A stretch of DNA of 56,024 bases. It comes from Planctomycetaceae bacterium (GTDB lineage Bacteria; Planctomycetota; Planctomycetia; Planctomycetales; Planctomycetaceae). Each line of letters opens with the position of its first letter. Position 1 is the first letter of the stretch. Location of the stretch: NCBI GenBank assembly GCA_043738805.1, contig JAYUFI010000999.1:1-56024 (forward strand), written 5' to 3'. Shown here one piece after another: positions 1 to 56,024 of this stretch. Both the position numbers and the translations under genes were made by a program. The notes under the pieces are model-generated. The model worked only from the letters and a program-made list of their open reading frames with translations, did not search any database and had not been told where the DNA came from.

Positions 1-1
1 T

Positions 2-775
2 TTCAAGATCGACCTCGTCGAACCCAAAGTCCCACTCGCTCAAAACGGTTCGATGCAATTGAAGGTTGTGGCCACTCGTAAAGAGGGCTTCAAAGCTCCG
101 ATCACGTTGCTGTTCCCATTCGCTCCGCCAGGGATCGGAGCGGCACCGTCGGTCACGATTCCCGAAGGCCAGAACGAAGCTGTGTACCCGATCAACGCCG
201 CCGCCAATGCACAGGTCGGTAAGTGGCGCGTCTTCGTGCTCGGCTATGCTGAAATCGGCGGAGCTGCGTATTCATCGACACAGCTCGGCAATTTGGAAGT
301 CAGTGCTCCGTGGGTCACTTTTGCCATGGAACGTGCCGCCGTCGAACAAGGCCAACCGACCGAAGTCGTCTGCAAGGTTGATGTGGCGACACCCTTTGAA
401 GGGAGCGCCAACGTGCAACTCGTCGCGCTGCCGAACAAGGTTCTCTCGCAACCACTGCAATTCACGAAGGACACGAAAGAACTGGTTTTCAAGGTCACGA
501 CCGAGAAGGACAGCCCCGCGGGTAAGCACGGCATCTTTGGCGTCGTGGCCATCACGGCGAACGGCGAACCAGTGACGCACAACGTCGGCGGTGCCGAACT
601 CCGGATTGACGTGCCGCTCCCGCCAAAGCCGAACACGCCTGTCCCGATGCCAATGCCAGCGGTCGCCGCTGTGACACCGACACCGATGCCGGCAGCAGCA
701 GCACCTCCAAAGCGACTCAGTCGATTAGAACAACTTCGCGAAGACGCCAAGGTGAAAGCCGTGCAAGGTAAGTAA
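2..775 (+). CDS. hypothetical secreted/surface protein, C-terminal part (5'-partial at window edge)
   Basis: The frame is open from nt 2 (FKIDLVEPKVPLAQNGS) into the listed 53..775 ORF. It has beta-strand-rich, Ig-like-looking segments followed by a Pro/Ala-rich tail (PLPPKPNTPVPMPMPAVAAVTPTPMPAAAAPP). It is co-directional with the next gene and ends 57 nt upstream of it. Confidence 0.6.
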   Translation, partial: FKIDLVEPKVPLAQNGSMQLKVVATRKEGFKAPITLLFPFAPPGIGAAPSVTIPEGQNEAVYPINAAANAQVGKWRVFVLGYAEIGGAAYSSTQLGNLEVSAPWVTFAMERAAVEQGQPTEVVCKVDVATPFEGSANVQLVALPNKVLSQPLQFTKDTKELVFKVTTEKDSPAGKHGIFGVVAITANGEPVTHNVGGAELRIDVPLPPKPNTPVPMPMPAVAAVTPTPMPAAAAPPKRLSRLEQLREDAKVKAVQGK

Positions 776-832
776 GCGAGATCACCAATTCCGCCAGCCA
801 GAGAAACCAGTTTTTCATTGAGGATCGAGCTC

Positions 833-3274
<2,442 letters not shown>

Positions 3275-3292
3275 TCGCGGAGTGACTTCGCC

Positions 3293-3655
3293 ATGCCGAA
3301 GCCTCAAAAAACTTGGCGTGAGAAACTCGTTGATGACAAGAGCCTGCCGAAGGTCTCAGTCATTGAGAGCAAGTTGTTGAAACGTTGGAGCGAAGGAACG
3401 GTCGCTATTCCGGCTTCGCGAGAAGTAGACGAGGTCATGAAGGCAGTCCCCAAGGGACGCCTAATCACGACAGTGGAGGTCCGAGAGAAGGTCGCCAAGA
3501 AGCACAATGCCACGGTGACCTGCCCGATGTGTTGCGGCATCGTTGCGGATTATGAGCGTTGTTTGGTTTCTGGCAGTTCGACCGGTCGAGCGAAGGTCAG
3601 CGGTCAGGCAAGCTCAAAGGAAAGACTTGCAAAATTTGCCGGTCGAGGTCGATAG
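3293..3655 (+). CDS. MGMT-family (methyltransferase DNA-binding-domain-like) small protein with aberrant C-terminus; possibly frameshifted
   Basis: The first ~85 aa (MPKPQKTWREKLVDDKSLPKVSVIE...VPKGRLITTVEVREKVAKKHNATVTCP) resemble, from memory, a widespread ~140-aa MGMT-family protein. After CPM the sequence turns into low-complexity text (SGSSTGRAKVSGQASS). Overlapping ORFs in other frames at 3543..3812 and 3559..3759 could hold the remnant C-terminus. Confidence 0.4.
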   Translation: MPKPQKTWREKLVDDKSLPKVSVIESKLLKRWSEGTVAIPASREVDEVMKAVPKGRLITTVEVREKVAKKHNATVTCPMCCGIVADYERCLVSGSSTGRAKVSGQASSKERLAKFAGRGR

Positions 3656-3783
3656 AGGAAGTGGCGAAGAGTTTCCGGAATGTGACGAGTTTTTTTCAAC
3701 ACAGAAGGACAAAGAATCTCGCAGGGGGTTCCTCCGTGCTCTCTGTGCCTCAGTGTTGAAGCTTGGGTTTGGAGTTGAAGGAC

Positions 3784-6477
3784 ATGACAGTGCAATTCAA
3801 GCAATGGTTTAGCAGTGTGGTTGTGCTTGGTGGGTTGTTGGGCGGGAGTTTCGTCGCCAACTCACAAGCGGCCGATGCTCCGAAGGTCACTTACGCCGAT
3901 CATGTTTTGCCGATTCTGCGAGCTAAGTGCTTGAGTTGCCACAATACGGATAAGAAAAGTGGTGGGCTCGATCTATCGAACTTCACGGCCGTAAAGACGG
4001 GTGGTGGGTCGGGCGAAATTTTTGATCCGGGTAATTCTGGTGCGAGCATTCTGTGGAAGGTGATCAACCACGAAGAAGAGCCGAAGATGCCGCCCAACAG
4101 CGACAAGCTGCCGGCTGACATGCTTGCGGTCATCAAAAATTGGATCGACGGCGGAGCACTCGAGACGTTGGGCAGCAAGGCGCTCGCCAGCAAGAAGCCG
4201 AAGATGGACTTGAAGCTCACCGCTGCTCCGACCGTGCGTCCAGAAGGTCCGCCGCCGATGCCGGGACGGATGAGCCTTGCTCCAGTTGTGCGCACGAAAA
4301 CGACGACGGCTATCACCAGCCTTGCGGTCAATCCGTGGTCGCCGCTCGTGGCCGTGCCCGGTCAGAAACAAGTTTTGCTGTACAACACGGCGACACTCGA
4401 ATTGCTCGGCGTACTGCCGTATCCGGAAGGGATTCCGCAGGTACTCAAGTTCAGCCGCAACGGGAGCCTGTTGATGGCCGCAGGCGGACATGCAGCCGCT
4501 CAGGGCAAGGTTGTCATCTTCAATGTGCGAACCGGTGAACGAGTCACCGAAGTTGGTGATGAACTCGACACGGTCCTTGCGGCAGATATCTCCCCCGATC
4601 AATCGCTGATCGCACTCGGTGGCTCCGCGAAGATGATTCGCGTGTACTCAATCGCCGATGGGGCGAAACTATGGGAGTCGAAGAAGCATACTGACTGGGT
4701 CACATCTTTGGCGTTCGCACCGGACAGCGTGTTGCTCGCGACTGGTGATCGGAACGGTGGAGCGTTCGTTTGGGAGGCCGAAACTGGTCGTGAATTCCAT
4801 ACGCTGAAAGCTCATACGGCAATGATTACTGGTTTCTCGTGGCGGCTCGATTCCAACATCCTCGCGTCGTGCAGCGAAGACACGACCGTGCGTCTGTGGG
4901 AGATGGAAAACGGCGGCAACGTGAAAGGCTGGGGAGCACACGGAGTCGGAGCATCTTCCGTCGATTTCGCTCGCGACGGCCGCATCATTTCCGCTGGCCG
5001 CGACCGAGTCGTGAAAATTTGGGATCAGAACGGTACTGCCGTGCGAGCCTTCGAGGCGATGGGAGACATCGCCCTGGCTTGCGTGATTTGTAACGAAACA
5101 AACCGCGTCATCGGAGCCGATTGGACCGGAGCGATCCGCGTCTGGAACGCCGTTGACGGCGTGAAGATCGGCGACCTAACACCGAACCCGCCGACGCTCG
5201 AAGAGCGTCTGGCCGCTGCGAATGCCGCCGTGCAAGCGACAACTGCCGAAGCGAAGACCGCAGCGGATGGATATGTCGCGGCTCAAGCCGCTGCTGACAA
5301 AGCGAAGGCCGATCTCAACACGGCCAACACGAAGATGGCTGAACTGACGGCGGTCGTTACCGACACGACTGCCGCTGCGGTGAAGAGCAAAGAAGTCATC
5401 GCCGTCGCGCAAGCTGTTCACGATGCTGCTGCGAAGGTTGTGGCGGTGCTCGATCCTGTTGTTCCGGCGTTGAACGACTCAGTGACGAAAGGGACGGAGG
5501 CCGCTGCGAAGAATGCTGAAGACAAAGAAGTTGCCGCCGCTGTCGCCGCGTTGAAAGCGTTGTTGGACAACCGAATCACCACGCTGACCAACAATAAGAA
5601 AGTTGTCGCGGACAAAGTCGTCGAATTAACCAAGGGCAAAGAACTACTCGTTGCTCAAGAAAAACTGATCACCGACAGTAACGTCGCGATCGAAGCGGTC
5701 AAAAAAACGATCCCCGATCTGACAGTTGCCGATAAAACGATGACTGAGAAAGCGGTCGCCGCGAAAGCGGTTGCCGACGCCGCGAACGTGAAGTTCGCCG
5801 CTTCTCAGCAGCAAGTCGCTCGCTGGACCGCTGAGATCGACTTCGCCATGAAATTGCGAGTGCTCAGTGAGAAGCAAGCTCTCGCCGCTCCGCTCGTCGC
5901 GATCTCAGAGGAAGCGCTCGCGGCTGTCAACAAGATGAAGGCTGATGTTGCTGCCGCTCAGCAAGTGGTCGCGACGTCCCAGACGAACGTCGATAACGCC
6001 AATGCCGCTGTCGCCGCTGCCAAGCAAGTTCTAAGCACCGCAACCGCTGAACATGCCGCGATCACCACCACCGTTGCTGGTCTCGAAGCCGCAATTCCGG
6101 CGCTCAAAGACGCTCAAGCCAAAGGAGCTGAAGCCGCCGCTAAAACTCCGACCGACAAGGAACTCGCCGCTGCTGCCGAGATGCTTAAGGCTGTTCTCGA
6201 AAAACAAATGGCAAGCTTAGCCGCGATGAAAGCCATGCTTGCCGAGAAGGCAGTCGCTGTTGAAAAGGCGAAAGTCATCGTCAGTGAAATGGAAAAGAAA
6301 ACCACTGATGCCGTCGCCGTACTCACCGCCGCGAATGCTAAAGTCGGCGAACTCACCGCCGCGATGAAGCCCATCGAAGACCAGTTCGCTTCGGCCAGAC
6401 AAGCGGCTGATCAAGCACTGCAACCCGTCACCGCGTTGCTGCAAGAGATTCAGAGGCTGAGAGAAGTGAAATTGTAG
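3784..6477 (+). CDS. PSCyt1 (planctomycete cytochrome-c-like) - WD40 repeat - Ala-rich coiled-coil protein
   Basis: ATG at 3784 is preceded by GGAG. There is a signal/TM segment (FSSVVVLGGLLGGSFVANSQA) and a CxxCH motif in VLPILRAKCLSCHNTDKKSGGLDLS. WD40-like repeats are visible (HTDWVTSLAFAPDS..LATGDRNGGAFVWE; HTAMITGFSWRLDS..LASCSEDTTVRLWE; ..RVVKIWD; ..AIRVWN). The last ~430 aa are alanine-rich and heptad-like. Confidence 0.88.
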   Translation: MTVQFKQWFSSVVVLGGLLGGSFVANSQAADAPKVTYADHVLPILRAKCLSCHNTDKKSGGLDLSNFTAVKTGGGSGEIFDPGNSGASILWKVINHEEEPKMPPNSDKLPADMLAVIKNWIDGGALETLGSKALASKKPKMDLKLTAAPTVRPEGPPPMPGRMSLAPVVRTKTTTAITSLAVNPWSPLVAVPGQKQVLLYNTATLELLGVLPYPEGIPQVLKFSRNGSLLMAAGGHAAAQGKVVIFNVRTGERVTEVGDELDTVLAADISPDQSLIALGGSAKMIRVYSIADGAKLWESKKHTDWVTSLAFAPDSVLLATGDRNGGAFVWEAETGREFHTLKAHTAMITGFSWRLDSNILASCSEDTTVRLWEMENGGNVKGWGAHGVGASSVDFARDGRIISAGRDRVVKIWDQNGTAVRAFEAMGDIALACVICNETNRVIGADWTGAIRVWNAVDGVKIGDLTPNPPTLEERLAAANAAVQATTAEAKTAADGYVAAQAAADKAKADLNTANTKMAELTAVVTDTTAAAVKSKEVIAVAQAVHDAAAKVVAVLDPVVPALNDSVTKGTEAAAKNAEDKEVAAAVAALKALLDNRITTLTNNKKVVADKVVELTKGKELLVAQEKLITDSNVAIEAVKKTIPDLTVADKTMTEKAVAAKAVADAANVKFAASQQQVARWTAEIDFAMKLRVLSEKQALAAPLVAISEEALAAVNKMKADVAAAQQVVATSQTNVDNANAAVAAAKQVLSTATAEHAAITTTVAGLEAAIPALKDAQAKGAEAAAKTPTDKELAAAAEMLKAVLEKQMASLAAMKAMLAEKAVAVEKAKVIVSEMEKKTTDAVAVLTAANAKVGELTAAMKPIEDQFASARQAADQALQPVTALLQEIQRLREVKL

Positions 6478-6524
6478 TCGAAATTATTCATCGTCTCTTC
6501 TGAAAATAAGCGGTGTGCCGCTCA

Positions 6525-6584
6525 GTGACCTGACGCGTGAGTGGAGCGAGCCGTTGTGTCCCCCTCACGGATGCGTCGGGTGAC
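6525..6584. repeat. imperfect inverted repeat pair (REP-like) in the 350-nt spacer after the WD40 gene
   Basis: GTGACCTGACGCGTGAG (6525-6541) is roughly complementary to CTCACGGATGCGTCGGGTGAC (6564-6584). Confidence 0.45.
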
Positions 6585-6845
6585 ATTCGAGTCGTGAATA
6601 ACCCCGGACCATGCGACGAAGCTGCAACGCGGCTGACGTGTCTTGCGCCAGCGCGGACACGAGACACGCTCGCTACGAACTCCGCGCCGTGTGACAACGT
6701 CTTCGTATCGGCAAGCTGCCGATGTCGCGCTTTCTGCAAAAGTCTCAAAAAATTGACAAGACTTGGCGCGTCATTGCGAAGAACTCCGGTTGAGGCCATT
6801 TGAGCCTGCGACTTTTCTTTGGCCTGAGTGAATGGGAGACCGGCG

Positions 6846-7679
6846 ATGATCAAGCAAGCGATTTACGGTGTGGCGACAGTGGGAGCATTGGCCAGCTTCG
6901 TGTTTGGACGAGATGTGGTGAGTTACGCACGAACCTGGGGCACCTCGGTTCGACAGACTGTGAAGCGGGAAGTCCCAATCGACTTTGAGGTGGCACGGGC
7001 TCGTGAGTTGGTTGAGCAACTCATCCCCGACATCCGCAATTGCATGCACGTCATCGCCGAACAAGAGGTCGATGTCGAAAACCTCACCGGCGAACTGGCT
7101 CGCAAAGAAGCTGATTTGACCACGCAGAAGGAGGTCATCCTCTCGAGACAAACTAATCTGAAAACCGGGCAAGCGAGCTTCACGATCGCCGGGCATACTT
7201 ACTCTGCCGATCAAGTGCGAACCGATCTGGCGAAACGGTTTGATCGGTTCAAAGTCTCGGAAGAGACGCAGAAGAAAGAGAAGCAGGTTTTGGATGCTCG
7301 GCAGAAGGCGCTGACCGCGAATCGCGAAAAGCTGGACAACATGCTGGCGGCGAAGACGGATCTTGAACTGCAACTGGAGCAACTCGAAGCCCGCCTGAAG
7401 ATGGTTCAAGCCGCCGAGACGATCAGCACCGTCAGCATCGACGACAGCCAATTGACTCGAATGAAGAAGCTGATTCGTGAGCTCAACAAACAACTGGATG
7501 TCCGCGAAAAAGTGATGGCCACAGACGGCAAACTGACCGATCTGATTCCCGCTGAATGGCAGAGTACCGCTCCGAAAGATCTCGAAGCTCAGATCGAAGC
7601 CCACTTCAGCCCGCAGGCCGATACGTCAGAATCGAAGCCGGAGCAAAAGGTCGTCAAGCTGGATGCGCTGCGGCCGTAA
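6846..7679 (+). CDS. membrane-anchored coiled-coil protein, PspA/IM30-like (tentative)
   Basis: ATG at 6846 follows GGGAGA. There is an N-terminal TM segment (IYGVATVGALASFVFG). A ~230-aa heptad-rich region follows, whose beginning (ARELVEQLIPDIRNCMHVIAEQEVDVENLTGELARKEADL) parallels the PspA N-terminal helices. Confidence 0.5.
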   Translation: MIKQAIYGVATVGALASFVFGRDVVSYARTWGTSVRQTVKREVPIDFEVARARELVEQLIPDIRNCMHVIAEQEVDVENLTGELARKEADLTTQKEVILSRQTNLKTGQASFTIAGHTYSADQVRTDLAKRFDRFKVSEETQKKEKQVLDARQKALTANREKLDNMLAAKTDLELQLEQLEARLKMVQAAETISTVSIDDSQLTRMKKLIRELNKQLDVREKVMATDGKLTDLIPAEWQSTAPKDLEAQIEAHFSPQADTSESKPEQKVVKLDALRP

Positions 7680-7699
7680 TGCGATTGAGTTGCTTGTAG

Positions 7700-7786
7700 G
7701 TAGCCGTCACGCTCCGCGTGACGAGCCGAGCGCTTGCCAACGCCTAGCGAAGCCGACCGGCTCATCACATGAAGCGTGATGGCTAC
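7700..7786. repeat. REPIN-like doublet, GTAG-headed hairpins in inverted orientation
   Basis: GTAGCCGTCACGCTCCGCGTGACG (7700-7723) is paired with CATCACATGAAGCGTGATGGCTAC (7763-7786), whose reverse complement is GTAGCCATCACGCTTCATGTGATG. The heads point outward. Confidence 0.7.
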
Positions 7787-7815
7787 GTTGATTAGGTCGC
7801 GAATGAGACGGGCGA

Positions 7816-8511
7816 GTGGTCCTGCTCGCCGGAATGCCTTCCATCATGCTCAGCTTTCTCCGTCATCCACTGGTTACGAATCGCGCTTCGACGCATGGCG
7901 CGATGTTCGTGGTTTGGATCGACGGAGTGGGTTGTTTCTGGATCAGTTTGCAGGACCGCCTCTCGATTGGTGGGCCGTACACGTCGTCGGCCAAACCGCT
8001 TGATCCGCTTGAGGCAGCGGACATCGCCATTCTCTCCGACTTGAAGCGACAACATGCGACGATTGTGCGATCGGGTGAAGGGTATTTGCTGGAGGCCAAC
8101 GGTTCGGTGCGAGTGTCCGGACGAGATGTCGTTGATCGTGCGGCGTTGAGTGACGGCACGGTCATTGAACTTGGTCGCAGTGTGCATTTACGGTTTCGGC
8201 AGCCGTCGGCGTTGAGCTTATCAGCGCGGCTCGACTTCTTCAGCGATCATCGTCCGGCTCAAACGGTCGATGGAGTCATATTGCTGGCGGACACCTGCCT
8301 GCTTGGATCGAGTGACGAGAATCACATCGTCTGCCCTGATTGGCCCGGGCAAGTGTTGCTCGTGCGGCAAGAGGGCGAATTGTGGTGTCGGTCGCGAATG
8401 AAGATATCGGTCAACGGACAGCACATCGGAAGTGGACAAAAATTGGTGTCTGGCGATGTGGTTTCGAGCGACGAGTTGCGGTTTCGGATAGAGAAGCGAA
8501 AACCGATTTAG
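7816..8511 (+). CDS. FHA domain-containing protein (start uncertain: 7816 GTG, 7834 ATG or 7903 ATG)
   Basis: FHA-like core: ADIAILSDLKRQHATIVRSGEGYLLEANGSVRVSGRDVVDRAALSDGTVIELGRSVHLRF. A second degenerate FHA-like half follows (..WCRSRMKISVNGQHIGSGQKLVSGDVVSSDELRFRI). Confidence 0.75.
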   Translation: MVLLAGMPSIMLSFLRHPLVTNRASTHGAMFVVWIDGVGCFWISLQDRLSIGGPYTSSAKPLDPLEAADIAILSDLKRQHATIVRSGEGYLLEANGSVRVSGRDVVDRAALSDGTVIELGRSVHLRFRQPSALSLSARLDFFSDHRPAQTVDGVILLADTCLLGSSDENHIVCPDWPGQVLLVRQEGELWCRSRMKISVNGQHIGSGQKLVSGDVVSSDELRFRIEKRKPI

Positions 8512-8561
8512 ACGTCATTGAACGCCCCAATAACACCTTGGAGTTAGCACAAGTGAATAGT

Positions 8562-8612
8562 ACGACGCGCCAGCGAGTGGTTCAAAATGAAAACCACTCG
8601 TTGGCGCGTCGT
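8562..8612. terminator. 21-bp stem hairpin between convergent genes (bidirectional terminator candidate)
   Basis: ACGACGCGCCAGCGAGTGGTT (8562-8582) pairs with AACCACTCGTTGGCGCGTCGT (8592-8612). The loop is 9 nt and there is one G-T wobble. Confidence 0.7.
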
Positions 8613-8640
8613 GCTTGCTGGCGATGCGTCAAACCGTCGG

Positions 8641-8883
8641 CTATTTGTGATAGCCCAAACCGGCCATGACGTTATACAGCTCTTCGTAGGTGATGAACCG
8701 ACGACGGTGCAGCAGCTTATATTGGTCGATTGCTTCGGCCAATTCCTGAGCATCGGGGTTTAGATACGTGTGACCATCGCGGAATTGGCGGCGATCCGGA
8801 GCTCCACCGGGGCGACCGTCATCTTCGGCTCGGCGATCCATGAAAGTGACTTGCTTCTGCTCTAACATTTGGGTCATTAGCAT
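8641..8883 (-). CDS. small hypothetical protein (80 aa)
   Basis: This intact ORF is convergent with the FHA gene and has a protein-like composition (..NPDAQELAEAIDQYKLLHRRRFITYEELYNVMAGLGYHK). I recognise no family. Confidence 0.5.
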   Translation of the reverse strand: MLMTQMLEQKQVTFMDRRAEDDGRPGGAPDRRQFRDGHTYLNPDAQELAEAIDQYKLLHRRRFITYEELYNVMAGLGYHK

Positions 8884-9082
8884 GCTCCTGAAGTGTTCGA
8901 CCGAATGAACCTAGGCCACGCGGCGTGGTCGAGCAAACGGGCGTCGCGCAGGGTTGGGCAGATTTTTGCCCTTGGCCGTCAGTGGCTGCGGAATTCCGTG
9001 GAATCCCTCCAACTGGCGCGTCCGACACAACAGGAAGACGCTTCGTTCCGCGATCTCCTTTTCGCATCGACTGCGAGCCAAT

Positions 9083-10072
9083 ATGAAAATCACTGTTCTT
9101 GGTGGCGGCGGTATGGCAACGGCTTGTGCGATTGTGCTGGCCGAACATCCCGACCAAACCGTCTCAATCTGGGCGAGAAACCCCGACTTCGCGCGCGACA
9201 TGGCGACGCTTCGGTTCAATCGCCGCTTGTTGCCGGAGGTGAGAATTCCGGACGCGATTGAAATTACTTCAGACATCGCCGCCGCCGTGAAGAACGCAGA
9301 CGTGCTCGTCGCTGCGATCCCGACTGCTTACTTGCGACAAGCACTGACCGACATCGCCGATCGTCTTCCTGTTGGCATTCCCGTCATCAGTACGATCAAA
9401 GGTTTGGAAAACGAGACGTTCGCACGCCCGTCGCAGGTCATCACCAGTGTGCTCGGATCGCGACCGGTCGCTGTGCTCGGCGGGCCGTGTCACGCAGAAG
9501 AAGCCGCTCGACGATTGCCCGCCAGCGTCGTGATTGCCAGTGATGATGTCGCTTTTGCCGAACAGGTTCAGAGGCTGTTCAACACCGAGCGATTCCGGGT
9601 CTATACGAATCGCGACATCGTCGGCGTTGAACTCGCCGGAGCGTTGAAGAACGTCATCGCGATCGCGGCCGGGATCTGCGATGGGCTCGGTTACGGCGAC
9701 AACGCCAAGTCCGCGCTGATCACGCGCGGCCTCGCCGAGATGACTCGTTTCGGTCGCGCGATGCAGGCGGACGAGCGGACGTTCTTCGGACTCGCGGGGC
9801 TCGGCGATCTCATCACCACGTGCGTCAGCCGACATGGTCGCAATCGCGGAGTCGGCGAGCGGCTTGGCAAAGGGGAGTCGATCACCGACATCCTCGCCAG
9901 CATGACCGCAGTTGCTGAAGGAGTGACCACCGCTCGCAGCATCCACAACCTTGCGCGAGCGCAGGGGATCGACATGCCGATCACGCGTGAAGTCTTCGCG
10001 GTGTTGTTTGAAGGCAAGTCTCCGGCTGCGGCAACGGACTCGCTGATGCAACGCCCAGCGCGGGGAGAGTGA
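9083..10072 (+). CDS. gpsA: NAD(P)H-dependent glycerol-3-phosphate dehydrogenase
   Basis: The protein starts MKITVLGGGGMATACAIVLA (Rossmann GxGxxA motif). Also present are ..LENETFARPSQVI.., GPCHAEE and KNVIAIAAGICDGLGYGDNAKSALITRGLAEMTRFG. The upstream 43 aa of the listed ORF are not homologous. Confidence 0.93.
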   Translation: MKITVLGGGGMATACAIVLAEHPDQTVSIWARNPDFARDMATLRFNRRLLPEVRIPDAIEITSDIAAAVKNADVLVAAIPTAYLRQALTDIADRLPVGIPVISTIKGLENETFARPSQVITSVLGSRPVAVLGGPCHAEEAARRLPASVVIASDDVAFAEQVQRLFNTERFRVYTNRDIVGVELAGALKNVIAIAAGICDGLGYGDNAKSALITRGLAEMTRFGRAMQADERTFFGLAGLGDLITTCVSRHGRNRGVGERLGKGESITDILASMTAVAEGVTTARSIHNLARAQGIDMPITREVFAVLFEGKSPAAATDSLMQRPARGE

Positions 10073-10117
10073 GCGCATCTCGTAGAACGGTTTGAAAAAC
10101 CGTTCTACGAGATGCGC
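10073..10117. terminator. perfect 21-bp hairpin containing a GTAGAACGGTTT REP motif; bidirectional terminator between gpsA and the peptidase gene
   Basis: GCGCATCTCGTAGAACGGTTT (10073-10093) and AAACCGTTCTACGAGATGCGC (10097-10117) flank the loop gaa. The left arm starts 1 nt after the gpsA stop. The right arm overlaps the last codons and the stop of the minus-strand gene. Confidence 0.8.
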
Positions 10118-11181
10118 TGCTCATCATTCGCGGATGCTTGGTCCGGAAATTCAACGGGAATCAATGCTGAACCGCGCCACCAGCGGACAATTCCCAAGAG
10201 AATGCTCAGTAGCACAAACGAGACGGTGGCGAGAATTGCCAAGCTGGGGATGTCGCCAAACAGCTTGCGGATCGACACGCGCGGAGTCGGTTCCCATTGC
10301 CAAATCCATTTCCAGAAAAACATCACGATCAACGCGGCCACACTGAGGTACGGCCCGTACGGAACATACGAGCGATTGACCATCGTCTTCACGACCACGC
10401 CGACGAAGATCCCACAGAACGGTGCAAACAAAAAGACAAACACCATCGGCTGCCAACCGAGGAAGCTGCCGATCATCGCCATCAAAGTGACATCGCCGAG
10501 CCCCATCGCCTCTTGTCCAAGCACGACCGATGAGACCAACCGTGACAGCCACGTGATCCCGGCTCCCGATATGGCACCGGCGACACTCCACACCAATCCA
10601 TGCCAATGCGGATGTTGCTTGATCCATTCAGGAATCTCTGGCCCTATCACGGCGACGAGTGGATGATTCCAGTCCACCCAAAAGTGAATGAGCTGCGCAT
10701 CACCGGAAGCTGTCGCGAGGATCGCTCCGAAAAGCGTTCCAGGGTACGTAATCCAATCAGGAATGATGTATTCACGCAAATCGGTCGCAGTCGCGGTGAT
10801 CAACAAGGCGAGTAACACGAAATGGGACAGCAAGCGTCCATTTCGCCAAAAGAGAGACGGGACAACTTCGTGAATTCGTTGCCCCTCCATCGCGACGATG
10901 GCAAACGCTCCCAACGCAAATAGACTGCCAGTGATCAACGTCGCTACCAGTGTTTCGCGTCGTCGCGGCGGTTCGTCACACAGCCGATTCGCCCACGCGG
11001 CGAGCAGCGGTCCCAATGCCAAGCCAACGACGAACGCAATCGCGGACAACAGACACGCTTCGTTGGCCGCGAGATGAAAGAAACCGTTGGGGACAAGTTG
11101 CACGAGGCTCGCATCCTGTTTGAGCGATTCGATTGGCACACGCCATGCGATAAGATACCGCTGAGCCGATGCCAGTTCCAT
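10105..11181 (-). CDS. A24-family prepilin (type IV leader) peptidase
   Basis: This is a polytopic membrane protein with the two Asp motifs of the family: TDLREYIIPDWITYPG and GLGDVTLMAMIGSFLGWQ. Confidence 0.85.
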   Translation of the reverse strand: MELASAQRYLIAWRVPIESLKQDASLVQLVPNGFFHLAANEACLLSAIAFVVGLALGPLLAAWANRLCDEPPRRRETLVATLITGSLFALGAFAIVAMEGQRIHEVVPSLFWRNGRLLSHFVLLALLITATATDLREYIIPDWITYPGTLFGAILATASGDAQLIHFWVDWNHPLVAVIGPEIPEWIKQHPHWHGLVWSVAGAISGAGITWLSRLVSSVVLGQEAMGLGDVTLMAMIGSFLGWQPMVFVFLFAPFCGIFVGVVVKTMVNRSYVPYGPYLSVAALIVMFFWKWIWQWEPTPRVSIRKLFGDIPSLAILATVSFVLLSILLGIVRWWRGSALIPVEFPDQASANDEQRIS

Positions 11182-11231
11182 TCGCCGAGGTGGCGAGGAG
11201 GCGATTCGGTGACATCAAGCGAAATGCTCAC

Positions 11232-11254
11232 ATGGCAGCCCACGCAACTGCCAT
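11232..11254. promoter_or_regulatory. 7-bp perfect inverted repeat ATGGCAG-N9-CTGCCAT upstream of amtB (operator or 5'-UTR hairpin candidate)
   Basis: The repeat is visible at 11232-11238 and 11248-11254. It lies 26 nt upstream of the amtB ATG, just before the GGAGG at 11265-11269. Confidence 0.25.
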
Positions 11255-11279
11255 CCATACCAACGGAGGTTTGACGCAA

Positions 11280-12659
11280 ATGAAGACTCTGATTAGCGCT
11301 CGGCTGATTCTTGCGGGTATTTTATTGCTCGTGACTGGCAGCTTTTCATTCGCCGACGAGGCGACACCACCCACCACAACTGAGGTCGCGGCACCGGCGG
11401 CTCCCCCAAAACTCGACACCGGCGATACCGCTTGGATGCTTGTGTCGTCGGCACTCGTGCTGATGATGACGGCACCGGGATTGGCTTTGTTTTACGGAGG
11501 TTTGGTTCGCAAGAAAAATATCCTCGGCGTCATGATGCAGTGCATCTTCCTGATGGGAATGATGTCCACAATCTGGATGCTTTGGGGCTACAGCATCGCG
11601 TTCGACAAAGGGATCGCTGGGGGCTTTTGCGGCGGGTTCGGAGCCGTGATGCTCAACGGACTGTTGCCTGAATTTGGAAAGGAAGTTCCGCACGCGGCCA
11701 GCATTCCGGACCTGCTCTTCATGGTCTATCAGATGATGTTCTTTATCATCACTCCAGGCTTGATCTGCGGCGCGTTTGCAGAACGAATGAAGTTCAGCGC
11801 GATGGTTCTTTTCTGTGCCTTGTGGGGCACGTTCGTGTATTGTCCGGTGGCTCACTGGGTCTGGGCGGCTGACGGCTGGTTGTTCTCTGGGAAGTATCTC
11901 GCACTCGACTTTGCTGGCGGCACGGTCGTGCATTTGACGTCGGGAGTTTCAGCGTTGCTCTGTGCGTTGATGCTGGGCAAGCGATTGGGCTTCGGCCAAG
12001 AACCGATGCCTCCACACAATTTGACTTACACCTTTATCGGTGCGACGATGCTGTGGGTCGGTTGGTTTGGTTTCAATGCGGGGAGTGCGTTGGCGGCGAG
12101 TCCGCAAGCGGTCTATGCCTTTGTGGCGACGCACTTGGCGGCAGCGACTGGCACGCTGGCTTGGGCCGGCATCGAATGGGTCAAACGCGGAAAGCCGAGC
12201 ATTCTCGGAGCTTGCTCTGGAGCTGTCGCGGGACTCGTTTGCGTGACTCCGGCTGCTGGGTTCGTAACGCCAGGTTCGGCGATGATTTTGGGGGTTGTCG
12301 CGGGGATCGTCTGCTACTTTGCTTGCACGACGATTAAATCGAAGTTCGGTTACGACGACTCGCTCGATGCGTTCGGCGTGCATGGCGTCGGTGGATTTGT
12401 GGGAGCGATCCTCACCGGTGTCTTTGCCACGAAGCATGTTTCCGGCGACGCACTGAAGTCTGGACTGCTGGAAGGAAATTCGCAGCAGGTCATCAATCAG
12501 TTGATTGGTGCGGGAGCGGCGCTCGCTTTGGCGTTGGTCGGAACCTTCATCATTCTGAAGGTTGTCGATGCACTGGTTGGCTTGCGTGCCAGCCAAGATG
12601 ACGAAATTCAAGGGCTCGACCTCAGCCAGCATGGCGAGGAAGGCTACATCTTTTACTAA
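11280..12659 (+). CDS. amtB: ammonium transporter (Amt family)
   Basis: ATG at 11280 gives the signal peptide MKTLISARLILAGILLLVTGSFSFA. Amt signatures are present: DTGDTAWMLVSSALVLMMTAPGLALFYGGLVR, DFAGGTVVHLTSGVSAL and DDSLDAFGVHGVGGFVGAILTGVF. Confidence 0.95.
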   Translation: MKTLISARLILAGILLLVTGSFSFADEATPPTTTEVAAPAAPPKLDTGDTAWMLVSSALVLMMTAPGLALFYGGLVRKKNILGVMMQCIFLMGMMSTIWMLWGYSIAFDKGIAGGFCGGFGAVMLNGLLPEFGKEVPHAASIPDLLFMVYQMMFFIITPGLICGAFAERMKFSAMVLFCALWGTFVYCPVAHWVWAADGWLFSGKYLALDFAGGTVVHLTSGVSALLCALMLGKRLGFGQEPMPPHNLTYTFIGATMLWVGWFGFNAGSALAASPQAVYAFVATHLAAATGTLAWAGIEWVKRGKPSILGACSGAVAGLVCVTPAAGFVTPGSAMILGVVAGIVCYFACTTIKSKFGYDDSLDAFGVHGVGGFVGAILTGVFATKHVSGDALKSGLLEGNSQQVINQLIGAGAALALALVGTFIILKVVDALVGLRASQDDEIQGLDLSQHGEEGYIFY

Positions 12660-12757
12660 CCGTCGAGCTTGTTGCGTCACATCGGTCGGGAGAACGGACA
12701 GCACGTTCTCCGCCGTCCGAATTGAGTCACTTCACGCAGTCGGCGGGGAGCATCGCC

Positions 12758-13539
<782 letters not shown>

Positions 13540-13560
13540 CGGCGTCGAGGCGGTGACTTC

Positions 13561-13637
13561 GTAGAACGGTTTTTCAAACCGTTCGTGGTTGCTTCTCGTT
13601 GATCAAACTGGCCGAACGGTTTGAAAAACTGTTCTAC
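13561..13637. repeat. REPIN-like doublet of the GTAGAACGGTTT family
   Basis: GTAGAACGGTTTTTCAAACCGTTCG (13561-13585) is paired with CGAACGGTTTGAAAAACTGTTCTAC (13613-13637). They are inverted with heads outward. The same motif occurs at 10081-10109. Confidence 0.75.
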
Positions 13638-13639
13638 AA

Positions 13640-13674
13640 AAGGACGCCGCTTTCAACACAGAAGTGGCGTCCTT
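13640..13674 (+). terminator. hairpin after the PII genes
   Basis: AAGGACGCC (13640-13648) pairs with GGCGTCCTT (13666-13674), followed by CTCTCTTT. Confidence 0.5.
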
Positions 13675-13734
13675 CTCTCTTTGATGACGGCCTGACTATT
13701 CCGAGTAGGCCGCGTTTCGGGAAAACGCTCAACT

Positions 13735-16437
13735 ATGCCAACGACGACCACGTTGTCTGTTGCTGATGCCGCCAAGTTGGAAGAGTTGCGTGCTCGCGTG
13801 GCTGAGATTCGGGCTCATGCGCAAGACCAATTTCAGCGATTCGCCAGCGGCATTCAGACCGCGACAATCTTGGCTGACAGCTTCCGAGATTTTGTGCTCG
13901 AACAATGGTCCTGCGCGCTGAAGTCGGCGGTCTTTCCCGAGGTTGCCGTTCGATTGGAAAAAGAATCGGCCATCGTCGCAGTTGGCGGGACCGGGCGATG
14001 TGAACTCGCTCCGTACTCAGACATCGACCTGTTGTTTCTCTGTCAGCCGAACCTCGCAACAGACTTTCAGAAAGTTGCGAATCAATGCTTGCGCAGTTTG
14101 TGGGATGCGGAGTTAAAGCTTGGACACAGCGTTCGCACGCCGCGTGATGCGATCACGATGGCGTTGACGGAGCCGCAGTTCGCGACCTCGCTCGTCGAAA
14201 TGCAAACGATGTGGGGTTCGGCGGACCTCGTCGCGAAGTTGAAACGTTCGTTCGAGCGGTCGGTTATTCGCTCACGTCGTTCCGCGTTCTTTGAGATGTG
14301 TGTCGCTGCCCGCGAAGAAGAGCTGACGAAGAACGGCGGAGCGATTCAACAGCTTGAACCGGACATCAAATACTCGCGAGGCGGATTGCGCGATCTGCAT
14401 TTGTTGCGCTGGATCGGCTTCGCGTTGTACGAGACTCCGGATATCGACTCGCTGCGATTGAAAGGGGCGTTGTCTCGCGAGGACGCTCACAAGCTGATTC
14501 ACGCACACGAATTCTTGGCACGCATCCGCATGGAGTTGCACTTCTCAGCGGGAAGGCCGCAAGATCGGCTGACGCGCGATGAGCAATTGCGAATCGCCGG
14601 CGAACGAAATATCGCACGGACTCCCGGTCAAAGTCCCGTCGAACGCTTTATGCAGGAGTACTTTCAGCACACGACTGCCGTGGTGGAAATCGTGCGGCGG
14701 TTCATTTCGCGACATCGCCAACGCCCCTTCAAGCAGTGGCTCGTGGACTCACTATTGACTCGACGACAAGACGGTTCTTTTCTCATCAGCCCGACTCGCT
14801 TGGATGTTCTGACGCGGCGAATGAGTGCCGTCTGCTCGGACTTGCGCAGCGTGTTGCAGTTGTTTCAGACTGCGGCCAGAAATCACGTGCAGATCGCTCC
14901 GCGAGTACTCGAGCGGATTCGTTTGGAGGCACCGCAATTCAGCCGAATGCTCGACGCGGGACATTCCGAGTTGTTCCTGTCGATCCTCGAACCGCGCGGC
15001 ACGTTGGGGACAACATTGCGAGCGATGTATGAGTGCGGTGTGTTGGAAGTCGTGCTGCCGGAGTTCACTCGCGTCCGGTGTCTGCTGCAATTCAACGCCT
15101 ATCACAGTTACACCGTCGATGAGCACACGCTGCGTGCGATGGAAGTGATCGAATCATTCGAGCACGATTCCGGCCCGATCGGTGCGGCATATCGTGACAT
15201 CAAACTAAAGCCGGTGCTACATCTTGCGTTGTTGTTGCACGATGTCGGTAAAGGGGGCCTTGAAGATCACAGCGAACTCGGACGTGACATTGCTGATCGA
15301 ATCGCCGTGCGACTTGGTTTGCCTGAACCTCATCGCGACTTGCTGAAGTTCCTGATCCTCAAGCATCTCGTCATGGCGGACATCGCTTTCCGACATGACA
15401 CGTCGGACCCCGGCGAACTGAATCGCTTCAGTCACATGGTCGGCAGTCCGGAATGGCTGACGATGCTTTATGTCCTGACCGTCGCCGATATCTCCGCCGT
15501 CGGCCCAGACATTTGGAACGATTGGAAAGCAGGCTTGCTGACCGATTTGTATGGCCGCTCAATGTTGATCCTCAGCGGTAAGCATCCGCGATTCTTGGAA
15601 GAACAACGGCTGCAAAAAGTTCGCGAGCATGTTTCGGTCAAACTCATTCCGACGGCGGCGTCCGACGACGAACGCACGCAATCAGCTCGCTGGCTCGACA
15701 AGCAACTCAACGAGTTTCCCGCCCATTATCTCACCGGAACCGCGAGCGATCGCATCGCTGCCGACCTCGAAATCATTCGCCGATTGCCGCCCGGTGAGAT
15801 CGTCGTGGAAGGAAGTTACGAGGCTGACGATACCGTTGAGTACCGCATCGTTCTCGACGCTCAGCATTCCGAAGGCTGCTTTCATCGAATCGCGGGGACG
15901 TTGACCTCACAACGTTTGGCGATTCTCTCCGCACAAATCTGCACGACCGCTGACGGCATCGTGGTCGATGTGTTTCGAGTCCGCGATGACGACTTCGTCG
16001 GCACCGTCCCACCGGAACGCATGGAGCAAATCGGCAAAGCGATTCGGCAAGTGCTCCGCAAAGAGGTCAAAGTCGAGGAAGCGTTTCAACGCTCCCGGCG
16101 TTTCAGTTGGAAGAACACGAAGGCACCGATCTCGGATCTCGCCAATCGAGTCACGATCGACAACGACTCATCGGAGCGATGCAACATCGTCTGCGTTTTC
16201 GCTCACGACCGCCCCGGCCTGCTCTACACAATCAGCCGAGCGATCTACCGTCTGGAACTGTCGATCGACTTGGCCAAGATCGCGACGCACTTCGATCAAG
16301 TGCTCGACGTCTTCTACGTCACCGATCGTGCGGGCCATAAAATTTTGGATCAACCGCGATTGGCCTCGCTGCAAATGGAACTCAACAACACGCTCGCGGA
16401 ATTCGACGCGACGGGGCATCACAAGTTCGTCGGTTGA
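13735..16437 (+). CDS. glnD: [protein-PII] uridylyltransferase / uridylyl-removing enzyme
   Basis: 900 aa. The N-terminal nucleotidyltransferase motif is AVGGTGRCELAPYSDIDLLF and the HD domain motif is HLALLLHDVGKG. There are two C-terminal ACT-like repeats (..YRIVLDAQHSEGCFHRIAGTL.. and ..CVFAHDRPGLLYTISRAI..). Confidence 0.92.
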   Translation: MPTTTTLSVADAAKLEELRARVAEIRAHAQDQFQRFASGIQTATILADSFRDFVLEQWSCALKSAVFPEVAVRLEKESAIVAVGGTGRCELAPYSDIDLLFLCQPNLATDFQKVANQCLRSLWDAELKLGHSVRTPRDAITMALTEPQFATSLVEMQTMWGSADLVAKLKRSFERSVIRSRRSAFFEMCVAAREEELTKNGGAIQQLEPDIKYSRGGLRDLHLLRWIGFALYETPDIDSLRLKGALSREDAHKLIHAHEFLARIRMELHFSAGRPQDRLTRDEQLRIAGERNIARTPGQSPVERFMQEYFQHTTAVVEIVRRFISRHRQRPFKQWLVDSLLTRRQDGSFLISPTRLDVLTRRMSAVCSDLRSVLQLFQTAARNHVQIAPRVLERIRLEAPQFSRMLDAGHSELFLSILEPRGTLGTTLRAMYECGVLEVVLPEFTRVRCLLQFNAYHSYTVDEHTLRAMEVIESFEHDSGPIGAAYRDIKLKPVLHLALLLHDVGKGGLEDHSELGRDIADRIAVRLGLPEPHRDLLKFLILKHLVMADIAFRHDTSDPGELNRFSHMVGSPEWLTMLYVLTVADISAVGPDIWNDWKAGLLTDLYGRSMLILSGKHPRFLEEQRLQKVREHVSVKLIPTAASDDERTQSARWLDKQLNEFPAHYLTGTASDRIAADLEIIRRLPPGEIVVEGSYEADDTVEYRIVLDAQHSEGCFHRIAGTLTSQRLAILSAQICTTADGIVVDVFRVRDDDFVGTVPPERMEQIGKAIRQVLRKEVKVEEAFQRSRRFSWKNTKAPISDLANRVTIDNDSSERCNIVCVFAHDRPGLLYTISRAIYRLELSIDLAKIATHFDQVLDVFYVTDRAGHKILDQPRLASLQMELNNTLAEFDATGHHKFVG

Positions 16438-16536
16438 GATTTCGGGATTACAGTGGACGACAATCATTCGTCGGGTGCGTGATTGACAAGACTGATGTCC
16501 CATCGGTCGTATTGGTCCCATAAGCCGCGCGAGTAT

Positions 16537-17829
16537 TCAACGTTGTACTCGTTGTTTGGCCGTCATGATCACATAATCGCGGACCTCGCGGGCTTCGACT
16601 TCGGCGAGCACGAAGGGCAAGTTGTTGAGATACCACTCCGCATTTTTTGTGACCAAAAACAGCTTTCCGCCAGGTTTAAGTGCTCGCGCCGCTGCTTCGA
16701 CAAAGATTTTCGCGATTGCCCAATTCGAGTAGTACGGCGGATTGGCCATCACGATGTCGAACGTCCCCGGAAGCGGAATGAGCCCCTCGGCGTCTAATTG
16801 AGTCGAGAGGGTCGAAGTTTCGTCTTCCGTTTCAGTGACAACGCCGGGCGAATCCTCTTTCAGCAAAACCTCCGCTTTCTTAGCGCCCGCCTTTTTAGCA
16901 GCAGCCTTCTTGGCGACCGCCTTGCTGAGTTCGCCTTTTGTGGGAAAGGTAATGGGAATCAGTTTCGGCAAGCGGTTGAGAACCCGCAGGCCGTTCATTT
17001 CGGCGCTACGAACCGTGCATTCTAACGCTCGCGGGTTTGAATCAACGGCATGAACGTGAACACGAGGGGCTCGCAACGCGAGCGCGATGCCGACGGTTCC
17101 CGCTCCGCAGCCGATATCGAGAATTCGCATCCCCGCTCGCACAGCTTTCGTCGGTGTCATCGTCGCTTCGAGCAGCGCACGCGAGCCGACATCTAATTCG
17201 CGATGACTAAAAACGCTGGGCCGACTGATCGCTTTGACGATTCGTTCGCCATCACGAAAAGCGAATTCAGCGGTGAAGTCGCGGACTCGTTTGAGTGACT
17301 CAGTCTTGGTTGCCGTGTATATCAAACCGTGAGTGTGCGGCCGAGTCGCGACCTTATCGAACAGTAATTCGAGTTGCTCTTTGATCCACTTATCGCGCGG
17401 GTTGTTCGTGCTGACAAACATTTTGCCGCCGAGTTTGAGTCGCTCGTATCCCTGTTGCATCAGCTCACGAGTGAGTTCCGCTTCGCCTTGCTTGAGAAAC
17501 GGCAGGGCGACGGTGTCGAACTCTCCGGCTGGAAAATCGGTCTCGCAGACGATCGAAAGATTCGGACGCCCCTCGCAAACTTGAGCGCGAGCCTGTTCCG
17601 CCAAGAAGACGTCCAGATAAAAACAGACAACGCTTGATTCCGGCAAACGGTCGGCGATCGCTGCCGCCAGCGGGGCGCGAGTCAGCGAAGTACACAAAAT
17701 GCGTTCGCCTTCGATCTCGTCCACAACGCTTATCAACACCGAGTCTTTTGACGGCTTCGGCTGACGTTGAATTTCTCGCTTAGACGCTTTGCGGCCTGGT
17801 CCTTTTTTCGGTCGTGGCTTTTGTGGCAT
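16537..17829 (-). CDS. two-domain class I SAM-dependent methyltransferase (RsmC/RlmG-like, N2-guanine rRNA MTase type) with a Lys/Ala-rich insertion
   Basis: SAM motif ILDIGCGAGTVGIALAL and catalytic motif DIVMANPPYYSN are present. The N-terminal tail is basic (MPQKPRPKKGPGRKASKRE). KAVAKKAAAKKAGAKKAEV plus an acidic stretch is inserted between the two motifs. Confidence 0.8.
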   Translation of the reverse strand: MPQKPRPKKGPGRKASKREIQRQPKPSKDSVLISVVDEIEGERILCTSLTRAPLAAAIADRLPESSVVCFYLDVFLAEQARAQVCEGRPNLSIVCETDFPAGEFDTVALPFLKQGEAELTRELMQQGYERLKLGGKMFVSTNNPRDKWIKEQLELLFDKVATRPHTHGLIYTATKTESLKRVRDFTAEFAFRDGERIVKAISRPSVFSHRELDVGSRALLEATMTPTKAVRAGMRILDIGCGAGTVGIALALRAPRVHVHAVDSNPRALECTVRSAEMNGLRVLNRLPKLIPITFPTKGELSKAVAKKAAAKKAGAKKAEVLLKEDSPGVVTETEDETSTLSTQLDAEGLIPLPGTFDIVMANPPYYSNWAIAKIFVEAAARALKPGGKLFLVTKNAEWYLNNLPFVLAEVEAREVRDYVIMTAKQRVQR

Positions 17830-17947
17830 CGTCTTGTCTTGTGGCCCCTTGATTCAGTGATTGCAACTTGTGCGACATTCAAAAAGGCATTTGACCGATG
17901 CTCACGAATTTCGCCAGTGACTCGCGAACTTTGTTTGATGCTCAATG

Positions 17948-17982
17948 AAAAAGCCCGGCGGTATTTCACAGCCGGGCTTTTT
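17948..17982 (-). terminator. rho-independent terminator downstream of prc (symmetrical, could act both ways)
   Basis: AAAAAGCCCGGC (17948-17959) pairs with GCCGGGCTTTTT (17971-17982), a GC-rich stem flanked by A and T runs. Confidence 0.8.
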
Positions 17983-18011
17983 CGTTTGGGACAGACATTG
18001 CTCGCGACAAA

Positions 18012-20162
18012 TTATTTTTGGGCGGCTTGTGGATTCCGCAACAGCGTCGCGTAATCGAGGGATATTTGTAGCACTTCATTGTTGTAGGTTTCGTCGGCGA
18101 AGATCGGCGTGTCGCTGCCGCGAGTTGACGGGTCTTCGATGTCCGCTTCGGTCTGTTCTTTTTTGTTCTGGCTCCGCTCTGCCTTCAAGACCGACTCATT
18201 CAAGGAGATACTCTTGCGACTTTTGCGGACGACATAACGTTCGATGTCTTTTTGAATGTCTTGGAACTTCGTGTCTGCGGTAACTCGACGTTGCGACCGA
18301 TTGCGGAGCGTCGAAATCAAATCGTTGGTCAGCATCTCTGCTGAAGCGTGAGATGCCGGCGGAATCCGATCGAAGGCGAGAGCGTTTTCCAGTGAGGCTT
18401 CGCCCAAGTCCATCTTGTCCAAGATCGAAGGCAGAACGATATCCGAACGGACGCCGAGGTTTTGAGTGCTGTCACCGTTCACCCGATAAAACTGCTGAAT
18501 GGTCAGCTTCAACGCGCCGCGATCTTGCTTGTTCAAGAACAACATGGCTGACGTGACAGGCATCACATTTTGCACGGTCCCTTTGCCGTGAGTCGTCTCG
18601 TCACCGACGACGATACCGCGTTGATAATCCTTGATCGCTCCCGCGAAAATTTCTGACGCGGACGCCGAAAGTTTGTTACAGAGCACAACGAGCGGTCCGC
18701 TGTACGCGACGCCGTTTTCTTCATCATCATGTGAGCGGATTTTTCCGTTTTGTTCTTTGACCTGAACGATCGGACCTTTGTCGATGAACAGCCCTGAAAC
18801 GTCGATCGCTTCGCTCAACGCACCGCCGCCGTTCGAGCGGAGATCGACGACGACGACATCAACTCCCCCTTCCTTCTGAAATTTTTGCAGCACGGTTTGC
18901 ACGTCGCGAGCGGTACTCTTGGCGTTCTCGACGCCGTCTTGGAAGCCTTGGAAATCACGGTAGAACGACGGAATGTTGACGATTCCGACCTTCCCTTTGC
19001 GGCCCACAGTGCCGTTGGCGGTCAGTCGCTTTTCGGTCTCGACGATCTCGCCTTTGACCTCGGCGTTCTTGAGGTCAATCTTTTTGCGAGTCAGCTCATA
19101 GACCACGACTTCGCCAGTTTCTCCTTTCTTCACCTGCAAGCGGACTTTCGTGCCCCGCTTGCCGCGAATCAGGCGAACAACCTTGCTGAGCTTCATCTCC
19201 ATGATGTCCACGAGTTCCCCAGTTTCCTGCCCAACGGCGATGATGCGATCACCGGCTTTCAAGCGACCGTCCGCGTCCGCAGCTCCTTCTTTGACCACTT
19301 CGTTGACGGTCGTGAAACCATCTTCCGATCGGAGCGCGGCTCCGATGCCGTCCAGATTCAACGCGATCGCGATTTGAAATTCTTCCTGAGATTGCGGCGA
19401 CATGTAACTCGAATGCGGATCAAAGCAGTGCGTCAGCGCTGACAGATACATCTCCAGCTTCTCGGAGTCTTCGGTTTCGTGATACGCCTTCGCCAACATG
19501 CGATAACGTTTCTCCAAACGCTCAGTCGGTTCGACGATGACACCCGCCGTTTTGTCTTTGCCGTTCGTTCCGGTCTTCGGCTTCTCTCCGGCTTTCGGCT
19601 TCTCTTTGTTGACGTTGTTCGCCAAGTCCAAGTTGTCGAGCTTCGCATTGACCAACTCGAACTTGATTCGCTTACGCCAACGATCGTTCAACTCGTCTTG
19701 CGATTTGGCGTACGGAATTTTCTCCGCGTCGATTTCGATGGATTCGTCCACCGTGAAGTCGTGATTGACGACAATCAGCTTCTTCGCCACTTCCATCTGG
19801 CGGTCGAAGCGTTGTAGGAACATGTCCCAGACGTCGTAAGCGAACTGCGTGTTGCCCGCTTTCACCAAGTCATCGAGTTCCGTTTTGAACTTGCTGAGCT
19901 GGTCGATGTCTGGCTGCGTGAAGTACAGCTTTTGCGGATCGAGATTTTTCAGGAAGCGGTCGAGCAGTTTTTCTGAAATTTTGTCATCAATCGGTCGTTG
20001 GCTGATGTGATATTTTTGGACCATGTTGCAGACGAGCTTAGTCGTTGTTTCATCATTGGGATGATTGGCCGCCAAGTGATCGGCGAAGCCAGTCACGATG
20101 GCCAGCAACAGCATTCCCGCACAAAGAGTACACGCGGTTCGAGACGGGGTCTTGAGCTTCAT
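18012..20162 (-). CDS. prc: S41-family carboxy-terminal processing (tail-specific) protease
   Basis: A signal peptide and a PDZ-like region (GIGAALRSEDGFTTVNEVVKEGAADADGRLKAGDRIIAV) are present. S41 catalytic-region motifs are LRSNGGGALSEAI and NKLSASASEIFAGAIKDYQRGIVVGDETTHGKGTVQ. Confidence 0.9.
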   Translation of the reverse strand: MKLKTPSRTACTLCAGMLLLAIVTGFADHLAANHPNDETTTKLVCNMVQKYHISQRPIDDKISEKLLDRFLKNLDPQKLYFTQPDIDQLSKFKTELDDLVKAGNTQFAYDVWDMFLQRFDRQMEVAKKLIVVNHDFTVDESIEIDAEKIPYAKSQDELNDRWRKRIKFELVNAKLDNLDLANNVNKEKPKAGEKPKTGTNGKDKTAGVIVEPTERLEKRYRMLAKAYHETEDSEKLEMYLSALTHCFDPHSSYMSPQSQEEFQIAIALNLDGIGAALRSEDGFTTVNEVVKEGAADADGRLKAGDRIIAVGQETGELVDIMEMKLSKVVRLIRGKRGTKVRLQVKKGETGEVVVYELTRKKIDLKNAEVKGEIVETEKRLTANGTVGRKGKVGIVNIPSFYRDFQGFQDGVENAKSTARDVQTVLQKFQKEGGVDVVVVDLRSNGGGALSEAIDVSGLFIDKGPIVQVKEQNGKIRSHDDEENGVAYSGPLVVLCNKLSASASEIFAGAIKDYQRGIVVGDETTHGKGTVQNVMPVTSAMLFLNKQDRGALKLTIQQFYRVNGDSTQNLGVRSDIVLPSILDKMDLGEASLENALAFDRIPPASHASAEMLTNDLISTLRNRSQRRVTADTKFQDIQKDIERYVVRKSRKSISLNESVLKAERSQNKKEQTEADIEDPSTRGSDTPIFADETYNNEVLQISLDYATLLRNPQAAQK

Positions 20163-20558
20163 GAGATGCTTTTCCGGTGATCAGAAGCGGGAGAGGATTG
20201 GTTCGGTCAGCGGCAGGTTGAGTCTGTATGACTCGTGTTACCGCAACGCTCGATGGGACATTCCATCCGTGGACGCCATCGCTGGAAATTAAGCTTTCCG
20301 GATCGACGGCGCGATGGTACTTCAACCCCCGACATGCGACAAGAGGCGGTCTGCGGTGCCCGCTTCCTGCCATGTAACCCGAAGCGTGGGCGAGGGGCGA
20401 TGCTCAGAAGACGTCTTTCAAGAAGGAACGCTCCGGAGCGACTGCTCTTCGCTGACGTATCGGGTTACAAAGAACGCGCACCGACTCGCGTCTTGTGACG
20501 CTTTTGCGTTTGCCTAATACTCCGCCACACTGAAACGCTCGCACTCTCGCAACGGTGA

Positions 20559-21425
20559 TTGATTGTGCCTTCCACTGACTCCCATTCTCCCGTGCTGTCT
20601 GATTCCACGGCATCAGAATTCCAACGTGAGGTCGCCTCCGGCGAGCGCTTTGAGTTCGGCAAAAACTGGCGCAACTTTCTGAGTGTGCTCACCGAGCAAC
20701 GGATCGTGAACGCGGTCGCGTCTTTGCAAAAGCAGTTGGGACTTGATCGGTTAGACGGCATGAAGTTTGTCGATGCCGGAAGCGGCAGCGGTCTCTTTTC
20801 GCTCGCGGCACGACGGTTGGGGGCGAGCGTCCATTCGTTCGACTTCGATCCCAGTTCCGTTGGTTGTACACAGGAATTGAAGCGACGCTATTTCCCCGAC
20901 GACGACAATTGGACCATTCATCACGCGAGTGTGCTCGACCAGAAGTACCTTCAGAGCATCGGGCAATTTGACATCGCGTATTCTTGGGGCGTGCTGCATC
21001 ACACCGGCTCGATGTGGCCAGCGATTGAAAACGTCACCTCGCTGGTCGCACCGAACGGACGATTGTTTATCGCGCTTTACAACGATCAAGGTTGGAAGTC
21101 GAAGATGTGGCTGTGGGTCAAGCAGATGTACTGCTCCGGTTTGATTGGCCGCTGGGCCATGATTGCGATTTGGATGCCGTACTTTTTCGCTCGCATGTGC
21201 GCCGCCAGTGTGCTGAGCGGCACCAACAAGTTCGCAAGCTATCACCGTGACCGAGGGATGTCTTCATTCCACGACTGGATCGACTGGATCGGCGGCCTAC
21301 CGTTTGAAGTCGCAACGTGTGACGAGATCGTTCAATACCATGAACAACACGGCTTTAAGCTGCTGAAGTTGATCCCAACCAAGGGACTCGGCAACAACGA
21401 GTTCGTCTTTCAGCGGACGAACTGA
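20559..21425 (+). CDS. class I SAM-dependent methyltransferase with hydrophobic C-terminal part
   Basis: SAM-binding motif: MKFVDAGSGSGLFSLAARRLGASVHSFDFD. Also SWGVLHHTG. The start is uncertain (TTG at 20559 or GTG at 20565). Confidence 0.75.
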   Translation: MIVPSTDSHSPVLSDSTASEFQREVASGERFEFGKNWRNFLSVLTEQRIVNAVASLQKQLGLDRLDGMKFVDAGSGSGLFSLAARRLGASVHSFDFDPSSVGCTQELKRRYFPDDDNWTIHHASVLDQKYLQSIGQFDIAYSWGVLHHTGSMWPAIENVTSLVAPNGRLFIALYNDQGWKSKMWLWVKQMYCSGLIGRWAMIAIWMPYFFARMCAASVLSGTNKFASYHRDRGMSSFHDWIDWIGGLPFEVATCDEIVQYHEQHGFKLLKLIPTKGLGNNEFVFQRTN

Positions 21426-21427
21426 GC

Positions 21428-21973
21428 CTCGACTTCACGACGACGGAGGTTTGGACCGTTCACGGGCTTGTGACGATGTTCGTGCTCGTTGTCATGCAAC
21501 TGAAAACTCGCCGCATTGAAATCGCGGGAGTGACCGCCAATCCGGATAGCGCTTGGGTTCAGCAAATGGCTCGCAACCTGACTGACTCACAAGACGGATT
21601 CTTGAGGGACTCAACTCACATCCTCGTGGACCGCGACACCAAGTTCTTGCCGCTCCGTGAATTTCTGGAGACCAGCACTGAAATTGAACCGGTGGTGTTG
21701 CCGCCTCGAAGTCCGAATTGCAACGCTCATTTGGAGCGGTTCATGAAAAGCCTCAAAGCGGAAGCGTTGGAGCGGATGATCTTTTTCGGCGAAGGCTCGT
21801 TGCGGAACACTTTGAAAGAATACGCCGAGCATTACCACGCCGAACGAAATCATCAGGGTTTAGAAAACCAACTGATCGAGCCCGGCGACGAAGTCGGCGA
21901 GACGGCTGGCACCATCGAATGCCGCGAACGCTTGGGCGGACTGCTCCGCTACTACCACCGCCGAGCGGCTTGA
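21428..21973 (+). pseudogene. 5'-truncated DDE (rve/integrase-core) transposase gene; IS remnant
   Basis: Only the catalytic-core C-terminal part is present (DFTTTEVWTVHGLVTMFVLVVMQLKTRRIEIAGVT..DRDTKF..PRSPNCNAHLERFMKSLKAE..YHAERNHQGL). There is no HTH or N-terminal region. The homologous frame begins directly at the stop codon of the preceding methyltransferase gene. Confidence 0.8.
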
Positions 21974-22014
21974 ACTCAATGTCGCACCATCACGAGCTTG
22001 AGGCTTCATTCGTT

Positions 22015-23010
22015 CTATGAGCGAATGCAACAGAAGCGGTCTGTACCAACACCGTGAAAGCGACCGTGTTCCAGCCTGACGCACGCATAATTTGGCGATC
22101 CGCTCGCCACGATCGGCTGAGATTCCTTCGCGGCAACGACTTCAACTTCTGGTTTCCAAAGAACTTTGCCCCCGGCTGAGTTTTTTGACCGCACGCTAAA
22201 AGATTGTAGAGCTAAAAGAGACCCCTTATTTCCCCCCAGATAAGGCATGAAGTCCCGTCCGCCGACTTGATTCCCCGTTGTCAATTGGTAGGTGTTCAAG
22301 GCACCATCCACCACACCCAGCGTGGAGGCCGTCAGCGATAGCGCGGCCATCGTAGTCAACTCCTGACCCGCGAGGACCGCCGCCCATTCCGGGCCTGCCA
22401 AGCCGCCCGATGCCACGGTCGTCACCACCGCGATGGCGATCTCGATTTCCTTCGCGTGTTCTGAGACCCAGTGTTCCGCGTCCTTGAAGTTTTCCGAGAT
22501 CACATGCCCGGCGTCTTCATAGTTGTGAGCCACCGCGCTCGCCGCGTCTTCGACTCCTTCGACCAGATGCTTCGGCAGGTTCTTGATGAACCGCAGCGGG
22601 TGCGTCACCAATTCCTCGACCCCATCGATCGCCTTGTGAGCCAGCTTCTTGACACCACCCTGAATCTTGTGCCACAGCGAACTGAGCCAACTGTTCCCCG
22701 ACGGGTCAGCACCCGTCGCCGGATTGTTCGACCCATACCGATTGAGATTCGTATCCCCCGCGCTGAACCCGATCGGGTCTTCGCTCACAAACCGACCCAC
22801 CGCCGGGTCATACCACCGCGCCCGGTTGTATTGCAGACCCGTGTCGCTGTCGTACTCACGACCCGTGTAACCAAACAAGAACCCATCCGTGATCGGAGCC
22901 GTCGGCATCCCAAAGCTATCGAACACCCGATGATTGCCACTGGGGATCGACGTCACGTTCGTCGTCGTGTCGTGAACCGCCACATCCCGCACGCTCCCGT
23001 GCAAGCCCCA
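22015..23010 (-). CDS. Rhs-family core C-terminal fragment fused to a C-terminal toxin-like domain (orphan, lacks N-terminus and proper start)
   Basis: FGYTGREYDSDTGLQYNRARWYDPAVGRFVSEDPIGFSAGDTNLNRYGSNNPATGADPSGN is the RHS-repeat-associated core end, including PxxxxDPxG. The frame opens right after a TAG at 23011-23013, and the only start codon is a TTG. About 200 aa of non-core sequence follow. Confidence 0.85.
   Translation of the reverse strand, partial: WGLHGSVRDVAVHDTTTNVTSIPSGNHRVFDSFGMPTAPITDGFLFGYTGREYDSDTGLQYNRARWYDPAVGRFVSEDPIGFSAGDTNLNRYGSNNPATGADPSGNSWLSSLWHKIQGGVKKLAHKAIDGVEELVTHPLRFIKNLPKHLVEGVEDAASAVAHNYEDAGHVISENFKDAEHWVSEHAKEIEIAIAVVTTVASGGLAGPEWAAVLAGQELTTMAALSLTASTLGVVDGALNTYQLTTGNQVGGRDFMPYLGGNKGSLLALQSFSVRSKNSAGGKVLWKPEVEVVAAKESQPIVASGSPNYACVRLEHGRFHGVGTDRFCCIRS
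22156..22196. repeat. cassette junction repeat, copy 1
   Basis: CCAAAGAACTTTGCCCCCGGCTGAGTTTTTTGACCGCACGC. The 19-nt core CCGGCTGAGTTTTTTGACC at 22172-22190 is identical in all three copies. Confidence 0.85.
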
Positions 23011-23065
23011 CTAAATCGTATGAAAGTAAAGATGCCAGGAGACAACGATGGCTTGCTTTATCCAG

Positions 23066-23150
23066 AAACGGTTCCTGGCACCTTTTTATCATGGCACCTT
23101 TTTATCACCCAAAGAGCTTGACACCCGGCTGAGTTTTTTGACCTTACGGC
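23066..23150. repeat. cassette junction repeat, copy 2, preceded by a GGTTCCTGGCACCTTTT palindromic-element arm
   Basis: AAACGGTTCCTGGCACCTTTTTATCATGGCACCTTTTTATCACCCAAAGAGCTTGACACCCGGCTGAGTTTTTTGACCTTACGGC. The core is at 23125-23143. Confidence 0.85.
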
Positions 23151-23175
23151 ATCGCTCCACAACACCGTCTGACCG

Positions 23176-23550
23176 TCATTCGCCCAGACCTGTCCCTTTT
23201 TTCTGCCCCAAAATAGGATTGTCTTTCAGGTACATTCTCAAATCGGATTCCATTAATCCTGGACAACCTTTTGTTACCCACATCTCAAAGTCCTCTGCGT
23301 GAGATTGGTAATATCGTTCACCTACCCATTTCCCAGATTCTTGTGAGCCAAACCTATCGATATAGAGAAGGTGGTGAATTGCAAGAGTCAGGAGTTCGCC
23401 TTCTTCGTCATCTGGCAACTCAAAGTTACTAGTTTCACCACAATATGGGGAAGTCCCCATAACTAAATCATGAAGATCCCGTGGTCTTTCTTTTGCAAGC
23501 AATTGTACTGTAGACGCGTCTATATTTTTCATTCTGCTCTTTCGATTCAT
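23176..23550 (-). CDS. immunity-like protein (hypothetical, 124 aa) of cassette 2
   Basis: The ORF is AT-rich. Its ATG overlaps the stop of the upstream toxin-tip ORF (ATGA at 23547-23550). It is a small acidic cytoplasmic-type protein. I recognise no family, so the assignment is by context. Confidence 0.5.
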   Translation of the reverse strand: MNRKSRMKNIDASTVQLLAKERPRDLHDLVMGTSPYCGETSNFELPDDEEGELLTLAIHHLLYIDRFGSQESGKWVGERYYQSHAEDFEMWVTKGCPGLMESDLRMYLKDNPILGQKKGTGLGE

Positions 23551-23780
23551 TTGCTGAAGACCGCTTCAAGTGACGAAGAATTAAATTCAAGTTTCGTATA
23601 CTCCAGTTTTTGAGCAGTCTTTCCGAGATGAGTTCCCCAAACAGCCTGCGCTTCAGGCACTCCTTTATTGATCAAAGCTCGGTAAGTAGCTTGATTGTCG
23701 ATACCAAGTTGACCACCAATTGAGCGAACACGATTTGGGCCAATACTTTCAATTGCCAGAGAAAAGGTGTCAGGAACCAA
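23547..23780 (-). CDS. orphan toxin C-terminal fragment (cassette 2), no genuine start codon
   Basis: The ORF opens inside a repeat arm (TTG GTT CCT GAC ACC TTT = MVPDTF). It is translationally coupled to the downstream immunity-like ORF. I recognise no family. Confidence 0.4.
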   Translation of the reverse strand: MVPDTFSLAIESIGPNRVRSIGGQLGIDNQATYRALINKGVPEAQAVWGTHLGKTAQKLEYTKLEFNSSSLEAVFSK

Positions 23781-23867
23781 ATAATGGGATTTCTCCTATA
23801 AACGGTTCCTGACACCTTTTCTTTCCCAATGAGCTTGACGACCGGCTGAGTTTTTTGACCTCACGCC
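23761..23867. repeat. cassette junction repeat, copy 3, with a perfect 17-bp inverted pair of the GGTTCCTGACACCTTTT element
   Basis: AAAAGGTGTCAGGAACC (23762-23778) pairs with GGTTCCTGACACCTTTT (23804-23820). Then comes CCAATGAGCTTGACGACCGGCTGAGTTTTTTGACCTCACGCC, with the core at 23842-23860. Confidence 0.85.
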
Positions 23868-23888
23868 TTTTCTTCTCCTCCCCCCGCG

Positions 23889-24470
23889 TCAGAAGACTGT
23901 GACTTCAAACGCATTATCCGAAAAGCGTCTGACTATCCAATCTTGTAAGTACTGTCGCCGTGAAGCTTCTCTCGAAGTCGAAATAAACCCGAATCCAGAA
24001 TCGTCATGTGGGTATAATATTAAGTCGTGATCAGGCACAACGCAGAAGCAGTGCCCTCGAATTCCATCTACGGACATCACCGCCGAGAAGACAGTTCTAA
24101 TTATCCGCTCATTTATCCTTGGTATTTCTAATAATCCGTACCCGTCTAATCGATTCGCGCAATATTGCGTTGTATCTACCCGAGTCAATATGCTTTCTGC
24201 AGCCAGTGGATAAACGTGTTCACGCAACTCCCGATCTCCGAATCCATAATCATTCTTCAATTCAAAATCATTCCCCACAATAAACAAGTTGCTCACAATA
24301 GACTGACAATGAGTGTCAAATAAAGAGCTACTCAACAGAAGGTCGATCGCTTTCTCACAGACATCTATCGAAAATGCTTCCTTTCTCTCAAAAAAACCCA
24401 AGAAGCCCTGTGACATACTGTAGCTTTGCAGATTTACGTTTTTCTCAACAGTTTTAAGTGGAGACTCCAT
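23889..24470 (-). CDS. immunity-like protein (hypothetical, 193 aa) of cassette 1
   Basis: This is the most AT-rich ORF in the window; one 60-nt line counts 30% G+C. Its ATG lies 2 nt after the stop of the upstream toxin-tip ORF. I recognise no family. Confidence 0.5.
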   Translation of the reverse strand: MESPLKTVEKNVNLQSYSMSQGFLGFFERKEAFSIDVCEKAIDLLLSSSLFDTHCQSIVSNLFIVGNDFELKNDYGFGDRELREHVYPLAAESILTRVDTTQYCANRLDGYGLLEIPRINERIIRTVFSAVMSVDGIRGHCFCVVPDHDLILYPHDDSGFGFISTSREASRRQYLQDWIVRRFSDNAFEVTVF

Positions 24471-24472
24471 AT

Positions 24473-24826
24473 TTATTCATCCGTCTTGATAATAGTGCCA
24501 TCGTTGGCAACGGTGATCTTGTTGCTCTTGGTCGGCGCTTTGCCCTTTTTCGTCCCAACCTTCCATTCGCCGCCCTCAGATCGACTGTGGTTCGTGTGAC
24601 TACTCTCCCATACCTCGCCTGTGTTTACGTTCTTGTATTGCCCACTTCCATTTCTAGTAAAGTCTTCGGGGTGCGTAGCCGGCGTCCGTACTTTGTCACC
24701 AACAGGAGTGTTGCGTGCTTTTGCTTTTATCCCTGGGAGAATAAAAGGTGCCAGGAACCGTTTTAGGTCAATCGGCCATAAAAGGTTCCTGCCTTTGCAA
24801 ACTTTGTACACATTCACCCAGATCAT
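24473..24826 (-). CDS. small toxin-like protein / toxin tip (cassette 1), tail reminiscent of colicin-E3-type cytotoxic RNase domains (tentative)
   Basis: ATG at 24826 is preceded by AAGGGA. The first ~30 aa are encoded by palindromic-repeat DNA. The C-terminal GEVWESSHTNHSRSEGGEWKVGTKKGKAPTKSNKITVANDGTIIK resembles the ..YEWDSQHGELEGY..G.HLGSFDP.TG.QLK tail of colicin E3-like toxins (recalled from memory). Confidence 0.4.
   Translation of the reverse strand: MIWVNVYKVCKGRNLLWPIDLKRFLAPFILPGIKAKARNTPVGDKVRTPATHPEDFTRNGSGQYKNVNTGEVWESSHTNHSRSEGGEWKVGTKKGKAPTKSNKITVANDGTIIKTDE
24743..24796. repeat. degenerate inverted pair of the AAAAGGTGCCAGGAACC element
   Basis: AAAAGGTGCCAGGAACCGTTT (24743-24763) is paired with GGTTCCTGCCTTT (24784-24796). 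Confidence 0.6.
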
Positions 24827-25027
24827 AATTCCCTTCGGGTCACATCGCGAAGTGCCAATGGTTGGGGATCAAGCACTAGTCACAGATTCGCATCGGAAGT
24901 TCCCCCTTTATCGTTACCATTTTGCGAGTTTTTCACTCGTTGGGATTCGCTGATGTGTTTCGGTAGCATCCCTCGCTCTTGCGTGAGCTGTGGGGCGGGT
25001 CTTCTGGCCCGCTCGCGATTGAGTGTC

Positions 25028-25058
25028 GCAAGGACGGGCCAGGAGACCTGTCCTACGG
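25028..25058. repeat. single REP-like hairpin with GTAG head (minus orientation)
   Basis: The reverse complement of 25031-25056 reads GTAGGACAGGTCTCCTGGCCCGTCCT, which is related to the doublet at 25447-25510. Confidence 0.55.
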
Positions 25059-25109
25059 CACGCTGCATAACGCAGCACACTTGAAAGTCGGCTGGAAGAG
25101 CGAGGCCCC

Positions 25110-25418
25110 ATGAGTTCGCAGATTGATCCCGTCGTCCGCACCGCGCGGCGTGAAGCGTTGATTGTCTTTGGGATTTGGCTGACCGCTCTGATCTATTCGG
25201 TAAGCACGTGCTACTTGCTGGGCTACAACCGACCGGTCAGCGAGTGGAAAGATCCGAAGCTGGTCTTCGGTTTTCCTCAATGGGTCTTCTGGGGCATCGT
25301 CGTGCCGTGGGTGAGTTGCTCAGCGATTTCGTGGATCTTCGCCGTTGTGTTCATTCGCGATGGAGAACTCGGCGAAGAACTGGAAGAGACCGAAGACGAA
25401 CTCGGACTCGGCGGCTGA
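25110..25418 (+). CDS. YhdT-like (DUF997) small membrane protein
   Basis: 102 aa with two TM helices and an acidic tail. It sits immediately upstream of an SSS-family symporter, as yhdT does with panF. Confidence 0.65.
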   Translation: MSSQIDPVVRTARREALIVFGIWLTALIYSVSTCYLLGYNRPVSEWKDPKLVFGFPQWVFWGIVVPWVSCSAISWIFAVVFIRDGELGEELEETEDELGLGG

Positions 25419-25446
25419 CAGATCGCTGAGTCTTCTTGTAGGACGG

Positions 25447-25510
25447 GCACTCCTGCCCGTCTTTTCTGAAGAACACTGACGGGCAAGAGTGCCCGTCCTA
25501 CTTTTCAACA
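25447..25510. repeat. REPIN-like doublet, GTAGGACGGGCA family
   Basis: GTAGGACGGGCACTCCTGCCCGTC (25447-25470) is paired with GACGGGCAAGAGTGCCCGTCCTAC (25487-25510). They are inverted with heads outward and lie between the yhdT-like and symporter genes. Confidence 0.8.
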
Positions 25511-25522
25511 GGCTGCTAATCC

Positions 25523-27469
25523 ATGAGTCTGCCTCCTTTTGCCCTGCTGGCGGCAAGTGAATCGTCGGCCTCGTCGAGCGTCGGTTACGGCGCGTTGTTC
25601 ATGCTTGTGCTGTTCATTTTTGGCTCGGTTTGGATCGGCGTGCTGGCCAATCGAGTGACTCAAAAAGGCTCGTTCATGAAGGGCTTCTTCCTGGGCAATC
25701 GCGGCCTGGGGGCGTGGGCACTGGCGCTAACGGCGACCGTGCAGAGCGGCGGCACGTTCATGGGCTTCCCATCGCTGGTTTACACACACGGCTGGATCGT
25801 GGCGTTGTGGATTGGGAGTTATATGGTCGTGCCGATCACGGGATTCAGCGTGCTCGGCAAGCGGCTGGCACAGCTCAGCCGTCGCACGGAGGCGATCACC
25901 GTTCCGGATCTGTTCCGAGTTCGCTTCGGCAGTCCGACGTTGGGGCTTGTCGCATCGTTGTTCATCCTGCTGTATCTCTCCTTCATGATGTTCGCGCAGT
26001 TCAAGGCGGGAGCGATCGTGATGAAGCTGGCGTGGCCGGGATCGGGCGTGCTGGCGATGAGTGAAGATCAAGAGCCGTTCCTGTTGAACGACAAGTCGCT
26101 CGAACGATTGAAAGAAGACGGCGTTCCGACAAGTGTGATCGAAAAACTGTCGCCGCTGGTTGGCAAGGGATTCCGCTCGTCGACGGAGCTGACGGAACCG
26201 GTGAAGGCCGCACTCACGGCCGAAGAGTTCGCCAGCTTCAAAGAGCCGATCATCAAACGAGGCTCGCAGCTCGACTGGCTCTACATCATCGGACTCCTGA
26301 TCTTCGCTTTTACCGTTGTCGGCTACACGCTGATGGGGGGATTCTTAGCAGCCGTTTGGACCGATTTGTTTCAGAGCGTGCTGATGTTTTTCGGCGTGCT
26401 CATCTTGCTGTTCGCCACGTTGAGTCAAGTCGGCGGTTTGGAAAACGCGACTCGCAAATCGTTGGAAAACACCGGGCCGGGATATGTCTTTGGTCCGGGG
26501 TTTGATCCGAGGGCGGCGGCAGCGAATGCTCCGACATCAACCGGTGCCGCGTCAGCCGCTCCGGTGGCGACGCATGAGTTTCTGCCGCTGTCGTTGGCGA
26601 TCTCGTTCTTCGTGGTTTGGGTGTGGAGCGGCGTCGGTTCGCCGGCTGGTTTGGTGCGCGTCATGGCGAGTCAAAACACGCAGGTCATTCGCAAGTCGAT
26701 CTATCTGCTGAGCGTTTACAACTTGGGAATTTATCTGCCATTGATCGTGATCTGCATTAGTGGACGAGCGTTGATCCCGGACTTACCGACGTCGTCCAGC
26801 GACGAGATTGTTCCGCGGTTGGCCATCATGACGACGAAAGATTGGCCGGGAGGATCGCTCGTGGCCGGCTTGATCCTCGCGGCTCCGTTCGGCGCGGTGA
26901 TGTCGACGGTCAGTTCCTATTTGGTGGTGATCTCATCGGGGCTCGTGCGCGACATCTATCAGCGATTCATTCGCCCGAAGGCGACCCCGATAGAACTGCG
27001 CAAAGCAGCATATGCGGCGATGATCTTTGCGGGACTCCTCTCGATCGCCGTCAACATTTCGCCGGTCCAATTTCTGCAAGCCTTCATCGTCTTTAGCGCG
27101 ACGGGAGCGGCTGCGACGTTCCTGATTCCCGCCGTGATGGCTTGCTACTGGCGTCGAGCGACCGTCGGCGGAATTCTCTCCAGCATGGTTGGCGGCGCGT
27201 TGACGGTCTTGTCGCTGTATTTGCTGGGCATCTTCCAAGCGGATATGAACACCTTCTTAACGAAGACTTTCGGCTTCGCGGAAGAATTCATCCCGTTCCA
27301 GCATTTCGGTCAACTTACTAAGTTTCATCCGTACTATCTGCTGAACTTCGATCCGTTCTTGTGGGGTCTGCTCGCGTCAGGAACGCTCGGCATCGTTGTG
27401 AGTCTGTTCACAACGCCGCCGGACGCGAAGTTGGTCTCGAAAATGTTCGACACAGAGATTCCGGCTTGA
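25523..27469 (+). CDS. sodium:solute symporter (SSS family, PanF/PutP-like) with a ~75-aa hydrophilic insertion
   Basis: There are about 13 or more hydrophobic segments and SSS-type motifs (GNRGLGAWALALTATVQSGGTFMGFP; WTDLFQSVLMFFGV). The inserted segment is MSEDQEPFLLNDKSLERLKEDGVPTSVIEKLSPLVGKGFRSSTELTEPVKAALTAEEFASFKEPIIKRGSQ. Confidence 0.85.
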   Translation: MSLPPFALLAASESSASSSVGYGALFMLVLFIFGSVWIGVLANRVTQKGSFMKGFFLGNRGLGAWALALTATVQSGGTFMGFPSLVYTHGWIVALWIGSYMVVPITGFSVLGKRLAQLSRRTEAITVPDLFRVRFGSPTLGLVASLFILLYLSFMMFAQFKAGAIVMKLAWPGSGVLAMSEDQEPFLLNDKSLERLKEDGVPTSVIEKLSPLVGKGFRSSTELTEPVKAALTAEEFASFKEPIIKRGSQLDWLYIIGLLIFAFTVVGYTLMGGFLAAVWTDLFQSVLMFFGVLILLFATLSQVGGLENATRKSLENTGPGYVFGPGFDPRAAAANAPTSTGAASAAPVATHEFLPLSLAISFFVVWVWSGVGSPAGLVRVMASQNTQVIRKSIYLLSVYNLGIYLPLIVICISGRALIPDLPTSSSDEIVPRLAIMTTKDWPGGSLVAGLILAAPFGAVMSTVSSYLVVISSGLVRDIYQRFIRPKATPIELRKAAYAAMIFAGLLSIAVNISPVQFLQAFIVFSATGAAATFLIPAVMACYWRRATVGGILSSMVGGALTVLSLYLLGIFQADMNTFLTKTFGFAEEFIPFQHFGQLTKFHPYYLLNFDPFLWGLLASGTLGIVVSLFTTPPDAKLVSKMFDTEIPA

Positions 27470-27613
27470 GCATCGCCGCAGATAAATTCAAGAATCAGCC
27501 TGCCGCGCCGGGCGGTGGAAACTTTGCTGACGTTCGTGGGAAAACTCGACAGCCTTCGCCGGCATTATTGATTCATGACTCACGCGACTTTTGCTTTGCC
27601 AGGAACCTTTGAA

Positions 27614-29098
27614 ATGCGAATTGCGACCGGCGGTGTTCTGCACGAGACGAGTACTTTTGCCGCAGGACGAACGGTCGTTCGCGATTTTGAAACGGGGATT
27701 GGGTTCGCTCGCGGGACGGAGTTGTTTGAGAAATATCGTGGCGCGAATTTCTGTTGCGGCGGGTTTATCGACGGCGCGGCGAAGCACGGTTTTGAATTGA
27801 TCCCCTTGCTATGGGCGTTCGCTTTTCCCAGTGGTTTGATTGAGCGTGCGAGCTACGACGAATTGAAGAACGAGTTTCTCGACGGGTTGCGTCAAGAGAT
27901 AGCCAAAGGTCTCGATGGTGTGTTGCTCGACCTGCACGGCGCGATGGTGGTGGAAGGGATTGACGATGGCGACGGCGATTTCATGGCGTCCGTGCGAGAG
28001 GTCGTGGGGCCGCAGTGTCCGATCGTGGTGACGACCGATTTGCACGGAAATCATGCGCCGCTCCGAGTCGCGGCAGCGGACGCGATCATCGGCTACGACA
28101 CGTACCCGCACATCGACATGGCCGAGCGCGGTCGCGAAGCGGCGGACTTAATTGTGCGGACAATTCGAGGCGAAGTGCGTCCGGTCAGTGCGCTGCGGCA
28201 GTTGCCGTTGTTCTGGAGTGCGGCATGTCAGGTGACGGCTCATCCGCCGATCAACGAGGCGTTTCGATTGATCTATGAAATCGAGAAACGTCCGGGGATT
28301 TTGTCGGTGACAATTTCGACCGGCTTTCCGTGGGCCGATGTGACCGACGTCGGAGCGTCCGTTATCGTCGTCGCCGACGGAGATCGTGTGTTGGCGCAGC
28401 AGACCGCCGACGAAATTGGTGATTGGATTTGGTCACGTCGCGAGCGTTGGTACAAGACGCCGCTGACAGTCCGCGAAGCGATTGCTGAAGGGCAGGGGGG
28501 CGGCCGCTTCCCGATCATGTTGGCGGACATGGCTGACAATACTGGCGGCGGTGCTCCGGGCGATTCGACAGAGGTACTGCGGACTTTTGTTGAACAAGAT
28601 CTGCCTGACGCGCTGGTGCTGTATCTCGTGGATGTTGACGTCGCGAAGCAGGCTCACACGGCGGGAATCGGTGCGACGTTTCACGCGGACCTCGGCGGCA
28701 AGTCCGATCCGATTCAAGGGCCGCCGGTGCCTTTGGACGTCGAAGTTATCGCCCTTTCCGATGGACGCTTTCGATACGACGGGCCGATGTACGCTGGGAC
28801 GAATGGCAACCTCGGTCTTTGTGCGTGGCTCCGTTATCGCGGCATCAACATCGTGGTCGTGGGCGTACGGATGCAGCCGCTCGATCAAGCATTCGTGAGG
28901 TCGCTGGGGATTGATTGCTCGGCGATGAAATACATCTCGGTTAAGTCCGCCGTCCATTTTCGTTCGGGCTTTGAGCAACTCGGCGGCCAGATCTTCAACA
29001 TCAATGCAGCAGGGATTCACTCGCACGATTTCAGCTTGTTGAAATATCAGCGCCGCCGCCCGATGTATCCGCTGGAGGCAACCGCGGGATGTGATTGA
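27614..29098 (+). CDS. M81-family metallopeptidase (MlrC-like)
   Basis: MRIATGGVLHETSTFA..., DGVLLDLHGAMV, TTDLHGNH, GYDTYPHID, plus an MlrC C-terminal-like half. Confidence 0.8.
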   Translation: MRIATGGVLHETSTFAAGRTVVRDFETGIGFARGTELFEKYRGANFCCGGFIDGAAKHGFELIPLLWAFAFPSGLIERASYDELKNEFLDGLRQEIAKGLDGVLLDLHGAMVVEGIDDGDGDFMASVREVVGPQCPIVVTTDLHGNHAPLRVAAADAIIGYDTYPHIDMAERGREAADLIVRTIRGEVRPVSALRQLPLFWSAACQVTAHPPINEAFRLIYEIEKRPGILSVTISTGFPWADVTDVGASVIVVADGDRVLAQQTADEIGDWIWSRRERWYKTPLTVREAIAEGQGGGRFPIMLADMADNTGGGAPGDSTEVLRTFVEQDLPDALVLYLVDVDVAKQAHTAGIGATFHADLGGKSDPIQGPPVPLDVEVIALSDGRFRYDGPMYAGTNGNLGLCAWLRYRGINIVVVGVRMQPLDQAFVRSLGIDCSAMKYISVKSAVHFRSGFEQLGGQIFNINAAGIHSHDFSLLKYQRRRPMYPLEATAGCD

Positions 29099-29339
29099 AG
29101 CGTGATTCGGCTCGCCAAGTCATTGCAAGAGTCGTTTTGCCCGCACGAAATTCGCATCAGTTCGTTGTGATGTTTGACGCGGCAACTAGAATCCTGCCGT
29201 TCCGCACGTCGTTTGGTTGGGCAGTCTGCCTGATAGCTTCGCGTCTCGGCGAAGTGCTCATGCTCGAAAGAAAGTGATTGGCAAGTATTCGGCCCGCGAC
29301 CCGGACTTTGTTTCGCAACCATTGTGAAGGGAGAGCCAG

Positions 29340-29975
29340 ATGCGAGACCCGTGTGATGAGAGCGTTCCGAAAAATGGTTCCGGCTTCAATCGCCGCGACT
29401 TCTTGAGAGGCTCCGGTGCCGCAGTCGCCGCGACCGCGCTGGCCACGAGCGATCAAGGTGCTTCCGCTCAAGATGCCGCAACAAAGAAGAACGTCACTTC
29501 CGCCGCTGCGCAGGACGTGACGCTCAACGTCAACGGCAAAGACCACACGGTCAAGGTGGAGCCGCGAGTCACGCTGCTCGACACCTTGCGCGACGACTTG
29601 AACCTCACCGGTTGCAAGGACGTCTGCGACACGACCAATTGCGGTGCCTGCACGGTGCTCATCGACGGCAAGCCGACGTATGCCTGTGCTCGGTTTGCGG
29701 TCGAATGTGTGGGCAAGAAAGTCACGACTGTGGAGTCGCTGACCGCTGGCGGCAAGGTCGATCCGGTCGTCTCCTGCTTCGTGAAGCATGATGCCTCGCA
29801 GTGCGGTTTCTGCACGCCGGGCTTCGTCATGGCGACGAAAGCCTTTTGCGACAAAAACCCGGGCGCGACGCTCGATCAAGTCCGCAAAGGACTGGGCGGG
29901 AATATCTGCCGGTGCGGCACGTATGTCGGCATCACGGCCTGTGCGATGGAATTGGTCAAGAAGGGAGGCAAGTAA
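29340..29975 (+). CDS. (2Fe-2S)-binding small subunit of a xanthine-dehydrogenase-family molybdoenzyme, with Tat signal
   Basis: Twin-arginine motif: NRRDFLRGSGAAVAATALA. Ferredoxin-type cluster motif: GCKDVCDTTNCGACTV. Second cluster motif: CGFCTPGF...CRCGTY. Confidence 0.9.
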   Translation: MRDPCDESVPKNGSGFNRRDFLRGSGAAVAATALATSDQGASAQDAATKKNVTSAAAQDVTLNVNGKDHTVKVEPRVTLLDTLRDDLNLTGCKDVCDTTNCGACTVLIDGKPTYACARFAVECVGKKVTTVESLTAGGKVDPVVSCFVKHDASQCGFCTPGFVMATKAFCDKNPGATLDQVRKGLGGNICRCGTYVGITACAMELVKKGGK

Positions 29976-29977
29976 CT

Positions 29978-32266
29978 ATGGCGACTGAACTCAACGTGGC
30001 CTGGGGGCCTCGCAAAGACAACGTTCATCTTGGCAAGGAAATCCAGCGGCTCGACGGCATCGAGAAAGCGTCGGGCGTGGCGAAGTACACCGCCGACACG
30101 AACCCGAAGGACTGCTTGGTCGCGAAAGTGCTGACCTTCAAAGGTGGCGCGGCGATCGTCAAAAGCCTCAACCTCGACGACGCCAAGAAGATGCCTGGTG
30201 TGAAGGCCGTTCATGCTTTCGTCAAAGAGGGTGACGAGCTGTTGTGGGACGGCACGATCGTCGCCGCAGTCGCTGCCGAACGGCAGGAGCAAGCAGAAGA
30301 CGGCGTGCGAGCCATCAAGGTCGAGTACACCCTCAAAGAGCACTTTGTTGACGAAGACGATCTTATCGGCGCGACGAAGTTGCACGAGTTGCGTACCGGC
30401 GAATTGCAGGCGACGTTCCCGGCGGACATTCAAGCGTTGCTAAAGAAGCCCGCAGACGATCGCTCCGACGACGAGAACAAAAAGTTGAAACCGTTCCAAA
30501 AGCAACTGGATGCGGTCGCTCGTATCAAGCCGCAGGGCGAGAACACAAAAGGTGATGTCGCCGACGCGATTAAGTCGGCGGCTGTCGTCCACAAAGGAAC
30601 GTATGGCATCGCGACGATCAGCCACATGTGCCTCGAACCACACGGCTCGGTCTGTCGGTTCGACGGGAACAAGCTCAACGTCAACCTCTCAACGCAGAAC
30701 GTCAGCGGCACCGCTGGTCAGTTCGCTGGCCCACTGGGCATGGATCAAGCGGACGTGACGGTGAATTGCGTTTACGTTGGTGGTGGCTTCGGTTCGAAGT
30801 TCGCCGCCGATGACTGGGGCATCGCCGCTGCGAAGATGTCGAAAGAGACCGGACGCCCGGTGCGATTGATGCTCGACCGTGCGACAGAATTGAAGATCGC
30901 AGGCACACGACCATCGGGTTTCGCAGAAGTGACGATCGCTGCCGACAAGGATGGCAAAGTTGTCGCTTGGGACAGCCATCACTGGGGCACGAACGGAGGC
31001 ATGAAGGGGGGCACGATCAACCTCGCGCAGTTCCCGTATGTCTTTGATTTCGACAATCGCAATCGCAAGGCGACGGGCTTGGTGACAAACGCTGGTCCTG
31101 ATCGAGCGTGGCGTGCGCCGCCGCACCCGCAACTCTGTGCGTTGACCGATACGGCGTTGGACGACATCGCGGCCAAGCTCGGCAAGAGCGCGGTCGATGT
31201 GTTCCTGGCCAACATCGACAAGACGAAAGAGTCGTTGCAAGCGACCTACATCGCCGAGATCAAGCGAGCGGCCGAACTCATCGGTTGGTCTAAGAAGTGG
31301 CATCCGCACGGCAAGGGAAGCGACGGAGCCGTCAAGCGCGGCCTCGGCATGGCCATCCACACGTGGGGCGGCAAAGCTCACGCGGCGACATGCACCGTCC
31401 GCATCAATCCGGACGGCAGCGTGGAGTCGCTGAGCGGTACGCAAGACATCGGCACCGGCACTCGCACCGCGATTGCCATTGTGCTCGGTGAGACGTTCGG
31501 TCTGCCGATCGAAGCGGTCAAAGTGCGGTATGGTTCGAGCGTTTATCCTCGATCCGGCCCCTCTGGCGGCAGCACGACGATTGGTGGCGTCACCGGCCCG
31601 AACCGGCGAGCGGCGATCTTGGCTCTCGGCAAACTGTTCGACGCTGTGGCCGCGAAGCACAAGGTCGATGGCAACTCGCTCAAGGCGAAGGACGGTAAGA
31701 TCTGGTCTGACGGCAAAGAAGTCTGCACCTGGAAGGCCGCGTGCGGTCTTCTCGGCATGATGGGGATCGAGACCACGGGCGAAGGTCCGAAGGACGACGG
31801 CCTCACCAGCGAGCAAGTCGGCGGCGTGCAGATGGCCGATGTCTCAGTCGATACCGAAACCGGCATCGTCCGCATCAACCAGTTTGTCGCCGTTCAGGAC
31901 TGCGGATTGATCGTCGATTTGCTAACGGCCAAGAGCCAAGTTTACGGCGGCATGATCATGGGAATCGCGTACTCGCTGACCGAGGAACAAATTCTCGACA
32001 ACAAGACCGGTCGCTACATCAACGCCGACATGGAGAACTACAAGCTCCCGCGCATCGGCGACATCGGCGAACTGATTGTCGAGATGTACCAGCCCGACAG
32101 CGAATACGAACGAGGCGTCATCGGCCTCGGCGAACCCCCGGTCATCGCCTGCGGAGCGGCGATCAGCAACGCCGTTGCCAACGCCACCGGAGTCCGAGTC
32201 CCCACAATCCCGCTCACGCCGAAGCGAGTGCTCGATGCGCTCAAAGCGGCGAAAGCAAAGGCGTAA
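29978..32266 (+). CDS. molybdopterin-binding large subunit (xanthine dehydrogenase/aldehyde oxidoreductase family)
   Basis: ATG at 29978 lies 7 nt after AAGGGAGG and 2 nt after the stop of the FeS gene. The protein is about 760 aa with GGGFGSK, ..ISHMCLEPHG.., QDIGTGTRT and GLGEPPVI motifs. Confidence 0.9.
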   Translation: MATELNVAWGPRKDNVHLGKEIQRLDGIEKASGVAKYTADTNPKDCLVAKVLTFKGGAAIVKSLNLDDAKKMPGVKAVHAFVKEGDELLWDGTIVAAVAAERQEQAEDGVRAIKVEYTLKEHFVDEDDLIGATKLHELRTGELQATFPADIQALLKKPADDRSDDENKKLKPFQKQLDAVARIKPQGENTKGDVADAIKSAAVVHKGTYGIATISHMCLEPHGSVCRFDGNKLNVNLSTQNVSGTAGQFAGPLGMDQADVTVNCVYVGGGFGSKFAADDWGIAAAKMSKETGRPVRLMLDRATELKIAGTRPSGFAEVTIAADKDGKVVAWDSHHWGTNGGMKGGTINLAQFPYVFDFDNRNRKATGLVTNAGPDRAWRAPPHPQLCALTDTALDDIAAKLGKSAVDVFLANIDKTKESLQATYIAEIKRAAELIGWSKKWHPHGKGSDGAVKRGLGMAIHTWGGKAHAATCTVRINPDGSVESLSGTQDIGTGTRTAIAIVLGETFGLPIEAVKVRYGSSVYPRSGPSGGSTTIGGVTGPNRRAAILALGKLFDAVAAKHKVDGNSLKAKDGKIWSDGKEVCTWKAACGLLGMMGIETTGEGPKDDGLTSEQVGGVQMADVSVDTETGIVRINQFVAVQDCGLIVDLLTAKSQVYGGMIMGIAYSLTEEQILDNKTGRYINADMENYKLPRIGDIGELIVEMYQPDSEYERGVIGLGEPPVIACGAAISNAVANATGVRVPTIPLTPKRVLDALKAAKAKA

Positions 32267-32270
32267 TTTT

Positions 32271-32338
32271 GTGGCGCACGCGGCTCGCGTGCGCCAATTT
32301 CCTGATATCGTTCCTCGCACGCGAGCCGCGTGCGCTAC
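32271..32338. repeat. REPIN-like doublet inside the molybdoenzyme operon
   Basis: GTGGCGCACGCGGCTCGCGTGCGCC (32271-32295; 10-bp stem, 3-nt loop) is paired with GCACGCGAGCCGCGTGCGCTAC (32317-32338). They are inverted. The second copy abuts the AGGAGG SD of the FAD-subunit gene. Confidence 0.8.
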
Positions 32339-32350
32339 AGGAGGTCAACC

Positions 32351-33403
32351 ATGCGATCCTTCGAATACGCTCGTCCTGAAACCGAGGCCGAAGCGCTGGA
32401 ACTGCTGGCCGAACACGGCGGCAATACGGCGGTCTTGGCCGGCGGAACTGACTTAATGACTCTGCTCAAACGCGATGTGATCCAACCGGCTCGCGTCGTC
32501 GACATCAAAAACATCCCGTCGCTGCGTGGCATCAAGCTGCACGACAACGGCGTGTTGATCGGTGCGAACACGACGCTCGATGAACTCAACGAGCACGCGC
32601 TCGCCGCCGACTATCGTTCGCTGACGGACGTGATCGGAGGAATCCGCTCGATCCAGATCACCGCCAACGGCACGCTTGCCGGTGATCTGTGCCAGTTGCC
32701 TCACTGCTGGTACTACCGCAACGGCCACGGCCTGCTCGCCCTGCAAGACGGCGAGTCACTCGTCGCCACCGGTGACAACCGCTACCACGCCATCCTCGGC
32801 AACAGCGGCTCAGCGAAGTTCGTCAGCGCGTCACGCTTCGCTCCGCCGATGATTGCTTGGGACGCGAAGGTGCGAGTCGTCAGTCGTCAGTTGTCAGCCG
32901 TTAATAGTCGGTTGACAAACTCAACGGACAACGGACAACGAACGACTGACCTCAAAGAAGAATGGCTCCCGTTGGAATACTTCTTCATCACGCCGAAGAC
33001 CAACGCTCAAGGCGTGACGGTTCTCAAGCCCAGCCAGTTGATCACGCACCTCTGGCTCCCCGCCGCGAAAGAAACTCGCAGCGCGACCTATGAGGTTCTG
33101 CAACTCGAAGGTCTCGATCAGCCGCAAGTGAGTGCCGCCGCGTGCGTCGGTCTTGAAGGTGGCATCGTCCGCACCGCGAAGATTGTGCTCGGCCACGTCG
33201 CTCCGACCCCGTGGATCGCCCACGAAGCGAGCCGCTGGCTTGTCGGCCAAAAGCTGACCGCCGACACCGCCGACACCGCTGGCCAGATGGCCGTCGCCAA
33301 AGCTACGCCGCTCAGTCAGAACGACTACAAAGTCCAACAAGCCCAGACCGCCGTGAAGCGAGCGTTGCTCAAAGCCACCAACCAACTCGGCGAAGTCTTG
33401 TAG
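32351..33403 (+). CDS. FAD-binding subunit (CO dehydrogenase flavoprotein-like) of the molybdoenzyme
   Basis: MRSFEYARPETEAEALELLAEHGGNTAVLAGGTDLMTLLK and ..IRSIQITANGTLAGDLCQ.. are present. An atypical ~24-aa segment lies at aa ~177-200. Confidence 0.88.
   Translation: MRSFEYARPETEAEALELLAEHGGNTAVLAGGTDLMTLLKRDVIQPARVVDIKNIPSLRGIKLHDNGVLIGANTTLDELNEHALAADYRSLTDVIGGIRSIQITANGTLAGDLCQLPHCWYYRNGHGLLALQDGESLVATGDNRYHAILGNSGSAKFVSASRFAPPMIAWDAKVRVVSRQLSAVNSRLTNSTDNGQRTTDLKEEWLPLEYFFITPKTNAQGVTVLKPSQLITHLWLPAAKETRSATYEVLQLEGLDQPQVSAAACVGLEGGIVRTAKIVLGHVAPTPWIAHEASRWLVGQKLTADTADTAGQMAVAKATPLSQNDYKVQQAQTAVKRALLKATNQLGEVL
32879..32950. repeat. imperfect palindromic element lying in-frame inside the FAD-subunit CDS
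   Basis: GTCAGTCGTCAGTTGTCAGCCGTT (32879-32902) is roughly complementary to AACGGACAACGGACAACGAACGACTGAC (32923-32950). It encodes SRQLSAVNSRLTNSTDNGQRTTD. Confidence 0.6.
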
Positions 33404-33440
33404 TTCGATTCGTCATCACGACAACTCAAGTCACACTCAG

Positions 33441-33476
33441 TCCCCGCCGGTCACCTTTGCCCGGCGGGGATTTTTT
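33441..33476 (+). terminator. rho-independent terminator after the molybdoenzyme operon
   Basis: TCCCCGCCGG (33441-33450) pairs with CCGGCGGGGA (33461-33470), followed by TTTTTT. Confidence 0.85.
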
Positions 33477-33518
33477 CTGTTCGCTCGGCAATCCTTTATT
33501 CGAGGCTTACCGCCTGGA

Positions 33519-34694
33519 TTAGTTGGTGATGACTTCGCAACCCGGTAGGAGCTTCTTGAACGCTTGGAGTGCTGTCGGAGAAACTCGGCATCCCATGACG
33601 TTCAAGCGGCGAAGGCTTTTGTGTGACTTGAGATATCCTAGTGTTTTGTCGCCGACATTGTTGCAGCCATGCAATGAAACGTCCTCAAGAGATTTGATAC
33701 CCACGAGAGCCTGCGTTCCGATATCTGAAATGTTATTCAAGCCGAGATGCAACTTCCGAAGGTGGCTCATGCCTTTTAGGTTTTGAAACAACGTCTGGTC
33801 CGTAATCCCGCAATCGTTGGCGATCAATTCTTCCAGCGTATCTAGTCCCTTGAGGTAAGGCATTCCCTTCTCGCCGAAGCGCGTTGAAGTGACGTTGAGG
33901 ACTTTTAAGGGAGGCCCTTTTTTTGAATTGAGAAACTGCAGGCCGCTTCCATTGATCGGGTCTTTCTGTAAGAGCAATTGCTCCAGCTTCGGACAATTCG
34001 CCAAGCTCTTTAGTGCTTCGTCGGAAATTGTACGCTGGCTAAGATCGACTTCTCGCAACTCAGGAAGACGACACAACGCGTCGAGATGTTCCTCACCCCC
34101 GACAGTCTGCGAAAACGCCAGTCGTTCAATACGTTCGGCTTTCACAATTGCATTGAGCGCTTCTCGATTAAGCACGAAGCCTCGCAGCTCTAGAGACTTC
34201 AACTTCGACAGAGACGAAACCACAGGTATGCCAAGTGGTGTGACTTTTGTCCCAGTCAAATTGAGATGCTCGATATTCGGAAACTTCGCAAGGTGTTGAA
34301 TTCCGACATCCGAAATCCCGTTTGCTCCCGTGAAGTCCATTTCTGTGATCGAATCCAATACGGCAGGAAGTCCCGCCAAACGTACCAAGTCATTATCCGA
34401 TCGCTGGAAGGTCGGAGTGTTGTTAAAAGCGGATAGCACCTCTTGAGGATTTTCGACCTGAATCGGTGCTGCAACAACCGGCTGTTTTACCGGTACGGTG
34501 ATGCCACCGGATTGGTCTGTTGGAGCTGACTTGGACGCTTCGAGTGGCTTCGATTCTTGTCCAGTTAGCTCTGTGAACGTGGGAACTTTTTCACATCCAC
34601 ACAACGCCAATGCAACCAGTGACGAAGTAACAACCGCAGTGGCTCGCCGAAACGGACACCGCTGATTTGACGTGTTGTAGAGATAGGCAAGCAT
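33519..34694 (-). CDS. leucine-rich-repeat (RNI/F-box-type LRR) lipoprotein
   Basis: The ATG at 34694 gives a signal with a lipobox-like sequence (SSLVALALCGCEK). Repeated ~24-aa LRR units are visible (L..L.L....I.D.GL..L..). G+C is lower than the flanks, about 47% on a sampled line. Confidence 0.75.
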   Translation of the reverse strand: MLAYLYNTSNQRCPFRRATAVVTSSLVALALCGCEKVPTFTELTGQESKPLEASKSAPTDQSGGITVPVKQPVVAAPIQVENPQEVLSAFNNTPTFQRSDNDLVRLAGLPAVLDSITEMDFTGANGISDVGIQHLAKFPNIEHLNLTGTKVTPLGIPVVSSLSKLKSLELRGFVLNREALNAIVKAERIERLAFSQTVGGEEHLDALCRLPELREVDLSQRTISDEALKSLANCPKLEQLLLQKDPINGSGLQFLNSKKGPPLKVLNVTSTRFGEKGMPYLKGLDTLEELIANDCGITDQTLFQNLKGMSHLRKLHLGLNNISDIGTQALVGIKSLEDVSLHGCNNVGDKTLGYLKSHKSLRRLNVMGCRVSPTALQAFKKLLPGCEVITN

Positions 34695-34996
34695 TAACCG
34701 ACTCCCGAAAGGTGGCCGTGTCGTGAAAGGGTAACGAGCATGAACTTTCCGCGTTCTGATGAACACGGATGCTGACAGTTGATTGATTGGCGGTAAAACG
34801 ATAGTGAACCGATTAAAAGACTGTGACAGAATATCAAACACCTAAAGTCTTCAAAGAACTACGGTAGATTGAGAACGAGTCCACCGTATCATACCAAGTA
34901 AACCGATCAATCGTTTTGAGTGAAACCAAAAAAAATCCCGTTCCTGGCGGAACGGGATCAAACTTTTTGGACGATTTACGAGCGAAATGTCTGTGC

Positions 34997-36163
34997 TTAG
35001 AAATCAGACACAGTTTCGCCGGCCCCCATAGTACCAATAGCACCCCACACGCCAAATGGGCTTCCGCCGTTGAGCGCAGCGATGCCGGTAACGGTGTAAG
35101 TGTAGTTGACACTTGCGGATGTACCTACATAGCCAGCACTCTGCGAGTTGATGTTTTCGTTAACGAAACGCACCGTTCCGTCACCGATCAAGCAGTGTGC
35201 TCCTCCAGTGTGGCGGCTGCTCACCGAGATCAAACCAACCGGGCCAACTCCAGGAGAGACGCTTAGCGTGGTAATAAAAGCCGGAGCGGCTGTAACACAC
35301 GAAGCACTGTTTGGGGGAAGCACGAGAGCAACGCCGCTATGGTAGTAAAGCCCTGACGCCCAACATTCGCCAGGGAGTTGTCCGAAGCTGGCTGCGGCAT
35401 AGTAACCTTGGATTGAGGTCGCCTTGCAATTATCGACATTACCTGCTGCAGAGGTATCCAGCCCTGTCGCATAGACACGTCCCAAAGCATCTCTCGGATT
35501 GGTTGGGTTTCCGAGATCACGTTCGGCCATGAAAACGGTATTGCTTGTCCCGTCCTGAATGTCACGAATTCGCGAACAAGATCTGAACGCAAACGGGCCA
35601 CGGTTGCGTTGGCTAATTCCCGGTGCCACTGCTGGATCACCATCGACACTGCCGTTCGCATTGCCCGCAGAACTTTGGAAAATGTTGACTGTCGTATCAC
35701 CGACATTGAACGCATAGCTAGCATGCGCCTGATTGTTGACCTGTTGTGGAATACTGCTCGAAGGACAGAGGAAAACTTCCATTTCGCCCTGCGGGGAAGC
35801 AGCCCCTCCTACCAAGTTCGGCTGCAATGGATTTCCGCGTTGATTCACGGTGTCCGTGGCAAATGTCTGCCAGAGTGGGTCCATTTCCAAGAACGGAAGC
35901 AGCATCGCGCGACCCGACAGACGCTCATTATTTGTGGTAACTCCCGACAAACCGGTGCCGCCCGCCATCGGCGCGAAGGACTGCATCGTGTCGTGGTAAT
36001 TGTGGAGCGCCAGGCCCCACTGCTTCAGATTGTTTTTGCACTGTGATCGGCGAGCAGCTTCGCGAGCTTGTTGCACAGCGGGCAACAGCAACGCAATGAG
36101 AATCGCGATAATCGCGATAACGACCAGCAACTCGATCAATGTAAAACCGCGTTTCTTCGTCAT
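34997..36163 (-). CDS. DUF1559 family protein with type IV pilin-like N-terminal cleavage/methylation motif
   Basis: [59 protein letters not shown] is the canonical prepilin leader plus DUF1559 head. Confidence 0.9.
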
Positions 36164-36643
36164 GAAAGCATTCCTTGTAGACATGGATTGGACTCCCGTA
36201 AAAAAACAAAATCTTCAATAACAAACGAGAACAACTGCTGCTAACTGCGTAACCTCCTTTAGGCGAAAACGAATGCGATCTGAAGGAAGACTTGATGGGG
36301 GCGTCAGCCTTCACAACGCCACAGTTTGCTGGCGTTCAGAACAAGATCGAAATGAAAAAAGAACTCGTGAAGGATTCTCGGTTGCCGACAGTCTGCGTCA
36401 TCGCATTCAAGAAACACCGACCGACAGTAATCGTACATAGCTGCCACCGACCAACATTGTGAATTATTTCTTTCAAACGGGCGAAAAATCAACGACAAAC
36501 TGACAAGATTCTGTGACTTATTTGATTTTGCACTCACACTTTCGGATTTCCGGCAACGCTTTTATGATTTTTCTTCGGGATGTTTTGCATCTCGTTCCCG
36601 TTTTTGTAGGCAGTCCGAAGTCGGTTTTTCAATTTTATGGAAT

Positions 36644-37729
36644 TTGAGGAGAGAGGCGTTGAATATTTTGGCAAGCGGAGAGTTGGACTTGTTGTCTCTG
36701 GGCGCGTTGGTTCATCGACTCGATCCAGGAATCATACCATTTCGCAAGGCGTCGGAGTGCCGCATTCATGTCAGCGGTGGTGAATTTAATGTGGCGGCCA
36801 ATCTTTCGGATTGTTTCCGGATGAAAACCGGAATCGCTGCCGCGATGGTCAATTATCCGATCGGAGACCTCATTGCCGAAAGAGTTCGGGCAATGGGCGT
36901 TCGGCCGTTTTACAAAATGTTCGAGCACGACGGAGTGCAGGGGCCGAACATGGCCACTGTTTACAGTGACCAAGGGCACGGTGTTCGCGCCCCCGTTGTC
37001 TTTTACAACCGGTGCAACGAAGCTGCTGCTCAACTGAAAGCAGGGGACTTCGATTGGAAGTCGATCATGGCTGGCGGAGTGCGTTGGTTCCATAGCGGTG
37101 GAATCTTCTCAGCACTTTCTAAGACAACTCCAGAGTTGGTCATCGAAGGAATGAAGGCTGCGAAAGCGGCCGGCGCGATTGTCTCGTTCGATCTAAATTT
37201 TCGTGAGAAGCTCTGGAAGATTTCTGGCGGACTTGAGACCGCTCAAAAAACGCTTCGGAGCATTGTCGAGAACGTAGATGTTTTGGTTGGAAACGAAGAA
37301 GACCTTCAGAAAGGGCTCGGTATTCCTGGGCCCGAAGTTGCCGGAAAATCCAAGCTCGATCCGAGCACGTTTTTCGCAATGATGGACCAAGTGGCTAAGC
37401 AGCTTCCAAGCGTCAAAGTCGTGGCCACAACGCTGCGCGAGGTACATTCGACAAATCGCCATGATTGGAGTGCGGTGGCGTGGGTCGAGGGAAAAACCTA
37501 TGTGGCTCCGACGTGCCAACTCGACGTGATCGATCGCGTTGGCGGAGGTGATGGTTTTGCGGCGGGGTTCATCTATGGCTTGCTCAACGGTGAGTCGCCC
37601 GAAAACGCGTTGAGGTTAGGCTGGGCTCATGGTGCGTTGCTCACCACATTCCCGGGCGACACCACGATGGCAACGGTCGAGCACGTGAGGGCTTTTGCAC
37701 AAGGCGGATCAGCTCGAATTCAGCGTTAG
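36644..37729 (+). CDS. PfkB-family sugar kinase (2-dehydro-3-deoxygluconokinase-like)
   Basis: The C-terminal PfkB signature DVIDRVGGGDGFAAGFIYGLL is present, along with N-terminal ..GGEFNVAANL... The start is uncertain (TTG at 36644). Confidence 0.8.
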   Translation: MRREALNILASGELDLLSLGALVHRLDPGIIPFRKASECRIHVSGGEFNVAANLSDCFRMKTGIAAAMVNYPIGDLIAERVRAMGVRPFYKMFEHDGVQGPNMATVYSDQGHGVRAPVVFYNRCNEAAAQLKAGDFDWKSIMAGGVRWFHSGGIFSALSKTTPELVIEGMKAAKAAGAIVSFDLNFREKLWKISGGLETAQKTLRSIVENVDVLVGNEEDLQKGLGIPGPEVAGKSKLDPSTFFAMMDQVAKQLPSVKVVATTLREVHSTNRHDWSAVAWVEGKTYVAPTCQLDVIDRVGGGDGFAAGFIYGLLNGESPENALRLGWAHGALLTTFPGDTTMATVEHVRAFAQGGSARIQR

Positions 37730-37867
37730 CTCTGTTTCGATTTGCGAACGATGTTCTCGCCTATTAATTGCTTCGGTTCACTTTGTGGCCTTCGCTAACA
37801 GAAGCAAGAAGCGGTTGCGTTTTCCTTCATCTTTTGAGGTGGCTCGAAAGGGCTAATTTTAGAAATC

Positions 37868-39340
<1,473 letters not shown>

Positions 39341-39378
39341 TCGGGTGGCTTGCCAGGACGAAGGTTTCAAAAACGAGG

Positions 39379-39409
39379 CCGGCTCTTCCAGAAGGCCGGG
39401 TTTTCTTTT
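39379..39409 (+). terminator. terminator-like hairpin after gnd
   Basis: CCGGCTCTTC (39379-39388) pairs with GAAGGCCGG (39391-39399) with one bulge, followed by GTTTTCTTTT. Confidence 0.5.
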
Positions 39410-39485
39410 GGAAGTGTTATTGAATGTCACCGTCCGACGGACAATGGCGAAATCAACTCCACCTTCGATTGCCGAGCCGCTCACA

Positions 39486-40229
39486 TCAGACGCAATGCAC
39501 CACGATGCAGGTGATGTTGTCTTTGCTGCCGCCGTCCTCGGCCGCTTTGATGATGGCGGCGGCAGCGGCTTGAGGGTCGTCCATTTTGATGAGACGAGCG
39601 AGCTGATCGAGGTCATACTTGATGCCGTCGGTGACGCCGTCCGAACAGAGCATGAAGCGGTCGCCGGCTTGAGCTTCCAGCACTTTGGCTTCGGCTCCGG
39701 TACCCCCTTCTTTCGTTCCGAGGTAACGATACAGAACGTTCTTGTAGCGATGCGTCTTCGCTTCTTCCGCAGAGATGGTGCCAGCTTCGAGGAGTGCTTG
39801 CGTCAGCGAATGATCCCGCGTCAGTTGTTCGAGTTGATTGCCACGCAAACGGTAAACGCGACTGTCGCCAACACCCGCCACGAAGAGCTTACCTCCCGCT
39901 GAGAGCATGAACGTGATCGTCGTGCCCATGTTGTGGTATTCGGGATCGAGGTTGCTCAGAGCCATGATCTCGCCGTTAGCGAAGGCGACCGCTTCGTCGA
40001 TCCGTCGCACGACGTCATCCGGCGAAGCCTTGTCGAAGTCGATCGTTTGCTCCAGACGGCGCGGAACCAACTCAGTGGCCAGAGCGCTCGCCTTCTCGCC
40101 CGCGCTCTGTCCTCCCATGCCGTCGGCGACAATGAAGAAACGCCCGCGCGGATCAACGATGAACGAGTCCTCGTTGTTCTCGCGAAAATTTCCCTTGATG
40201 CTCAGGCAACCCCAACGGACTTGAACCAT
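39486..40229 (-). CDS. PP2C-family Ser/Thr protein phosphatase
   Basis: ATG at 40229. Motifs: RENNEDSFIV, FIVADGMGGQSAGEKAS, LCSDGVTD and GSKDNITCIVV. Confidence 0.9.
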   Translation of the reverse strand: MVQVRWGCLSIKGNFRENNEDSFIVDPRGRFFIVADGMGGQSAGEKASALATELVPRRLEQTIDFDKASPDDVVRRIDEAVAFANGEIMALSNLDPEYHNMGTTITFMLSAGGKLFVAGVGDSRVYRLRGNQLEQLTRDHSLTQALLEAGTISAEEAKTHRYKNVLYRYLGTKEGGTGAEAKVLEAQAGDRFMLCSDGVTDGIKYDLDQLARLIKMDDPQAAAAAIIKAAEDGGSKDNITCIVVHCV

Positions 40230-40304
40230 CGTCGTAACCACTCGAATTGCAGAAATGAAACAAAAGTCAAAAGGGATACTGGGCAACTCGTCGGACAGAA
40301 GCCA

Positions 40305-41042
40305 TCAACCCAGCACAGTCTTCACCAAATCCTGAACGCCCAACGTCGATGCACTCACAAAATATTCGCCCGCCTCGAACCCCGCACTCGAACCATACAG
40401 CCGATTCTGGCTTTCCACCAACTGAAACACGTGCGCTTTCGTCGGCGGAAACTGAGTTTGGTACGCGCGGATCGCAGCCAATTTTAAGGGCAACGTCTCC
40501 GAAATATCCACGACGAACCCACCACTTCCCGAGCGCTCACCCGCATTCAACTGCCGCAACGCCAACGGATACCAAACTTGCTTTTGAATGATATGAGCCG
40601 GCCAACCTGCAAAATGCTCGTCCCATTTCGTCAGCCGCGAGTAGAACACGGCGGCATCCGTGATCAGCATCGCCTGCCAATGGTCGGGCGATGCGAGTGG
40701 CGTTTTGTCGAGAATACCCAACACCACACTCGGTCGAAATTTTCGGAAGAGCGTGCCCAAAGCCACGCGACTTTCAAACGAATCAAACAGCCGCCGGTTG
40801 GGCAGAGTCAGTGTCTCACGCATCTGCACACCGAGTATCTTCGCTGCCTCAGCCGCCTCTGCGAGACGCACTTCTGGTCCGGGACTGCCGGGAGTCGGCT
40901 CACCATCAGTGAGATCAACAATGCCGACTCGATACCCTTGCTGCACGAGCTTAGCCAACGTTCCGCCACACGCGATCTCCACATCGTCCGGATGCGCACC
41001 GACGGCGATGACATCCAAACGATCGGGAAATTCCACAGACAT
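40305..41042 (-). CDS. PIG-L/LmbE-family N-acetylglucosaminyl deacetylase (BshB-like)
   Basis: [22 protein letters not shown], ..DLTDGEPTP.. and ..HPDH-like SPDHWQA are present. Confidence 0.8.
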
Positions 41043-41110
41043 GCGACTCTCCTCGGCTTCGATGGCCGCTAAATCGTTACCGCCGAATGCGTTGTTTTTC
41101 TGGCAATATT

Positions 41111-41264
41111 GTGGCGCGACGCTCCGCGTCGCAATTCACGCTGCGGAAAGGCTGTAAAAACTTCGTGGAGCACGTTTTCAACGTGCTCGAAAACTGGCTG
41201 AATTGGCACGTTGAAAACGTACCCCACGTCAATTTTTCACAGCCTCAGAGCGTCGTGCCACACT
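41111..41264. repeat. nested cluster of four GTGG-headed REP-like elements
   Basis: E1 is GTGGCGCGACGCTCCGCGTCGC (41111-41132). E2 is GTGGAGCACGTTTTCAACGTGCTC (41165-41188). E3 is GGCACGTTGAAAACGTACCCCAC (41205-41227, inverted copy of E2). E4 is GAGCGTCGTGCCAC (41248-41264 region, inverted half-copy of E1). Confidence 0.75.
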
Positions 41265-41281
41265 CCTACGGCTTCGCTTCA

Positions 41282-42301
41282 CTAACCTTGACTGTGACTT
41301 TCACACCGCAGAGTCGAGGCCACAAACTCCCGAATCAATTTCGCCAGTCGATGTGGGTGAGTCAGAAAGACCAGCATTCCTGTTGTGTGAAAGAACTCCG
41401 TCCGCACGTTCGGAATCGTTGCCGAGAGTTCATCGCGACAGCGGCTCTGTGTCTCTCCCTCACCTTCAACCTGCAATGACATCACGGGAACTTGAAGCGG
41501 TTTCAACCGCGATCGGAGATCGCACTGACGCAGCATTCCGAACCGCTTCGCCAGAGCCGTGATCGGCGTTGCTCCGGCGTTGTCGAGATAAAACTGCCAG
41601 CGCGTCGGATCAATCGGCGGAAACCACAAGCGATGACTTCGTTCTTGAATCGCTCGCCACAACGGAATCGAACGCATTCGTCCCGGAATCCACCGCAGCA
41701 TTGTGGCTGCGAATCGCTCAAAAAACGTGAGATGCAAATGAGCGAACGCCGCATGTAACGTCACGCTCTGAATTCGTGAGCCGAGTCGCAGCGCGGTTTC
41801 GAGCGCGACTGCCGAACCGAACGACGTCCCAAACAAATGACAGCCATCAGTTCCAGCAAATTCTTCAACAACTTCCGCAATCGAATCACAAAACACCGGC
41901 CACGAAACTCGCTGATCCGTCGGATAGTCCAACACCACGCAGCGGCATTGCACCTTCAGTAAGTAAACACACAACGCGAACAGCTCGCTCGATCCGCCGA
42001 GTCCGTTGAGCAAAACCAGCGTCGGCCCTTCGCCCCAAACTCGCCCAGTGATCTTTCCAGCGGGAGTTTCCGTATGCCATTGCTCCGACTGCTCACGAAA
42101 TGCTGTGACAACTTGCTGCCACAACAACGGCGGAGGACATCCTTCGCGCGGAGCCAACGTGGCCGCGATCTGCTCGCTCGTTAGCGGGACATCACTTGCG
42201 CAATGCGAGTCGCCGCCGCTTCCACCGCAACACATTCCTTCGGGAGAGGTGCGGTCTAAAAATTCTTGCTGCGGACTCGTTTGTTGCGGGCTAACGCTCA
42301 T
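41282..42301 (-). CDS. alpha/beta-fold hydrolase
   Basis: LVLLNGLGGSSELF is present, as is the nucleophile elbow HLFGTSFGSAVAL. ATG at 42301 (the listed start at 42316 is TTG). Confidence 0.8.
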   Translation of the reverse strand: MSVSPQQTSPQQEFLDRTSPEGMCCGGSGGDSHCASDVPLTSEQIAATLAPREGCPPPLLWQQVVTAFREQSEQWHTETPAGKITGRVWGEGPTLVLLNGLGGSSELFALCVYLLKVQCRCVVLDYPTDQRVSWPVFCDSIAEVVEEFAGTDGCHLFGTSFGSAVALETALRLGSRIQSVTLHAAFAHLHLTFFERFAATMLRWIPGRMRSIPLWRAIQERSHRLWFPPIDPTRWQFYLDNAGATPITALAKRFGMLRQCDLRSRLKPLQVPVMSLQVEGEGETQSRCRDELSATIPNVRTEFFHTTGMLVFLTHPHRLAKLIREFVASTLRCESHSQG

Positions 42302-42596
42302 GAATGATCTGGCCAAATTTCAACAGAACCAAACGACTCTAAAGATCGCGCTAGCGTCCCAAGATTCACTGAATTTTTGAGAATTTAGCCGCAAGCTCGC
42401 GCTACCAGACGAGGGATCGTAGGCTCGATTCGGAGAAATAGAAAGCGCGGCATAATGTGACTCATCGCTCTCATCGGCTCGTGATTTTTCGGCAGAAATC
42501 GGGGTCTTCGGTTGTCATGTGAGTTGGCGAGCTACGTTTGGCAAAGATGCCGTGAACCATTTTCACCCGTTCTCCTTTCACCCGTTGAGTGATGTG

Positions 42597-43160
42597 ATGA
42601 CCCAGAAGCAGCTTCGTCAGAAACTCTTTGTCAACAAAGCCATTCAGGGACGTTTACTCGTTCGCATTGGACTGTATTGGTTTCTCTATCACGGCGTGTT
42701 GTGGATGTCGCTGTTCCTGTTCCGGTATGCCGAACATCGCGGAGCCGTGCAGGCCGGTGCGTTGCCTCGGTCGTTTGCGGATCTTTATCAGCAATTTTCT
42801 CGCGAGTATTTCGGCGTTTGGATCTGTGCGTTTGCCGTTGCACCGATCGTTTTATGGGATCTGTTGCGTTTCAGTCATCGCATCGTTGGGCCAATTGTCC
42901 GCTTTAAGAACACGCTCGACAGCCTGTCTGCTGGGAGGAACGTATCCCAAGTTCGATTGAGAGACGGAGATTTGCTCATCGACCTACAAGACACGTTCAA
43001 CAAGTACCTCGCCACACTGCAAACGTTTGAGCCACTCGATCAAGAGGTGGTGAAGTCAGACCTCATCGAAGAGGCACTCGCCGCAGAGTTGCGCAAGCTG
43101 CAAGCGGAAGTCGATGCGATCAAGTCACCAGAAAGCAGTTTGCAAACGACAAGTGCATAG
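42597..43160 (+). CDS. hypothetical 2-TM membrane protein with HAMP-like linker
   Basis: ATG at 42597. There are two hydrophobic helices, followed by RFSHRIVGPIVRFKNTLDSLSAGRNV (HAMP-like) and a short coiled-coil tail. Confidence 0.55.
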   Translation: MTQKQLRQKLFVNKAIQGRLLVRIGLYWFLYHGVLWMSLFLFRYAEHRGAVQAGALPRSFADLYQQFSREYFGVWICAFAVAPIVLWDLLRFSHRIVGPIVRFKNTLDSLSAGRNVSQVRLRDGDLLIDLQDTFNKYLATLQTFEPLDQEVVKSDLIEEALAAELRKLQAEVDAIKSPESSLQTTSA

Positions 43161-43279
43161 GAGCGGCGCGAAGTAAAGTTTCCGATGTCATCCCGCACGA
43201 CGCGCCAGGGAGGCCAATTCCTTAGCCGCTTTTCAAACACGCCCAATAAACAACTTGTGGCTATGGTTTTAAGGGACGG

Positions 43280-43990
43280 TTAGGGCCGGTCTGTTCCGAG
43301 TCTTTGGTCTGCCAAGCAAATCAATTCGTAAGCTGTCGCACTCTCATCAGCCGCGCGCAAGTCATCCAGGAAGCCGGGGAGCTGGATGATTCGTCCTAAT
43401 CGAGCGAGCACATGCAAGTGCGTCTTTGAATCACGGCAGAGGACGAGAAAGAACAAGTCCGACAACTGCCGCTTCGGAGCACCGAACGGAATCCCAGACA
43501 TCGTGCGACCAAACGCGATGATCGACTCGCCCAATGCGTCCGGAACCGGATTGCGCGTGTGGGGGATCGCGATGCCCGATTCAAAGCCGGTTGACATCAC
43601 TTCTTCTCGCTGTTGCACCGCGAGAAGAATTTCTGCCGGTTTCCAAATCTGCCACGTCCGGCCGGCGGCTTCGATGAGGCATTCGAGTACCGAACGTTTC
43701 GTCCGCGCTTCAAGCGGTACTTGCACTGTTTCCGGATGTAACAAGCTACTCACCGGGCAATGAATGTCAGCTTCAGAATCTTTCTGTGCTCGTTCGAGTC
43801 CTTGCAGTTCAATGCCTGAATACTCGCGCATTTCTTGTTCGAGCCAATGCGTGATCTCGGTGGATTGAAACTGCCAATCACCCTGCACTTTGCGACCCGG
43901 AATGCGACCTCGTTGCACGAGCTTCTCGATCTCACGGCGATCTCGGCCCAAAAAGAGAGCCAACTCTTCAAGACTAAACGAGTCGTGCAT
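43280..43990 (-). CDS. excisionase/MerR-type HTH domain fused to a PTS EIIA(Ntr)-type domain
   Basis: N-terminal HTH: FSLEELALFLGRDRREIEKLVQRGRIPGRKVQGDWQFQSTEITHWL. C-terminal EIIA type 2 with active-site region: EEVMSTGFESGIAIPHTRNP...DLFFLVLCRD. Confidence 0.8.
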   Translation of the reverse strand: MHDSFSLEELALFLGRDRREIEKLVQRGRIPGRKVQGDWQFQSTEITHWLEQEMREYSGIELQGLERAQKDSEADIHCPVSSLLHPETVQVPLEARTKRSVLECLIEAAGRTWQIWKPAEILLAVQQREEVMSTGFESGIAIPHTRNPVPDALGESIIAFGRTMSGIPFGAPKRQLSDLFFLVLCRDSKTHLHVLARLGRIIQLPGFLDDLRAADESATAYELICLADQRLGTDRP

Positions 43991-44150
43991 ACTACCGGCC
44001 CCGCTTTCAATTCAACTCGGACACCGCCGAGGAAGTGCGGGACCACACCGAACAAGTTCTTCTGCAAGTCCTTCCGGCCCCCACGAAGCGGGGGATGCTA
44101 TCAAGCAACTCGCCGAGATTCACCGCCGCACGCAGCCGCAGCAAACGATT

Positions 44151-45035
44151 TCAGAGGTTGATCGGACAGAAATTCGCAAAGTTGTCGCGGCAACGATGCA
44201 GAAAGCTTAAGTCCTTCGTGGCCCAACTCTCTTCAGACCAAATTTGGTAATCCGCAAAACCACAGTAGTTCGCTTCAATGAGCCCTTGCATGAGAGCGTC
44301 GATTGGCAGCACCCCTTCGCTTGGGAGAACGCGATCGTATTCATCACGAACTCTTGAGCGACTGTCACTCAGTTGTACGACACCGATTTGATTCACAAGG
44401 TCCGGCAGCCGCTTCAACAACCCAGGCTCGTGCGCCGAATGATACGTGTCGAACGCGAGCTTCACGGCCGGATGATTCACGCAAGCCAGAATATCCAGTG
44501 TGTCATCAAGCGTCTGCAAAAAGGTCCATTCGTCTTTGAATTCCGGTCGCATCGGCATCAAGCACAGCTTCAATCGGTGATCGACCGCCTCGCCAGCCAG
44601 TTCTCGCAGAGCGTCCACGACTAATCGTTTCGCATGTTTGTTGAGGTGGTTACGTTTCGGTCCCGTCAGAACGATCAATGAGTCCGCTCCCAGACGTCCC
44701 GCCAATCGAATCAAGTCGCGGGTCTCCACCATGACGTCTGCCAACTCGCAACCGAACGCTCCGGTGAAACCTCCAGCGTAAGAAAGGGATGATGCCTTCA
44801 GCTTGTTCTCTATGAGAAGATTGACCGCTCGTTCTTCGCCGTATTCCAGCAACTTCGGCAGCCAAAGTCCGATCGCGTCGATCTCCGCGAGTCGGTAACG
44901 CATCACGTCTTGCTCGAAGGACCAACGGTAGGTCGTCGTTGCGTTGATGGAGAGCTTCAATCCGCTGCTCGAAACTTCTGACTGCTTTCGTTTGGACTTG
45001 GGTTCCTGCTCACTGACGGGAAGGAAGCTATTCAA
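44151..45035 (-). CDS. sugar phosphate isomerase/epimerase (xylose-isomerase-like TIM barrel)
   Basis: ..IDAIGLWLPKL.., LAGRLGADSLIVLTGP, ..KLAFDTYH.. and ..VQLSD.. are present. The start is uncertain (TTG at 45035). Confidence 0.7.
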   Translation of the reverse strand: MNSFLPVSEQEPKSKRKQSEVSSSGLKLSINATTTYRWSFEQDVMRYRLAEIDAIGLWLPKLLEYGEERAVNLLIENKLKASSLSYAGGFTGAFGCELADVMVETRDLIRLAGRLGADSLIVLTGPKRNHLNKHAKRLVVDALRELAGEAVDHRLKLCLMPMRPEFKDEWTFLQTLDDTLDILACVNHPAVKLAFDTYHSAHEPGLLKRLPDLVNQIGVVQLSDSRSRVRDEYDRVLPSEGVLPIDALMQGLIEANYCGFADYQIWSEESWATKDLSFLHRCRDNFANFCPINL

Positions 45036-45047
45036 GATTCGACTCGC

Positions 45048-45167
45048 TTAGTTCGAGATGAAAACAAATAAACCAAGGAACGCGGTCGCGATCACGAACA
45101 CATTCCACGTGAGAGAAGAGAACGGAAAACGAATACGGTCAGAAATGACCATCAGCGAACGATTCAT
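45048..45167 (-). CDS. possible 39-aa single-TM micro-protein
   Basis: Hand translation gives MNRSLMVISDRIRFPFSSLTWNVFVIATAFLGLFVFISN. It lies between two co-directional genes and ends 12 nt before the next start. It is too short for the ORF track. Confidence 0.25.
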   Translation of the reverse strand: MNRSLMVISDRIRFPFSSLTWNVFVIATAFLGLFVFISN

Positions 45168-45224
45168 GCAAAGAAAACTCACAGCAACAACGCACGACCT
45201 AAGAATGGCTCAGTGATCAAGTCA

Positions 45225-46301
45225 CTAGCCGGCTGCGTTAGTTGGGACAGACGGGTCATCCGACACATTCACCCAAACGTGAACGTGAGGTGCCCCACGG
45301 AAATGCCACACGAACGACGGACCTTCCAAACGCCAATTGTCCCACACACCATCGTTGCCCAAGTCCCCTTCTCGATAAAACGCCAAATGACATTGATCGA
45401 GACCTCCTTGAGCGGCCAAACAGTTCAACGCTTCTTGCCGATCGGAAAGCCGATACGGCTCAAGCAACGAATCGAGCACGCCACGCAGATGGTTCTTTTG
45501 ATCGGCACTCATCTCTGAACCCGAAAGACCTGGAATCTTCTCCTTGGCTCCTCGGAAGCCAATCGCACTCTCGCTTGGAGTTTTTTCGATCAACACCAAC
45601 TCGCGCTGTTTGCCATCGAGCATCTTGTACAACGCATTGGCCTTTAATGCTTGCGGCCAAAAGACGTTGCCTGCATGGTCGGATGGCTCATCAAAACCTT
45701 GAGCCGCATGTCCGTAGAAAATAGGGCCGCCGAAAGCCATGTGTTCGGTACTGTCACCGTCACAGCGAATCGTCAAGTGACGCCCCGTCATCACCAACTC
45801 GAACTTGCCTGATCCCGGCTGTCCGAACAGTGCGACCGTCTGTTGCTTACCGTATCCGCCAGCATCGTCTTGCAACTGCTTCCGAATGCGGTCGTGCCAA
45901 TCTTTGTTGTAGAAGCCGTAGAAGATCGCCTCAATCACGTCCTTCTGATCGCGAGTGAAGAACTCGGTCCCAAGCCCCAGGGTTTTGACGTCAACGATCT
46001 GCCAGTTGTTGGAGACTCGCGTTCGCAGCACACCGCGATCGTCTTTATGGTCCCACGGAAAGCAGATTTCTTCACGCTGCTTTTCACTCAATGAGTCGTA
46101 GAACTTTTTAACCAACGGCTCAGAAGCGTTCGCGTTCGCAGTCTTTGGCTCATCCGACTTCAGCACTCGCGGTAGAGCAACACTCGCGATGGCAGCCGCT
46201 CCGATGTTCTGCACGAACTGCCGACGAGACACAGTCGTAACATTCAGTGCTGCGTGTGACTCAGGACAATCACATTCGAGGCAGCGTTCGCGATCAGGCA
46301 T
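45225..46301 (-). CDS. Tat-signal hypothetical protein (DUF3500-like, tentative)
   Basis: ATG at 46301 follows GGAGAC. The twin-arginine-like signal is SRRQFVQNIGAAAIASVALP. The repeated His-containing strands (TGRHLTIRCDG; WHFRGAPHVHVWVNV) recall DUF3500. Confidence 0.5.
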   Translation of the reverse strand: MPDRERCLECDCPESHAALNVTTVSRRQFVQNIGAAAIASVALPRVLKSDEPKTANANASEPLVKKFYDSLSEKQREEICFPWDHKDDRGVLRTRVSNNWQIVDVKTLGLGTEFFTRDQKDVIEAIFYGFYNKDWHDRIRKQLQDDAGGYGKQQTVALFGQPGSGKFELVMTGRHLTIRCDGDSTEHMAFGGPIFYGHAAQGFDEPSDHAGNVFWPQALKANALYKMLDGKQRELVLIEKTPSESAIGFRGAKEKIPGLSGSEMSADQKNHLRGVLDSLLEPYRLSDRQEALNCLAAQGGLDQCHLAFYREGDLGNDGVWDNWRLEGPSFVWHFRGAPHVHVWVNVSDDPSVPTNAAG

Positions 46302-46553
46302 GAAAGTCTCCTTGATCGATTTGGGCGGTGTCGGATCAAGCAACGGGGCGAGAATTTAACGATGCCTTTTCAAAAGGCAAACGCATTTCTCACCACTTTG
46401 AGAACTTCTCAAGACATTGCTCAACAGCATCTTCGCTGTGTTGACAATGACCGCATCGCGATCGTCGCTCTGCCTTATTCAAGCACAGGCAGGGCGTCAT
46501 GATTTGGCAATTCGTTCATGCGAACAATTGCGATCATTTTGAATACGGCCCGA

Positions 46554-47594
46554 CTACAACAACCCGCGCCGCTTGAGTTCCGCCACCACCGTTTGCACGA
46601 TCGCACCGACGTCTTGCGCCTTGATCTCGCTTGTTGTTGACGACGCCTTACCAATGTTCGTCGAGCACCCGCCGATCGGCTCATCAGTGAAGCCGTGCTG
46701 CGAGAGCAAACATTGAAGTGTCTTGCTTAGCGCGGTGAGATTCGTGACTTGCTCATCCGATTGCGGTTGCCGACCGACTCCCATGTTGAAACCACGAAGC
46801 TCAACCGCCGCACGGAAACCGTTCGGGAATTCCGCTGAATAAATCATCGTGTCAAACAGCGTCACGAGATCAAATTGTACTTGTCGCGCGTCATCCAACC
46901 GACCGCTCATTGTCAGGTCGTAAAGCAGTCGAGTCAGTTCCGGTACAACTCCCGATGAGGCATTCGTACCGCCATCGCAACCGATCAACAACATCGGCAT
47001 CAACGCGGCGTCCCAGCCGGTGAGGAACGCGAACTCTGGGCGAATCGGACGCACCGCTTGAATCATGCGAATCATGTTGACGATGTCGCCAGAACTGTCT
47101 TTGATCGCCACGATTCGTTCACATTCTTCGGCCAAGCGGCGCACCGTCGGCACGTCGATCGGGCTGGCGAACATCGGGATATTGTACAGCGTCACGTCGA
47201 TCGGCGTGTTTTTGCCGATCTCTTTGAAGTAAGCATAAACTGACGCGGGACTCAGCTTGTAGTAGAACGGAGCGACGATCGCGACCGCACGACATCCGAG
47301 TTCGTAGTAGTACTCGCAGGCTTTGATCGTCTCTTTGACATTCGCTTCCGCGGCTCCCGCCAGAATGGGGACTCGGCCGCGCGTTTGATCGGCGACGATC
47401 TCGATAATCCGGCGACGCTCTTCGACCGTGAATCGAGTGAATTCGCCCGTCGAGCCGTTCGGATACAGGCCATGCACGCCTTTGGCGATCAGCCAGTCGA
47501 TGTACCGCCGTAACTCCGGTTCGTTGATTTCACCATGACAATCTTGCGGAACCAAATTTGGAGTAAAGATTCCTTGAAGTCGGTCGTTCGCCAT
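46554..47594 (-). CDS. dihydrodipicolinate synthase/N-acetylneuraminate lyase family protein with ~45-aa C-terminal extension
   Basis: [14 protein letters not shown], ..ILAGAAE.., [11 protein letters not shown] and [10 protein letters not shown] (Schiff-base Lys context) are present. The extra tail reads ..[46 protein letters not shown]. Confidence 0.8.
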
Positions 47595-47799
47595 GAGTCT
47601 CTCTCTCTCTCTTGTTCGTTGCGAGGCGCGTGACGCAAGCAGGAACGCTCACGAATCGAAGCCGCCTTACAACCCAACGATGCCAGTTCAACATCGTCGG
47701 CGATTCGCGGACGGAGCTTTGCGACAGTGTTGCCAACTCTTGCGATGGTCATGTGCGGAACGGTCTGCCCGACGCACACGATTGATGCAACCGAAAGAG

Positions 47800-48516
47800 T
47801 CAAGCAGTTGCCGGCCAGAAGAAACGAAACGTTGTCCCCGCTTCTGGCGATGACTCGCACTCAATCCGCCCGCCATGTTGTTCGACGATGCGCCAGCATT
47901 TCGACAGCCCAAACCCAAGTCCGCGTCCTGCTTGTCGTCCGGAGAAAAACGGATCAAAGAGGTGCTCACGCTCAATTGCCGACAAACCGACGCCGTGATC
48001 TTGGATGCTCAAAATCGCCAGCGGCCCTGCGGCGATCTTTTGCGTCTCGCATTCAATCGTGATTGCTCCGCCAGAAGCAGATGCGTTTACAGAATTGCTG
48101 AGCAAACTGCTAACAACAACTCGCAGTTGAACGGGGTCGGCCCAGATCGAGGCGGCCGGTGCGCCGAGTCGTTCCACAGTCAATGACTTCGCGCGGAACG
48201 AGTCACTCAGCTTTTGCCGTACGTCATCGACAACCGCGACCAAATCCAGCGACTTCGAGTCCGGCTTAGGAGGTCGAGCAAAGAGCATCACGTCGCCGAT
48301 CATGTCCCGAATGCGCAATGCTTGCGCGCCAATCGTCAGCAGCGCTTGCCGACGTTCTGGGTTCGTCTCATCTTTGAGCAGAAGCTCTGCTCGACCGACA
48401 ATCGTCGCCACCGGATTGTTGATCTCGTGCCCCGCGCCTGCCGCGAATTCCGCCAGCGCAGCGAGCTTCGCCTTCCGGAACTCTTCCGACTGAGTAATGT
48501 CGGCCAAGTCAGACAC
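47800..48516 (-). CDS. soluble histidine kinase (HisKA + HATPase_c only, no sensor domain)
   Basis: H-box AGAGHEINNPVATIVGRAELL is present, with an N-box-like LLSNSVNAS and G-boxes DHGVGL and GRGLGFGLS. Confidence 0.85.
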   Translation of the reverse strand: MSDLADITQSEEFRKAKLAALAEFAAGAGHEINNPVATIVGRAELLLKDETNPERRQALLTIGAQALRIRDMIGDVMLFARPPKPDSKSLDLVAVVDDVRQKLSDSFRAKSLTVERLGAPAASIWADPVQLRVVVSSLLSNSVNASASGGAITIECETQKIAAGPLAILSIQDHGVGLSAIEREHLFDPFFSGRQAGRGLGFGLSKCWRIVEQHGGRIECESSPEAGTTFRFFWPATA

Positions 48517-48624
48517 GATGCCCTCAATACAGGAGGCAGAAAACAGGCGACAACAAACAAGCAGACAAAAACAAGAAACCCAGCCTCAAGCGAGACCGGG
48601 TTTTATGGAATCTTCAATCCCTTC

Positions 48625-48674
48625 GTCGCTGAAGTCGTGAGACTTCAGACTGAAAGTCTCACGACTTCGGCGAC
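48625..48674. repeat. 21-bp-stem palindrome between the response-regulator and kinase genes
   Basis: GTCGCTGAAGTCGTGAGACTT (48625-48645) pairs with AAGTCTCACGACTTCGGCGAC (48654-48674) with one G-T wobble. Each arm also contains its own small hairpin (CTGAAGTC..GACTTCAG). Confidence 0.75.
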
Positions 48675-48694
48675 GGGCAAGCGACCGCCATTTA

Positions 48695-49279
48695 TCACCG
48701 AGCGGCGGCAACCGGCTCGACATCCAGCAACTGGCAAATGCGGTCGATCAATTGCTCGACTTCAAACGGCTTCTGCACGAACTCGTTCGCACCGGACGCC
48801 TTCAAGTCTTCAATTTTGTCCTGCTCGACCATGCCGCTGATGCAGATGATCTTCACGTCGTCCAGATTCGAGTCGCCGCGGACTCGCTGGCAGACTTCTT
48901 TGCCGTTGATATCCGGCAACATGACGTCCAGAACGATGATGTCTGGGTGATATTCTTTGACCATCATGCCGGCGTCGAAGCCGTTGTTCGCCACGCGGAT
49001 CTCGAAGCGGCCGTCCGCTTCCAGCGCGTCGCGGATCAGCTCAACCAATTCCTCGTCGTCATCAACGATCAGGGCTTTCCGGCGACCACTTTCCAGCGCG
49101 TCCGTCGGGATGCCGTTTTCCTTCATGAAACGGAAGAGAATGTCCCGCGGAATTCGGCGGAACCTGGAGCCTGGAACGCGAAAGCCTCGCAACTGTCCAG
49201 AGTCGAAACAGCGAATGATCGTCTGCTGACTCACTTTGCAAATTTTGGCGGCTTCGCCTGTCGTGAATACGGTCTTCAT
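48695..49279 (-). CDS. response regulator with N-terminal excisionase-type HTH and C-terminal receiver domain
   Basis: ATG at 49279. HTH: MKTVFTTGEAAKICKVSQQTIIRCFDSGQLRGFRVPGSRFRRIPRDILFRFM. REC: KALIVDDDEELV...DIIVLDVMLPDING...ICISG...KPF. Confidence 0.85.
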   Translation of the reverse strand: MKTVFTTGEAAKICKVSQQTIIRCFDSGQLRGFRVPGSRFRRIPRDILFRFMKENGIPTDALESGRRKALIVDDDEELVELIRDALEADGRFEIRVANNGFDAGMMVKEYHPDIIVLDVMLPDINGKEVCQRVRGDSNLDDVKIICISGMVEQDKIEDLKASGANEFVQKPFEVEQLIDRICQLLDVEPVAAAR

Positions 49280-49797
49280 CGCGTGCATCCATCCTTGTAA
49301 CTGGCCGAATCGAGCAAGCGTTTCCAACCATGGTGGCCGCTCGACCGGTGAGACTTCCTGGTCTACCCAGTGCTCCGCTTGTGGCGGATGACGAAGTGTC
49401 GTGCTTCTCAGTCTTGACTGTTTTATCGGCTGAATAAGGTCTGCGTGTTGAGCGAACTTTACCAGCCTTAGCACGGCGGCGGATTGTTCTGCAATCTGCG
49501 GAATCGGTCAATAGGCGTTTCTTCAACCAAAACCCCTGGACTCGTAAAGCCACAAGACCCATACACACAACGCATTTTGTCACGACACGCAAAACCTGCC
49601 GTCGCATGTTCGCTCTTGGTTTTCAGACAAATGAGTACAATCAACATGCTTGCGAAGAGTCATCAAATGCTGGAGTTCCAAACTTAGGCTCATCAGGCTG
49701 TCTGTGAAACTGCCGTCGTGTTCGATGACGCGACCGCACACCGTGAGCGTTGTTAGCCCGAATGGTTTCAACGTGCCATTGAAGCCTGACGCGTGGT

Positions 49798-50487
49798 TCA
49801 ACCACCGAGCGCAATCCGAGTCACGGCAATTTGCCCGGCAAAGCAGACGGCAACATCACGCCCTGGTGTTTGTGGTCGGTTGCGGTAGACACCACGATAG
49901 TGCAAGCGGTCGTCACGGTGTTCGTAGCGGACATCGTGACGATTCACGTCGAGCGAGCAGTCCACCAATTCAGGCTCCGGATGCGGCGGCTCCCAGATAG
50001 GAAAGTTCACATTCCAAAACCCCAATTCTGGCGGGGGGGCGTTGAGCAACTGAGTCAACACTCGACGCAACAAGCTCGCTCGCGGAGCCCAGTTCACTGC
50101 GTCTTTGCGGCCGACATACTGCGACAACGCAATTCCCGGTGTCCCCAACAGCACTCCTTCACGAACCGCCGCAACGGTTCCCGACATGTAGACATCGACT
50201 CCCAAATTGCCACCGTCATTGACACCAGAGAGCACCCAATCAACATCCAGGCGGAGATGCTGCATCGCGACTCGCACACAATCGGCCGGTGTTCCATCAC
50301 AGGCGAACCGCGACGGCGCGACTTCGATCAAAGAGAGCGGTCGCTCATTGTTGACCTGATGTCCGCATCCCGATCGGACTCCATCAGGCGCGACGATAAC
50401 CACGTCACCGAATTCCGCAGCAACCCCGGCCAGCAATTGCAGTCCGGGAGCAGTGATTCCGTCATCGTTGGTCAGCAGAAACTTCAT
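49798..50487 (-). CDS. surE: 5'/3'-nucleotidase SurE
   Basis: MKFLLTNDDGITAPGL and ..SGVNDGGNLGVDVYMSGTVAAVREG.. are present. Confidence 0.92.
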   Translation of the reverse strand: MKFLLTNDDGITAPGLQLLAGVAAEFGDVVIVAPDGVRSGCGHQVNNERPLSLIEVAPSRFACDGTPADCVRVAMQHLRLDVDWVLSGVNDGGNLGVDVYMSGTVAAVREGVLLGTPGIALSQYVGRKDAVNWAPRASLLRRVLTQLLNAPPPELGFWNVNFPIWEPPHPEPELVDCSLDVNRHDVRYEHRDDRLHYRGVYRNRPQTPGRDVAVCFAGQIAVTRIALGG

Positions 50488-50676
50488 GGTGCGCGCTTTC
50501 GTGAGCTCGATTCAATGAATGAGAAACAGTGCCGTTGAATGTTAGCAGTGCTCCAGCGCGATGCGAGTGACGACACGCCACAGCGTGACGCTCGACCAAT
50601 CTCGTCGTCTGCTCTAACTTTCCGCTCCATCAATCAGTAACTAACGACAGCCATCAAACATTTGAGTGAGGACAGT

Positions 50677-51222
50677 ATGAACCAGCGAATTGTGATGCGA
50701 ACGGGAGAAGCCTTGGTCGAAGCCGCACCAGCTTGGTCGGCAGCGGAGCCGGAAGTGATTATCGGCGAACTCGACGGGCCGGTTGGTCATGCGATTGCCA
50801 ATTTGATCGGTGACCAAATCAAAGGTCACTCGCGCGTCTTTGCGATTCTGAATTGTGACGTTCAAGTCCGTCCGGCGACGGTGATGGTCAGCAAAGTGAC
50901 CGTCAACAACGAGAAATATACGAACATTCTAATGGGGACCGTGCAGGCCGCGATCGCCAACGGAGTGCTCGATGCCGTTCGCGCGGGAGACATCCCGAAG
51001 GAGAAAGCGAATGATCTCGGTATCATCGTTTCGGTGTGGCTCGATCCCAGTGTGGTCAACCTCGAGATCGATCACAGCATCCTGTTCCAAACTCATCGAG
51101 CAGCCATCGCCAAGGCGATTCACAAAGCGATGCACTGCGAACCGTCGATTGACTGGCTCTTGGAAAACCAAGACAAAGTCACACACTGTTTCCACCAAAT
51201 GGCTCTCGACGGCCAGATCTGA
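50677..51222 (+). CDS. fae: formaldehyde-activating enzyme (Fae) family protein
   Basis: ATG at 50677 follows GAGGAC. RTGEALVEAAPAWSAAEPEVIIGELDGPVGHAIANLIG...VRPATVMVSKVTVNNEKYTNILMGTVQAAIANGVLDAV..IPKEKANDLGIIVSVWL parallels the Fae sequence as I recall it. Confidence 0.75.
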   Translation: MNQRIVMRTGEALVEAAPAWSAAEPEVIIGELDGPVGHAIANLIGDQIKGHSRVFAILNCDVQVRPATVMVSKVTVNNEKYTNILMGTVQAAIANGVLDAVRAGDIPKEKANDLGIIVSVWLDPSVVNLEIDHSILFQTHRAAIAKAIHKAMHCEPSIDWLLENQDKVTHCFHQMALDGQI

Positions 51223-51253
51223 CCGATGCGGCTGTGATTGAAGGAACTCCCAA

Positions 51254-51775
51254 ATGTGTCCAATCCGTTCGGTCGCGTTATTGCTGAGCCTCTCGTTCGC
51301 TGTGCTTCCTGCTTCAGCGGACGCACAGCAGCTCGCAATTCAGCAACCTGTCGTGGGCATGACTGCGGTCAATACAACGGTAATCGTCCCGAACCGTGGA
51401 CAGATTCAATTGGGGGGAGCATCACGAGCGCAGTCATCTCGTCAGCAATCTGGTTTTGGTTTGCGCGGATCGAGCCTTGGCCTGTCACGCTCGTCGACCT
51501 CAGTTTCGGCGAGCGTCACGATTATCGACTTGCATGAGATGGACGAAGCTATTTTGAATTCGGTGCCGTCGCCCCCCAGTGACCGACCGTCACGGAATTT
51601 CGTTCGCGAAGTGGCCCCGCGACTGATTGAGCAATCACCGCAGGACAAAGCTGCTCACTTTGAACGTCTCGCCCTGCGAGCCGCGAGCGAGGGACGAACG
51701 GGCGTCGCCAAACTCCATTGGGCGATGGCGGAAAAATACAACACGCTTGCGATGAAGACATCCCGGACGCGATGA
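51254..51775 (+). CDS. secreted hypothetical protein with secretin-C-terminus-like strands (tentative)
   Basis: Signal peptide: MCPIRSVALLLSLSFAVLPASADA. NTTVIVPNRGQIQLGGASR...SVSASVTIIDLHEMDE resembles the tv.vpdG.tvvlGG ... l.v.p.ii tail of secretin domains. Confidence 0.45.
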   Translation: MCPIRSVALLLSLSFAVLPASADAQQLAIQQPVVGMTAVNTTVIVPNRGQIQLGGASRAQSSRQQSGFGLRGSSLGLSRSSTSVSASVTIIDLHEMDEAILNSVPSPPSDRPSRNFVREVAPRLIEQSPQDKAAHFERLALRAASEGRTGVAKLHWAMAEKYNTLAMKTSRTR

Positions 51776-51993
51776 CGCTCTCTCAGAACGACGCTGCGGT
51801 TGAGCGACAGCGTCGGCACATATCTTCGACGCGGCCTCCGGTCGTCACTGGAATCCGCTCGGACTCCAGCGACGGGTCATAGCCATCGGCGTCCGATAGA
51901 CTTCATCACGGTCCTTGCTGTGATACACAATGTTGTGATCCACGACTTCCGACTGATCATTTGCGCCAAAAATCTGCTCCGCGACTTTGTCCC

Positions 51994-52899
51994 ATGATCA
52001 TCATTCCGATCAACACCGATGCACCGATCTATCACTGGCCGTGGATGACGCTGGTTTTGATCGTGGCGAACTGCGTGAGCTTCTACGTGACCAGTTTCGG
52101 CGCAGAGCCGACCGGTTGGATTTTGCAGTTCGGTCACGGGCTGCAACCCATTGAATGGGTCGCCTACAACTTTTTTCACTTCGGCTGGATGCACCTGATC
52201 GGCAACATGATTTTTTTGTGGGGCTTTGGCATTATCGTCGAAGGCAAAATCGGTTGGTGGCGGTTTCTGTTGGTGTATCTGTTGATCGGCGTGTTGGGCG
52301 GGTTGTTGATTCAGACGGTCATGCTCAGGCACGACAACCCGTTGAACCCAGGTGGTGGCGGTGCGTCGCTGGTGATCTATGGGCTGCTGGCAATGTGCGT
52401 GGTGTGGGCTCCCCGGAATGAGCTGGACCTGCTGATTTTTGCCCCCACGTTTATGTCATTTCGAGTCATCACGTACGAGGTTACGATCCTGACTTACGGA
52501 TTTTGGTATGTCGCGATGCAGTTGGTCTGTGCGTGGTGGAATGGGTTTTCGATGGGAGGCGAGGCCGGGCATTTGATCGGCGCGGTGTGGGGCTTCGGAA
52601 TCGCGCTGATGTTGCTCAAACTGCGCTGGGTCGATTGCGAGAACTGGGATTTGCTCGCTGTCTGGAACGGCACGTATGGCAAACCAGTGGGCTTCCGTGA
52701 TTGGGTTGATGAACTTCAGGTGACTCACCCACCCGGCAAGTATGGCGACGATGAAACCACTCCGATCAAAGCCCAGAAAAAACGAACGGTGTTTCGGCCG
52801 TCGATCTATCTTTCTGACGAACCCAAACGCCGTAAGCGGAAGACTGGCGGATCGCCGCCAACGACAGACGACGATCTCGGCACGCCGCCAACGAAGTGA
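51994..52899 (+). CDS. rhomboid-family intramembrane serine protease
   Basis: ATG at 51994. HFGWMHLIGNMIFLWGFGIIVEGKIG (HxxxN), GGGGASLVIYGLLA (GxS active site) and GEAGHLIGAVWGFGIA (catalytic His) are present, with a basic, Pro-rich tail. Confidence 0.8.
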   Translation: MIIIPINTDAPIYHWPWMTLVLIVANCVSFYVTSFGAEPTGWILQFGHGLQPIEWVAYNFFHFGWMHLIGNMIFLWGFGIIVEGKIGWWRFLLVYLLIGVLGGLLIQTVMLRHDNPLNPGGGGASLVIYGLLAMCVVWAPRNELDLLIFAPTFMSFRVITYEVTILTYGFWYVAMQLVCAWWNGFSMGGEAGHLIGAVWGFGIALMLLKLRWVDCENWDLLAVWNGTYGKPVGFRDWVDELQVTHPPGKYGDDETTPIKAQKKRTVFRPSIYLSDEPKRRKRKTGGSPPTTDDDLGTPPTK

Positions 52900-52935
52900 T
52901 TATTGGCGAGCGAATCTCAGCGCGGCTTGGCAATG

Positions 52936-53826
52936 CTACTTCTTCAAGTACGCGCTGACCTCTTCCGTTGTCATTCGCACTGATGCGCCTGCGGTGGGAA
53001 TCTCAACCTTAGCCGCCCAGAGGATGCTGTTGACGAGGAAGCGGCGATAGCCTGCTTCCGCCAGGCTGCTGTGAAGATGGGTGCCGGTGAAGGTGAATGA
53101 TCGACCGCCGTTGGAGCGGTCATAGAGCCACGCGACGATCGTATCGTTGCCGAGTTCTTGATTCGCCGCTTTCGGTGAGACGGTCCGCAACAGCGGAGTG
53201 ACTCCCTGCATCTCCGGGACGAATCGCAACTTGTAGAGCCAGCCGTCGTCGATCTTGAACGGCGTCACGCCGCGACTGACGGGGTGCTCGGCGAACTTCG
53301 AGAACTCCGTCACCCAGTGGGCTCGCTGCGAAAAGTCCTTTTCAAACGCAGCCCCCATCCAACTACGGGCTCGATCACCGAGTTCCTTTGGGTAGTCGAT
53401 CACTTGATGCAGATGGACCAAGCCGGCACCGTCGTCAGCGAGCTTCTGCACTTGAGTCATCCGATCGCCGGTCAACAGACCATGCTTGTCACCGCCGTCG
53501 AACAGCAACACGACCGCTTTCGCTCCGGCCAATGTCTCCGGCTTCTTCGGCCAATCGAGTGCCAACACCGGAAAGACTCCCGGCGTTTGCCTGAGCAGAT
53601 CGGCCAGTACCGCGCAGCCCGCAACGTATTCGTGTTCGCCCGGTTTGAAGACATTCGATCCCGCGATCAACACGATCTTGGTCAACTTGTAATCCGTTGG
53701 CAGCACTTCGATTTGATCGGCTGCTGGAAATTTGGAACCGGGCTCGGCGGCTGGCGTTTGTGGTGAAACGAGTGCGATGAGCGGCAACGCCAACATGAGC
53801 ACGATGGTTCGACAAGATGAGGGCAT
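52936..53826 (-). CDS. ThuA-domain (trehalose-utilisation-like) secreted protein
   Basis: ATG at 53826 gives a signal peptide (MPSSCRTIVLMLALPLIALVSPQTPAA). VLIAGSNVFKPGEHEY...AKAVVLLFDGGDKHGLL...LVHLHQ is present. Confidence 0.7.
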   Translation of the reverse strand: MPSSCRTIVLMLALPLIALVSPQTPAAEPGSKFPAADQIEVLPTDYKLTKIVLIAGSNVFKPGEHEYVAGCAVLADLLRQTPGVFPVLALDWPKKPETLAGAKAVVLLFDGGDKHGLLTGDRMTQVQKLADDGAGLVHLHQVIDYPKELGDRARSWMGAAFEKDFSQRAHWVTEFSKFAEHPVSRGVTPFKIDDGWLYKLRFVPEMQGVTPLLRTVSPKAANQELGNDTIVAWLYDRSNGGRSFTFTGTHLHSSLAEAGYRRFLVNSILWAAKVEIPTAGASVRMTTEEVSAYLKK

Positions 53827-54229
53827 CAACAGATCCTTAATTGAAAATTTGGGAGTGCGATGGCTCAACATCGCTTTGGATTTTGGATCGGCGAGAGTTT
53901 GACGTCGAACGACAAATCCTGCGAGCGGCGCAGAAGCCGTGATCTGCATTCGTGCTTCACAAAAATCGGTGGAAAGTTACCACGAAGACACAGAGAGAAG
54001 CGTTTAGAACAGGCGATGAATTCTCACGAGCGATCGGCTTCTCTGAAGCGCGCACGTCATCGGCGAACACAACTCGCGTGAGTTGCAGTCTCGGTCGGTA
54101 CGGCGACAATACCACCCCGCAATCGGTGGCACTCACGCTCTCCGACAACGTTCACTGATACACCGTGCTGTCGGTTCTGCGGTGAGACGTTGAGATGTTT
54201 TCACTTTCTCTTTCTGAAAGGTTTCTGCT

Positions 54230-54820
54230 GTGTCGACTCTCGTGCAAAATCCCGCTCCCGAATTCTCGGCGAAGGCGGTGGACGGTGGTAAATTTCGCCA
54301 AGTGACGTTGTCCGAATTCAAAGGTAAGTACGTCGTTCTTTTTTTCTATCCGCTCGACTTTACCTTCGTCTGCCCGACCGAAATCACGGCGTTCAGCGAC
54401 CAGGCTGACGAGTTCGCCAAACGCAACTGCCAAGTGCTTGGCGTGTCGGTCGATAGCCACTACACACATCTCGCTTGGACCAACGTGCCGCGCGAACAAG
54501 GTGGCCTGGGCGAGATCAAGTACCCGTTGATCGCCGATCTCACGAAGTCGATCGCTCGTGATTACGGCGTGCTGATCGAGAATGCCGGGATCGCACTTCG
54601 CGGTCTGTTCCTCATCGACAAGGCGGGCGTCGTTCGCCATCAATTGATCAACGACCTGCCGCTCGGACGCAGCGTGGATGAAGCGATCCGGATGCTTGAT
54701 GCGTTGCAGTTCTTTGAGCAGAACGGTGAAGTCTGCCCCGCCAACTGGAAGCCGGGCTCGGCAACGATCAAGCCCGATCCGGAAGGCTCGAAGAAGTACT
54801 TCGAGCAATGCACGAAGTAG
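54230..54820 (+). CDS. ahpC: typical 2-Cys peroxiredoxin (AhpC/Prx1 type)
   Basis: [21 protein letters not shown] is present, with the resolving Cys in ..[12 protein letters not shown]... The start is GTG. Confidence 0.93.
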
Positions 54821-54855
54821 TTCCCTGAGCGTTTGAGTTTTATTGCACGAAGCCT

Positions 54856-54940
54856 GAACCCCATCGAGCTCGTCTTGGTGGGGTTCGGGCCTTTGCACTA
54901 CGAACGGATTCACTTGGCAGGTTACTCGGCGTAGTGCAAA
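54856..54940. repeat. terminator-like hairpin plus inverted pair of a GTAGTGCAAA element downstream of ahpC
   Basis: GAACCCCA (54856-54863) pairs with TGGGGTTC (54879-54886). TTTGCACTACG (54892-54902) pairs with CGTAGTGCAAA (54930-54940), here with the heads facing inward. Confidence 0.65.
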
Positions 54941-55054
54941 AGCCCTTTACCGCTGAGGCAAGCTCAGTTGAGTTTGTGGCAACGTGAGCCGGGCTAATCG
55001 TGTCGCGTTCGCTGAAAACTAGGTTTGTATCGCCAGTGCGTTAGGTTGTTTCGC

Positions 55055-56024
55055 ATGTCCTCTTCGTTTCCGAGTTCGCGACGTCTGAAAGTGATGTTGC
55101 TCGTCCCGACACTCGATCAGTCGGGGGCCGAGAAACAGTTAGTGTTGCTGGCGTGTCGGTTGCCTCGCGATGAGTTTGATGTGCATGTCGTCGCGCTGAC
55201 TCGCGGTGGACCGTTTGCGGATGAACTGGCTAAACAGGGCGTGCGGTTGACGGTCCTCGGAAAGCGCTGGAAGTTCGATCCGGTCACGTTGTGGCGGCTG
55301 CGAAAGCTTATTCAACTCGAACAGCCCGACATTCTTCACACATGGTTGTTCGCGGCGAATGCGTACGGGCGATTGGTCGTCTGGCGGCAGATGCGTTCGC
55401 GACCGAAGATCATTGTGTCGGAGCGCTGCGTCGATGTTTGGAAGTCGGGTTGGCAACTGTGGCTCGATCAGAAATTGATCGGTCGCGCGGATCGGCTCAT
55501 CGGCAATTCGCGCGCGGTGGCGGAGTTCTATCGGTCGATCGGTTACCCGACTGACGTCGTGCGTGTGATTCACAACGGCATCGCGATCCCCGAATCACCG
55601 ACGCTGAGCCGCGAGTCATTGCTGGCCGATTTGGAGATTCCGGTCGGTTCTCCGGTGATCGGTTTCATTGGCCGAATGGCTCGGCAGAAGCGAGGTGAGG
55701 ACGTGATTTTCGCGATGGCGTTGGTCGCCATTTTGCGACCGGACGCGCATCTGTTGATGATTGGCGAAGGGCCGGAGCGGGACAAGCTGATGAAGTTTGC
55801 TCGCGATATCGGCATCGATCATCTTGTGCGGTTCACTGGGCATCGTGCTGACGCGGCGAAGTTTTTGTCGGTGATGGATGTGTTTTGGTTGGCCAGCGAT
55901 TTCGAGGGGCTGTCGAACAGCCTCATGGAAGCAATGGCTGCCGGGGTTCCGTGCATCGCGAGCGACATTCCGCCGAACCGCGAACTCGTCGTGGACGGCG
56001 AGACCGGATTTGTGGTGCGCGTCG
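55055..56024 (+). CDS. GT4-family (GT-B fold) glycosyltransferase, 3'-partial at window edge
   Basis: This ORF is not in the ORF track because it has no stop before the window end. Hand translation from ATG 55055 gives MSSSFPSSRRLKVMLLVPTLDQSGAEKQLVLLA...GFIGRMARQKR...FWLASDFEGLSNSLMEAMAAGVPCIASDIPPNRELVVDGETGF (E-x7-E type motif). Confidence 0.85.
   Translation, partial: MSSSFPSSRRLKVMLLVPTLDQSGAEKQLVLLACRLPRDEFDVHVVALTRGGPFADELAKQGVRLTVLGKRWKFDPVTLWRLRKLIQLEQPDILHTWLFAANAYGRLVVWRQMRSRPKIIVSERCVDVWKSGWQLWLDQKLIGRADRLIGNSRAVAEFYRSIGYPTDVVRVIHNGIAIPESPTLSRESLLADLEIPVGSPVIGFIGRMARQKRGEDVIFAMALVAILRPDAHLLMIGEGPERDKLMKFARDIGIDHLVRFTGHRADAAKFLSVMDVFWLASDFEGLSNSLMEAMAAGVPCIASDIPPNRELVVDGETGFVVRV

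Follow-up and report, generated by a model that had tools for sequence, protein, structure and literature searches.

An orphan Rhs toxin/immunity array in a planctomycete, probably decayed and reworked by two mobile elements

Introduction

What purpose can a cluster of small toxin- and immunity-like genes serve in a planctomycete genome when no parent rhs gene lies beside it? The question is raised by an island within a window of 56,024 nt (the whole stretch of DNA analysed here), for which the original prediction, made from the letters alone, had proposed three minus-strand modules of toxin tips and immunity-like genes next to an IS remnant, acting either as a displaced silent toxin reservoir or as independent toxin/immunity pairs.

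Results

An accessory island of low G+C

All five minus-strand ORFs of the original prediction were found at the coordinates it gave, as were the 2-nt spacing inside module 1 and the ATGA overlap inside module 2. The low G+C was likewise confirmed in 300-nt windows, with values of 0.41–0.46 over positions 23100–24600 against 0.55–0.60 in the flanks. By feature, G+C is 0.423 for imm1, 0.424 for imm2, 0.434 for tip 2, 0.506 for the tip 1 domain, and 0.605 for module 3; the 0.42–0.43 of imm1, imm2, and tip 2 is foreign to a window that averages 0.555. No parent rhs gene is present: across the 56 kb there is neither a second Rhs core nor any ORF longer than 904 aa, and the large ORFs that were checked (818, 904, 496, 490, and 440 aa) encode ordinary planctomycete or housekeeping proteins. 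The small proteins, which had been described as belonging to no recognised family, had no match in Pfam, NCBIfam, PHROGs, or PADLOC. Copies of the island elsewhere came from the same strain only and were identical in three samples. The earlier view of an orphan Rhs-type array beside an IS remnant holds insofar as the locus is accessory, low in G+C, and lacks a parent rhs in the window; of the three toxin modules proposed, the module 1 pair stands, but module 3 does not survive as a tip and module 2 is a context-based guess.

Read along the minus strand, the island begins with a RAYT remnant and a REP hairpin, followed by tip 1 and imm1, an IS inverted-repeat scar, and a REP hairpin; it continues with tip 2 and imm2, an IS scar, a REP hairpin, and an Rhs core end with a truncated extension, and it closes with the IS right end and then a 5′-deleted transposase gene.

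Module 1: a conserved, predicted toxin/immunity pair

Tip 1 (24473–24727, minus strand) is a putative Rhs-type C-terminal toxin domain, complete at ~84 aa. The 117-aa ORF in which it lies (24473–24826) had been considered toxin-like throughout; it does contain the toxin domain (residues K34–E117), but its first 33 codons are REP hairpin and RAYT remnant. Only two homologues of tip 1 were found among 5.8 billion proteins, namely P0002 (74% identical) and P0003 (63%), and both are polymorphic-toxin C-termini behind YD/Rhs core ends, on two unrelated metagenome contigs. P0003 belongs to an orphan array that follows an Rhs core end, and the sequence 'SSDPIGLAGNNPTLYGYV..WLDVWGL' immediately precedes its toxin domain; in P0002 the domain is preceded by 'RFTSPDPVG..NPYRYIDPD' and a linker that we take to be pre-toxin-like. 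The AF2 model of tip 1 has a pLDDT of 78; searches with Foldseek and against the PDB gave no match, and the domain has no curated family or solved fold.

The intact 193-aa immunity-like gene imm1 (23889–24470, minus strand) is the putative cognate of tip 1. In both contigs (L001 and L148), the ORF next after the tip 1 homologue is homologous to imm1, with 34% identity over the full length in L001 and 53% over the 40 aa available in L148. It belongs to no curated family, a weak match to DUF3885 (E=0.13) being the only one obtained. The recurrence of the pair behind Rhs/YD core ends on these two unrelated contigs agrees with the proposal that module 1 is a toxin/immunity pair, and tip 1 and imm1 are predicted to be a conserved pair of the Rhs type.

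Module 3: an Rhs core end without its toxin

Module 3a (22696–23007, minus strand) encodes the C-terminal 104 residues of an Rhs core, beginning with 'GLHGSVRDV' and ending with 'DPSG', and a match to TIGR03696 (Rhs-associated core; E=3.5e-20) supports the core end that had been recognised here. At the nucleotide level, module 3 is 81% identical to positions 7043–7812 of the related locus L142, and comparison of ORF starts indicates that the 5′ core breakpoint is common to both. Module 3b (22238–22695, minus strand) encodes the first ~152 residues of a helical and hydrophobic C-terminal extension and ends after 'GGRDFMPYL'. What had been proposed as a ~200-aa toxin tip proved, upon comparison with P0126 (860 aa, L142), to be part of this long extension, whose whole length is ~750 residues and of which module 3b is the N-terminal fifth. 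P0126 is the only full-length relative of module 3: its residues 108–259 align to query residues 1–153 (the non-core part), its C-terminus matches PDB 8CM0 (Rhs2CT DNase; E=8.9e-59), and its gene is followed in L142 by a small immunity-like ORF. In the window, nucleotide homology with L142 ends at 22238, ~2.45 kb of L142 is missing, and neither a toxin domain nor an immunity gene follows 'GGRDFMPYL'. A 41-nt filler (22197–22237; G+C 0.415) separates the truncated extension from the IS end, with which the deletion is therefore not flush. The 329-aa ORF reported for this module is present, but composite, since its last 60 codons, from 22193 downward, read through the IS inverted repeat. Module 3 is, by these comparisons, an orphan Rhs fragment minus its toxin domain and immunity gene.

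Module 2: a context-based assignment

Tip 2 (23547–23780, minus strand) is a 77-aa ORF with a TTG start within a REP arm. The ORF exists as described, but its first ~10 codons are REP-hairpin or RAYT-remnant sequence, and its own sequence runs from 23751 downward only. It was left uncalled by public gene callers, has no family or PDB match, and may derive from the 3′ part of a toxin gene. The 124-aa imm2 (23176–23550, minus strand), which overlaps tip 2 through ATGA, is immunity-like by position only; its PDB search was without match, and its single-sequence AF2 model (pLDDT 54, all-helical) is not usable. Neither protein has a relative among the 5.8 billion proteins, such that the ORFs and their overlap stand, but the status of module 2 as toxin tip plus immunity gene is guessed from context, and it may be neither.

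Junctions made of IS ends and REP hairpins

The IS remnant (21426–22196, plus strand) retains the 3′ two-thirds of a DDE (rve) transposase gene (21429–21973) and an intact right inverted repeat (about 22143–22193). Matches to rve_3 (3e-10) and IS481 (4.8e-11) place it among IS481/IS3-like elements, an assignment that is approximate because all family scores lie below the curated cut-offs. A truncated transposase at the stop codon of the methyltransferase gene had been predicted, and indeed the left end of the IS and the N-terminal part of the transposase are deleted at that codon, with the frame traceable back to 21429 ('LSLDFTTTEVWTVHGLVTMFVLVV'). IS copies in L008, L142, and L139 align collinearly with the remnant, and the one in L139 is a full ~1.48-kb copy with the box (inverted repeat) at both ends; the truncated copies in L149 and L150 have no Rhs link. 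On this evidence, the repeated box is the inverted repeat found at the termini of an IS481/IS3-like element.

The ~41 nt at the outer edge of this inverted repeat recur after every module and, at the two inner junctions, are fused to a REP hairpin. Part a of the first inner junction, J1 (23827–23867, minus strand), is a solo scar of the outermost 41 nt, located 21 nt past the imm1 stop codon and 97.6% identical to the L142 IS end; part a of the second, J2 (23110–23148, minus strand), is a solo scar of ~39 nt, located 27 nt past the imm2 stop codon and 92% identical to the same end. They contain an exact 19-mer at 23842–23860 and 23125–23143, respectively. Two island-specific repeats were recognised: this 19-mer, with three occurrences against 0.02 expected, and the 16-mer arm of the hairpins, with four against 0.08. 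The original prediction had made no mention of repeats at the junctions. In L142, three IS remnants occur in the same orientation, each of them after a module.

Part b of J1 (23752–23830) is a REP/REPIN hairpin that is still intact: its 27-nt arms stand 25 nt apart, and its DNA fold has an energy of −27.2 kcal/mol (z=−5.85). Part b of J2 (23033–23090) is a decayed one, with an exact left arm (23066–23086), a degenerate right arm, and a fold z of −0.7. When aligned, J1 and J2 are paralogous in box, arms, and loop. In a third REP-type hairpin, J0 (24744–24798; arm match 24744–24759; DNA fold z=−2.5), the left arm is degenerate and the right arm exact; this hairpin is located 16 nt upstream of the codon at which tip 1 homology begins. 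The arms of J1 have more than 120 metagenome copies among the matches listed. In L142, such arms stand inverted on either side of a Y1_Tnp gene (Pfam 1.7e-17; REP_Tyr_transpos 6e-18), whose RAYT protein scores 65 bits against an NCBIfam curated cut-off of 80. They likewise border Y1_Tnp genes in four independent loci, which places the island hairpin in the REP family with arms around these REP-associated tyrosine transposase genes. A RAYT pseudogene fragment (24807–24893, minus strand; 'MRICD*CLIPNHWHFAM*PEGNYDLGECV', with two in-frame stops) corresponds by tblastn to residues 49–76 of the L142 RAYT, including the HUH motif, and by blastn positions 24837–24878 match L142 3559–3600.

Discussion

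Origin and surviving function

The island is probably a decayed orphan Rhs toxin/immunity array, horizontally acquired by a planctomycete and reworked by two mobile elements. The IS ends in the same orientation after every module suggest that the array was stacked through recombination at directly repeated IS copies, a model drawn from orientation and from one relative, L142, which is a less collapsed version of such an array; the IS copies between the modules would later have collapsed to 41-nt scars. We infer that the tips are not deployable, there being no Rhs shell, delivery domain, or proper start codon, and that tips 1 and 2 have no core-coding homology for recombining onto a full-length rhs. 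Orphan modules normally retain core homology, which is required for re-arming (PMC3967940); since modules 1 and 2 keep none, re-arming by this classical route would be impossible. The surviving function is most likely orphan immunity: imm1, and perhaps imm2, would guard the cell against matching toxins from competitors, and orphan immunity genes are known to be protective (10.1101/471110).

It is unlikely that the modules are instead independent toxin-antitoxin-like addiction pairs that stabilise the island and do not serve competition, with the ATG at 24826 acting as start codon for tip 1, the TTG at 23780 for tip 2, and the downstream immunity protein as restraint. The ATG-initiated 117-aa ORF does hold the whole tip 1 domain 2 nt from imm1, tip 2 overlaps imm2 through ATGA, and the island is identical across the three samples. 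However, the 33 N-terminal codons of the first ORF are RAYT-remnant/REP sequence in an accidental frame, the start of the uncalled tip 2 lies inside a stable hairpin arm, no promoter-like site was found upstream of either tip (a test that is weak for planctomycetes), and the two tip 1 homologues form the C-terminal ends of YD/Rhs proteins and do not stand alone as toxins.

Equally improbable is a silent reservoir, one of the two readings originally offered, in which the tips await homologous recombination onto a full-length rhs elsewhere in the genome. Core sequence is wholly absent from modules 1 and 2, the sole core-homologous module has neither toxin domain nor immunity gene, and the 56 kb contain no rhs gene, all of which leaves this reading weak even though Salmonella provides a documented case of its mechanism (PMC3967940), 312 nt of core-coding sequence remain in module 3, and a second core-end fragment in L142, 95% identical to the module 3 core over 117 nt, indicates that related cores exist in the lineage.

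Least likely, and very doubtful, is an active cassette-acquisition platform. In this reading the IS inverted repeat and the REP hairpin would together make up a composite recombination site, where a transposase would insert or excise toxin/immunity cassettes, like integron attC or the intergenic repeats of Bacteroidales rAID-1. The same composite does bound every module in one orientation, the paralogy of J1 and J2 extends to the loop, and the cassettes are low in G+C, much as rAID-1 clusters have repetitive intergenic sequences and skewed G+C (10.1101/471110). But the IS and RAYT genes are both truncated, and the island and its immediate surroundings contain no intact gene for a recombinase or transposase. 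The composite was not found in the ~120 hairpin-bearing metagenome loci listed or in related IS loci, decay has set in at J2 and J0, and there are only two to three units.

Relation to known systems

As a decayed orphan array, the locus is fairly ordinary in kind, with some parts that are new. Like the orphan rhs-CT/rhsI modules known from Enterobacteriaceae, such as STM0292 of Salmonella Typhimurium (Koskiniemi et al. 2014, PMC3967940), it consists of tandem start-less tips with a small cognate immunity gene after each, with G+C unlike the host genome and a core-coding stretch kept, here by module 3. In contrast to those orphans, it has no main rhs upstream, modules 1 and 2 are without core sequence, the core-bearing module comes last and not first, and the junctions are IS and REP scars. 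The C-terminus of P0126, with a small immunity-like ORF after it, resembles Rhs2/RhsI2 of Serratia marcescens Db10 (PDB 8CM0), whose Rhs2CT domain is an HNH-type DNase (bioRxiv 10.1101/2025.10.28.685041), whereas module 3 of the window lacks both the DNase domain and the immunity gene; unlike in Rhs2, about 600 residues of extension separate core and DNase domain in P0126. Bacteroidales rAID-1 (Ross et al., bioRxiv 10.1101/471110) is similarly a low-G+C orphan immunity array with repetitive intergenic sequences, and the likely benefit, protection from the toxins of other bacteria, would be the same; here, however, the host is a planctomycete, there is no XerD-like tyrosine recombinase, only two candidate immunity genes are present, and the repeats are IS/REP debris and not dedicated sites.

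The hairpins share with described REP/REPIN and RAYT systems (Bertels & Rainey 2011, PMC3116915, PMC3337134) two inverted conserved arms around a variable spacer, inverted arms flanking a Y1/HUH transposase gene, and many extragenic copies. They differ in that exact 16-nt arms recur on contigs of 34–77% G+C from soil, sediment, and ocean, and within the 56-kb window copies occur only inside the island. Described REPs are mostly lineage-specific. As in IS481/IS3-like elements, the IS has an rve-type DDE transposase, terminal inverted repeats of ~50 nt starting with 5′-TG, and a length of about 1.5 kb (L139), whereas in two of the three island copies only a 41-nt end is left, joined to a REP hairpin.

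Layout and surroundings of the island

We read this locus as an orphan Rhs array in decay, and this main finding is an accessory island of an expected kind; its most useful by-products are a new small toxin/immunity family (tip 1/imm1) and a widely distributed REP family. Five minus-strand ORFs were located in the island (21426-24893) exactly as in the original prediction, including the 2-nt gap inside module 1 and the ATGA overlap inside module 2. The reported dip in base composition was also recovered, with a G+C content of 0.41-0.46 over positions 23100-24600 and 0.55-0.60 on either side (imm1, 0.423; imm2, 0.424; tip 2, 0.434; tip 1 domain, 0.506; module 3, 0.605; whole window, 0.555). As proposed, a 5′-deleted rve transposase gene abuts the methyltransferase gene: a plus-strand ORF at 21470-21973 encodes an rve_3 fragment, and its frame can be traced as far as 21429, right at the stop codon of the methyltransferase gene. 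In agreement with the claim that no parent rhs gene is visible, the 56-kb window contains no other Rhs core, no long Rhs ORF, and no ORF longer than 904 aa. Overall, the observations behind the original prediction were largely borne out, with four corrections, and its interpretation was supported in part.

The genes neighboring the island encode a methyltransferase, a tail-specific protease, DUF997, SSF, and MlrC proteins; none of them is a recombinase gene (tyrosine recombinase, IntI or XerD-like). The window bears the marks of a planctomycete, namely PSCyt1/2 and PSD1 domains, as well as one gene combining N_methyl with SBP_bac_10. To our knowledge, polymorphic-toxin loci of Planctomycetes have been little studied. 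The island copies retrieved were all on same-strain contigs, from three samples. The spacer separating the DUF997 gene from that of the SSF transporter contains a near-perfect 24-nt inverted repeat (25438-25501; GTAGGACGGGCACTCCTGCCCGTC / GACGGGCAAGAGTGCCCGTCCTAC) that starts with GTAG and has no other copy in the window. It may act as a terminator or an attenuator, or represent a REP of a second kind.

A putative toxin/immunity pair in module 1

Module 1 consists of tip 1 (24473..24727, within a 117-aa ORF at 24473-24826) and imm1 (193 aa, 23889..24470). In a search among 5.8 billion proteins, the 117-aa ORF had two relatives only, P0003 on contig L001 and P0002 on contig L148. P0003 opens with a Rhs core remnant ('SSDPIGLAGNNPTLYGYV..WLDVWGL') followed by the same domain as tip 1, and is placed, on a contig of low G+C, behind a Rhs core end that has a tip and an immunity gene of its own, which is the layout of a classical orphan array. 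P0002 is preceded by 'RFTSPDPVG..NPYRYIDPD' and then by a linker that we take to be pre-toxin-like. Rhs/YD core ends precede the tip 1 domain in both homologues, and in both contigs the next ORF is a homologue of imm1 (34% identical along the whole length in L001, and 53% identical across the 40 residues that L148 provides). The conservation of this partner ORF indicates, at the sequence level, that module 1 is a conserved Rhs-type toxin/immunity pair, kept behind Rhs/YD core ends in L001 and L148, in line with its original description as a toxin with an immunity-like gene. Homology between tip 1 and its relatives begins at K34, 16 nt past the repeat arm; the tip 1 of the window represents essentially the entire toxin domain with zero core, and no Rhs core sequence is present in module 1 or module 2.

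That the small proteins belong to no recognized family was also confirmed: tip 1 lacks a curated family match, and tip 2 and the 124-aa ORF of module 2 lack any family match. The AlphaFold model of tip 1 is all-beta (pLDDT 78), and a Foldseek search with it, a check proposed along with the original prediction, returned nothing below E=0.1 in PDB or BFVD. A PDB profile search gave only MvaT as its best match (E=0.39). Tip 1 and imm1 form a new toxin/immunity family, with three members among the 5.8 billion proteins, no detected fold relative, and a compact putative toxin domain of ~84 residues. The local likeness of tip 1 residues ~62-90 (24530-24640) to the C-terminal DNA-binding region of MvaT (PDB 2MXE; 'QYKN..TGEV.E....NH....EWK') is not significant at E=0.39, and the predicted fold is all-beta. 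On L148 (180-290), one reading frame runs from the YD core end through the linker and toxin part, broken by a single TGA that sits exactly at the glycine position of the DPxG motif ('NPYRYIDPD*KIPID'); this would fit either a pseudogene or a host with genetic code 25, in which TGA encodes glycine.

Module 2

For module 2, the evidence for pairing of tip 2 (77-aa ORF, 23547..23780) with imm2 (124 aa, 23176..23550) consists of their adjacency and the ATGA overlap. When the two sequences were joined as one query, only the self-match was returned; neither protein had a family or PDB match, and the single-sequence model of the 124-aa protein was unusable (pLDDT 54). The frame of tip 2 opens inside a hairpin loop, with a TTG start within the hairpin arm. 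As judged only from position, overlap, and G+C, tip 2 would be a toxin fragment and the 124-aa ORF its immunity gene. Of the earlier view of module 2 as a toxin tip with an immunity-like ORF, the ORFs and their overlap hold; no homologue of tip 2 was found, as the C-terminus of Rhs/YD proteins or otherwise.

Module 3 has lost its toxin domain

The Rhs core end in module 3 (22696..23007) is truncated, as predicted, and matches TIGR03696 over residues 30-103 (E=3.5e-20); together with a truncated C-terminal extension (22238..22695), it lies within a 329-aa ORF. When the non-core part (22195-22695) served as query in an exhaustive HMMER search, one informative relative emerged, the 860-aa protein P0126 (ORF L142:5236-7818). 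The core breakpoint 'GLHGSVRDV' is common to the start of P0126 and the window copy, and P0126 runs about 750 residues beyond DPSG; the extension is found behind a core there. Its C-terminus matches PDB 8CM0 (E=8.9e-59), the toxin domain of Serratia marcescens Rhs2, which is an atypical HNH DNase (bioRxiv 10.1101/2025.10.28.685041). On the 3′ side of P0126, L142 carries a 174-aa ORF and, about 160 nt further on, an IS right end. The nucleotide homology between the window and L142 (81%) ends at 22238 and is followed by a 41-nt filler and then by the IS end from 22196/22193, indicating that the window lacks about 2.45 kb, which in L142 comprises what remains of the extension together with the DNase domain and the immunity gene. 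An immunity gene after module 3 is absent from the window. The notion that module 3 carries a ~200-aa non-core domain as its toxin tip was not upheld: the DNase domain of P0126 is missing, and IS sequence, entered by read-through, supplies the final ~60 codons of the 329-aa ORF. In P0126 itself, about 600 uncharacterized residues, including a hydrophobic, helical segment and an acidic one, separate the DPSG core end from the Rhs2CT-like DNase domain, a spacer that is unusually long for a Rhs C-terminal region.

IS ends and REP hairpins at the junctions

A 19-mer (GGTCAAAAAACTCAGCCGG, minus strand) is present in exactly three copies, one after each module, and nowhere else in the 56 kb (0.02 expected by chance). 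Sequence comparison assigns it as the terminal inverted repeat of an IS: its copy at 22172-22190 runs on into the transposase remnant (IS remnant, 21426..22196, plus strand), the repeat continues into the IS in the same manner in Planctomyces MAG L008 and twice in L142, and a full IS copy of ~1.48 kb in L139, with ~50-nt inverted repeats, has it at both ends. This IS481/IS3-like element carries a DDE (rve) transposase between terminal inverted repeats, and the window copy lacks the left end. The transposase matches rve_3 (3e-10) and, best, the IS481 model (4.8e-11 and 5.5e-14, under the curated cut-offs), and its family is abundant in Planctomycetes. At junctions J1 (23752-23867) and J2 (23033-23148), just the outer ~41 nt of the IS inverted repeat (the box) are left, with 97.6% and 92% identity to the IS end of L142. 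A MITE with two IS ends was rejected, as no inverted box partner occurs in the window at ≤6 mismatches; likewise, the box is not a widespread repeat, having 11 matches among 185,579 species genomes, with similarity reaching into the IS in one only (L008). A second CTCAGCCG motif, ~60 nt inside the IS terminal repeat (AAAAACTCAGCCGG ... GAAATCTCAGCCGAT), is present in the window (22100-22193) and in the IS copies of L142, L008, and L139, and possibly serves as another binding site for the transposase.

The hairpin arms (AAAGGTGYCAGGAACC) occur in four copies in the window, all inside the island, and the hairpin of J1 folds with high stability (z=-5.85). Extragenic hairpin copies within the window are limited to three in the island, and the hairpin was found on at least 120 metagenome contigs from soil, sediment, and ocean (loci L016-L135, 34-77% G+C), with very variable loops; it is not special to toxins. 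Family members have invariant 16-nt arms (AAAGGTGTCAGGAACC ... GGTTCCTGACACCTTT), an invariance that is partly by construction, since the metagenome scan pattern was the full palindrome with exact arms required; the outer stem is often extended by variable, complementary sequence (window 23752-23830; copies 24744-24798 and 23033-23090). L142 has a Y1_Tnp gene (3079-3759; Pfam Y1_Tnp, 1.7e-17; NCBIfam REP-associated tyrosine transposase [RAYT], 6e-18, under its cut-off) enclosed by inverted arms at 3042 and 3819. Full homologues of this gene, 51-64% identical, are present in four randomly retrieved hairpin loci, flanked on both sides by arms or full hairpins in L050, L115, and L126, and by an upstream full hairpin only in L097. 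The window itself retains, just upstream of junction J0 (24744..24798), a 29-codon RAYT fragment (24807-24893) with the HUH motif and two stop codons. Thus, the hairpins are elements of the REP/REPIN type as described by Bertels and Rainey (PMC3116915, PMC3337134). A known RNA was rejected, as Rfam gave sub-threshold miRNA-like hairpin matches only; the sequence has no Rfam family and was not found in the searchable literature. A REP family with invariant arms on such diverse metagenome contigs is possibly of wider interest.

Predicted activity of the array

Documented orphan rhs modules retain core-coding homology and are re-armed through recombination with the main rhs gene (PMC3967940). In contrast, modules 1 and 2 lack core homology, module 3 has the homology with its toxin gone, and the main gene is absent within 56 kb, suggesting that the tips are most likely inert and arguing against the silent toxin reservoir initially envisaged. 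Orphan immunity genes have elsewhere been shown to protect (10.1101/471110), and the intact immunity genes here could protect from matching competitor toxins. The array illustrates how IS and REP/RAYT elements can remove core homology and toxin domains yet spare immunity genes, which is one way for a weapon locus to become purely defensive.

Proposed assembly of the array

Three same-orientation IS ends are present in the window, each just past a module, and L142 offers a parallel, where three longer IS remnants, all in one orientation, are interspersed among modules and an intact REP-RAYT-REP unit. Together, these arrangements suggest stacking at directly repeated IS copies: the modules would have been stacked via recombination between such copies, which would have collapsed later. 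J1 and J2 are paralogous throughout (box, arms, and loop), with the box joined to the hairpin at the identical point in both. Among the ~120 hairpin loci listed and in related IS loci, the box-plus-hairpin composite was not found. It is conceivable, and in our estimation improbable, that the composite (41 nt of IS inverted repeat plus the REPIN hairpin) is a portable joining site rather than mere debris, at which core-less toxin/immunity cassettes are stacked into arrays, by DDE or Y1 transposases or through recombination between directly repeated IS copies; if so, the array would amount to a transposon-driven analogue of the integron-like rAID clusters, independent of Rhs core homology. An adjacent tyrosine recombinase is characteristic of rAID-1/integron arrays, whereas the island has no recombinase. 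A conserved repeat does separate co-oriented low-G+C cassettes (0.42-0.43), and these repeats are identifiable IS and REP debris; an integron attC reading was rejected because the box is collinear with the IS end, the arms flank RAYT genes, and an integrase is absent.

In the L142 region at 650-4560, the elements interspersed among the IS remnants are another Rhs core-end fragment (921-1244, which shares 95% identity with window 22733-22848), an ORF of 151 aa that matched no family, and the intact REP-RAYT-REP unit. The L142 contig breaks off no more than 45 nt upstream of where the orphan Rhs fragment starts in each of three independent assemblies, suggesting a repeat at that point.
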